From: Microbotryum violaceum
Lineage: Eukaryota
Direction of reading: 5' to 3'
DNA: 64,000 nt
Assembly (NCBI GenBank): GCA_001244265.2
Contig: CDLV01000011.1
Span: 682,001 to 746,000 of the forward strand
The notes under the pieces are model-generated. The model was not told the DNA's origin and made no database searches. It saw nothing but the letters and a program-made list of their open reading frames with translations. Shown here piece after piece: positions 1 to 64,000 of this stretch; position 1 is the stretch's first letter, and each line of letters opens with the position of its first letter. A program made the translations under genes and the position numbers.

Positions 1-814
1 CGACAAGTCAATTTATAATTTTAGTCGTTGTCTTACCGAAGCCTTTACCGAAGACGCATGGCTCACGGGGCGCTACATTGCGCTCGAGCATGAAAAAGCG
101 GAACTCTTGTTGCCACCTCGACGGCGCGCGGCCCGGGCTGCGCAATTGGAGAAGAGAAACGGTGTGCGTGAGGAACGTCGATCACCGGCCGCTAATGATT
201 ATTTCGGAGCATAAGCTCAGTTGTGATTGTGCGGTGGATCAACATTAGACTCTCCTATCTGGCGCGCGTGCGGGGTACCTCGGCATTCACATCCAGGCTG
301 GGAAGCCCCACTGCATTTCTTTTTGAGGGACTCGGATGAGGTGATGAAAACGTTCGTAGCGCAAAGGATGGATTGTCAGGCTCGTGAGAAGTAGTCATTA
401 TGTAAGAATTTTGCACCGATGGAAAAGGTGAACAGGAACGAGATGCATCCACCATCAGAATGGAGGCAGCCCGGTGACCGGCTGGTACCCACAGGCTGGC
501 CGGCACACTTTCAGAGCATTGCAATAGTGCGGTTTGCACAGTGACATGGGAAAGCCTGATGAAAGTCTGCAAAAAGTCATCTTAGAGTTCGCAGTTGGCT
601 CTCTGCGCCGGGACTTCATTTATGCAGCTGGTAATATGACCAGCTAGTTCGGTCCCACATGTGATAAAGGAGGCTTGTAGAGGCAAAATGTGTAGTGGCA
701 GCTTAGTGGGGCTTAGTGGCCGGGGAAAAACCGGGCACGTCGCGTCGACGTCCCTAACTCGTTGTACAGACGCCGTACGAGTCAGTACACCCGCCGCCTC
801 TTCTCAGCTCTGTC

Positions 815-2171
815 ATGAATTATCGACGTCTGAACAAAGTCTCAACCTTTGGCGACTTGCTTCATAGCATCTTCCCGCCCGGCCGCGAGATCATCAGTGG
901 CCTCCTTGCGAATTCGACGTGGTCGCCTGACTCACTCCTAACATACGTATTGCAGCGCCCGCCTGGCGAGCGACTCCCTGAGAATCCTTTGGCTTTTGCG
1001 CTCTGCGACCCAAACATCGTCGACCGAGCACCGAGCACTGTCGGCTCTCGAAAGTGGGCTAGCTCGAGAGGGTCTTTCGCACGATTCCATTCTCCCGATC
1101 GAAGCGACGAGCAACGTCCACGTGTTCTACACCCATGGCGGCCTTGACCCTCGGCAATCACAACAACAGCAGTGGGCACGCTTGGACGGCTTCTCGACTA
1201 TGTTCCTGCCGATTCTGATGCAATTGATGCAATTCGTCGGTGGATCCGCAGTGTTCGAGCCCTCAATGCTGACGGAATGCCTCGGGCAGCCACTGCACTG
1301 GCTGGCAGAGGGTGGGGGGGGCGTTGTTCAATGTTGCCCTTGGCGAAAACCATCGTCAACGAGAGGATGAGTACCCGGTCTTCAGAACTTCTCTCAGCTT
1401 GGTTCTCGAATCAACCGCAATTGAAAAGCTTGAGCTCCTTTACGAGCACGAGGCAGCTTCGAGCGTTGACGAGGGGATGTCACCCTCGCCAGCCCCTGGT
1501 CGCGGAGGGCTCATCGACATGCGCATCCTCGATGCTCAGGGCAAAGACCAAACACTGGAAGAGGTTTCAGCGATGGTGGCACAAGTGAGCTATGAGTGGG
1601 GGAAAGAACGTCAAGCTCAGTCTTCTCACTCGTGTTTACTTTTCGGTACCTCGGTAGATGTCACTGCATATTCTGCACGCCGCTCACGGACGTTCCGGAT
1701 TGTTCTATGCGGCGCTTTATTTCATTGTTGTCGAGCTTGGTGAGTCCGGTCCATGCCTTTCCAATGTGGACTCGGCCCGCAGCTATGGTACACAGATTTT
1801 TGACGAGCTGTCTACTGACATCGCCAACTTCGGTCATGGATGGGAAGGCGTTCCTCTTGTACGACACCTTGGACTCTGCTAAATTTTGCGAGAGTGCGCG
1901 GGCGGGAAGTCCGATATATAAAGTCGAGGTGAACGAACCGAGGTCGCAAAAAGGGAGCACCAGGAAACCACTTGAAAACGTGAAGCGGGTGATCCTCCCG
2001 CCGACGAGGCGGTTGTACCATTCAGGGGTGACTGGCACAGTGCCGGAGCCGACGATTGATGCGACGCGCGTCGGAGTAGAAGCACCCAACGGTTGGGAGC
2101 CCTTCCGACCGGAGAACGCGCAAAGCTTGAAGAAGCCCCTTACTGTAATGAGCCTTACATCACCAGTCTGA
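815..2171 (+). pseudogene. Frameshifted paralogue of the N-terminal (non-kinase) half of the kinase-like genes at 6626-8992 and 13099-15374
   Basis: Fragments in three frames align by eye with the gene at 13099-15374: DPNIVDR/DPTLIDR, ALESGLAR/GLRQGLER, LIDMR/ALDMR and exon MSLHILHAAHGRSGLFYAALYFIVVELG vs MMLQIDAVANGRFGLYWAAPYFILTELG, with the same flanking intron positions. No kinase motifs precede the stop at 2171. Confidence 0.6.
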
Positions 2172-2439
2172 TCGGATGCCTACAGGCGGGACGAACATAG
2201 AGCGCTGTCCCGACCAGTTGTTTCTCAAAACGCGCACATCCATTTGCGTCATACCCGCTCTTCTGTACTCTCGTTCGTCTCGTGCCGGGTGAACGAGATC
2301 GATATCATTCCTCGCCCTCTCTCACCCCCGCACTCAACCTCATGGTCTTACAAAAATTGTTGTACGTTAACTGCTCCGTCTCTCTCTGTCCTCTGCAAGG
2401 TTCTCTCCTTGCCCTATCGTTCGCATGCGGTCGGAGTGC

Positions 2440-3463
2440 TCAGAGAGCGAGAAGAGCCAAGGTCGAAGCGACGGAGGCACCAATCACGGCGTAACCGGCG
2501 GCGTAGGAGGTCTTGAGGTCGAGGACTGAATCGAGCAACACGTTTCAAACGCGTCAGCCCCCAGAAGGATGATGAATCGGATGACCCTGCACGTTCGCGA
2601 GCTTCCCACTCGGACCCTCGAACATCCGTCACATACCCCACTACTCACATTTTCCGCTATCCCACGACAAATGCCTCAAGCCGTTAATGGTGTGGTACGA
2701 CATGGCGCCGCCCAAGGCGGTTTTGGTCGTCAATTTGAACCACTCGGGCAGGTCGGCGACGAACTGGACCATCGTCGCCGAGTCGAGGCCCGCGAGATGC
2801 GACAGGAACGCAGCGTAGAAGACTGTGTGTGATGAGCGGGACGAGTTTAGTTGGTTGCGTCTTTGGCGGGAACCCTTCGGTAAGTGGAATTTGCGGGCAA
2901 AGTGGGGGGGGGCGTCGTGGTTGCTCTCCCCCATCTCTTGCTGCCATCGCGGACCAATGAGCATCGACGCGATGGGCCACCCCCCGCCTCGGCAGTCTCG
3001 CCCGAGTTTAAACCGAGCTGGACGCGTTTAACATACCAGTAGTCAAGCCGACGCCGGTCGCACGGTTCGCGATCGAGGACATGGACGTCAATTGGGGCTG
3101 GTAGATGTGCCAAGGCGAGTTGGGTCGGAGAGCTCGTTGCTTGTTGAGCAGGTCGAGGTTCTGTTCCGAGGTGAGCGATTGCGTCGAGACGGGTCTGAGT
3201 GGAGGAGGGGAGGACATACGTGAGCTATTGCTGGGTGGCTGGGGATGTGTGATTCGGAGGAGAGGCTTACCGACTCGCTGCGATGGTCGCAGGTCGCAAG
3301 AGACCCCTTCGGAGGACCATACCTGTTGCAGGTGTGCGGCAGTGGGATGCAAGCCGCGGGTCAGCGATCGGACTACTGCACACATGCCCCCGTAGAGAGC
3401 TACATCCTCCGACACAGCCCGAGCCCAATTCCGCTACTTACGGGATGTGTTTTGGAGCGACAT
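2440..3463 (-). CDS. SDH3: Succinate dehydrogenase cytochrome b560 subunit (multi-exon)
   Basis: Spliced translation contains LNKQRALRPNSPWHIYQPQLTSMSSIANRATGVGL, YHTINGLRHLSWDSG and a C-terminal TM exon LDLKTSYAAGYAVIGASVASTLALLAL*. ATG at 3463 is followed shortly by a GTAAGT donor. Confidence 0.93.
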
Positions 3464-3838
3464 GACGGACGAGCTGTGCGTGGTGTGGGGTACGAGAGAG
3501 GTCGGGACTCGAAAGGAGGCCTCAGACTCGCCCACCCTGGCAGCCGGCAGCCCCCGGCCGCACCCGATCGGGAATTTCCCAACTTCCGAGCCGAAATGGG
3601 TACGTAGGTTGGTGCCAGCAGAGTTATTCATTTTATGTCATTTTATCTCCTGTCAAACTCTTCAAAATAACGGCAAGTTTTTTTTGGCCGTGCTCTCAAA
3701 ATATTCCCCCGCTGACCGACGCCCGGCGACCGATCGACTTGAAGCCGGAGCAGACGGCCGCTTCGCACGCTCACCTTGTCAGCTCGTACGTCGACCTACT
3801 CGTCGGCCACACACCTCACCGTGTGGATTCCGCCCTAC

Positions 3839-5593
3839 ATGACCGAGTCTACTCCCGTAGCATCGACCTCGTTCACCCCTCCACCGACCCTCACCTCGAA
3901 ACAACGTCGTCAACGCAAAGTACCGCAAACGACCGCGCCTTCGAACGATTCGGCCTTTCGCACCTCCGAGAGGTATTGGAAGAACCGATCGCAAGCTTTG
4001 GACTTTGGGAGGGCGTTGTCTTACGAGAGGATACGGTGGGATCAGCATCGCAAAGGGGAGAAGGAGCGAGTGCGTGGTGTTTGGGAGGATGGACAGGGGT
4101 TGAGCTTGGAGTGTTTTAGGATTCGGCTGAGGCCCGACGAGGAGGGTGTGCTCGGTCACAAGAAGGGGAAGGGGAAACAGGTGGAGAAGGAAGAGAAAGG
4201 GGACACTTGTGATTATGCGGTCATCATCCCTAGCATGCCAGGTGAGCCTCCAAAATCATTTCACCCCCTCCCCGCACTCGCACTTGTGATCCGGTGCTCA
4301 TCCTCGCTGTCCTCCTCCTCCTCCTTAGGCATCATACTCTTCCCCTCCATCCTCCCACCCGCACTCCAACGGTCCCTGGTCCGTGAATCCCTCCGGCATT
4401 CCGTCTCCCCGAACCTCACCTCCCTTTCCCCGCACTACGATCTACCCCTCGAAGGGATCTGGAACGCTCTGGAAGCGGGTCAGGGGGGAAGACTTTGTAA
4501 GAGGATCTCGCCCAAGAGTGATGGGACTATTGGGAGGGATCAAGTCAATTTCGAGCCTGTTACGAAGGGTAATTGGAAGGACGAGATTGGCAGGGGGGAG
4601 AAGGACAAGGATAAAGAGAACATCCTCGTCGTTCCCCCTCCACTGCCCAAGAAGGAACTCGTGACTCCCATCGACGTAGCAACCCCGGCAGCGGCAGCGG
4701 ACTATACGGTCCATGACCTCCTCACCAAATTACGTTGGACAACGATAGGCTGGAACTACGACTGGACCTCCAAAGTCTACAACTTCTCTCTACCGCATTC
4801 GAATCTACCTCCTTTGATCCATCGGTGTTGCAAGGAAGCTGTACGACGTGTTGATTGGGATCAGGTTTTCGAGGGGACAGGCGAGGGGGAACTGCATGAG
4901 GGGGGAGGGAAGGTCTGGGACATGTGGAGAGAGGAGTATGAACCGGATGCGGGAATTGTCAACTTTGTCAGTCTTGTGGAAGTTCGGGCTTATTCTGTGA
5001 ATGGTGGACCTGATGAGCGGCGACGATATAGTACCAATTGAGGGACACCTTGACCGCCCACATTGATCATTCCGAACTGGACGCCGTCCAACCGCTTGTT
5101 TCATTCAGGTACGCAGTCCATCCCCAAAAGTGTGCTACAACCCGAAGACGTGAGCACAAGTAGCTCAACCCCACTCCCCTTTTTGTTGCCTCTTGCCTTG
5201 CACAGCATTGGCCATTCCGCCATCTTCCTCATCGGCGGACTGACAAGGGATGTCACACCCCTTGCGATTGAGCTTCAATCAGGGGACGGGTTGATCATGT
5301 CGGGTCAGAGAGGACGGAGGGTCTTCCATGGTCAGTCTGGGTAGCGATGCGCACGAAAGAAAACCTCCTATCTGCGGACGCTGACTCTATTCCCCGCTTC
5401 TTCGCCTACCAAATGGTACCCAACAGGTGTTCCGCGAATTCTCTCCGACACGTTGCCACCCTACCTATCCAGTACCCTGAACCTTGAAGGGGAAGAAGGA
5501 CAAGAGGAAGATGACTGGAAGTTGTTTGGCGAGTTCTTGGAAATGGGCGCGAGGATCAACTTCAATGTTCGCACGGTGGGGTATACGGAATGA
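3839..5593 (+). CDS. AlkB-family 2OG-Fe(II) dioxygenase, ALKBH1-like (multi-exon)
   Basis: KLRWTTIGWNYDW, PDAGIVNFYQLRDTLTAHIDHSE (HxD), SGDGLIMSG..RRVFHGVPRI (distal His), RINFNVR (RxxxxxR). Confidence 0.92.
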
Positions 5594-6625
5594 TCGGGAT
5601 GTGTAGACTGGTGTTTGGAATGGGATGATCGCGGCCTGAATCCTTGGAGACCCAGTTCTGCATGCACGTTATTTGACCCTTGTCAATGCAGGTTTCGCCG
5701 TGCCCCACAAAGTGCTCAACGCTGCCACAGTACCCCCTCGAGAAAGTCATCAAATTACCTCCGAGTTATTCCCACTCCTCCCCTGGGCACCTCTACCCCT
5801 CCCTCCTCCACCATAGCCTTATTTCAAGTCGGCCGAGGGGCACCTGCCAGTACTTAGTACTGTGGAAAGGCTCAAAACCAAAGTTGGCTGCGCGCTCAGC
5901 AAGACCGTCCACTGAATTCTTCGGGAAGAACGATGAACCATACGATTTTGGATCCCCTCGATATCGAGTGTGCGTCAGCTGTCACGGTGGACTCCACTGC
6001 AGCAGTGCAGTGGAGATGTGGGGGGTCCGATCGCCGTTACTCGGGATATCGACTGCTCGGAGTTCCGCCGTCGTCTGTGCTTCGTGGGTGGATTGTGTCA
6101 GCATGCCGTTTCCAAGAGTCTGTAGTGATTACGATCTTGACGATCTCATGGATGTTTCCCCGCCGGCCCTTCATACCGCGCAGGAACTACTAAGGGTCGC
6201 AAGAGGTTCAACCTCCGAGTTCATGTTTTCGGTCGACGAGATCGACCCACTGCAGGACCCGGGAAAGCTTAGCCCAATGTACACGGTCTCGGAGATTTGT
6301 ACTTCTCGGGCCAATTCGCGCCTTGTAGCATGATAAACGAGGTATTTTTCGACAGTTATTTTAATAGTACTCGAAATTTGGTCTTGCTCCGGATTACATA
6401 CACCCCGTGAACAGGGATATTCGGCGTACAAATCAGTCCAAAAACGCCGTTTTCCGAGACGCACCTTGGGCTGAGCTTTCCCGGGTCCTGCCACTGCCCG
6501 CTTCCCGGTGATTTAATGGGATCCCCTTCATTGAACGGAAAGTCATTTGCAAAGCGTGATGTCGACGCTTACCTTCATGATCTATCTGAACACCTCACAC
6601 TAGACACCCTTCGAAACTGATCTCA

Positions 6626-8992
6626 TCAAATGCGCACGCTGGGGCGCTGCGAACGCGGATTGAAGTCGAGCGTGGCCACATTCCAGTCGATCAGACATAG
6701 CGACCCATCCTCACGTAGCAGAACATTGCGCGGCGCTTGGTCACCATGATGGACGCCTTGACGGATGAACACCCGAAATGCATCACTGCGAATGGCGTCC
6801 ACGGTAGAGGGCCCGGCTCCTGCTATCAGCGGCTCACAGCCTTGAGGCATCGGGGAAAGACATCGTATGAAACACGCACCTAATTCTGAGTTTCAATGCG
6901 GCATTGTAGTCAGCTCTTTCGATTGGTCGTTCTCCGTACCCCAGGACGAGGCAAACGCTACGACCATTGGCACTTCGATACGTTCCGTAATACGGGGGCA
7001 GGTAAGCTCGCGCTCGTTGGGTTAAGAGAGGGAAAACGCGCTCGTAGAAGAGCGATTCTCGAACCGCCGATGCGAGATGGTTCCACGCGAAGAATTTGAT
7101 AACCACCGGCCAGTCGGTAGGGATTGACCGCGTCAGTCCATTGTTGAAACACCGTGTGTCGACCTTCGTCTCTTCCCATGGTGCGACCCTGTTTGGCACG
7201 ACTGCGCTGGGGTCTTCGAGAATCGGCGGCCTCAACTTGCCCGCCCAGACCGAGCTAAACCTACTCAGCGAGAGGTGAAGTGGGGCTTGCAGGACCGGCA
7301 GAGCTCGAGTACCAGCTTGTCCGAGATCCGAAAATGTGAATTGATCCGGTGGGTATTCATCTTCCTCGACATCCTCACAGAGGAAAGCGAGTACGTCGAA
7401 AGAAAGGCTGCTGAGGCGGTGTTTCGACTCGAGGTGCGGCGGCCGCTGGGATCGCCATGGTGCTTCGTCAAACACCTCGAAGGTCACTGCCTGCCAGGTT
7501 TCAAGGCCCCGACGTCCAATGAGTAATGATAGATATTCGGGACTGCGAAATGGTCTGACCGCTCTGTCAGCCGTTCAAGGTCGACGACAAGAACGCCATT
7601 GTGGAAGTATGTCATGCCACTCACTGGGCACGCCGTGGTGTTCAATGTAGCACGCATGACCTGATCCGTACGTCTCAAGACTACTGCAGAAGACGGAGGC
7701 ACCGCATTTCTGACCTTTGTGCGACGTCGCTTGACCGCATGGGGAGCAACCGCATCGTCGTCGAGCTGAACTGGAAGCTGAGCTGGAGGGCACCTCTCTG
7801 GTCCTACCTCAAAAAGAAGTCGAAGTGTGCTGGGCGACGGAGCGGCGACTGGCGTGAGCTGATCAACGACGATCGCGAGAAGCATGAGGGGCAAAGACCC
7901 ATATTCGAAAAGGGAGGGGCTGTGTCGTCCAAAATTGACTTCACCGGCGCCCGTGCGGAACACCCGCGAGAAAAGCAAGCCGATTTCCTGAGGGTTTTGT
8001 GGATCCGCGACTGTGAAAGGAGAGCCATCCGAGAAGGCGAGTAGTACAAGATGCTTGTGAACAGAACCTCTCGCGACGCAAGAGGAGCCTTGGACGCAAG
8101 GACGAGCCGAGCGTTCCACTGACCTGTTTCTGCGATCATACCGAAGTTTGAGCTCAGGATCAGACCGAAGTGCACGGGCAGCTCGTTCTCGCCAGGAGTC
8201 GTATCCGAGGGAGGCCGCGAAGCAGCAGACTCCATCATGAAAGCCAGCTGCAGATCAAACGTCAAAGAATGAATACTCTGTCCGTGAGATACGCAATAAC
8301 ACACTGACCTTGTTCAGCATCGCCTGAGCACCATAACTGGTCCTATCCGAGTCGAGAGGAAACGGCTCGCCGTCCTTGTCGAGATGAAAGAGGCACCCAG
8401 TGAACAAGTTGGGCTCTGGGCCGCAACGGAGGAAATTCGCATCGTCTTCAAACAGGATCGGTATTTGGCTGCAGGATCGTCCATCAGATCTTGTGATGAC
8501 CACAGTGACGCCAGAGGGATGGGGTGGCTTTTCCGTGCAGAGCTTGACACGGAGTCGAGTCCCCCAGCTCTCGGTTGACCCGGAGGTAGCCAGCTTCTTG
8601 TGATACTGCTCCTCCAGGAAGTGCAGTAGAGGCTTCAACGCATGTTTGCGCAGACTGTCCACGAAAACGAGGTGGTCCGCGATCGATTGGGGTGGGTAAC
8701 AGCGCTCGAGCTCGTGTTTCGTGACCTCGCGGGTTTTCGCGAGCAAGCTGTCTGCGAGGTCGTGCTCATTGAGAAAGTTGGACAACGACTGCTCCATACG
8801 CATCTCCAGCGTGGGGTCCTTCAGTGCCATGCTGGGACGACGAAGGCCGGGTAAGTTGGGAAAAGCCTCGAATGCCTCTGTGGTATCGATTGGGAGGGGA
8901 GCGACATCGTCCCGAGGCGATCCCGTCGAAGGTGACGGCGCATCGATAGGATGCAAGGCGAAATCAGGATGCTTAAAGTCGACGGTCCACAT
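6626..8992 (-). pseudogene. Lineage-specific protein with C-terminal atypical protein-kinase-like domain; apparent frameshift near 7487
   Basis: VVIKF..ESLFYE..LPPYYGTY..LVLGYG, then HHGDQAPRNVLL..CLIDW (HxD-x4-N and DW motifs). ORFs 7484-8119 and 6834-7487 overlap in different frames with no clear intron. The 5' end is uncertain. Confidence 0.65.
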
Positions 8993-9810
8993 GACGTATA
9001 CGAAAAGACTGGCACCTATCTTTCGCGAAAGACAAGGAACTGACGGAACAAGGCTCGAACGACAGGCACGACCAGTGGGCGAGTCGCTGAATCAGAGAAG
9101 CGCCGCTTCACAACCCACGCGACTAACAGGCTATGAGTCGATGCGACTCATAATAATGTTGCGAGGCGCTGGACGCGAAGAAGCGTTAGGTCGCAGGTGG
9201 TGCGTTGTATGCTCGAGTTCTGGATGTCACCGTGGGGGTGTGGCGACGCGTCGATGCGTACTAGTGCGCGCGTCGTGGCTGGTCGTGGCGCGACGTATCC
9301 GAGTCTATCGATGCGGCAAGTGACGATCTATATAGACGCGGCACGTTACTTTGCACTCAGGCAGGTACTTCAAGCAGGTTGGTCCAGGCGCTGAAATTCG
9401 AGAGCAAAGTTGTGTCCTGTCAATCGGGTCGGATATTCGGGCGCGACGGCCTTTGTCGATCAGAGCGAATCAGACAAACGCAAGAAAAAGGGTCTCCTAT
9501 CTGTCGATGCTGTTCCTGTTCCTCGCTCCTCAGCGCATCATTTGTGATTGGTATCCCCCGGATGCTCTCCGAGACGTCATCGCCCTACCTATTCAGCACC
9601 TCGGACTTGACGGAACAGGACACGAAAAATTGATCAGGACTATGAACCTTTTCGCGAATTCTCGGAAACACTTTTTCGTCTCGAGAATACGGGTTGCGCC
9701 TGTGTTCAAGCTCTTCTCTGGCTCAATACCAGCGTCTGTGCATGTGTCGAGGTGTTGAGAACATGTATTGCGTTTCTTACATACCCCCTCCCTCTACCGT
9801 GAAAATCCGA

Positions 9811-10561
9811 TCAAGCCTGCACTTTGCCCTCGGACGTGCCCGTACTCCGCTCGCCAGCCAATCCCATCGTCACCGCCTCCTGCATCAAACCCCGTAGTTC
9901 GTCACCCTCTTGCACTCTCTCTTCCCACTCCCCTCTAGCCCTCTCGACATCGACCAGGCCAAAGTAGCGACTCCTGCCCATCTCCTTGACGTCCCTCGGC
10001 AACTTCTCCTCCCTCCCCTCCGTGCAAATACCAATCAACCTCCTCTCTTTACCGCGAACTAGGTCGGTGTAGTAGTGAACGAACCCGGGGACGAGGGCGA
10101 ACAAGGTGTAGTCTTTGCCTCTTGCGACGTGTTGACCTGGGTGGAAAGTCGTACCTCGTTGACGGACGAGGATGGAACCGGCTGAGACAAGTTGGCCTGA
10201 GAAGGGGAAGGGGGGAGGAAGAGAGAGTGTCAGATCGAATTGAAAAGATGGAGTTGTGAATATCAAGTCTGTGACGGACCTGCATACCGCTTGACGCCCA
10301 AACGTTTACCGATCGAGTTACGTCCGTTCTTGGACGACCCACCGCCACGCTTGGTAGCGGTTCGGACTTGGATGAGACCTGTCAAGATGTGAGAAAGTTC
10401 AGCTTTGTTGTGTGTGCATGGTTCGGGCTGTGTGCTGCGCTACGGTAGTGTAGTTGCGTACCTGGTAAAGGCGTAGCGATGAAACTGGATCGGATCACGG
10501 AGGTCGAAGGGAGAGCAGAGAGGGACGGTCGTACAAGGGAGGAGAAGAGGGACCGCAACAT
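9811..10561 (-). CDS. MRP7: Mitochondrial ribosomal protein bL27m (multi-exon)
   Basis: Presequence-like [13 protein letters not shown].., then [23 protein letters not shown] and [29 protein letters not shown] (L27 signature). Confidence 0.93.
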
Positions 10562-10701
10562 GGCGAAGGGAGTATCGGAGAGTGTTTGACACGATCCAGA
10601 AGGGCGGGATGAGCGCGAGTCGGGATCCAAGTGTCCTGGACGGAGGAAGAAGCGCGGTTGAAGCCTGTCGAAGCTGGCCTGGAGCTTGCCGCGGTCTTGC
10701 G

Positions 10702-10729
10702 CTCGGACCTCGGACCTCGGACCTCGGAC
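10702..10729. repeat. (CTCGGAC)x4 tandem repeat in the MRP7/PRP38 divergent intergenic region
   Basis: Read directly from the sequence. Confidence 0.9.
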
Positions 10730-10963
10730 TGGCGGAGACGCAGCGCTGGGCCAAGCTGAGCCAGGCTGAGTTGTCGAGAGCTTGCGAGATCGAGGTCAGT
10801 CGGCACGCGTGGACTTTCTCGGTTGACATCTCTCAAACATACCATACGCGCTCACGCCGGACCATCCTACTCGCAACGACACTCCGTACTTGATCAACAG
10901 TATTCCCCCCGTTCGCCGTCACCATCCAACCCCCACCCACAGCTGAGCTAAGCCCACACGACC

Positions 10964-12317
10964 ATGGTCAGTTCACTCGAGCTCGTCCCCCACCTGCCTT
11001 GACCTTGCACAAGCGGCTGCTGATCCTCCACCTCGTCATCCTTCCACTCTAGGCAAATACCACTATCCGAGGAGCCCTTTCGATTCATGGCACAAATCCA
11101 CAGGTACGACACCCCCCACCCACCTCCTACCACGTGAACTCGACCGGCTGCTCCGAGCCTGAGCAACCGGGAGCTCACCATTGTGCACGCTCAACTTGAC
11201 CACAGTACCTCATCGAGAAAGTCATCCGAGCGAGGATATACGATTCATTATATTGGAGTGCGTCACAAGCTACGCCCACTCTTTCTCTCGGCACCTCTAC
11301 CCTCCCCTCTCTTCGACCCTCGCCTCGACCCCACTTGACCCCCTCCCCCTCCTTGTCTTCCGCTCATCCCCAACTAACCACCCCACTCTCCCCCGACCCC
11401 GCACAGAGGAACATTGTTTCGCCCTCGACGCCGCAACCGTCATCGACGAAGCCCTGAAACTGCAATACCTAGGCGGGACCTACGCCAATACCCGACCTAC
11501 GGAATTCATGTGCCTTACCCTCAAATTGTTGCAACTTCAACCCGAACGCGAAATCATATTGGAGTATCTAAGGGCCGAGGAGTTCAAGTGCGTTTCTTTC
11601 CGACGAAGGGGGGTGAAGTGTGCAGGTCCTGATAGGTTTTGAGGTGTTCTGGGGGATTTTCGAACAGATATTTGAGAGCACTGGCGGCGTTTTATGTGAG
11701 GTTGACGTTCGACCCTGTCAACGTTTACGAGGTACTCGAACCACTTTTCGACGATTATCGCAAATTACGGACACGAGGAATGGGTACGTCAGAGATCTTG
11801 TACAACTCACAAGTGACGCGTGATTGACGCTTATCTCCACCCCACCCCACTATGCAATGCAGACGGCGCCTACTCCATCACCACCATCGACGAATTCTGC
11901 GATCAACTCCTCTCGGAAGAACGCGTATGCGAAATACAACTACCCCGTCTAACCCAACGTCGCGTATTGGAAGAAACGGAAGGCCTCGCACCTCGTAAAT
12001 CGAAACTAGGTAGAGCATTGGGAGTGCTCAGTTCCGAAGAGGCTCAGAGGAGGGAGGGTGACGAGGGGAGTGATGAGGAGGTGGAAGATGAGCAAGGGAG
12101 GTATTTGTCCCGCTCACCTAGTATGAGTATGTCTCCTGAAGTGGAGGAGGCCGAACCGGAGTATTGGACCGAGGGGAGTGAGGAGGAGGAAGAGGGGGAG
12201 GCAGGCAAAACGGGTAGATTCGTTAGTAAGAGCCCGAGTATGGGGAGTGAGGATGAGGGGAGGTATATCAGCCGCAGTCCGACACCGGAAGGGGAAAGGA
12301 TCGAAGGGGATGTTTGA
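10964..12317 (+). CDS. PRP38: Pre-mRNA splicing factor Prp38 (multi-exon)
   Basis: ATG|intron|ANTTIRGALSIHGTNPQ|YLIEKVIRARIYDSLYWKEHCFAL..PTEFMCLTLKLLQLQPE..KYLRALAAFYVRLT..DYRKLR; acidic/SP-rich tail. Confidence 0.95.
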
Positions 12318-12764
12318 GGTGGTAGGCTCTCATTGCTTTAATAGCTGGAGGCGGAAAGGGTTGCAATGGATCGCTTTTAGGAAAGGTAGATGCCGATCGC
12401 CCAGAAGCGCCGTAACAAACTAGGGAGCGTATCGCTAGGAGGATGTATGTCTATGAACCAAGGTGCAGCTGAACAGCCCAGATCCACTCAATCTTCCTAT
12501 GAAGAGCTGCGAAAAAAGTAGGTCGCCCATAGTTTCCAGGGTATCGCCCGCCCCCGTCGCCGGTTGACCGAGGCGGTCTCGAATTATGCGCAGCACCAAA
12601 GCCCTCGAGTAAGGGACTTGGATCTCCTCGCGGGGTCAGCCCGGCGAGTTGGGTGGCCGGTTCTGCAGACAGAGTGATCATCTCAATAGCGTATTCGAAC
12701 TGAGAATATGTTGCAGTTAAGCTTTGTATTTATTTTATGCGCCGCCTGAGCAGCCGCGACCGCG

Positions 12765-12875
12765 GATCAAAGTCGAGCGTGGTGACATTTCAGTCGATCA
12801 GACACAAGGGCCGATCCCCGCGTAGCAGAACATTGCGCGGCAGTTGGTCACCATGGTGGAAGCCTTGGATGGAAC
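12765..12875 (-). pseudogene. Orphan copy of the last kinase exon of the gene at 6626-8992
   Basis: Nucleotide-level similarity to about 6658-6770 (aagtcgagcgtgg..cagtcgatcagaca..cgtagcagaacattgcgcggc..ttggtcaccatg). Translates as QGFHHGDQLPRNVLLRGDRPLCLID*NVTTLDF. Confidence 0.85.
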
Positions 12876-13098
12876 CATAATGTGTCTAAGTAACAAAGAC
12901 CTCCAAAGTGCTCACGGCTTCGTTGCCAACTTGAGTATCTTGATCAGGGTGGCACTGAAAGTAAAAGCTTGGTCACATGCAATATGAGTGACGACAGACA
13001 ACGAAGAGTAATTCAAGACGAGAGCGGATGCGACTTAACGACACAGTCTAATACGTGATTGCACGGGTGCCAAGTCTGCCCACAGTACAGCCACTTCG

Positions 13099-15374
13099 TC
13101 ATATTGGCGAAAGCGCACAATGACGTGGTGGGGTCGAGAACTTGTCGTGCCAAGAAAAGCTCGCCTCCCCCCAATCGATGATGGAGATTCGACCGTCCGT
13201 TCGACACGCCGCATTATCGCCACTCTCATCATCGTGATACAAACCCTCCTCTCTCAGCAAACGAAAAGCCGCTCTAGATGTGCGGCAGCGTAAGTGTCCA
13301 AGCTTCGTCAGCGCTTGCCAGAGAGACAGCGGCGACGTAGGGAGAACTTACCGTGCGTCCCGTCCCAGACAAGAATCGGAGTACATTTCTTCGTGCTTGA
13401 TGGGATTTCCAACATCTTCCATCACAAGGATGTAACCACCCCCGTCCCATCCGCTGCGGTATAGGCCATAGAATTTTGGGAAGAGAACCTGCGCAGCAGC
13501 GGACAGCCGCGGTACCGCTGTGGTGTAGATGAAGTACTCGCGGGCGATCGACGACGCGAACTCGGCTGGACCGACTTTGGCGACGATAGCTAGTTCTGCG
13601 GCAACATGGCCGACTGACAATGTCGTGGGCGCATCGACGGCTGCCACACCACGCGACCACTGTGCCTTCCATACCGTACACGTCCGCCCGCGCCCGATTG
13701 GCGCCACGAGATCGAGACGATCAAATCTTCTCGCGTCAGCGACCGGCACGTCAAACCACGCCAGACTTTCGGGGACCTTGTCCCAAGCTTCACCGAGTCT
13801 GGTGGAGAAGAACTAGGAGGATCCCACACCGAATGCGAGGGAATGAGCGGGGAAGCCGAAGGGAACGGTACGGTGCCGAGTCTGCGCGAGTGCTCACATC
13901 TGCGTAATCGAGCTCCACCCGAATTGCGAGCATACACGAGTCGCGGTCCATAGCATCGTCACAGACGATCTGCACTACACAAGGAGTGATCAAAAGACGT
14001 TCCAAGGTCTGTCCCAACAACAAACAAGCGGAGATGTGCGATCGGCTTACTTCGGTGCCAGAAAGGTGCCTCAACTCGATTCGATGACCGCCTCTTCGTC
14101 CTTAAGCAGAGGCCCCGCCGTATCTTTAAGGGCGCACAGAGGTCTAAGTGCCACCGCGGCGCCGTTCGTCTCGTGGTCAGCCGCATAATCGTGCAGTGCA
14201 AGCATGAAAGCGTTTGCGGGGCCTTCGATCGGATAGCTGGGATGAGAACTTGCGAAGATGGCGACGAGGACGGCGAACAAGTTTGTGCTCGAGTCCGAGG
14301 AACCACGTGCGCCGACCGATGAGCACACCTTGCTCACCAGCAGGTGCGATCTTCCTCCGAATTCGACTGCTCGGTACGGTGTGGTCAAATGGTCAGCGCC
14401 AGCCGGGAGTCCACGTGCTGCTGCACGCTATCTTCCGATCATGATGCGGGGGAGACTCACCGAGTTCGGTCAAAATGAAATAAGGCGCAGCCCAGTAAAG
14501 TCCAAATCGACCGTTCGCTACGGCATCGATTTGTAGCATCATCTGTTGAAACGCGTGCGTAACAATCAAGAGCTCGAGGTGTGCGTCGCATCGCACTACT
14601 AGGACCGGGTCCACTGACCGTGAACGCCACGGCGAAGCCGCCGCCCAATCGTATCGTGCGGCCCACGCGTCCCTCGGGTAACCGCATGTCGAGTGCATTA
14701 CCCATGGAGTCCGCCGGCCTCCACCTTTCCGCATCTACACCCTCTGGGCTAAAGAAGGACTGGAGCATGGGTTGCGTCGCCGTATCAATGGCAACCGTGG
14801 TCAAAACCTTGCCTGTGACGCCCTCAACCAGAGCTCGGGTTTGTTCCACTTTCTGTCCCATCGTCGGGTTGGATGCTCGGGGATCGATTCGCACCCGCTC
14901 CTCGTACAGTTCGCTCACAATCGGTTCAACAATCCCCGAGATGGACATACCGAGACGTTCGAGACTTAATTCTGCGCTGCCGACCGGCCATGGGAGCTCC
15001 TCGCCAAGAACCCGTTCCAGATGATGCTTCGCCATCTCGGAAAGCGGTGCATAGAGCCCTCTTCCTGGCCCCGTCGTCGATCTTTCGAGACCCTGTCGTA
15101 GACCTCGCGTCACTCGATCGATTAGAGTCGGATCTTCAACCGCAGCCCCAAGTCGCAGAAGCTTCTCCCCAGGCATGCGACAGAAGGCGGAGTCACCTTG
15201 TATCGTTCCAGATGCCGTGTCCGAGTTGAAATTGGAGCGCTCAAGCGAATCGAGCAAGTCAAGACTGCGAGCGTGATGCGTTTTGTACGGGCCTTGGAGC
15301 TCCAGAAAGTCTTGAAACGTTAATAGAGCGCTGCCCATCGGCTGCACCTTCGAGGAACGGGCGGAAGAGCTCAT
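13099..15374 (-). pseudogene. Second kinase-like family member, with at least two apparent frameshifts (near 14075 and 13810)
   Basis: IGRGRTCTVW (Gly loop), IVAK..EYFIY..FPKFYGLY..LVMEDVG; last exon EGLYHDDESGDN..ISIIDWG. Intron positions match the 6626-8992 gene. Confidence 0.7.
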
Positions 15375-17828
15375 TTGAACGATCACCCGCGTTGCCGATA
15401 TCTGATGCGAACGTGGCCGTCTGGGGCGTTGCACGAGAGTACTCGAAGAGCAACCGATTCTGAACCGGGTATCCTATCGCAACAAGAATATGGCGTCTTC
15501 CACGGCTGTTGTTGAGGTTCGAGCCAGATCACTGCCTCGTGGGGCGGTCGATGGTGATTTGACCCGGTAGGTACAGCTGCACAGGTAAGCGGTGGATGCC
15601 GAACAGTGTATCGTGGACGACCGCGCAACGAGACGAAGCAAGAGACGAATACGGATGCGTGGTCAGCGCAAAGTCGAGGCCGGAATCTGCAGAAGCTGCC
15701 ACTGGAGCACTGCCCGAGCCGGCCCGGGCCGCCTTCAGATCTGGGCCGGGGGCGGGCCAGCTTGACTGGTGGGCCTTACACTGCCTTACTCACTAGCCGT
15801 GCGTCCTCCGTTCTGTCTTGCAAAGGATACCTGGGCAGCAGTATCAATGTACTGATACTGAAAGCCATGGCTTGAAAACACTTGGAGGCTTTACAGTTCA
15901 TCGATCGAGTCGCAAGCGTCATCGTGACTCGGAGCAAGAAGTTGCCTCAGGAGACTTTGCGCTGATCCATCTGGTCGTGCATTTCGGCTGATGTTCAACA
16001 CTTGAAGTGCTTTGCAGTTTGAAAACCAGGTGAATGAATGCGGAGGCGAGTGCTACTATTATTGGTACTCGGTCAAAGCGGAACGTGATCTAGTTGGTCA
16101 CAATTGGGAGCCTGTGCAAAATAGTAAACAGGAAGATGCACGATGCACGACTAATCGTGCGCAATGAATGCTGAAATATGCTACACGATGGATAATGGAA
16201 GATGAAAAGATGAACGCTGCGCCTGGTAGTTGCAAGCACAGCGTCATCGACGATGACGAAACACTATTGACAAACCGAACTGAACAAGGTCGAAGACTCG
16301 GACAGTTTTGAGAAACTCTGTGCGGAGCATGATGCCGTGAGTTAGTTTCTACTGGCGAATTGGCCTAGGACCAAGTAGCATGGACGCGCACCTTAAATTC
16401 GCTCCAGTCCATTGGCTGACCGCATCTGCGAAGCTTCACCTGTTGCGCGCTCCGGAGGATGTGGGCGACAGTCCCCCTATCTTTTGTAGCCTCCGGGAAC
16501 GCCTCGGACAAGACAATCGCAACGAGCAGGGTAATGTTAGATTATTTTGCAAACCACATGTTCTCTTGAGAAGGATCGTTGTGCAAGGCGTAGAGAGAGC
16601 TGCACAGTAAGAACGCATCGGTGCGCTCCACGACTGTGAACGAAGACCAGTGTGCGAAGTCGTCAGAGCTGGGTGGCCGATGACGCCCAGATTGCTCAAA
16701 TGGCGCCCCTCGGCTCACATCGTTCGCCCAGCACAAACCATGGCGGGCTCCATAGTATCCCACATCTGCCCACATCTGCGCACCTTGGTTCCCTCCGCTT
16801 GCAGCAGCAGCTGAAAATGTGATACAGCTCCGATTCAGGTGATGTCGATGGGATGAGCCCGCGCAGCAGCGGCTAGCCTCGGTCCACTGGTGCACACCCG
16901 GCGGCCGCGAGCAGACATATGCGTACCTTGACCGCCACCGCCGAGCCACTCTCCACCGTATCGGGGAAGCCGCTGCCTTGAACAGACTGATTTCGATGGT
17001 TTCAAGTGAAGGCCACATTTTCCCACCGACTCGGCGCTTCGTTCCGTACGTTCTGCGCACATTCTTGGCGGCCTTGCCCCCTGCGCACACCATCGTGAGG
17101 AGTTAATTCGGTTGAGGGCTGCGTCCCACCCTCACAAACTCGTAGTTCCGATCTCCCTTCTGACCCTGCGTCAGGTGAGGGTCCACCCTCTTCATGCCGA
17201 TTGTCTCTCCGCAGAGCATAGAGACTGCCCGACACGAAACTCGGTTCCCTCAGAAGAGTTGGAATCTAGAGCCTTTGATCCCAGGGCTCTCAATACTTGT
17301 CCGAGGGGTCACAAAGGTATGATTTCTCGGAACGCAAGGACCGCGCCTTTACCTCATCGACTCATTCGTTGCATAGGCAAGATGTTTCGCATGGGTCGCA
17401 TGGGAGAAAACTCGTGGTGATAATTACAACCACTAGACCCGAATGGACCAGAAGAAGAAGAAATGTCACTCGATGCGAAGGACTCACGTTATTGGGACCC
17501 ATGCGACACAACATCGACCCTTAAAGCACGTTCAACTCTCTTGATTACGCTGGCGCCGTGAGTTTATTGAGCAAGCCAAGGATGTCTTGTAGTTGCAGCA
17601 GGGCTTGTGAGAGAAACCGAAGTAACCAGTGCAGCCTTGAGTAAGGTGAGATTTAACTTGTAGATCACCGAGCAGCAGCAGCAATCAACGCAGAGCGAAG
17701 CCTAGCTTGGAGGCGCTGAGAGCTGAGCGACCCAGTGAGGCTAGGAAAACCTACGCTGAGCGCTCCGGAAGTGGCGGAGACCAGTGGGGCGGCGCACGGA
17801 TGCGCGCTCTCTCTTGAGCGTGGAACTC

Positions 17829-19262
17829 TTACCGCTGAAGCTGAAGAGTCATCCGAGCATGTCGCGGTATCTGTGACGATCGACTGCGAGCGTCAGTATC
17901 CAAATCCCACCAAATAAGGCACGAAGCAATGGTACGAAAAAGGGTCGATGGAGGGGGATCAGAGTATGCTCGAAAAAGGTTTAGAAGGCGAGCGATTTCA
18001 TGATTACCCCCCTCGTTTCCCAAGAGAAAGCGGGGGGGGGGCCATGCAGACCGTCGTGATAAAAATTGATAATGGCTCATCGTCTCCCAGGAAAAGGAAT
18101 AGTGGTGGTGAATGGCACTAGTTAAGAAGAGGGGAGGAGAGGACTCACGCGAAAGCCAATTGGGGAATGGCCGAGCGTAACAGGAGGCAGCTGTCCTAAT
18201 CAGTTCTGGTATCGAGTTGAAACATCACAAGTCAGTACCTGGGGGAACGTATTGTAATGGGTCTTGATCATGTTGTCGGGATTCGTATGATAAGCCTCAG
18301 CCAAAATTTGCCGCGTAGTAACATCATAGAAGACGACCCTGCCCAAGTGCTCCGAGCCCCACACCGCACCCTCGAACCCAGTTTGGTCGCCTCGCTGCCC
18401 TCACGCAAGCACTCGGGTAACGAGAGACCAGATCGGATCAAGGACGGCAAGAAGGGTCGGAAGCACGAGGGCTAACGAAGGTCGTTTCGCAGGCGGTAAT
18501 TCGCTAATCATCACGAGCTTGTGCGAATCAAATGACATGTTTGCTGCGGACTTACGGATGGAGAAACGCGCGTGGGATTCGTGCGATGCGCTACCACAAC
18601 AGTGAAATCTGCACACCCAAAAGGCGACACCGCAAAGACGTGTCATGGGTATGTCAGCCCGTCTGATCGTTCAAGCCCCGGCGGAAAGAAAAAGTAGCCC
18701 CCAAACTAAAGCGCGAGATGAGGGAGGATGTGGTGCTCAGAGAGAAGATTATTCCGTTATCAGTCAGTGCCATGGGCTGCCAACTTGGGCCCACCCACGA
18801 CTATGAGACTCTAGTTTGATACGATTAAAAAGGTTCTCATCTTGGCGAAAGGTCAAGGGGTAGGGAGAAAAAACTGCCAAGAGCTTGAAATGAAAAGGTA
18901 CAAAGGTACTCACTTGACTGCTGAGAGGGGTCGGCACGGCATGGCCACAGTAGGGCAAGGCGTTGACGATGCAACGAGGATGAGGGGCGAGCGCGTGAGG
19001 AAAAAGGGGCAGCGTGGACAAGTAAAAGTCGCAGCCGGGAGTCGCACGAGAGCGCAAGCACGACAGGGAGGCGTACGGTGTCAAGTGAGGACACCGGAAT
19101 CACTCCGGGAAACCCTGCTTGTGTTAGGTTCGTGTCGAAGCCATCTGCGGACGTCGCTGCCCCGTCGTCGACAGAGCGCGAGCAGGGTGTGCGAGTGGTG
19201 CGAAGGCAAGCGACAGCAAGTTCCGCGCGTGGGCTCGCGTGCGGGCGGGCAATGCTGTGCAT
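17829..19262 (-). pseudogene. Probable decayed multi-exon gene of unknown family
   Basis: A series of plausible exons with GT..AG borders reads protein-like text through two in-frame TGA codons (LTYP*HVFAVSPFG; TRVLA*GQRGDQTGFEG..VVFYDV) and a poly-C frameshift. No family recognised. Confidence 0.35.
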
Positions 19263-19372
19263 AAGCGCGCAATTCGGTTTCGGGCTTATAGACTAATCGG
19301 CAATTGCACCCACGTTTCGCCCCCACTCTCATTTCACGACCCTCCGCCGGGCACACCGCGTGAGCACAACGG

Positions 19373-20767
19373 ATGATCCCGTACCGTGCCCCACCTGCCC
19401 CACCTCGTACCGAATCCATTCCCGATCGACTGGCTCGTCTTAGATCTGAACAACGCAGCGCCTCCTCTTCGGCAAACCGACGATGCGCTCTCGGGACTGA
19501 AAGCTCGTCGTCCTGGTCGGCTTCGGCGACGGCGTTGGCCAATAGTTTTGGTGCTGAATGGGACACGCGAGCGACAAGAGCAAGGGGGAGGAATGCGAAT
19601 CAAACGACTTTGGCTGCGGGTCCACCTGCACCACCAAGTTGGGGGCCACAGGTCGGACGTGGATCGGGTCCACGGGGCTCAAGTCAGAGTGGACCTTCGT
19701 CATCGAGGACGGCCAAAGCACCTCCACTCGTATCGACACGACGAGAAGCAATCGTAGCAGCTCAACTGCACAGGAATCAAATACTCCAACTCCTCTTCCC
19801 ATCAACTCATTCACCCCTAGTTTCGGAACCCTCTCCAGTCCCTTCATTGCTGTTCACCTGCGCGCACCTCATCGCCGCCGTCCTCGTCGATCCATCTCAG
19901 CGCCACTTGGTGCTCCCCTTTCTGCCCATCTTGCCGGATCATCTTCGTCTCAACCTCTTTGATTGGACCACGACGAGTGGCTATGCGCTTGAAGAACGCG
20001 CGATATATCAACTGTTGCTACCCTACCGCGACAATGGCGAAGAGGGGGAAAAATCTGCCGCGTGCAACGAATCATCTACGAGCTCGGACGAATGGGACGA
20101 CTCTTCAGACTCGGACGAGGACCGGCTGCCTAGAGACTATCTCACCCCTTTCAGGCGATCCCTCTCCTCCCCAAGATTCCCATACCAATCCCTCACTTCG
20201 CTGAACCTTGCCTTTAGTCCCCTCAAGCTCCCCTTTCTACGATCCTTGCTCCTCTCCCCTCGCTCGATCCCTCTCTTCCCCCATCTATCCCACCTCAACC
20301 TAGCCGCAACTCCTAACCTCTACTTCGTCGAAGCGTTCTTCAAGCTACTTTCCCCCCTCATCTCTTTGAGATCCCTTTCCCTAGCTGGAAAGTCCCTTTA
20401 CCCTCCTCTACACCTCGAAGAAGAAGAAAAAGAAGCAGAGGAGGACGCTTTGACCCGCGCCCATCTCGAAGGCTTCTTCAATCGTCTAGCCTCGGCCCCA
20501 CGTTTCCTCCCCCGTCTAGTCGAAGCGACCCCAACGCTACAATCCCTAGACCTAAGCTACATACCCGACCTCAACATCAACGCTTTGCACAGCATCGCAT
20601 GGGATCGACAATGGCTCGATTTGGTCAAGTTGGGGACGAGGAATTACGCTGCTAGGACGACGTCGATCGAGTTGGAGAGGGGGAGGAGGTTGAATGAGTT
20701 GGGGTTCGTGGTCAAGCGTAGGGGTGAGAAGACGAGGAAGAGGCTGTGGTTGGATGTTTATTATTGA
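19373..20767 (+). CDS. Hypothetical protein with leucine-rich-repeat-like (RNI-like) C-terminal half, single exon, 464 aa
   Basis: Long intact ORF with LTSLNLAF, LSHLNLAA, LRSLSLAG and LQSLDLSY LRR-type units. Confidence 0.8.
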   Translation: MIPYRAPPAPPRTESIPDRLARLRSEQRSASSSANRRCALGTESSSSWSASATALANSFGAEWDTRATRARGRNANQTTLAAGPPAPPSWGPQVGRGSGPRGSSQSGPSSSRTAKAPPLVSTRREAIVAAQLHRNQILQLLFPSTHSPLVSEPSPVPSLLFTCAHLIAAVLVDPSQRHLVLPFLPILPDHLRLNLFDWTTTSGYALEERAIYQLLLPYRDNGEEGEKSAACNESSTSSDEWDDSSDSDEDRLPRDYLTPFRRSLSSPRFPYQSLTSLNLAFSPLKLPFLRSLLLSPRSIPLFPHLSHLNLAATPNLYFVEAFFKLLSPLISLRSLSLAGKSLYPPLHLEEEEKEAEEDALTRAHLEGFFNRLASAPRFLPRLVEATPTLQSLDLSYIPDLNINALHSIAWDRQWLDLVKLGTRNYAARTTSIELERGRRLNELGFVVKRRGEKTRKRLWLDVYY

Positions 20768-20995
20768 CTTTGGGTTGCGTGAGATGTTGTAGTCTTATTG
20801 ATGCGCGAGGCAAGTGATTACCCTTGACCGAATCGGGGACCAAAGCTGGGTCCAGAGAAGAGTGCACGAGTCTCGTTGCAGGAAAAGAACATAACTTAAG
20901 AAGCATATATTATAAGGCAAGCCCAAACTGATAAAGGGAAGACAGGCAGGACGGCTATGCCAAGCTCAAAAACGGAAGTCAAGGAACTTCTGCCC

Positions 20996-23900
20996 TTACT
21001 GAGGCAACTGCATCGGACTCATCGTACGATCCAAATCCTGCGCCATCGCATTCGCATTCGCATTCGCAGTCGGCGTACCTTCATCGCCTCTTTCCGCACC
21101 ATGCGACATCAAATGTTGTTGAGGATACCCTTGCATCCAAGGATGTTGACCCATCATTGGAGGGCCACCGTATCCACCTGCGTAAGGATTCGGATAAGCG
21201 CCCATGGGTGGACCGTAAACTCCAGCGGGAGGGAAGGACGTCATCAACGTCGAGGCGTGAAGAGCGGGTGATCCGTTTGCGCCGACCTCGGAGGCGAGGG
21301 GCGGCGATGTAGGAGGTTGAGAGAATTGCGCCAAGGCGGCTTGGTAGGCTGCGGCTGCAGCGGCTTGCGCGGCTTGTTGAGCGGCGAGATGGTGTTGTTG
21401 CTGTTGTTGGTATTGCTGTGGGACGGTGTATCAAATGATTATGTTAATAGGTGATCAAAATAAAGCTCGTACAGCTGATCAGAATGTACCATATCAAGAG
21501 GTGGGCTCGTAGCGCCGTTCTGCTGCATCGGAGGCGACGACGGTCGACCACCACCAGCCAGATGGGGCATCATCATCGGTGATCCAACCTGACTCGACGG
21601 TGCCGCTGGGCCCATTTGCGAAGCAGGAGGCATCATGGGTGGGTATCCAGGATAGCCTCCCATCATCCAGGGTGGGGGTCCACCACCGTAGGGTGGCATT
21701 CCGCCGTAAGCTTGCATCATCTGCATCTGCTGATACTGCGCCTGCATCTGGTATTGCTGTTGCGCAAGTTGCTGGCGTTGCAGGTCGTCGAGTTGGCGTT
21801 GACGCTATTTCAAAGGAGAAGCAATAGGTATCAGTCGTTGACACAACAGCCAGGCCAGCCAATAACGGTGAGCTCACCTGCTCAGCCAACTTCCTCTCCT
21901 TCTGCTGCTCCGTCAACGCCCTTCCCACACCTCCAGTCCTTTCCTTTTCCCTCTCGAGCGACGTGATGGCACCGACCAAGCCCGTCTGGGGTGGTGGCGG
22001 TTTGCTCGGGATCGAGACCAAAGGTCCACCCGTATCCCTCGCCGCAGCCTCGAGCGCCTTCGCCGATCGTTCCTCCTTGTCGATGATCCCGGCATGCAAC
22101 AAGCCATGGGGGTTGACCAAAGGCTTGAGAGCCTGGACAGGATTCTGAGGCGAGTCGGGGTGGATGACTTGGAAATCGCCACGGGAAGGCGACGACGACA
22201 TGTTGGGTCCTCGAGAGTTGCGATCCTGCAATTCGAGACGGTTCATCCCGCTCGATTGGGTATCGCGGTTCGTCATCACCAACGGGTCAATCGAAGATGG
22301 CAGGGTAGACTGTCGATTGTCGCGACCTTCACCTTCACCCTCGCTCTCATCTTCATCATCGTCCTCTTCCTCGTCCTCGTCCTCGTCCTCCTCGTCGCTG
22401 TCAACCCATGCACGAGGCTTGCGGTTGACCGAGCTGGCCGAAGCCGAAGGGACCATGCTCGCACGACCGGGTCGACTCTTGGCAATCTGCTGCGCTTCGA
22501 GAGCTTGCTGTGCGAGGACAGCGGCGGCCGCTCGTTCCTCCGCTCGTTTGTTGGGTGCGAATGACGAAGGGAATGGCATCGAAGCTTGAGCAGGGGACGC
22601 ATCGATCCCCTTCGTCGACGAAGAGTAAGAAGCCACTCCGCTGACCGTTTCAACGCGCTGGTCATTCAGGCGAGGCATGTTGATCTCCTCCGTTTGGTAC
22701 TCGTCGACCTCGTTTGGATCTGTAGTGAACTGCGCCACCCCCTGACGAAGGTCAACAGGCGATCCCGCATCGAACATACTATGACTCGAACGACGAGGAG
22801 GTCCAACATGGTATCTCTGCTCGATCTCGGGCGAGCCGTAATCGTAGACCGTCGACGGCGTCGGCACGAGTGAACTGAGTGGGGGAGGCGATTCGGATCG
22901 ATCGACGAACTCAAGTGCCGCGAGCAGGTCGGAATGGATGTCCGAGCTCGCACCACCGGGCGTGACCGGTTCGGCCTCGAGCGATCGCTCGGCGGCGGGC
23001 ACTTGCGGAATGGGGTGCAACGCAGATGGCTTGGCCGATACGTCATCGAAGGGGTCCTTGTCGGGCTGAGGCGACGAAAGGGACTTGAAAGCACGTTCGG
23101 GAGACTTGGCCGGCACAGGCGGGCTCGTGCTAGCCAAAGGTGGAGTCATAACGGGAGCAGGTGCCACGGCCATGACCGGGTTGACGGCGACGGAGCTCGC
23201 GAGCATGGGCGCCGAGTCCTTGTTGGTCTTCCCTTCACGCGCAACAGCGCCGAGGGCGGGTACATTGTAGATGCTCTCGTGTTCGTGCCCATTCGTCGCG
23301 ACAGGGACAGGAGGAGGAGCCAGAGGCTCATGAGCGTCCCGGCACCCCGATCCACGCTCCGTATCCGCACTTTGCTGGGAAGGAGCGGCGGTCGGTCTCG
23401 AAAAGTTCAGTGCCGCCCCCGTCTGTTGCTGGGTTGCATAAGTCGAAGCAACAGTAGCTTTGGGCTCGGACCCGGTAGCTATGTTGGGCAAAGCTTGCCG
23501 AGGGGTTAAGTGGCTCGGGGTCGTGATAACGGGGGGAGGGGAAGGCGTCTCGCCACGCTTCGCTGGCTGCGAAGACGTAAAGTTGGCGTGATTGACGACG
23601 GGTTCTTGGGCGGTATCGCCGGCGCTATGGTAAATCGGTGACGATGGTCGAGCCACAGCAGGAGCGAAGAGTGAGCGAGCAGGTGGGGATTCGGACTCGC
23701 CAATCGTCGACAACTGCGTTGTGTCGCGCGTACCACCCAGACCATACTCCTCGTTGACCCTCTGCTCGGCCTCCGCTTCCGTCTCTGGTTCGTCCTCGTC
23801 CTCTTCCCGGATTTGGATGGGCGGCGGCTTACGAGAGACCGGCTCGAGTTGGGGCGCACTCGCGGGCAAGACGGCCTGAGGCGGTGGGAGCATGGACGAG

Positions 23901-26567
23901 TGCACTCCCCGCATGCGATCAAACAGAATGTTGTGGAACACGGCACGGATGGCACGAGGTCTCAGTTCGTTGACCTCGAGGTCATCAACGAGTTCGCGAT
24001 CCAAAAATTGGCGGTCGCGGTTAGGCCCGATGGGCAGAGCAAAGTACAGCGACGACGGGTCGCGAGGCTCGAATGAGAAAGCCCGGGGTCGACCGTACAG
24101 CTGCAGGGGTGAGAGCATAGTTGGGGTGAGATACAACTCAATTAGATGGAGTTCCGGACCAACTGACCTTAAACACATCCGAAATCCCAACAATCCACTG
24201 CAGCATCGCTGCCGCCGCTCCCTCTTCAACCATCAATAAAGCATACCCTTGCCTCTCCGCTCGGCCCCCAACCCCCCATCCCAACTTGTAGCTGTCGTGT
24301 GGGTTCAGGAATGTACCCTCGATCTTGAAAAGTCCCGATCGGTCGACGAGCTTTTCCGATTCGGGGTAAATAGCCGAGGCATAAAAGACTGCGTTTGGGC
24401 GTAAAGTATGCATGATCAGCGACAGGGACCGGTTGCGATGAAAGATCTTACGCTGCACTCACCATGCTGCACTATACACAACGGCGCCTCCTTCTTGGTC
24501 GGTTTGCTCCCGTAAAACGCCATCGTCGCGAACGTTCCATCGCCAGGCAAATCATCGATATCCGTCAAATCGACGGGTTTCTTGCCGAACGCTCCCAGCA
24601 AACTACTCCTTCGGTCTTTCTTCTTGGTCACCGAAGCGGACGAGGCCCCCGGTTCTTGCTTTTTGGACTTGATTAAGACGGCCCATGTCTTTCTCCATTC
24701 CGTCTCTCCAGGTAACCTCGCTTTCAAGTAACCCTCGAATTTGCCTCCTGTAGTGTTCGCCGGTGATCCAGGTGGGCTGAGACCAGCTTCGAATCCGATC
24801 CATCCTGCGGGTTTGGGTTCACGCATGCCCAACAAGGTGCCCGTGTAGATTTCGTTCGCCCTCGAACGTTCCCAAGCCGCGAGTCGGATCGCATTGATCC
24901 ACATCTTCATACTTTCTTCATGAGGAGCACAGAACAAGACACGATTCAGGCCTGCCGAGTTGATCGCAAACTGGAATGTCGTCGGTGTGGGAGGAGCCGA
25001 AGGGCTGGCAGGGAGAGGGTAAACGAATACGTCGGCGAGGTTGAGGTACTGAGGTGGGACCGTGCGGTTCTGTTGTGCGGCTTGCTCCATCTCGGCCGCG
25101 TTCCAGGTCGACATAATCGTACCGGAGAGTTGAACGAACCACTTGGCCCAGACGGCGTCAGCCTGCCCCGAGTGGGGTTTCCCATCCGGACCAATGTCGA
25201 CTCGCTTCATCAAAAAGCCTGTGAACGAAACGTTGGTTGTCATCAGTCCAGTCCCATCCTCTGAGACAAACGGCTTTGCAAGAGTTACCCTCGGCGTAGA
25301 ACTTGCTCGACCGCAACAACGCAAGGGCGCGACCAAGATCATGCAAGGGTTCTCCCGCGATTGTCTGCGGAGCCGGCGGCGGTGCATCTCGCATCGACCT
25401 CCCGCTGACCGAGTTGTTGGACACGAGCTGACCGAGCCTATTGTTGACGCGATCGCTGCCCGAGAGGGAGTTCATCGAAGGAGACGAGATCTTTGCCGCT
25501 GATGCGGCTGCTGTGCCCGGACCCATGCTCGAGTTGGAAGCCCCGACCGCCGGCGGGACAAAGTCACGCCCTACTCCGGAGTGCTGCTGCTGTGGACCAT
25601 TCGTAGCCGATGACGAAGGTGCAGGCGAATGATTGCGTGGGGTCGATCGGTTCGATCCAGGACCAAAGGACTGGGGTGGGGTCGACTGCTGTAGCTCGCG
25701 TGACTGCGAAGGGTCCCTCATTGACAAGGACGAGGACGACAAGGACGGACCGCCGCCGTGCTGCTGCTGGGATCCGTACGGCGGACCGGCGATCAAGTCG
25801 CTGCCGGAACGCGCCATGCCACCCGTGTTGGGGCCTTGCTGGTGGTGTTGTGGCGCGGTGTAGGTTCGTTGCGACGAATTGAGGCTGGCGTCGTCGTAGT
25901 GATGACTCAGCGCTGCGTACGAGGAGCCTTCTTGCGGGGGCGGTGCTAAGCCGTGGCGCGTGTGCTGCTGCTGGAACCGCTGCTGCTGGTCGTAGTACTC
26001 TAAACTAGGTCGACCCGATTGCGGCTGTGGTTGGTACTGTTGCGTCGAAGGTGGGTTCGCCTGGTGCGAATACGAAGCGCCCGTGCGTTGCTCCTGAGCG
26101 TAGAGCATTTGGTCGGCAGCACCAGCACCACCACCGCCAGCGTTGGGGTATGACATCGTCGAAGGCGAGTGCGAGTACGACCCGGTCGAGCCTATTACGC
26201 CGCCGCGGGGTAAGAGAGGCGGTCGCGAGCTGCTGCTCTCGAGGTTTGCGCTGTGGTTCGAATGCACCGATTGTTGAGGAGAAGGGTGACGGAACGAAAG
26301 CGTCGAGACGAGTGGTAACACAGGCGGTGTCGAAGAGTAAGCGCCGTTCAAGTCGTAATCGAAGAGGGAAGGTGACGAGCGCGGAGACGTAGCTCGAGCA
26401 GTAATAATAGCACCGCCGCCACCGTTGCTGGTCAAAGCGCTCGGGTGTCTCCAAGTCCCACTACTCCCAAATGAGGTCGAGCTGCTGTTGGAACGGCGCT
26501 GGATCGACTTGCGACGGATCCAAGTCGCGTCATCGTTGGTGTGGTTCGAAGAGAACAGCGAAGGCAT
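20996..26567 (-). CDS. PH-domain protein of the Caf120/Skg3 type with long low-complexity regions (multi-exon)
   Basis: GFLMKRVDIGPDGK..WAKWFVQLSGT..VPPQYLNLAD, WINAIRLAAWERSRANEIYTGTLL, EGYLKARLPGETEWRK, DVFKLYGRP..RDPSSLYFA. The start could be 26567 or 26156. Confidence 0.82.
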
Positions 26568-26883
26568 GCACGGAGGTCTGGTACGTAGTAAGGGGCGAAG
26601 AAGCAAGAAAGCGGGGATGGAGTTCAAGGAGTTGTGGGATCAAGTTAGTCCATTTCTTGCAAGCTCGCCGGCTTCCCGGCGCAATCTGGCACCGCGCTTC
26701 AGCCGGATCGATGCCGCCGCAGGGCCGACCAACTGACAGGGATCATCCTCCTTCGAAACGCTCTCACAGAAAATCCTGTACATGCCGCATTCGGGATTTC
26801 AATTGATATCTTTTTACTCAAAACAAAAAGAAAGCCCCCACTCCCCTCCCACACATTTCTTCTCGGCGCTTCCTCTACACTTC

Positions 26884-29210
<2,327 letters not shown>

Positions 29211-29304
29211 GGCCTCTCTGGCCTCTCGCAGCCTCGCAGCTCTCGCGGACGGCGCTCCCGCGCTGGACTTTGTGAGAGCTTGTTCCGTCCCTAGCAGCGC
29301 AACA

Positions 29305-31367
29305 ATGGATACCGTAATCGCATCACCTCCTAGGGATCCACCGTCAACATCCATATCCATTCTTGAAGCTACAGCCTCCACATCGACCTCAGCTCCTCGT
29401 CATGCCAGCAATGATGACGCCCCTGCGCCCGTCTTACCCCGGCATGTCATCCGAGAAGGCGACAATGTCCTCCTGCGTCTCCCGTCGACCGTCGTCAAGA
29501 CCGTCAAAGTCACTCCCAGTGGGTCAGTGCAGCTCAGTGTCTCAGCACCCCCCACCCCCCACCCCCCACCCCCCCAGTCCGTCTCCCTCTCGAGCTACGC
29601 TGAGCTCATTCTGTCTGGTCATGTGACGCGCAGAACCATCTCACTCGGTAAATACGGCTCTTTCAAAGCCAGCCATCTCGTTGGATTACCTTATGGGCCG
29701 ACGTACGAAATCCTCGATGATGGATCGCTCAAAATCGTACCACCGCAGGTCGTCGCCGAGATTGGTAATTCATACTCTATTCATGCTAGAGTCTAAAAGT
29801 GGCGTCAGTCTGAAAGTGGGGTTACTAATATTATTATCATTGTCATTATCGCAGAGGAAACCGAGGCAAACAACCAAGAGATTACTGCGACGGGAGCACA
29901 GTCCTTGACCTATGACGACATCAACGCCTTCCGGTCCGAAGGATTGTCAGGAAGGGTCAGTCGAGCCAAATGTATCTGCCTCGCACGCTACGAGTTCTCA
30001 AGACTCACCCATTCAAAATTTGGCGTCCTCCTACAGCAAATTATCGAGAAGCAGATTCAGCAACATGCCAACTTTGATAAAAAGACAGAGTACTCAAAAG
30101 ACAAGTACATGAAACGCAAGGAGGCAAAGTAAGCTTTTCTCCCACCCTCGTTCATGAACGAATTCTGACACCCAATGTGCTCCCAGATACCTCCGAGTCT
30201 TCACACCCATCGAACCGACCGTTCACAACATTTGCGAATACAACTTTGAGAAACAATCGGCCAAGATCCGTGAATTGCGCCCCGACACGTTGAGCAATAT
30301 GATGAACATGGCCAATGTACGACCGGGGGCGAGGTTGCTCGTCGTCGAAGATGTGCATGGGATGGTCGTTTCGGCTTGCGTTGAGCGGATGGGGGGTGAG
30401 CATATTCCGTGTGATTGGAATAAGTGAACGGAAAGCTGATCCGAACCTCGGCTCCTTCAGGTCAAGGTCGTCTCATCATCATCAACGACTTCGACTCCCC
30501 ACCTGACATTCACATCACCGAATCCTTCAACTTCCCCCCTTCCGCCCTCGAACCCATCGGTTCCTTACATTGGGGCATGACCGAACCCTCTTGGGTTCCT
30601 GCCGACCTTCCCCTGGAAATCAGTCAAGCGGTATTGGAAAAGACTAAGAATTCGAGGGATATCGCCAAGATCAAAAGGAGGAAGGCGGCGTTCGAGCTGA
30701 TGGAGAATACGAGGAAGGATTTCTTCGCCGGCGGCTTCGATGGGTCCGTTCGATAGGGTTCTTCATTCTCAAGGCAGGCGCGGGGAAAGAATCAATGCTG
30801 ACCTCTGTGGGTATCTTCGAGGTGAGACAGGGTCATCTTGGCGACTCCGTATGAACCTTTGGGCGTGTTGGATCGATTATTACCCTACATCGCCGGATCG
30901 GCACCCATCGTTATTTATTCACCGCACCAAGCCGTACGTACTGACAAAAACAATCCAAATCCGGCCTCCCTTCAAGTCCTAACCCCACCCTCTTTTCACC
31001 CTTGCCCCCCCCCCAGACCCTCTCCGAGGCCTATCAATCCCTACGCACTTCACCTCATTTCCTCTCCCCTACCCTCTCCGAACCTTGGCTGAGGAAATAT
31101 CAAGTCTTACCCGGTCGATGTCATCCCGAGATGAACGGTCTAGGTCATGGTGGGTTCTTGTTGACTACGACGAGGGTGTTTGATAATCCGGAGGCGAATA
31201 GTCATAAAGTAAAGGTGGGGAAGAAGAGGAAGGTTGAGAATGGGGACGGTGATGGGGAGAGGAAGGGGGAGGGGTTGAAGAAAGGGAAACTCGAGGGGGA
31301 TGGGAAAGGAGACGGGGAGGAGGCTGCGGCTGATCCGCCGCTGGAGGGGATGGGAGAAGTGGTGTAG
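29305..31367 (+). CDS. TRM6: tRNA (adenine-58-N1)-methyltransferase non-catalytic subunit (multi-exon)
   Basis: ISLGKYGSF..LVGLPYGPTYEI, HANFDKKTEYSKDKYMKRKEAKY, LRPDTLSNMMNMANVRPG, SEPWLRKYQVLPGRCHPEM (Gcd10 family). Confidence 0.93.
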
Positions 31368-32575
31368 CTGTTGTGAGATAATGAATATTGAATGACGTTG
31401 GTGATCGCTCATTAACTTGGTGCGAGTGATATTCTGTAAGGTGTAAGGTGTACCATGCCAGACCGCTCTCCTGGTGCATCAAACACGACGCACCCGCCAC
31501 GAAAGAACCGGGGGAACAACAAGAATTTCACCAAACAACGAGATTGCAAAAAAAACAAGGAAATGTAACTACTCATTGAAACTCAAGCCGCGTAGGGAAC
31601 ACACGCCGAAAGGCGGTGTTAAGGCGAGCACGAGTGATTAAAGGAAGTCTGTGTGGTTCAATCTCCTCCTACTAAGCAAGATCAACGGTTCTCGAAGGAG
31701 CATCAAGATCCAGACAGGGCTACACTACCTCTCGAAAGAAGAAAGCGTTCTTTTCTGGTATCGAGGTCTCCCGGATGCAACTAGACGGTGATGTGTTGAG
31801 TGGAGGGTGATTTCTAAAGAAGAAAGAAGAAGGAAAAGAAGCGCGCGAGGGGGGCGCTGCGAAGCCTTTCGCGGCGCATTGGGCGGGGGGGAATTCGGAT
31901 TAGAAAGTGTCAAGGTGGTCAGAAAAGAGCAGGTAATGACCCGATTCGTGGTTTTCACGGAGGTTTTTGTGGAAGAGAAAAAGGTGATCTGCAGCGGCCA
32001 CCAGCATGTGACTCTATTTGTGTTTTTCGGTCCGAGCCAAACGAAATACACACTGGTCGAAACTCAGTTGAGAGACGCACCGGCCAACCCCTGTCGGAGC
32101 TCGGACCCCCTGTTTGGTGAATACGATCATCGGCGGGTCCACGTAGAGACTTGTCCAAGCCCGGCCAGACAATCCTCGGTGTCCCGAAGCCAAGCTTTGG
32201 GTTTCTTAGCGGAAAATTTCTCAGCATGAAACGTTGCATATCGTGTTGTCGACCGCTGGATATTCAACATGCGCTGAAAATTCTTGAGACGATTGGACTG
32301 ATCTGCAACTTTCCTTCGCAGACCCAAAAAGACCTTTATTCAAGCTGTACGTCAATTTCATCGTCCACAGCCCTAGTTGGGGCTTAGATCAGGCGGTTCG
32401 GTCTGCTACGCCGTTGTCTCAGATTAATCCGGGATCACCGACTCGGAGTCCTGATCAGTCAACGGCAGTCAACGGCGCAGAACGGCGCAGGCGCCGTCGG
32501 GCGGCGGTGGGGGGGAAGAGCGAGCTTTCATCCCTTTCCTGGCTCTCGCCGTCGTCGTCGTGACTCGTCGCTTGT

Positions 32576-35500
32576 ATGAACACCTTGCTCCTCGATGACG
32601 GACCTTCACGAACCAGTCCGGCAGCCGGAATGGTAGCTTCCACCTCCGACTCCCCCTTGACCTCGACGATGGATCGCCGATCAGCTTCGATTGGGACGAG
32701 TCGTGGTGCGGGTAAACAGGTCTTTATTCAGCAGCTCCGCAAGCGACTACCGTCGACGAGTGCCCCCCACAGCCCGGCCTCGGCCTCGGATGACGATGAC
32801 GAATCCGACGACGAGGGCAGACGGAGTAGTGGGTATGGGAGGGAGGGTGGTCAGGCGGGAGAGGGGAGGAAGGCCAAGAGGGCCAGAGTGAGCGTTAGTT
32901 GTAAGGAATGCAAGGTGCGTTCGTAACGGGTGCGGTCCATGTGGAATGACGTTGGGCAGGCAGAACCATGTGGGGTAAGAGAGGGAAACAAGGGGCTGAG
33001 CAGTTTCAGCTGATACGATCCTACTTGCTTCCTATCAAATGTGTCGAGCAGAGGAGAAAGATCAAGTGTGATCGGCAGATGCCGATATGTGGACCTTGCG
33101 ACAGTACGTCATCCTAGTCGCTGCCTTCGAGTTTTAGCCCGGGGTCCTCTTCCACGACGCAGGGCTGCTGTCGACCACAGCAACCGTATGGTGCCGAGGG
33201 AACTCATCCCAACTTCTCCTTTTGAACTCGCACAGAACGGAAACAACCCGAAGCTTGTACCTGGGACATTTTCTCAGGCCTGACGGGCGCGCAGGATGGA
33301 ATACTGCCCCCGTCCATCGCCAAATCGAGCGATCTCGATCGAGCCCTGGCCCGCATCGAACATATTGAACACTTCCTCAAGCGAGCTTTACCCCCGAATC
33401 TGGCCGTGTTCACACCTTACTCCTCCCGCGATCGAGCCGCTCGGGTAGCGCTTCAGCAGCTCGAGGAGGGAGGCCCACCCCGCTCAGGAGCTGGCCAGGT
33501 CGGCAATTCCAGCGAGCCGGCACCGGGTGGTCAAGAGGAGGCATTTTGGGAGGTCGAACAGGCTGCATTAAACTTGGAGAACGGCGTCTTTGGTGCGACA
33601 CCCAAGGACGGTAGCAGTGATTGTAAAGCCGTGGCTTCTACCTCGACCACAATGCCGGCAGCCGTCGCGGGGACTCGACCCCTGTCGAACCCGTCAGCGG
33701 GAGGCAGGGCCCAGCGAGGACCGATACCGGCTGGTTCGCACCGTCCACAATCGACAGCGACGACATCTCGATTCGGCGCTTCTTCGATTGAGTTGACCAA
33801 GGCCTTAACGACCATTGTCGCAACAGAGCGACCTTCGGAGACGCTCTCCCGAGCCCACCTCAACGTCGAGTTCGATGCCACTTCGTCCGACATCGACAAG
33901 GCGCGGTCCGAGGAACTTCACCAGCTCATCCGAGCTCTCCCCATCGAAAGGGCCTGCACCAATTACCTCGTCGAGCTGTACTTTGGCAGTGTCGCATGGC
34001 TGTTCCACCACCTTCACGCACCGACATTCTTGATCGAACTTGATGCGTTCTGGCGGTTGTGCGACGAGGGGCGAGAGGACGAAGTCGATCCATGCTGGTT
34101 AGGACTGCTGCTGAGTGTAAGTGGACTGAGCCCGAGCACACTGAGATGCTTGTGAGGTGATACAATTCTTTCGTTCGTAGGTCATCTGTGTTGCTCTAGA
34201 CAGCACACGTGCTTCGCGATCCCCGCTATCGCTCGATCCACCGAAAGCGGACCAATCAAGTCCGCTCGAGTCCTTCACACCAGAGGAGATTGAAGTGCTG
34301 CCAGAAAGATGGTTCGCCGCGTCTCAGCGCGCATTGCGACTCGCTGAATGGGAAACCATCCCGAGGATCCGCTCTATTCAGGCAGGTCAACGCCAATGAG
34401 AGTCGTCGTCAAAGACTCAATGCTGATCAAGGTTCCACACCTTTGTAGACGATTGTGCTATACACGCAGTACTTGCAGCTGTGCTCGTCGACTCGAGGAC
34501 AACCGAGTCAGATGGCGGTTTGGCTCGCCGCCTCGATCCGACTCGCTCAGGCTATGGGCTTGCATTTGCTGGGATCGAACCCCGAGATGTACGTGCAGCA
34601 AGCCAAGCATCTGATCTGGAAGATGGGACTGATGCGATACTTGGTATCCACGGGCGTGCAGTATGCCTCCTGACGATCCAGCGTTCCCACCTGGCAAATG
34701 CTCGATCAAGCGCGAGACCGCGAAGCGATTGTGGGCCGTGCTCGTCTACCAAGACTGGCTCGGGGCAACATCCAAGACCCGTTGCTACCAAATTTTGCCC
34801 CTCCACTTTGACACAGACGACCCTTTGAATCTCAATGACAGCGAATTGAGCTCGATCGATTGGAAAGTCAACCCGGCGCCGGATTCGGTGTTGACGGACT
34901 CGTCGTCGGATCGCGTTAGGGTTGCCATGGCTCGGCAGGTGCGCAAGAGCTTTGACGAGATCGTGTTGATGAGGTCGTACTCTTACGAGAAGGTGTTGGA
35001 ACTCGATCGGGGCTACAAGATGATGTGAGTTTTTATTCTTTGCGGTGTTCTCTTTTCATGCACATTTGGCTGAGTGAGCTTCCCCTCATCAACGTTTCCC
35101 GCAGCCTCGAAAGTCTTCCCGATCAGTGGACGCTCGAAAGCTCGACGAACGGCAACGAGCAACCAATGCTCCGCTTCCAGCGTCATTTCGTGATCGAAGG
35201 GATCCACAACCGTATCTTTCGCCTGCATCGCCCCTTCTCGACTCGAGGTTACTCCGAAGCCAAATACCGGCCCTCGACCGATGCGTGCCTCAAATCGGCG
35301 CGGATTGTCATCATCTCGACGCACAACATAGCCGATGCCACACGAGACATTTGGTACTCGTACAGCCACGTCATGGGCGCCGCCTTGGTCCTCTTCAATG
35401 ATCTGTTCATGTCGATCGATCAGGATGCCTCGGATTCAGAGATCGATTCGAAGAGGAAGGCTTTACTGTTGGCGCTCGAGATCTTCACCAAAGGCTCGGG

Positions 35501-36394
35501 GAATATTTGCTCGCCTAGCCTGCAGGTCGTTGTTCAGCAGGGTGCCAAGATAATGAACGGTCTGTTCAGAGCCGAAGAGTGAGTCTGCTCTCAAATGCAT
35601 AGCTCCCAACGCTGGTCGCCTCATGCTGATTTGGTGCCCTCTCGCACAGGTCTCGTCGAACCGGGCGAGCAGCCCAAGCTCTTCTCGCCGCATCCGGTGG
35701 CGATGCCACTCTTGATGGGGAGCAAGACGACACGCCCGTCGAATCCTTCGCCGACGTACTTCGTCGCATCTCTCGCTCGCTCAACACCCAATCTGCACCA
35801 CATCGAGGGACGCCCCCTCCGACACGTAACATCCCCAAGAACTCGGGCCATCTTCCTGGAGGACTTTTACCTTCGTCGACGACGCGCTATAGGGCGCTCC
35901 CGGGTGCTCCGGGAGGCTTCCCCCAATCGCCGGGTACACCCCTTTCATCGGCGTTCCCGCTCGATCCCAATTCGACTTCTCCGCTTCCCATTGTGCTCGG
36001 TGGCACTGCAGGTGGAGCCGGACCGGTGGGAGGGAATCAATACATGGGCGGCGGTCAACCTTACCACGAACCCGCTACACCGACGGTCTCGGCGTTCGAG
36101 ACTAACCCTTGGCCCTTCCCGACCGGGTATGGTGCGGCTGAGGATGATCTGTCCGCGCAGTTCTTTCAAGAGTTGGATCTCTCTTCAGCGATGGGATTGG
36201 ACGGCAGCGTAGGTGGCGGTGTAGGGGTCGACGGGGATGGGTTTTGGGCTGCGCCTCCTATGGGAACGGACGGCGGATTACCGACTTTTGGTTCGACGTC
36301 GACGGCTGGTATGGTGCCTCAGGGTCAAAGGCCGTGGGACAGTGGTATGCAATTTACGATCAATAATATGGGGGACGTCGGTGGGGGTTGGTGA
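32576..36394 (+). CDS. Zn(II)2Cys6 transcription factor with fungal TF middle homology region (multi-exon)
   Basis: Spliced CKECKRRKIKCDRQMPICGPCDKRKQPEAC; LVELYFGSVAWLFHHLHAPTF; IRLAQAMGLH; KRLWAVLVYQD; RLHRPF. Confidence 0.92.
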
Positions 36395-36797
36395 AAAATG
36401 GTTACTTTTGGGGGGGTACAGTACGAGTGTTGTAGAAATAATCTGGTTGGGCTTTGAAATGTAGATTCTTTGGCAAACTCCGAGCTCTGATCAACCAATG
36501 CTCAATCCTCCTGAAGAAAGCGATTTGGACGGTTGTCCACCCATCAACGTTCTACATCGTAAACCTTCAATCATATTTCGTCCTGTCGGAAGATGATGAA
36601 CAAAGTCTCAATCAAGCTGGCCCCAACGGGCCAGAACGGGCGAGCGCAAGAACTGACGTTGGTTCGCAGTGCAGTGGAGGGGGGTCGGTCTCGGGCTCTC
36701 GCTCTTGATCGAATCTCGAATTCCTTCTCGCCCACTTCCAAGCAAGACGTCTCGTAAGGCTCTTACTTTCCTCTCAGGCATTCGTCACTTGCGACGA

Positions 36798-38295
36798 ATG
36801 TCGACCGCCCCGGAAACAACAGCTGCAGCTGTGACTGCTAGCTCTCAAAACGTTTCACCCCCACCACCCGTCTTGGTCGGTCAGTCTAGACAAGCTTCTG
36901 CCTCCTCTGAAACTGCTAACATAAAACTCAGACCTCTCTCGAATTTCACAGACATTGGTTCCAATTTAGGCGACCCTGTATTCCAAGGATCGTACCATGG
37001 CAAGCAACACCACCCTTCGGACTTCCTCGCCATTCTCTCACGAGCTCGTCTGGCCGGCGTCAAGGCTCAATTGTTGACGGGGGATTGTGTGAAGGGAGCT
37101 CAGGAGGTGATTGAATTGACAAAGAAATATGGTCAGTTTCGGAAGCGAATGAGGGGAGGATTAGACGACCTAGTCGAGAGCTGATCGGGATTTCGTTGGA
37201 GCAGATGGCCTCTACGCGACCGTCGGATGTCACCCGTGTCGAGCCTACGAATTCGATCAACACAAGGAAGGACCTGAAGCATACCTGGAAACGTTGAGTC
37301 GGTTGATTGAAAGTAACAGGGACGAGGTCAAAGCAGGTTCGCGCTCCAAAGCAGTCTTGACGTCATTAGTCGCCGAGATGAAACTCTCCCTGCTGACCCT
37401 TCTTCCTGACCGGTCTCTCTTCGTATGTTATACGAATAACAGTCGGTGAATGTGGCTTAGACTACGACCGCCTCAATCTCTGCCCACGCGACGTTCAACT
37501 GCGGCACTTCCCACCCCAACTGACCCTCGCTCGAAAATTCGACTTACCCTTATTCCTTCACTCAAGAGCAGCGCACGAGGACTTCATCCGAATCTTGAAG
37601 GAAGATGGCCAAGGGTTGAGAGGTGTGGTGCATTCTCATTCGGGAAGCTTGCAAGAGGCGTTGGATTGTATCGAGTTGGGGTATTTTATTGGGATAAAGT
37701 CAGTTCTTAGTGGGATGTGATGTCCTGGTCGCCCTGACGGATACTGACTTCTCACATCCTGGCTTGTCCCCTCGGCTCTTCTTGATGACAGTGGGTATGC
37801 TTCAAGTCATATTCTCGATGCGCGAAGATCGATCATGACTACTTGGGCTGAGACCTCATCGTTTCTCCCCTCCAGATGCTCGTTGAAAACAGAAGAAAAC
37901 GTCGAATGTGTGAGAGCCTTACCACTAGACAAACTCATGGTCGAATCCGACTGTCCATGGTGCGAGGTAGGGATTCTACCCCAAAATTGGATGTTCGCCT
38001 CTCCACATAATATGACTGACCCCTGTTGTTCATTCGACTACCTCTTCAGATCCGACCATCCCACGCCTCCCATCCTTATCTATCCTCCCTTCCCCCCAAG
38101 CTTAAGACGCTCTACATCCCGCAACAAACGAAGAAAGAACGTTGGGTCGAAGGTAAAGGCGTCAAAGGGCGTAGCGAACCTAGTTCGACAGGCCAGGTCG
38201 CTTGGGTTGTCGCGCAGTTGAAGGGAATTAGCTTGGAGGAAGTGGCGAGAATCACGACGGAGAATACGAGAAGGCTGTTTGGAGACTTGGTATAG
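36798..38295 (+). CDS. TatD-family DNase (multi-exon)
   Basis: DIGSNLGDPVFQGSYHGKQHH, TVGCHP, VGECGLDYDR, LPLFLHSR, GVVHSH, IGINGCSLKTEEN, LMVESDCPWCE, KGRSEP. Confidence 0.93.
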
Positions 38296-38504
38296 AATTG
38301 GGATGGGATGAAATTAGTTCTGGTATTTGAGAAAACATTATAGCTAAAAACGTGTCTAGAGTTGGAAGCAAGGGCACAGGCGAGGTTGTGAAACAAATTT
38401 TCCGAAAGTGGGGTCGTAGCCAGGAAAGCCCATGAACCAAAGAAGAATGACATCCTGCCATCTATAATATTGTATCCTTCCGTCCAAGGGAAAAGGAGCC
38501 GGGA

Positions 38505-40188
38505 TCAGAGATGGGCAGTTAACTTTGCCGGCGGGAGTCCTTCGTAAGCGATATTATACTGTGAGCTCAATAATATGGTTCAAGCAAAGTGAGTTTGACT
38601 CCCCCGAAGGCTTGGGAGGTGTAGTTCCTCATCGGAACTCACCACAGCGTGGAAGAGAGGGTAGCTGTCAATTCTCCCTCGCGCCTTGAGAAATTCTGTG
38701 AAGAATAATTCTGCACTCGTTAGCTCGACTAGGTAAGATTGTGCCACTGCAGGTATTCACCGTGGACTTCTTTCGCTGTCTGAACGCCTTGAAGCCACTG
38801 CAGGTATTCACCGTGGACTTCTTTCGCTGTCTGAACGCCTTGAAGCTTTTGTCCATTCAGCATCTCTCGTTCCAGTACATCGAAAGACTGTAACCCCCAA
38901 AGGTAAGAGCCAGTCCTGCCTCAGTCCCAATCAGGCCTCTGATTGCCCGAGCGCCCGGAAAATGAAACATGCTCACCTTGCCAGTCTTGACGAACGCTTC
39001 TCCGCACTTGCGGTTCCTCCCACCAAGACACGACGTGATCAAGTCGGCTATCCCAGCTGAAGAATAAACGAAGGTCTCTGGTCGGGCGGTATCGAAGAAT
39101 TCGAGAGCGAATTTTCGCATTTCGAGAAGTCCGATCCTGCACCGAAACCGGGGTGTCAGTCAACATAATTCCTCTAATCGGGACATGATGAACACACCTC
39201 ATGATAGCTGCCTTGGCATTGTTGCCCCATCCCAACCCATCACAAGCCCCCGCAGCGATAGCGACGATGTTCTTGAGCGCTCCGGCCAACGAGACGCCAA
39301 CGACGTCATCGGTGATTTGGACGTGGAACGTCGGTGTGTGGAACGCCTCGTACCACCTTTGGCCCTCTTGTTGGTCCTTGCACGCGATGGTCGTTTCTCC
39401 GAAGGCATCCCTCGCAACCTCGTCGGCGATGTTGGCACCCGAAAGGGCTCCACACGGGATCCCGAGCTGCTCCTCAATCACCTGAGCGAAGATGGAGATA
39501 TGCTCGGCCGAGACCTCAACGCCCTTAACGAGCGACAATGCTCGACAGTTGGGGTCGATTTTGCCTCTGAGTTGCTTGCAAACACCGGGGACAAAGGCAT
39601 GAGGGGTGACAAAGACGAGCGCGTTGGCACCTTGCACCGAGCGGACGAGGTCGGCTTCGGCGACGACGCAGTGCGGGATCTTGATACCGGGCAGGTACTT
39701 GACGTTCTCGTGTGATTCATTGAATTGTTGTACCAGTGATCGACCCTTGAACTGGATTGGGAAGTGTCGGAGCAGGATCAGTTACGATGGAACAGGCAGC
39801 TCAGCCTCACACAGCCAACGTGAAAGCTCTCCAGTGGTCTCGAAGATGCGGTTGGGACCTGGGATGGGAGTGATTTGGGGCACGGGGGCGGGAGGGTTCC
39901 ATCCTCCTAAGTGCAGAGATGAACTTGCCTGCTCCTCAAAGACCCACATCTTGACCTCGGGATCAAACAGTTGGGGCTTGGCCTGTACGTTGATGCCGAT
40001 CAGCCTCGCAATCGCGCTGCCCCAATTGCCCGAACCTGTTCGAGTGGGGAGATCGCAAAACCGATCAGCCGCGCTCAGGAGACCCGGTAAAAAAAGCCCT
40101 CCTGAGGCCTCGAGAACTGGGACTGACCGATGATGGCGATCTTCCATTTTCCACCTGGGGGTGCGGGTGAGGTCAAAGGGAAGGCCAT
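38505..40188 (-). CDS. GPD1: NAD-dependent glycerol-3-phosphate dehydrogenase (multi-exon)
   Basis: [71 protein letters not shown]. One GC-AG intron, with the donor near 39928. Confidence 0.96.
38743..38846. repeat. Perfect 51-bp tandem duplication across a GPD exon/intron junction
   Basis: gccactgcaggtattcaccgtggacttctttcgctgtctgaacgccttgaa occurs at 38743 and at 38794. Confidence 0.97.
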
Positions 40189-41967
40189 GCTCGCTTGGGA
40201 GGAGTAGGAGCGAGTCGATAGCGGAGAAAGTTGGGTCAGGGTGCACTGCAGAGTGATCGGGAGGGTGCGGCGGATAGTGCTCCTGCTAATGCTGCTACTG
40301 TGGATAGAGGCGGCACAGACGGAGAACGCAGATCTCGAGGAGATGCAAGAAGCCACGATGGGCTGTGCGTGACGTAGGTGAAGAGCGTTCGACGATGGGT
40401 CAAGAGGGAGAGGATGGCGAGGTGCGCCCGAGTTCGCCGTGTGCTCCCACATTCACAGCTCCGAAAATTGCCGGGATGCATGCCGGGTTCGGCTACAGCA
40501 GTCCTCACATGTTGGGTAGGTAGTGTGTATGGCTGGACCAGGTTATCCTGGATCAAATCCCGCGATTGTTCTATATTGATCAACCTTGGCTTGTTGGAGA
40601 TGATGAAACTTCTCCTCGGAAGCCGCCAAGAAACCGATGGCCGAGAGGAGGTCCAAGCGTCGACAACGTCTCGACATCCAGGGCCGCTGCATTATGTCGG
40701 CGTACCCGTCTTGGAAAAAGACTCAGGTTGGTGAGAAAGAAAAAGAAAGGGAAATGAAAAGGGTAAAGGCTGTTCTCGACCTCCATCCTTCTCAGCATAT
40801 CCCCATCTCCTGCAAGTCAAAGTTTTCCCTGCCTCATCTTCAAGGTCGAGCCTCCGCGGATAGAAAGCGCGTTCCGACGCGCTAGGCCGCTTTGTTCTAG
40901 CACAAGACTGGGGCTGAGCAATATCTTCACGCAGATGTGGCTTGTAGCTAATAATGACGTGGACCCGCGGATTGCAAACGAAAAGAGCTCACTCCGCTCT
41001 CGCAGCTCCGGTGACGCTTTCCGCGCTACGGATAGCTGATGCTGTGGCGCCGCGGAGGGGGCGACTTGGTATTGGGTTTCGGATCGGCTGTCGGAACTCT
41101 GCACCGGCGCGGCGGCGTCTCAAATCCGTCGTCCGTTCGAGGCAAGTTGATATGAGAAGCGCTTGACATCAAATACTACAATTAGCCAGCTATTTGGTGT
41201 CAAAGTGAATAAACGGGAAAACTTTGCTGACAGCCAACCTTGGATCTGCGAACAAATTCGGGCTGAAGAGCGCAACTTCGTGTACAACTGTACAACGTGC
41301 GAGCATGCTTTCGTCAGCCGTATGCACCCGTAGGCTCACTCACGTCGTTCGTTTGAAGTGTAATCTTGACTGCCCCATATGCTACAAAACCAGGGTGGAC
41401 AAGGTCTCTCATCCTACGCTGTTGCCTCTTCAAGTTGCGGATCCGTCGTCTGACTCCGAGAAGTCACTGCAGTGCACAAGGTTGAGCCAGGTCTCCTCGA
41501 GTGTTGCGCAGGGGGTTAGGTGTACTGAGGAGCTTGTCGAGTGGCTGGTCCTAAGAGTACGACTCTGAGATCGCTTGAGCTTGTATGGAGTGAAGGAGGA
41601 CGTCGGGTTTTGGACGTCTGAGACCGATGACGTCAACCCCCGGCTTGCGGCTTCAGTCACATCCGGCGAACTGGACGATTTAAGTTGCTCCCACTTCTGA
41701 CTGTACATCGAGCGACGTATCCCTAAATCACATTGCGGGTTTCCCAAAATGTCCAAAAATATTGCAGATTTTTATGCCCATATTGACAGCTCGAGAGTGC
41801 CATGAACTCTAGGTAGCTATCCGAAATTCTCGATTCAAGCCCGCCCACAAACGCCATGAGCCGTCTGAACGTCTGACGACCTGCAGCGCGGCCGCGCACG
41901 AACCCGCCCGCGTTCCGGACAGCTTGGTCCCGCAGACGGGAGATCGGAAGCCTAAACTTTTTTCGGG

Positions 41968-42110
41968 CAGATCGGCAGGTCCGTTAATCCGACCAAATGA
42001 GCTCCCCCGCGCGGGCGAGTTAAGGCAGCTTTTTTGTTTTTTGGCCCGGTTGGAGGTTGGTACAGGTCGGGTGCACCAATGCCCTCCCCTCCCCATCCCA
42101 CCCCGGCGCA
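41968..42110 (+). repeat. Left terminal inverted repeat of the KDZ element
   Basis: Collinear with the reverse complement of 50935-51078. Shared blocks are ccccgcgcg-ggcgagtt-agg-agcttttt, tttggccc, gttggt and ggtgcacca-tgccct-cc. Confidence 0.85.
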
Positions 42111-43118
42111 GTGCACCTCATAAGTAATAAGGGGCCACTAGTTCGTGTAAGACTCACCATCATCACGAATAACACTTTCCGAAGACTCGTAAGTTCGAAT
42201 TATGTCATAAATGTCATACAGCTTGTCGTACTCAGTCCATCCATTCAGTTCGTGTAGTTCCGTATACCATCAACTGATATGTGTACAACAGATCCTGTGT
42301 AGACCTTTTCTCATATTCGTTAATTTGGATACGACGGAGGGAGTACACACCGCGTCTATTGGGCCCGAGGGAGAGATCGGTCCCGGTCCCCGGAATCCTG
42401 GATCGGTCCCCGGCAGACAAACGCTTATTCTGAACGGTGTGCACTGTGTATAGAGAATGGATATCTAGTGAATCCCCTTCGGACGGTCGACATGGATCCA
42501 GCGCCAATCAGTCCTGCATCAATTCCTAGAGAGTAATTGAAGAGGCAAAATTGAGGCGGGGCTGTGCGGGCCGCACGCGGAGCTCAGATTGGCGAGCGCT
42601 CTGCGTTAACACTTTGACCTCTGCACACTCACGTCAACGCGACAACGCGCATTCTTGACCCACGCCACGCCCCGCATCTCAATACGTTGAAACCTCCCCG
42701 CGCCTGTTGAACAAACATCGATGCTATTGCCGTCTGGAGGTATGTGGACGCGTTTCCCCGCCTCACATCTCCCTCCTCATGGGCCTAATTGTGTTGCTCC
42801 ACCATGACGCGACCGTCAGACATACGCGTGGGATCTAGGGAAGGTTCTCCAGCAGAGTCTATTTCCTTTGGCGCTCATCCGAGTGAGTGCTCTTGTCTGG
42901 TGTGCCAACTGAGATCCCTTGTAGCAGGGCTGAGAGCAGAGTGCCAGTCATCAACCTCATCCTTCTATCTACTCAATCCTGACGGACAGCTGAAGAATTC
43001 TCAGTTCTCTCACACCTCTGGCAGGTCGGAGGGACGATCAAAGCCGTCGAGCCTCCTCACAAGCCAGTACAATTCTGGATGAACCGTCTCGACGCCCGAC
43101 TCGGAAGAAAAGCGGCGC

Positions 43119-44849
43119 ATGCCCGTGCCCCAAACCCCTTCGTCCGACTCCGACTCTGACGAGCCCAATTTGGGCGATTCCAATCAATCCTCGGCTGACG
43201 ACAGTGACAGTGAAAGTGACAGTCACAGTCACAGTGAGAGTGAGTTTGAAGATGTCGCGATCGACCATCGAAGAGCTATCAGGCTCTGGACGGCCATACA
43301 TGGCTCGCATCGGAACGCGACCGGTCGTACGAGTCAAAGAAAGTGGACCTCGCTGAAGCGCTGGGCCGCTCGAAGATATTACTCGGAGCTCAAGATGGCC
43401 GCGAGACTCGGCATATCCCATGCAAGGCTCGTTCAGGCCGTCAAAAAATTCAACAGGCTCGCTTCGAAGGGCAATGCGTGGTCTAGATTTCTCTCGGACC
43501 CTGTAATCAAGGTTTTACACCAGCGAGCAAGCAAGGGTGAGTCGGTCCTCCGGGCGCTTCCGGTCATGCCCACTCCACTCTCCTACGCTCTCGCTTATGC
43601 TTACCGCTGCGTCCGCAATGTCTGTTCTTACATACCCTGGGTGTGTCAAACGTGCTCAGAATTGGATCAGTCGAAAGCGCAATCCATCACCAAACTTGCC
43701 GCTCAACTCTGGAACTTCCTGAGAGACCAGGGGGACCTCGGATCTGCCCAAATTGGCGAGGACGATGAAGAGCTTGTTCGCGCGGCTTTTGCAGTGGCAG
43801 AGGCGGGAAATAATACGACTTTCACTTCGGTCGTACCACCCACCATCATCACACGGTCGCCATCCGACATTCCTTCCCCAACTCGGATGGAGCAATGCAA
43901 AAAGTACATTGCAGAATTGCAAGACCTGGCGCAACGCATGTCCAAGCTGTACGGAGTGGAAACCCTGGCCTGTATTGTCCCTCGTTATCAAGACGACGTG
44001 TCGCCAGCGACGAAGGCGACCGTGCATTCGATAGGTGGGCTCAGATTTGCGGCTCACTGCAACGACTTCAAGGATCCATCCGGCAATTCCTTGTTGTCTA
44101 ATTTTGCTTCCAAGATGAGCTGGGATGAGACACTCAAGGCCAATGAAGCGGCAGATCTGAAAGAGGGTGAGCCTTTCATCGCAAGTTATACGCGCATGAG
44201 ACCAAGTTACCGTTACCAATTATTTGACATATGTTTTCGTCTCATCTATCAGCAAAAACCCGCTCGATGGACAGTGCTACTCGTGGCGTTCTTGGCAAAT
44301 GGCACGGCACTCTGTTCCGCGCCCAACTCAGTAAGTAGTCTGCATCTGATCGGGCTCGACTCCGTGCTAATCATTTCCGTCTTTACAGACTCTGCTCTCG
44401 AGACTATACATCGCCGTTCCGACACGGGATCATCGACAGGCGCTTTCACACCTCAGAAGAAGATGATATGGTCTACCCAGGGCTTGAAGGCACTGGGTGT
44501 CAAATTGCGGATCAAGCCCGGAACGAAAATTAGATACGAAATGGCTCTGCATCATAGTGCAGAGACATCGCCCAAGCAAACCGTTGCTCAGCTCAAGGCT
44601 ATCATTGACGACCTCCGTCACGGCCACCTCGCTATCGTACCCTCGGTGGACCCGAACGACAACACGGAGGCAGAGGCAAGCGACGATGACTCGAATGGCG
44701 GAGAAGGACCCCTGAGCCCAAGATTTGGTGGAGCCGGGACGAAGGCGGAGAGGTACGCGGCGGAGAGGTACGCGGCGGAGAAAAAAGCGGAGAAGAAGAT
44801 AGAGAAAGAAATACCGAGGGGGTGGCGGAGGAGACCGGAGGATGAATGA
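43119..44849 (+). CDS. Transposon cargo/accessory protein, possibly with an HMG-box-like region
   Basis: 576-codon stop-free ORF, probably including in-frame introns, located inside the TIRs. KGNAWSRFLSD...ITKLAAQLWNFL resembles HMG-box helices. The 5' end is uncertain. Confidence 0.6.
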   Translation: MPVPQTPSSDSDSDEPNLGDSNQSSADDSDSESDSHSHSESEFEDVAIDHRRAIRLWTAIHGSHRNATGRTSQRKWTSLKRWAARRYYSELKMAARLGISHARLVQAVKKFNRLASKGNAWSRFLSDPVIKVLHQRASKGESVLRALPVMPTPLSYALAYAYRCVRNVCSYIPWVCQTCSELDQSKAQSITKLAAQLWNFLRDQGDLGSAQIGEDDEELVRAAFAVAEAGNNTTFTSVVPPTIITRSPSDIPSPTRMEQCKKYIAELQDLAQRMSKLYGVETLACIVPRYQDDVSPATKATVHSIGGLRFAAHCNDFKDPSGNSLLSNFASKMSWDETLKANEAADLKEGEPFIASYTRMRPSYRYQLFDICFRLIYQQKPARWTVLLVAFLANGTALCSAPNSVSSLHLIGLDSVLIISVFTDSALETIHRRSDTGSSTGAFTPQKKMIWSTQGLKALGVKLRIKPGTKIRYEMALHHSAETSPKQTVAQLKAIIDDLRHGHLAIVPSVDPNDNTEAEASDDDSNGGEGPLSPRFGGAGTKAERYAAERYAAEKKAEKKIEKEIPRGWRRRPEDE

Positions 44850-45807
44850 AGCAAAACATCGTTGATGGATTGAGACCGTTCTTGTGTCTTTCTTTGGGCA
44901 TATTATGCTCTGAATCGGCTGCAAGATAACCGATATTTGTTATGTCTCTGTGGTTTGTGACGCGTCTTTCAGTGTAGATCCTTGAGTTTAGTTTCAGATG
45001 ATTGTCATGCACGCATACAGCGTCTCAGCTGCCATCTTGATTGTGGCAATTAATCTTAACAGGATATGATCAAAATGCTCATTCTGTCAGGCTCAGCCAA
45101 GATCACTGGGCATACTCGACCCCCCTCCCAGCGCCCGGGGGCCCCTGTGTGCTCCGGGCGCCGGCATCCCGTTCATTTACGGACCCCTTCCAGAGATTAC
45201 GCTGGAGTCTTCCTTCACATCCAATCGTTCCGCCCTTTGTCCTACAGGGAATCGGGGCGCACCGCATGGGTCGCAGCACAACGGTGTGGCGCTCGCATCC
45301 AGGCAAGGCGACATCTCTGCGCATCTATTTACCTTTGGGTCAACGAAATTAGAATGGCTCTCGGGCCGACGCATCTCCTCTTTCTCCTTCTTCTTCTTCT
45401 GAAGTTGTGATGTACAACCAAATGGCCATACATCTTTTCCAACTTCAACCTCATCGCCGTTTCTTGCGCCTCTCGTTTCAAACACACTTTGGACCCGATC
45501 CCTCCTAATCATTCCTCATATCCTTGTATCCATGCTTCGTCCGAAGGCGCCGTACCATTGACCGTGTCTCGTTGCATAAGTCTGTTTGACCTTTTGGCCT
45601 ACCATTGTCTTCTTCCCTTAGATACAATCTGACTTCACCTTCAGGTCGGACCGGTTGCCACTGCATAACCCTTAACTGCCTGCGCGCCGCAAAATCGGAC
45701 GGTGGATGACTGTGAGGTCATTCGGTGGGACTGCAATACAGGGGTCAGACGACAGCTCGACCTCTCCTTCCATGTCCCATCCTGAATTCACCCATCGTCG
45801 TAACTAT

Positions 45808-45888
45808 AAGACCCAGCTGAAGACCCCAACTGAAGACCCAGCTGAAGACCCCAACTGAAGACCCAGCTGAAGACCCCAACTGAAGACC
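45808..45888. repeat. 25-bp minisatellite (AAGACCCAGCTGAAGACCCCAACTG) x~3 inside the KDZ element
   Basis: Read directly from the sequence. Confidence 0.92.
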
Positions 45889-47188
45889 AAGAAGATGACC
45901 ATCACAATGATGACAAGACGGTATGTCCCGTCGAAAAGAACTTTGAAAACACCCTCCCAGTTTGGGTACTTTCAGTCTGACTCCAACATGACGTGTTGTC
46001 CACCTTGGGCTTGAACTTTGATTGGTGTCACAAAAGACTATATGACCTGCCATTGCCGAAAACCACGGCGGGGCAGTCGGTCGGTCGATATTAGAAGGAG
46101 GCCCAGGCCGCAACAGCGTGCAGAACTCTCGAGCCGCCTAATGCGATGAGAAAACGTAGAGCAACGACAGAGAAAGGGGTGTATCAAGGTGAGTCTGACT
46201 CGCTCGTGGCTTCGTTCAGTCATACACAGCGCATTACTTTGGGCATGGGTGACTATGACTTGCTGCAGTTCGACTGTTGAAACGCAAGCGCCCGTGACGA
46301 CGTACTTCGCGTCGAGATTACAGTGAGTGTGTGAACTGCGCAGGAAGGAATTGTGACAAAGCAGTACGCTGGCTCTTAGCGACTTAGCAAAGAGTTCATT
46401 AACGTGCCACCAATAGCCACTCAAGGGATTCGTAACCCTCTCTCCCTATTATCGGTCCTCACCTCCCAACGAAAATCCCTCACCTTACCAGATGGGACGC
46501 TTCTCCAGCCCCCTGCTTTAGGGCCCAAAGGGATAATTCATATTATCATACCGAAAAAGATTGTTATGTTAGGGGTGATCAACTTCTGTTCCTCGCGTCT
46601 GAAAAGTCATCAACCAAGTGCCGAGGCAAACACTCAACGGACCTGGTCGAGTGTGAGGCTCGGAGTGGCCGTGGCAACACAACAGAAGACCTGTGTACGA
46701 CGTTGGGACTGTGAGCCGGATCAGGACTTCGTTCAAGTATACATCAAAATGTAGTCGGCAGTGTTGGAATATAATAAGTACTTTTGCAATCCCTGCTTGG
46801 GAAGTGTAACCCAACGCACGACACGGACTGCGCATGTGACTGACTGGCAGGGAGCGCGGTCTACATGTTGGAGATCTCAGCGCAGTCAGCGCAGCAAAGA
46901 TGCAATGGACGCTTGTGTTCACTCCCTCAGTGTAGCGCGCTCTTCCTCTAAATCTTACCGGTCGTGTTGGGCTCCAGCTGCCAGCTTTACTCGAGCGACA
47001 TTAGGCGAGCCACCGCAAGATCGAGCGATTTAGCGATGCTGGGTCTTGGATGTCTGATCGCTCTTGTTGCGCTTCCTGGCAAAGCGTCGTATAACGTGTA
47101 GAACTATTATCGAAATGAACGCATCATTGATCTCTTTACTATTGCAAGTAGCAACTGGGCGAAAGACTGCAACTATATATGATCAATA

Positions 47189-50100
47189 TCAAATCCCCCA
47201 AAAAATATCGCCATCGTCTTCGTCAAAATTCTCGATGATCTCGTCACTGAAGGCGCCGTAATCGATAGTGTCGACGGAATGATGACTCAGATCATCGCTC
47301 GAATGATCACTGATGTCAAGAAGGGTGTCATGATCCGTGGTGATGTCGTCCGACTCTCCGACCATCCCATCATTGATGCAGTCTGGCCATGTGTGAGCCG
47401 GCAAGCCACCCGTTGTGGTTCGTTGAAGAACATCAGCGTCGTCGGTGCACCACATTCGAAGCTCGACCCACTCCTCCATTTGCGGTTCGCTGGTTTGCCG
47501 GGTGCATTCCCACAGGTGATCTAGGCCGCCCTTCGAAAACCATTGGCGCGCAATATTTCTAAGACGCTCTTCTTCTTGCTCGAGCATCATCATCGCAGAG
47601 TAATCCTGCTCATCTCGTTGGAGTAATTGCTGGCGAACTTGCTGACACCTCTTGCGACGGCTTATCAGCCACCGTCCAATGCGACGCACTTCCCATCCAA
47701 GTCGTTTGATTTCTTGCTGGCATCTTGCGCGAGACAATACTGCTGGAATGCCGACACGAACATCATCATCGTAGGCCCACGGCTCAGTGGGATGACTATA
47801 TAATCCGTTGTTCCAGAGCGGCGCCAAGATGTCGAGTTTGAGCAGTTCGTTGAGATCCTCTGGGGCTGATGGCGGTACCCTTCGGGTTCTCAAGATCGAA
47901 TGGGAGTCCTGAGAATTGGCGAGGATGGCAGCATACTTTTTCACCTCGTCGTTATACATCGCCACTGCCTTCATGAGTCTTGGACGCAAAGAATTAAGAT
48001 TCTTGACCAGGAGACCAGCCGCTTTCGTACCTATGAGCAGGCATTGCTACACATCAGCGTTTCTTCTGCCGGCGCAGAAGACTCGTACCATGGATTTCCT
48101 ACCGAGGGCTTTACCGCCTAGGCGCGGGAGCCGCAGCCTCTCAGCTCCCTGTCGATATTGTACAACCAAGTCCCACAGCGAGCGAGATGCGACCATCAAC
48201 GTGCAGGCTGGTTCATAGTCTGTGCCAATCAAAGGTATTGAAATATTTAAGCGAGGACAACGGGGATCACACCGAAGGGTCAGAATGGAAGAAGGAAGTG
48301 ACGTACCAGGGTCCAGGACACTGATGTTCATGTCCGACGTGCGTAAGGAGTTCAGTCGATCATCAAGAACCTGCCGTTGTTTGACCAGCTGTTGAAGTTT
48401 AGTCGACTGTTCTATAAGCTTGTTCGTATCTATGGTGTTCACGCAGGCTAGGTCTTCCCTGTGTCAATCGAAAAATGAATACCGAAGCTAGGTTACCGGT
48501 TCGTGTCTCACTCCCAAACGACGACGATAGCTCAGACCCACCGGCATGCTGCGATGTCTTTGTTAACCAGCTCAAGCTTGAACATGACGTTGCGCATCTC
48601 GGCTACCTCTTTGCGCTGCTCTTTCAGAGGGATCTGCTTGGACGCTGCACGTTGCGCGTGCCATTGTTCAAGGAGGGTAGCGACCGTCCATTCGGAGCGA
48701 TTAACGACCTCAGCAATGACTCTGTCGGCTTCGGCCTTGAGCTTGATTGCGTTTTTGAGTCGAGAATTAAGTACGTTTGTAGCGTCACTGGTACGCGCAG
48801 GCCCCGTAGTACAATCCGTTTCTCCGACTTCAACTTCTTCGAAAATCCATTTCAACAGCGACACGGGATATACTAACCTGCGGCAGACCAAATTCGCTTA
48901 GTAGTGTCCTTGCCTGGAGTCACAGATGGCCGGTCCACACATACTTTTCACCTGATTGATGAAGGTTGCAAAGTCGCAGGCAATGATCATGACGGCACAC
49001 TGCAGCAACGAGGCCTGTGTCGGCCACTACATTTGACGAAGCGGAGGTCACACCACCATCTGCGGCCTTCCAGTTGGCTGTGCATTCGTCCTGTATGATA
49101 GAATAGCCCGTTTAGCAATCACAGAGAGTCGGGTCAACGCATTATTGGGTTCGGGTGACCCGACATCAGCAGCACCAAGGTACCTTCTCGCCCGCTTCAG
49201 TCGATCCGTCGATCAAAGCTTGCTCGTTTCGAATCTTGTCTGGTGGCAGGAATAACGCTGGACGTGACTTGAGAGGATCAGCAGTTGCCCGCGCGAATCG
49301 TCGATGCTGAAAATTGCCGTCGACAGCAATGATGACATCGAGGTCATTCTCGCTCTTGCCGGCTTCATCGATCCGAGGCCCAAAACATGCCGGACAAACG
49401 TCGGCCAGACGCTCGCGCGGGAGAGGCCGAGAATTTCGGCGGTCAAGGTAGCATAAATCGATATTCATCCATTGCGGCTTGAAGATGCTGACGCACGGTT
49501 GGACCCTGGGAAGCTTCCAATATTTTCTGTAAAAAACAGTGAATGTTTCCGGCCTGTCCCTGTGCAAGAGCCCACCTTGTTAAAAGGATCCTCTGAGGAT
49601 GATTCAGAGGACCAAAAGAGAATGAGCGCTTCGGACATGCCATAGATACCAAAAGGATCTACCCCCAGTAGGCGTCGAGATATTCGATCGTGCGAAAGAA
49701 GAATGCGGTGATGCCTTCTCTTTTTCGGATTGAAGATGACGACGTCGGGAGAAGACCGTGAGCTGCCAGGGTTTGGATCTCGGAATAGCGTGGGCAGTAT
49801 CGTAGTTCTCGCACGCCTGCTCATGGTTGGGGGATATAAAACCGGTCCAAGACGATAGCGTAAGGGTGATTGACAAAATACGTGCAACGTAAGCACTTAC
49901 CTGCAAAGAACAGGTCGACAACCCGGACCTTTCTGGTGACTCGGCGTTCATGACATGCGTCGCACCACCCCTCGTCGTCCGGGGAAGGGACAAACCCGCT
50001 CTGTCGGAGCACTTCTTTGGCCTTTTTCTTCATCAATAGGTACGCCTGGAGAAGGTCAGGTCGTTTTGACGCCATAGTCTTAGCTTCGGCCCTCGCAGTC

Positions 50101-50809
50101 CGGCGACGATTGCGCTGCTTCTTGGCGTTCCTCTCGATCCGCGATCGCTTAAGTGAAGAGGGCGCTTGGTCTTGAGAAGCACCGTCTGGGTGGAATGGCG
50201 AATGCTCCGGTCCAGATGAGTATCCACCGCCGAAATCGCGACCGAAGTCGTAGTCGGGCTCAAAGTCGGGCGCGCTGTTAGGCTTGAAGTTGTGCTCGAA
50301 GCCGCCGGTCTCGGTGTCTAGAGGCCACGCCGTTGCGCCATCGGCAATGTCAGTCCACGGCTCGGACGATGATTTGTGGAGGCCGGCAATGGATTTCTCC
50401 GAATGCTCCTTCCGACGACGCGTTGACCTCTGGACTGATGGTGATAGGGGAGGGCCCGGCTGACGTTTCGGACGCCTCTTCGTTGCAGAGCGGAAAATGC
50501 CGAAGTTGAAGCCGAACGTCTTGTCGAACAGCTCGCTATCCGGGGACAACGATGGCCCCCTTTTCCGTACTCGCCTGGTCCATAATCTCCTCCTCTTCTT
50601 ATTCTTCGTCTTCGCCTCCTCCTCCGTTCCGACCGACGTCGTGGCCCCATTCTCGCACGTGTCCTTGTTGCTGCTGGTCACCTTCTTCCTCCTCCTCACG
50701 GTCGTGCTCTTCTTGCGCTTGGTCTTGTCAGGCGTTTTCCCTTCTCTGTTCCGACTGGCGATGCTGAGCTAGGTTGTAGAGGTGGTGGTGTGTGTGGTAG
50801 GATGTCCAT
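47189..50809 (-). pseudogene. CxC1-KDZ transposase, frameshifted and with the catalytic core internally deleted
   Basis: WCDAC..KVRVVD (CxC1 start), LADVCPACFG, IIAVDGNFQHRR, CTANWKAAD..DTGLVAAVCRHD..N..SGEK, C-terminal LWNNGLYSHPTEPWAYD..GI..RCQQEIKRLGWE. The YDIxC, FHAYxH and DGEGxERxWS motifs were not found. Confidence 0.9.
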
Positions 50810-50934
50810 GCTTGAAGCAATGGGTGCGAGCCTGCAAGGCCTTGGTTGGAGGGAAGTGGGGGGAACTCGTGGTGCTGAGGCAGATGGACCATGAGCGGGG
50901 ATAAGTAGCAAGTGCCCGGATTAGTGACCACTTT

Positions 50935-51078
50935 TGCCTCCGGGGGCTGGGGGTTGGCAGGGCAATGGTGCACCTAGCCCGCACCAACGTTTTCCTGGGC
51001 CAAATCTTCAAAAAGCTCCCTAAACTCGCCGCGCGCGGGGTAGTATATTTGTTAGGCTTATTTTGACCCGCATAGGTG
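50935..51078 (-). repeat. Right terminal inverted repeat of the KDZ element
   Basis: Its reverse complement aligns with 41968-42110; it ends ...CATAGGTG immediately before the TSD. Confidence 0.85.
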
Positions 51079-51160
51079 TTTTCGGGCCCCCGTTGACTCG
51101 AACGACCCGCGAACGCTCTTCCTCATGCGCGCACACACACACTCCACCACTTCATTCAAG

Positions 51161-53399
<2,239 letters not shown>

Positions 53400-54689
53400 T
53401 CGGACGGTGATGATGGGGCGTGGGCACCGGACCCTCTGATGGCGTACGTTTGCTCTTTCGGCAGTAGCCGAACAACAATCGTACTTGCAGCATGCAATAC
53501 AGCTTCATTTGTGGCATGGGTTCGGTGGACCGGAGTGAAGTCTCCCGGCCTCACTCCGAAGTTCTCCTTCAGGATCTACATGTGGCATGGAGCGACACCG
53601 CAAAAGTATCTGTCGAGGAAGCGAGGTATCTAAAGTACCTGTATAAAATGAGGTCGGAAATGCGGCAAAGGGCTCTGTACAGCGAGTTCGAAGCAGAGAC
53701 TCGTTCGGAGAATTTGGCACTCTCGGGAACGCCGCCCCGCCCTCTCACTTCACCCTCCACTCCGAGTCGTGCTGAGGTGAGCTTGCTAATGGCTGCATTA
53801 AAATAAATCGACCTCATCGGGAAGAACCGCGCGGGGCAAAGGGGGAGTGATTTCCGGAAGTCGCTGGAAATGCGAGCAGAGTGCTCGACCTCCGAAACTC
53901 TTGGCGCTCGAGAATCGGCGTCAGACGGCAGCCCATCGACGGTGCAGCCTTGGCGGTTTGACGAATCAGGGTTTGGCGCAGGACTTAGACTTTTGGCGTC
54001 TAGGGATCCAACTAATCCCGAAACTCTGTGATCCAGAGTATCCGGAGTCCTGACTCCTCACGCCGCTTTGGCTGGAAATTCACCAGACCAACGATGAGTC
54101 TGCCCATGCAGTAGCGATCCCGGCCCGTCAATGTGGTTTTTATCAGGCAGGTACCTACCAGGGGTACAGGGTAAAATTTAATCGTAACGGAACAGATAAC
54201 CAGTGCTTTTATGCAGCAGCAAAGGGCAAATTTTGATCATGCAAGTCTAATGACCGGCGTCGACGCCGCTCACGACGGGTTGCCGACGCCTAACGCTTCC
54301 GCGACCCAGTGATCGCCAAATGAGTTTGGCTTGGCGTTTTGTCTGATCGGGTCGATTGCGCACTGAAGGAGCGGGGGCCTGGCGGATACGCGGTCATGCC
54401 GTGCCGTAAGTGATATGCAGAGACATGGAGAAAATCGGAACTAGTCGGTAGCCTCCCCCCCAGGTCCTTGCATTCCCCCGCCTCTCGAAGGCGGCCGCGC
54501 CCCGCAAACTCGCCAATGCTTCGCCTTGTCGACCAGGCTGACCGGCGCGATTGCCGATCGTCGTGTCGGACGTGGGGTACAATAATTATCCACTAGGCAC
54601 ATCTAGCTTTCTTTCTCCCCTTTATTACTTCTCATACTTGAGCAACTTGGTCCCTTGTGCACCGGACACTACCCTACAGACCGCCCAAG

Positions 54690-56964
54690 ATGAAGCAACA
54701 AACTACGCATGAAGAGAAGTTCGACGAGTTTAAGCTCGAGCAGGAGATGGTCGAGGATGCCAACATCCCCGAAGGTCGTCTTCGCGAGCCTGACGTCAAG
54801 TTCACCCCGGAGGAAGAGGCCAAGCTGTACCGAAAGGTTGACTGGAGGGTGAGTGGACCGGTCCACATCATTTCCCGTGCAGCGGTGCGATGAGCGTGCG
54901 CAGCTAAAGCGCTAAAAACTGACCCCATCCCCCCTTCCCCCAACTCGTCCACGGCACCTTCGCGCCCCCCTTCCCCCTCAGATCTTGCCCATTCTCGCGC
55001 TTTTATACTTACTGTCGTTCATGGATCGAGGAGCCATTGGGAATGCTCGATTAAGGTAAGTCATGACCACCCCGAAACAAATGGTGGGTATGCTCACGTC
55101 TGCCGCCCGCGCCGCATTCAACCCCTTTCAAACGTTTGTAGCGGCCTGGAACGTGATCTTGGACTCTCTGCACAACAATACGCAACCTGCCTTTCACTCT
55201 TTTTTATCACTTATTTTTTGGCCCGCTCTTATCTCATCGGCATCTCTGTTTGAGAAGTGTACAAACTAACTCGTCGCCTGTGACTCTTCCGCCCTCGCCC
55301 CCTCTAGTTCGAGATTCCATCCAACCTGGCTCTCACCAAGATCCGCCCACGCTATTGGCTCGCCTTCATCACCCTCGGCTGGGGTATCGCCATGACGCTG
55401 TCTGGTATCGTGAAGAACTATGCCGGGCTCGCCATCTGCCGCACCATCCTTGGCGCTTTCGAAGCTGGTGAGTCACGATCACCGCGCAGTTGAAGACTCT
55501 CGTAGGTGCTGATGAGCGCCCTTGATTGTCGTATAGGTCTCTTCCCCGGAGTCTCTCTCTACCTATCCTTCTTCTACCCTCGCTTCATCTACCAGCGCCG
55601 TCTTGCGATCTTCTTCTCGGCAGCTAGTAAGTTTTGGCACGCCCTGACCGCCTCGACGTATCCTAATGCGTGCCTGCTGACTCTATTGCTCTCCTTGCCA
55701 CGCTCTAAGCTATGGCGTGAGTAGGATGATTGATCAAAAAAAAAAATCCGTATAGGGGCCAAGCTGATTTGGCTGTTCTTCCTCTATGCAGCGGTGCCTT
55801 CGCAGGTTTATTGGCGTATGGCATCTCGTTCATGGCCGGTACCGCCGGCCTCGGCGGATGGGCTTGGATTTGTGAGTTGTGCAAGGCAGCTTCGAAGCAT
55901 CAATCGATCAAACAAATTGAACCATACAAACTTGTGTTTACATAGTCATTATCATGGGTCTCCTGACCGTCCTTGCCGGGGGCCTCGCCTTCTTCTGCGT
56001 TAGCGATGTGCCAGCCAAGGCGAAGTGGCTCACCGAGGACGAGCGGTGAGTTGCATTCATCACGTGCTTGATCAAAGCGAAGGAGATACAAAGGGCTGAA
56101 ACTGCTCTTCCCTCACTCACTACAGAGCATGGCTAGTCTGGCGCAAGGCCTCCGATGGTTCGAGTGTCGGCGAAGCTGAAGGTCTCCACGTCGCTCAAAT
56201 CAAGAGCGCCTTCACGGATTACCACTGCTGGGTCGCGCTCTTTTTCTACATCTCCATCCTCGTACCCTTGTACAGGTAAACTGTAGATCTTGCTGCCTCT
56301 CCTTGTGATTCAAAACCTGAAGCGGCTTCTTCTCCACCACAGTGTCGGTTTGTTCGCCCCAACCTTGATCAATAGTTTCGGCAAGTGGACTCGGGCCGAA
56401 GTTCAGCTCCTCACGGTCCCGATGTACGTCTTCGCCTGCGCGTACGTCCTCATCACGTCCGTCTACGCCGATCGATACCGCACCCGTTTCCCTTTCCTCC
56501 TTGCGGCTCAAGTCCTCTGCCTCATCGGCTTCACGATCAACATCATCCCCACGGCCCATGTCGGCGTCAAGTTCTTCGGCTTGTTCCTCTGCGCCGCCGG
56601 TGCTTACGGAGGTGTTCCTTCGATGATCTCGTGGCTCTCGACTAACCTCAGTGGTACGACCAAGCGCGCTGTTGGGACCGGTCTCACTCTCGGTGTCGGC
56701 TCGTTGGGTGGCATCATCTCGTCGAACGTCTACCGCACGGTGGACGCCCCCAAGTACGGGGGCCACGGTGTCTTGATCGCCACCTCGTTCATGGGTATAA
56801 TTGCTTCCTGCGTGTATGCCTTCTTGCTCAAGCGCTCGAACGCGGCCAAGGACCGATGGCACGCCGAACAAAACGCCTTGCCCGAGCACCAGCGCAAGGT
56901 CTTCACCGTCCAGGAGTTGCGTGACATGGGTGATCGTGCGCCCGAGTTCTACTACACAATCTAG
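54690..56964 (+). CDS. MFS transporter, anion:cation symporter (Dal5/Tna1-like) family (multi-exon)
   Basis: KLYRKVDWRILPILALLYLLSFMDRGAIGNAR, FEIPSNL, LGAFEAGLFPG, FAPTLINSFG, QLLTVP, WLSTNLSGTTKRA, MGDRAPEFYYTI*. Confidence 0.94.
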
Positions 56965-57371
56965 GTCGCCATGCGCTAGTTTATTCAGATCCAAGGTTTT
57001 TCATTCATGTGTACTGTGACTTTGGCTTAGGGTGTATCCTGATGATATATGGCATGCGATTTCTCATTACCTGTTCCCACATCTGTCCCTTACCACCACC
57101 GAAGAGCTCTGGCACAACGGGCTCCTTTGTGTGTTCCCTCATAGGATGATCTATGATTTCAGAGCCTAGAAAGAGTTAGGCGAGTGAAGAAATTGGTGAA
57201 GCTGGGGATTTGAGCTTGACAGCCAAGAGTTTCATTGCGCAGACCATCAGCAATTTTACTATGTATTGAGCATCGCTGCTCCGGCCCTTAGTCGCTGTGT
57301 TTGCTGAGAAACATTCAGGCCCATTTGGCACGTTTAGCTCCTTGCAAAGTATTACAACCCAAATAATTACT

Positions 57372-59810
57372 TCATGTCCGCACTGCCACGGGAGCTTTCT
57401 TGGTCGCGACCCAGCAGCATACGGTCGCAGTCCCGAGTTCGCCCGGTTTCAACACCTCCTTATGCCTGTCGATCCCGAGCCGACTCTCCAGCGCGCGCAC
57501 CTCTTGCTCGGCTTCCCTTTTTGCGAAGCGGGCATGCGCCAAGCGCATCTCCATCGTCGCAGTATCGAGGCCCGCTTCGACATCATCTCTTGTCATCCCT
57601 TGACTCGCCTCCCGTCGTACTGCCAGATCGAGCATTCTCACGCATTCGGCGATGCGCTCCTCCAATAAGGGCTGATTGCTCAATTGTAGAGCCAGGGCTT
57701 CCTCGTCCATCTTGCAGGTCCACCCCCACCCTATACTCTGGTCGGAAAAGATTCGAGCCAAATCGGCGTGTTGACGTAAACCTGCGCAGTGGGCATGGAT
57801 CGTATCGACGAGCTCGGAACGCAGCTTTGCGAATCGAAGCGCTTCGCTCGCACTTTTCGGACGAGGTCCTTCCCTTCTGTCCTCTTCGCGCATTTCAACC
57901 AGTGCACCCTAAACAGAAGAAAAGCGTCCAGTTCCCACATCAATGCCACCATTAATAATGTGATTACCTAGAAACATACCTCGTGCGCAAGCCGAAAAGA
58001 GCATGCCGTCAATCTGTCCGCTTCTATCGCCATGACTATCGAGTCCAGGTACGGCGCTTGCATCTTAGTTGTCTTGCCCAGATGAATGCTCGAGAAGTCA
58101 TACAGCGGGGGGCAGGACGCAAACGCTTCGATTATAGGCGTCTTTTCCTCGTCGTCAACATTGTTCGAGGCTTGGATGGATGGAGTCTCGGCGGGGCTGT
58201 AGCCAGGAAGCGGCCGCTCGAAGGGGACCTCGATCGTTAACACACCCGTGGATTGAACGTCATGCAAGTGAAGGCACACAGATGTCGGAATGATACGAAT
58301 GTTGTCTGTGGATCATGCGCACCCTCTCGCGATCAGTCAACAAGGCTTAGCTTTAGGTCCAGATTTGGACACGCTTACAAGGATTGACGAATCGGTGGTC
58401 AAAGACTCCATCGATGCACGCCTGCACGCGCGCAAACGGGTCAAGTCTTACCGAGTAGTCGGGATCTGAACTTGAGCTCGCCCCTTCAATGTGTTTACCA
58501 AGCACACGGAATGATCGGTCCACAATCTCGACCATCCCTTTGCATATAGAACCGGAGTATCAAATTGAGTGGCCAATACTTCGCAGAGATGTAGAGAAGG
58601 AGAGGGGAACTCGCCATCAACGGCCAAAACCCGGGTGGCCTCCTCGATGACGAAGTCCCACTGATGTTCGGGCATATTAGCTCCGAGATCACAGAGCCTG
58701 ACAAAGTCAAATTCTCCATCTTCGAAGGGAAGTGGGGTGAAATAGTTATGCTGCACGTAGGTCAATCGATCGGCGATATCTGAGGGAAGGTACTGCAGCG
58801 GCAGTTGCGAGGGTACGATGTCGAGACCTGGCCAACAAGCTTCAGAGTTCACCCTTCTTTCCTAGACAACCTACGAGAGGGACACACCGACAAATTCCGT
58901 AGCTTCCCAGCCAGGTATTGTTGCCGTGCTGACGCTCCAGATCGACAAGGGTCCACAGCCGAGATCCAAAGCCCTCTTCGGCGGTGGTAGGGTCGGTCGG
59001 GTAGCACCCGTCATCGAGTTCGGCGGTTTGGGGGTATGGGCCCAGGTACCCTCGATTGAACCTTGGCCCGAGGTCAGAATGGCATTCAGGAACATTTCTC
59101 TAGTTTCGAAAGCCACCCACAAGATTAATCAGCTCGGTTGAGCAGGACGAGTGGGTTCGGCTCAGACCGTTCGAAGCGGGAACTCACTTGTCCCTCACCT
59201 GCAAGGAATACCCGGGCCAATAGGCCGCCTCATCATGTTCGACCGCGCAGTATTTTTGTGGTGTTAAAGCCCCTTTGACATAAACTTCTTCAAACCATCC
59301 CTTCTTCTTCATCGTGGGAGGTTCCTCGTTATTCCAAGATCGATCACTTGCTCCCGATGGTGCGTTGATGGCACGTTGTCCGAGTCCCGACGTGGAATGC
59401 TCGAAGGAGGCCCCTGCTTCAACGAGGCTCGCGCCTCCAAGCTCGCGCTCGTCCGCTCTCGACAACGTGTGCGGCTGCAATCCTGACGAATGTTGTTTGC
59501 GAGGTAAAGTGATCGAATCCCTCTGCTGACCCAAGCCGAGCATATGGGCTAGATTGAGCGACGAGGTCGTAGGGTTAGCCCGGGTCGATGATGAACCCCA
59601 CGACTTCGACGCCGAGTCGTTGGCCTGCGAGGCAGGCGAAGCTTGTGAGTGGACGTCAGCAGTCATCTTTCCACGACGACTCGGAGAGAAGAGGGTGCTA
59701 TTCCGAGCACTGCTGAGCATCGTGCCGGATTTGGAAGTGCTCGATGCGGCAGGCTGTGGGGTGTTTGGCGCTTTGGGGCGGTGGTAAACCGCAGGAGGTA
59801 GAGGATGCAT
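57372..59810 (-). CDS. Class I SAM-dependent methyltransferase-domain protein (multi-exon)
   Basis: KRALDLGCG (motif I), FVGLDIVP, LPFEDGEFDFVR, VIEEATRVL. Exon structure at both ends is less certain. Confidence 0.82.
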
Positions 59811-60276
59811 AACCTGAATTTAGCAGTGTGAACCTCGGCGACTTTGTTTTGAAACGCCCCGTTCGCTTTGAGAGAACGAAAGCTAAGGAGTCGGCAGGGT
59901 TCGGTGATGGCGCGAAGGTCAGGGCAGCTGACCGTGCCCAAACCCTTCAGGGGTCAGTGCGCCCAACCTGAGACATGGGTTACTTGCGCTGTGCGCACAA
60001 TCTCACGCACAGAGGCAACGTTCTACTCTTCCCTTATCGATAACTTGATTAGTCCCTCCTGTGTTGGCTTTTTTCTCACACTCTGCCCACTAGTCAAGTA
60101 AAATGGGAATTTGATTGGTATAACAGTCTGAATCGAGCCGAGTACACAAGGGTTCACCTCCGATGTGCTTCAGCCCGACCGAACGGCGGCCGCGTGGACC
60201 GCAGGGCCGGGACGGGGCAGAGCAGCGTCCGATCCAGTTCACTCCTCTTCGATGGCACTAAAACCGCCACAAGAAT

Positions 60277-62046
60277 CTAGAAACCCTTCCGCACGTTATC
60301 CCACTTGCTCTCGCTATAAAGCAAGCAATTTTGCCTCGTATCCAACCGGCCCATCGTCCTCCCGACCAACTCGACCAAATTCCCCGGCGATCCTTTGTCC
60401 CGATCACCCGACAATTCCCAGTACATCGCTCCGGCGAGACCATTGGTGTTTATGAATTCAGCTTTGGCTTGCGCTGAGGCGGCGTTGTCGTAGGTTACGA
60501 ATTCGCGTTTTGAAGGGGAGTAGCAATGTGCGGTTACGAGGTGGGGATCAAAGGTCTCGCTTGAGGAGGGGAGGGGGAGGGATTTGTAGTCGTATGTGCC
60601 TATTTGCAAAGGTGGGATTGGATGAGCAACGGGCAGGACACGGTGCTGATTGGCGAAAATAAGACCCACCTTTCTCCCACGATCCTTCGCCCACACCGTT
60701 GTACGGGCAGCCGGCTATCCATGTAGAACCGATGACAGTAAGCAGAGTCCTCTCGGGCGCTTCGAAGAAGCCTTCCTATAACTCACGACCATCGGTATTG
60801 CAAAAGCTCCGTCCATACAACGGGATCCCGATCACCAACTTGTCGACACTGACGCCCTGACTTGTATAGTGCCGAAGCGCTCGATCAGTCGACAACCCTT
60901 GTGGGTCGCGATTGAACAGATTCGCCTGATGGGCCACGTTGGTGTCCCATGAACCCGAGTAGTCGTAGGCCATGAGGTTCCAGAAGGAAAGGTAAAGGTC
61001 CATCTCGCGAATTCGTAGCTTTTCGAAATGCTCGGGCCCGCATGGCTGCGCATATGGGGAAGAAGTTAGCACGGACGATGGGGGTGACAAACTCTTGCGA
61101 ATGAGATGCGTACCGCAGCGATACTCAGCTCATAACCCTGGTGCTGCTGCAACCGTTTACGCTGGGCATGGGCGTCCAAGGCGAGGCGGAGTTCTCGCAG
61201 TAGCGCAACGTAATCACGTGCTTGCGAGTCGTCCTTTGGGTATTCCCTAATGGAACCAACATAGATGGCATCAGCCTCAATCCGATCGAACATAATTAGC
61301 AAACAACCCACCAATCGATGTCTAGCCCGTCCAATCCATAATCCTCCAACAGTTTGACGCTAGTCTCGACAAACTTCTTTCGTCCATATGGGGTCGAGCA
61401 AGGCTCAGCGAAAGAAGGGGAGTAGGTCCATCCACCGATGGAGAGTAGGAGCTTGAGGTGGCGGTTCTTCTTTTTCAGGAGGTAGAGTTGCTTGAGGTTG
61501 CCGTCTGCACACCAGGGGGAAGAAGCCAATTGCGCGTTGAGTTGGAAAGGAACAGGAGGTCAAGCCGTGGCGAATCAGGAGACTGACATAGGTTATTACC
61601 CGGCTCGTTCCAGTCGTCACCATCAAAGTGGATCTGGTCATTCAAGGTGAGCCGCCCGATTAGCTTGAGGCTCCACAGCAACATCAAACAAGCACGTCGA
61701 CTCGCCTGTTCATCCGCCCAAGGATCGCTGAGAGTGACTGAACCGTCCGAATCGATCTTGGCGAAAGCGTACAGGATGTGAGTCAAGCACTCGACGGGCA
61801 CCACGGTTGGGAAGGGCTTATAACCCCTTGCGTAAATTCCCCATGCGGTGAAATATCCGACACTGTGGATGCGGGTACGTTCATTTCAGGTCAGTCGAGT
61901 CGAATCGGTCGCACCGCGGAATCCGACGAGGCGGTGCTGCTGTCAAGTGGGGGGCGGCAGATGCACGTCGCGCGAAGGAAACCACGCGGACGGCGGAGCT
62001 TAAGATATACTCACTTGACCTTCCCGTTAGGTCGAGGAATACTCAT
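60277..62046 (-). CDS. GH18 chitinase, subgroup A-like (multi-exon)
   Basis: [39 protein letters not shown] (DxxDxDxE), [28 protein letters not shown]. One GC-AG intron near 61705. Confidence 0.96.
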
Positions 62047-62496
62047 ATCGTCTTTGATCGAGACGACCGGTGGAGAGCGGTAGTAGTGCCGTAGACCGTA
62101 GGCCAGGAGCAACGGCAGAGCGAGATAGAAGACGAGTCGCTTCGACCTGGACACGATCGTGTCAACGACGCGTGCGACGCCGGACTGGGGAGGGAACAGC
62201 AGAGGCACGATGCGAGTGGACTGGACTGCAGCTCCGACGAGGTGGGAGCAGAAAGGGAAGCGCAGATGGAAGAGCAGAGACACTCGATTGCCGACTTTAC
62301 ACCCGGGTTTTCGCACAGACCTCAGCTCCCTCGGCCGCGTACGGAGCACGGACCGCTACTGCTAGCTACCGCTTGGAATGGCGCTACGTCAACGCGCCAC
62401 ATCGCTGACCACGCGCTTCGCAAGCTCCTGCCATGCACCCGTAGCCCACCCCGGCAATTGTGGTGGCACCCAGCCAGGATAAGACCAGAGAGAAAA

Positions 62497-63307
62497 ATGG
62501 ACTGCCGGGATGACCTCACCTCGGTCGACCTGGATCATTCGGTCGTGACGGAATCGCTCGCGTCGGCGACGTCGTCCTCGACCATCTCGCTGTACCCCTT
62601 CATCGACCACCATGGCTGCTACGGTACCAACCTCGCCCTTCCCGACTCGTTGCCGCGTGTGCTGAGACCATTGGACAGCAAGGACGTGTGTACCGCGAAC
62701 GACGAGCTGGGCGAACCGGACGATGCGTTGAACCCGAGTAGGGGGGGGCCTTGGACCGGAGGCTCGATCGATAGTCAGGACGACGATGATGAACTCTTGG
62801 TCCATGTCAAGTTTACTGAATTGGTCAAGATCAAGTCCGTGCTCATTGGTGAGTTTGTTATGACCTCGCTCGGATTCATTACGACGAGAAGCTGACTCAT
62901 CCCGATCATAACGATGTACAGGCACCGGCGGTGGGCGAGCTTCGAATGCGCCTCGTCTCCTCAAATGCTGGGTCAACCGAGTCGACGGTCTCACCTTTTC
63001 GGACGTCAACTCGACCGCGACCTCGCAAGAGTTTGAACTGCTCGAGTCGACGTCAGGATCGCACGATTCGCTCGAATATCCCGTCCGATTGGCACGGTTT
63101 TCCAACGTATCTACCATCGATCTCTACTTTGCCAATACGAGAGGTGGGGAGAGCTCGAGGCTGTACTATTTGGGTTTTATGGGCGAGTCGAGACGGATCA
63201 AGAAGGAGGAGAACTCGGGCATGACCGTCGGCGCAGAGACGGGGGTGGATACCATGATTGATCGTATGAAGGAGTCCAAACCGAGTGGGGGAGCATCCGT
63301 GAGGTAG
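62497..63307 (+). CDS. PITH-domain protein (PITHD1-like), two exons
   Basis: SLYPFID, DDELLVHVKFTELVKIKSVLI, PRLLKCWVNR, EYPVRLARFSNV, SRLYYLGFMGE. Confidence 0.9.
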
Positions 63308-63694
63308 AGATCTATTGATGCGCTCGTTCTTGTACTGTTGCGGCACTGTTGTATACGTACCTCTCATAGCGCGAAAAGGTCGGTGGAATGTGATGCATCT
63401 TTTATGGGCCCTCAGAAAAGAAGGTACTACGAGAGCGAGTGCAAACAAAAGGGCACAGTTATATAATGAAAGTTTCGCTGCGATTTTTTGCATACCGGGT
63501 CAGTCATCAAATGCAGCCATTCAGAGTTGAACGTTGGTCGGCCGGTTCGAGCGTTCGGCCTTCGGCGATTCGGAGATCAACGTTCATAGATTCATCGCCC
63601 TTCAACGCGCGCTGACGAAGCCTCACTCGCATTAACTCTCTTTGACGATTCCCCTTTCCCACCGGTCTTGGCCTACACAACCCTGTTTTCGAGC

Positions 63695-64000
63695 ATGGAA
63701 GAGACGGATGCGATCATGTCAACGTCACCCGAACTCACCCTGAGCATCTCGTACTCGGGTCAATCGCACCTTGTGACGATGACGACATCCTCGACCCTCT
63801 CCTCGCTCCAAGCTGAACTCGAACAGCACTTCAACGTACCCGTGTCGGCTCAAAAGCTCTTGATGAAAGGCCGCAAACTGGATACCACCAACCAAGACAT
63901 ACCACTCTGCACCTTCATTGGCACCTCTTTATTGTCGTCGAGCTCGAGTTCAGCTTCATCAGCGATCAAGCTGCTCTTGATTGGACCTCAATCCGACTCA
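63695..64000 (+). CDS. Partial gene with N-terminal ubiquitin-like domain (runs off the window)
   Basis: LTLSISYSGQSH..TLSSLQAELEQHFNVPVSAQKLLMKGRKL...KLLLIG matches a UBL fold pattern. Confidence 0.7.
   Translation, partial: MEETDAIMSTSPELTLSISYSGQSHLVTMTTSSTLSSLQAELEQHFNVPVSAQKLLMKGRKLDTTNQDIPLCTFIGTSLLSSSSSSASSAIKLLLIGPQSDS

Follow-up and report, generated by a model that had tools for sequence, protein, structure and literature searches.

Does the 9.1-kb stretch between two host genes in a 64,000-nucleotide segment of Microbotryum violaceum (the window, meaning the whole stretch of DNA analyzed) represent a fully delimited transposon, and why do its two inverted ends differ so strongly? 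Our findings indicate that it is very probably a Dileera-type KDZ cut-and-paste DNA transposon with polar ends held by selection, present here as a core-deleted copy. The transposon reading is based on sharp common ends, differing 8-bp duplications, empty paralogous sites, a CxC1 + KDZ gene, and another gene that occurs only within this family. The features of the locus, in window positions, are as follows.

39782..40285, minus strand: host flank, start of a gene resembling glycerol-3-phosphate dehydrogenase (region of its first exon) and directed away from the element (sub-threshold PF01210 match, E 0.001)
41960..41967, plus strand: left target-site duplication (TSD) TTTTCGGG
41968..42119, plus strand: left end, terminal 14-mer CAGATCGGCAGGTC with ~150-bp imperfect inverted repeat
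43119..44849, plus strand: ORF2, accessory gene of ~480 aa with GT..AG introns, convergent with the transposase
44850..47188, no strand: spacer between the convergent stop codons, the most indel-prone part of the element
47189..50809, minus strand: CxC1 + KDZ transposase gene with multiple exons, encoding ~1,200 aa in complete copies, inactivated in this one
48772..48773, minus strand: site of a 531-bp deletion in the transposase, from alignment with other full copies
49451..49452, minus strand: position of a 13-bp deletion causing a frameshift in the transposase, from the same alignment
50930..51078, minus strand: right end, upstream of the transposase, 14-mer CACCTATGCGGGTC with ~150-bp imperfect inverted repeat
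51079..51086, plus strand: right TSD TTTTCGGG
51879..52185, plus strand: host flank, DAHP synthase gene exons pointing away (PF00793, E 5e-10 and 9e-7)

Boundaries and target-site duplications

The element spans 41968–51078 (9,111 bp) and is flanked on both sides by TTTTCGGG, which was absent from both strands of the rest of the 64-kb window and occurred at these two junctions only. Its left terminus at 41968 is CAGATCGGCAGGTC, and its right terminus, read inward from 51078, is CACCTATGCGGGTC. The first 140 bp of the left and right ends were identical at 99 of 140 positions (71%), and their end-to-end alignment scored 56, versus −107 ± 14 in 1,000 shuffles (maximum −60). The 8-bp TSD, CA...TG ends, and diverged terminal inverted repeats (TIRs) described in the initial annotation were all present. 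In a genome search, query base 1 was the start of 21 of 23 close left-end matches and 21 of 22 close right-end matches. The flanks differed among those matches, save one flank common to two left ends. Because the end matches start at query base 1 amid differing flanks, the element boundaries are independently confirmed. The delimitation first proposed from this copy recurs genome-wide, and the internal deletions had been missed.

DNA searches, each scoring the best 40 candidates, gave a family of ~22 close copies of 9–10 kb each in the Microbotryum genome, ~200 kb altogether. Among 20 nearby pairings of a left and a right end, 11 carried an 8-bp duplication with at most one mismatch, own to each copy, 4 showed a 9-bp duplication or an extra base, and 5 lacked a TSD. 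As a control, 821 other pairings yielded 7 such 8-bp matches and no one-extra-base match. The 8-bp TSD anticipated for the whole family was borne out by the 11 physical pairings, at the same recurring boundaries. Empty paralogous sites, holding the 8-mer once, exist for two other copies: L009/L045, with empty paralogues L089 and L087 (the latter with a 1-base gap), and L030/L053, with the L044 flank. L088 matched only the left flank of L009 and is no empty site for it, and the flank of L018, a 9-bp TSD case, was single-copy with no empty paralogue. The repeat at L044, which we take to be a Helitron, gave no Pfam match. The copy-specific TSDs and empty paralogues together imply past mobility of the family.

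At the present locus, the left flank (40800–41967) is single-copy. Reads of four of 24 sequencing runs (X6, X11, X13, and X15) gave no empty allele joining 41967 to 51087; none of the four covered the left flank at all, a filter may drop records, and this negative carries no weight. Two sequencing runs suggest that the insertion site 41967/51087 is occupied.

Transposase gene and relation to known KDZ elements

At a Pfam threshold of E 0.1, the full-length relatives P0019 and P0025 matched KDZ, CxC1, and nothing else apart from one spurious hit; neither CxC4 nor SWIM was found on them. Close relatives matched KDZ profile positions 2–215 (E 5e-48 for P0025), and the window copy matched positions 2–99 of the same profile (PF18758, E 1e-16). 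CxC1 reached E 1e-6 on P0025 (28.8 bits versus a cut-off of 26.9) and fell below the cut-off on P0019 and on the single exon. These KDZ and CxC1 matches uphold the KDZ identity initially assigned. The 531-bp deletion corresponds to approximately residues 575–710 of P0019, or KDZ profile positions ~115–215, and removes the motifs YDIAC, HAYAH, and DGEGTERLW. Both the 531-bp and the 13-bp stretches were present in all three other full copies aligned. At the 531-bp site, sequencing run X15 contained 531 extra letters, and X6, X11, and X13 showed loose ends. With 531 bp of catalytic core missing, this copy is, judging by its sequence, delimited yet non-autonomous, and would be movable only by transposase from another copy. 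The core was probably lost after insertion. None of five transposase genes read through was intact, although some of the single-base indels may be assembly errors.

The closest published counterparts are fungal. Cryptococcus neoformans KDZ1–3 are described in PMC11343200 and bioRxiv 10.1101/2025.05.19.654958 as mobile 9–11 kb elements encoding CxC1 + KDZ, with TIRs of 236–241, 139, and 169 bp, respectively, and 8-bp TSDs (4–8 bp for KDZ2/3). Our element resembles them in its CxC1 + KDZ gene, size, long TIRs, 8-bp TSD, and domainless extra ORFs; KDZ1–3 were shown to be mobile, whereas the Microbotryum copy is core-deleted. The accessible text of both reports makes no mention of TIR imperfection, that of PMC11343200 none of asymmetry, and 9-bp TSDs are not mentioned there for KDZ1–3. 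The rust Dileera elements Zisupton-1_PGr, Dileera-1_PTrit, and Dileera-2_MLP come from the same subphylum, and the CACC start of two of them equals the right end of our element; an 8-bp TSD is stated for Zisupton-1_PGr (PMC12730594). These are 10–20 kb long and carry a TET/JBP gene, whereas no TET/JBP Pfam match was found on ORF2 or the longer ORFs scanned (10 proteins). Kyakuja (Laccaria; same source) shares CA..TG termini and a KDZ transposase with our element but has a 7-bp TSD and no TIRs, versus the 8-bp TSD and 71% identical 140-bp inverted ends found here. Zisupton proper (fish; Cryptococcus KDZx1) shares the 8-bp TSD and a multi-exon KDZ transposase; KDZx1 has CxC4 + SWIM, and P0019 and P0025 have neither. 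The element is therefore not Kyakuja, given its 8-bp TSD and inverted ends, and not Zisupton proper, given that CxC4 and SWIM were not found. Its putative placement in the Dileera clade rests on CxC1 architecture and TSD length.

Elements of this kind are known from other fungi, and the concept of KDZ elements is unaltered by this one. The initial view that fungal KDZ elements mostly lack mapped ends is outdated, as Cryptococcus KDZ1–3 and rust Dileera have been published with ends and TSDs. In Microbotryum, KDZ elements appear to be unannotated as such. The main text of a genus-wide transposon survey (PMC10502011) contains no mention of KDZ or Zisupton, our literature search returned no published description, and genes of the 9-kb family are annotated as ordinary host genes.

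Left and right ends in two families

Within the 9-kb family, identity was 93% among left ends, 93% among right ends, and 62% between left and right ends. A distant, non-autonomous sister family, whose similarity to the left end stops at ~base 152, shares 75% identity with the 9-kb family in left ends and 71% in right ends. The consensus terminal 14-mers, left and right, are identical in both families (few copies differ by 1–2 bases), and the 6 bases that distinguish the left from the right 14-mer are also kept in both. In 19 alignment columns left ends differ from right ends in both families, in 5 the two families differ from each other, and none shows the third possible pattern. This 19-against-5 split is also expected from simple descent of each end and alone shows age, not function. 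The left/right asymmetry is, on these alignments, native to the family, as the initial annotation had proposed, with the sister family keeping the same two different 14-mers. The contribution of this element is evidence that the two ends are stably different.

The blocks suggested earlier as transposase-binding sites were unevenly conserved. Each of the four classes of ends contained TTTGGCCC (20/21, 7/7, 20/21, and 5/6), GGCGAGTT was found in none of 13 sister-family ends, and GGTGCACCA was kept across families only as the looser GGT(G/A)(C/T)ACCA. The end sets of the two families provide a ready shortlist of candidate transposase-binding sites; our literature search returned no published study of KDZ transposase end recognition. 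Sister-family transposase remnants were 31–35% identical to P0019 over an N-terminal ~110-aa stretch and 47–59% identical in the C-terminal part. A transposase in L085, considered as that of the sister family, is instead part of a different KDZ element, which sits ~103 bp into a right end of that family.

That the two ends come from unrelated insertions or a recombined pair, with the 8-mer repeated by chance, has a negligible probability. Rearranged copies do exist (L005 and L035 carry matching TSDs yet are not oriented toward one another; L007 matches L043, 1.85 Mb distant), but internally this copy aligns collinearly with three others at 91–97%. TSD, collinearity, and 8-mer count refute chance pairing for this copy. 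It is rather unlikely that the asymmetry of the same transposon is functionless, the ends having drifted apart long ago under a transposase that needs only the common blocks. Left/right splits are expected when left ends descend from left ends and right ends from right ends, and KDZ enzymes tolerate unlike ends (Kyakuja has CA..TG without TIRs, and KDZx1 has no detected TIRs). However, all 14 terminal consensus bases per end are common to the two families, in contrast to divergence of 25–30% over the remainder of the ends and of 40–70% in the transposase remnants. Terminal identity could also reflect cross-mobilization, a non-autonomous sister having kept the ends needed by the transposase of the 9-kb family, to which we give only slightly less than an even chance. 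In all seven sister right ends read over more than 1.7 kb, an N-terminal transposase remnant is joined to a C-terminal one and the core is missing, and the three sister copies delimited by perfect TSDs measure 4.1–6.2 kb; an autonomous sister copy may nevertheless exist, as each search scored the best 40 candidates in one genome. Cross-mobilization would still imply sequence-specific left and right ends, with GGCGAGTT dispensable.

For the favored Dileera-type transposon with selected ends, known DDE transposons suggest that the transposase would bind sites within ~150 bp of each end, pair one left with one right end, cleave at the CA, and join the ends to the target at positions staggered by 8 nt; the duplication would arise as this stagger is repaired. 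The differences between the ends would not stem from decay of a single repeat. Selection would maintain them, the likeliest reason being that the left and the right end occupy different places in the transposase complex.

ORF2 and the spacer

ORF2 exons are intact in this copy, with the 3' frame uncertain within a G-rich repeat. By sequence, ORF2 has relatives only in Microbotryum; HMMER over 1.84 billion representatives returned 5 matches, all close. ORF2 matches map to copies of the 9-kb family, and in two Microbotryum species ORF2 adjoins transposase genes by locus tag. No Pfam family scored above the cut-off (HTH_50 matched weakly, below it), and PDB sequences gave no match (best E 2.5). 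The predicted structure, mostly helical and of low confidence, had a pLDDT of 41 for the full model and 67 for the domain model (from 3 sequences); fold searches reached Z 5.6 and 5.4 at best, and Foldseek found none. An Atlas search gave unnamed Basidiomycota clusters at 0.91–0.93, a lead only. An HMG-box accessory protein is associated with KDZ elements. An HMG-box likeness of ORF2 seen by eye was unsupported by Pfam, PDB sequence, or fold (low-confidence model). For both ORF2 and the transposase, pN/pS was 0.65–0.79 (3 copy pairs), a range that is no evidence of strong selection on ORF2.

We tentatively infer that ORF2 may help the element as an accessory DNA-binding protein, although the fold searches added no support to the sub-threshold HTH_50 match. 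The chances are about even that it instead rides as passive cargo or counteracts silencing. TET/JBP genes and unknown ORFs occur in fungal KDZ elements, and the one sister copy read whole contained no ORF2 match. Against the cargo reading, ORF2 matched neither TET/JBP nor another Pfam family, and no host copy was seen outside the 9-kb family. A more far-reaching and improbable proposal is that Dileera transposases need two different ends, with a left and a right 14-mer fixed across distant families, and that ORF2, which matches no described family, is a partner that binds these ends; cutting would be less precise at the right end. Such imprecise cutting would produce the 9-bp duplications (one lineage) and a carried-over G (two copies). 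If true, Dileera would represent a two-component system in eukaryotes whose ends are polar.

The spacer was considered as a place for a third gene, as one locus-tag number is skipped in three of four ORF2–transposase pairs, yet no ORF conserved across all four copies was seen by eye. The spacer gave no Rfam match and contains a 25-bp tandem array at 45808–45888.

The element and its insertion site

The transposon copy in the window is a real, well-delimited and defective element of a known kind. It carries two genes:

41968-51078, KDZ element, flanked on both sides by TTTTCGGG (sequence inspection)
50809 to 47189, minus strand, multi-exon transposase gene
43119-44849, plus strand, ORF2, convergent with the transposase gene

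The 8-bp target-site duplication (TSD), TTTTCGGG, occurred at the two borders of the element and nowhere else in the 64-kb window. The left and right ends were identical at 99 of their first 140 positions, far above 1,000 shuffles. These results uphold the initial annotation, which had described a delimited element with a perfect 8-bp TSD and long, strongly diverged terminal inverted repeats (TIRs). The element sits between a glycerol-3-phosphate dehydrogenase-like gene (weak match) and a DAHP synthase gene, both oriented away from it.

The insertion site was compared in 4 of 24 sequencing runs (X6, X11, X13 and X15), of which X11 and X15 were uninformative. No empty-site joint was found in these four runs, with the left flank uncovered in all of them. 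In X6 (organism A) and X13 (organism B), contigs at single-copy depth started at 51049 and 51050, respectively, both inside the right end, and continued into the flank. They overlapped the right end by 30 and 29 letters, respectively, with a bridging threshold of 31 letters. These contigs suggest that the insertion is common to several strains and a second species label. Positions 40800-41951 had zero depth in all four runs yet were single-copy in the assembly, possibly a filter artefact.

Copies of the family and their target-site duplications

The genome (33.2 Mb, 20 contigs), in which the window is C9:682001-746000, was searched with the element ends. The best 40 candidates included at least 23 close matches to the left end (82-100%) and at least 22 to the right end (90-100%). 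A second class of matches lay beyond these, at about 70-83% identity. We then compared 20 left/right pairings no more than 30 kb apart, one left end being used twice. Nine had a perfect 8-bp duplication (one with ends not facing), two had a single mismatch, four matched only when one base was added at the right junction, and five had no duplication. Among the 821 other pairings, seven matched with at most one mismatch and none with a one-base offset. Two further pairs from the sister family, a distant non-autonomous relative, gave one perfect duplication and one with a single mismatch. At the level of the family, 8-bp TSDs at the same boundaries were thus found in other copies, as had been expected.

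Two copies had inserted into repeats, so paralogues without the insertion were available as empty sites. For L009/L045, L089 and L087 join its flanks across one CCCCGGTG, and for L030/L053, the L044 flank joins both flanks across a single 8-mer. Empty paralogous sites were recovered for these two copies, and no empty allele for the window copy in the four runs. Ends, duplications, empty paralogues and domains were all observed directly. From knowledge of the family, a DDE-type enzyme would move the element by cut-and-paste with an 8-nt stagger.

The junction variants were of two types. On contig C7, L018/L039 had a perfect 9-bp duplication, and that of L008/L033 had an internal mismatch; a tree of 21 right ends placed those of these two copies as sisters (support 91/92, short of the starred level). 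L016/L031 (C16) and L019/L041 (C7) carried an additional G next to the right end besides their 8-bp duplication; these two copies did not group in this tree. Most simply, these four cases may reflect a stagger that is occasionally 9 nt and a donor base that sometimes travels with the right end. CTC or GAG, a motif picked after data inspection, occurred in 10/18 duplication words, against a background of 0.24.

Other arrangements were seen across the genome. One of the seven matches among the other pairings was perfect and joined L007 (C2:354841) with L043 (C2:2207804), 1.85 Mb apart on C2. L005/L035 (C3) had its right half inverted together with its flank. Both are due either to rearrangement by way of family copies or to joins made in assembly. 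KDZ ends also lay at or inside other KDZ ends (L043/L059, C2:2207804-2207814; L082, C2:886076), with two right ends set tail to tail at a distance of 9 bp, and a right end 10 bp into a left end. In a further case, a third KDZ element had inserted about 103 bp into a right end of the sister family. One flank was common to the ends in each of L020/L021, L029/L069, L057/L060/L074 and L092/L093, so these ends were duplicated along with surrounding DNA. The L027, L030, L046 and L053 flanks matched that of L044, placing several KDZ ends no more than about 60 bp from a single spot in a repeat family that we take, by motif, to be Helitron-like.

Where a flank gave a Pfam match of about E 1e-4 or better, the host gene adjoining the insertion pointed away in 12 of 15 cases. 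This raw tally, made by hand on 36 ends and the window from the eight longest frames per flank, left out five flanks whose matches were weak or in conflict and one match to a retrotransposon. It hints at promoter-side insertion or survival.

Left/right asymmetry of the ends

For the alignment we took 150 bp from each end: 21 left and 21 right ends came from this family, 7 left and 6 right from its sister family. Comparing like ends gave 91-94% similarity inside each family and 71-75% across the two; left compared with right gave 55-62%. The consensus terminal 14-mers were the same in both families, the left differing from the right. Nineteen columns separated left from right in both families, and five separated the families. 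Because the asymmetry is common to both families' ends, it does not, as judged by this alignment, stem from decay of the window copy. The earlier proposal that it is native to the family gains support from the conserved 14-mers and the 19 columns.

The asymmetry is probably old and selected, through either an ancestral requirement common to both families or borrowing of this transposase by the sister family. The core was deleted in all seven sister copies read. Compared with the full-length transposase P0019, the sister transposase remnants were 31-35% identical in an N-terminal stretch of about 110 aa and 47-59% identical in the C-terminal part. Polar recognition of the ends by the transposase is the best reading and a reasonably probable one.

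Three conserved blocks had been proposed as transposase-binding sites. TTTGGCCC remains a candidate, being present in 52/55 ends of both families. GGCGAGTT occurred in 35/42 ends of this family and 0/13 sister ends, and GGTGCACCA relaxed into a looser palindrome.

Gene content and known KDZ elements

Close relatives of the transposase carried CxC1 and KDZ domains, and a domain search found no SWIM domain in them. The window copy matched only positions 2-99 of the KDZ profile, owing to a 531-bp deletion at 48772/48773. This deletion and another of 13 bp near 49452 were each seen against 3/3 aligned copies. The larger gap covers about residues 575-710 of P0019, including the YDIAC, HAYAH and DGEGTERLW motifs, which presumably hold two of the three catalytic acids. 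Stops or frameshifts were also present in all four other transposase genes read, though some single-base indels conflict with contigs from all four runs and may be assembly errors. Contigs of three or four runs had one extra base at G/C runs (window 43108, 44735, 49418 and 49661), so some frameshifts in assembled copies may be sequencing errors. pN/pS was 0.65-0.79 for both transposase and ORF2, as expected of decaying copies.

Protein matches of the element genes (53-99% identity) were all from Microbotryum, which suggests that the genome is from this genus, and all 18 relatives of ORF2 were likewise from Microbotryum. ORF2 matched about 21 genome places, coinciding with family ends, and had no match in family, structure or fold searches. 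Its linkage, basic helical N-terminal region and a below-cut-off HTH_50 match prompt the tentative guess of a DNA-binding helper.

Fungal KDZ ends had been considered rarely mapped, a view that published elements contradict. The Cryptococcus reports describe KDZ1 (10.9 kb, 236-bp TIR, 8-bp TSD, CxC1, Dileera clade, two unknown genes) and KDZ2 and KDZ3 (9.2 and 10 kb, 139- and 169-bp TIRs, 4-8-bp TSDs), all mobile (PMC11343200; 10.1101/2025.05.19.654958). They share the design of the Microbotryum element, whereas the window copy is defective. Kojima 2025 gives 8-bp TSDs for a rust Dileera element, and 7-bp TSDs with CA..TG ends and without TIRs for Kyakuja (PMC12730594). In the literature searched, which excluded most subscription papers and Repbase, no Microbotryum KDZ family was described and asymmetry between KDZ ends was the subject of no study. 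The present analysis adds modestly to this record with the conserved left/right difference, a corrected set of candidate binding blocks, the junction variants and an accessory gene that belongs to no known family. KDZ profile matches in the whole genome numbered 128 and fell into several distinct exon patterns, showing that there are KDZ families besides the two studied.
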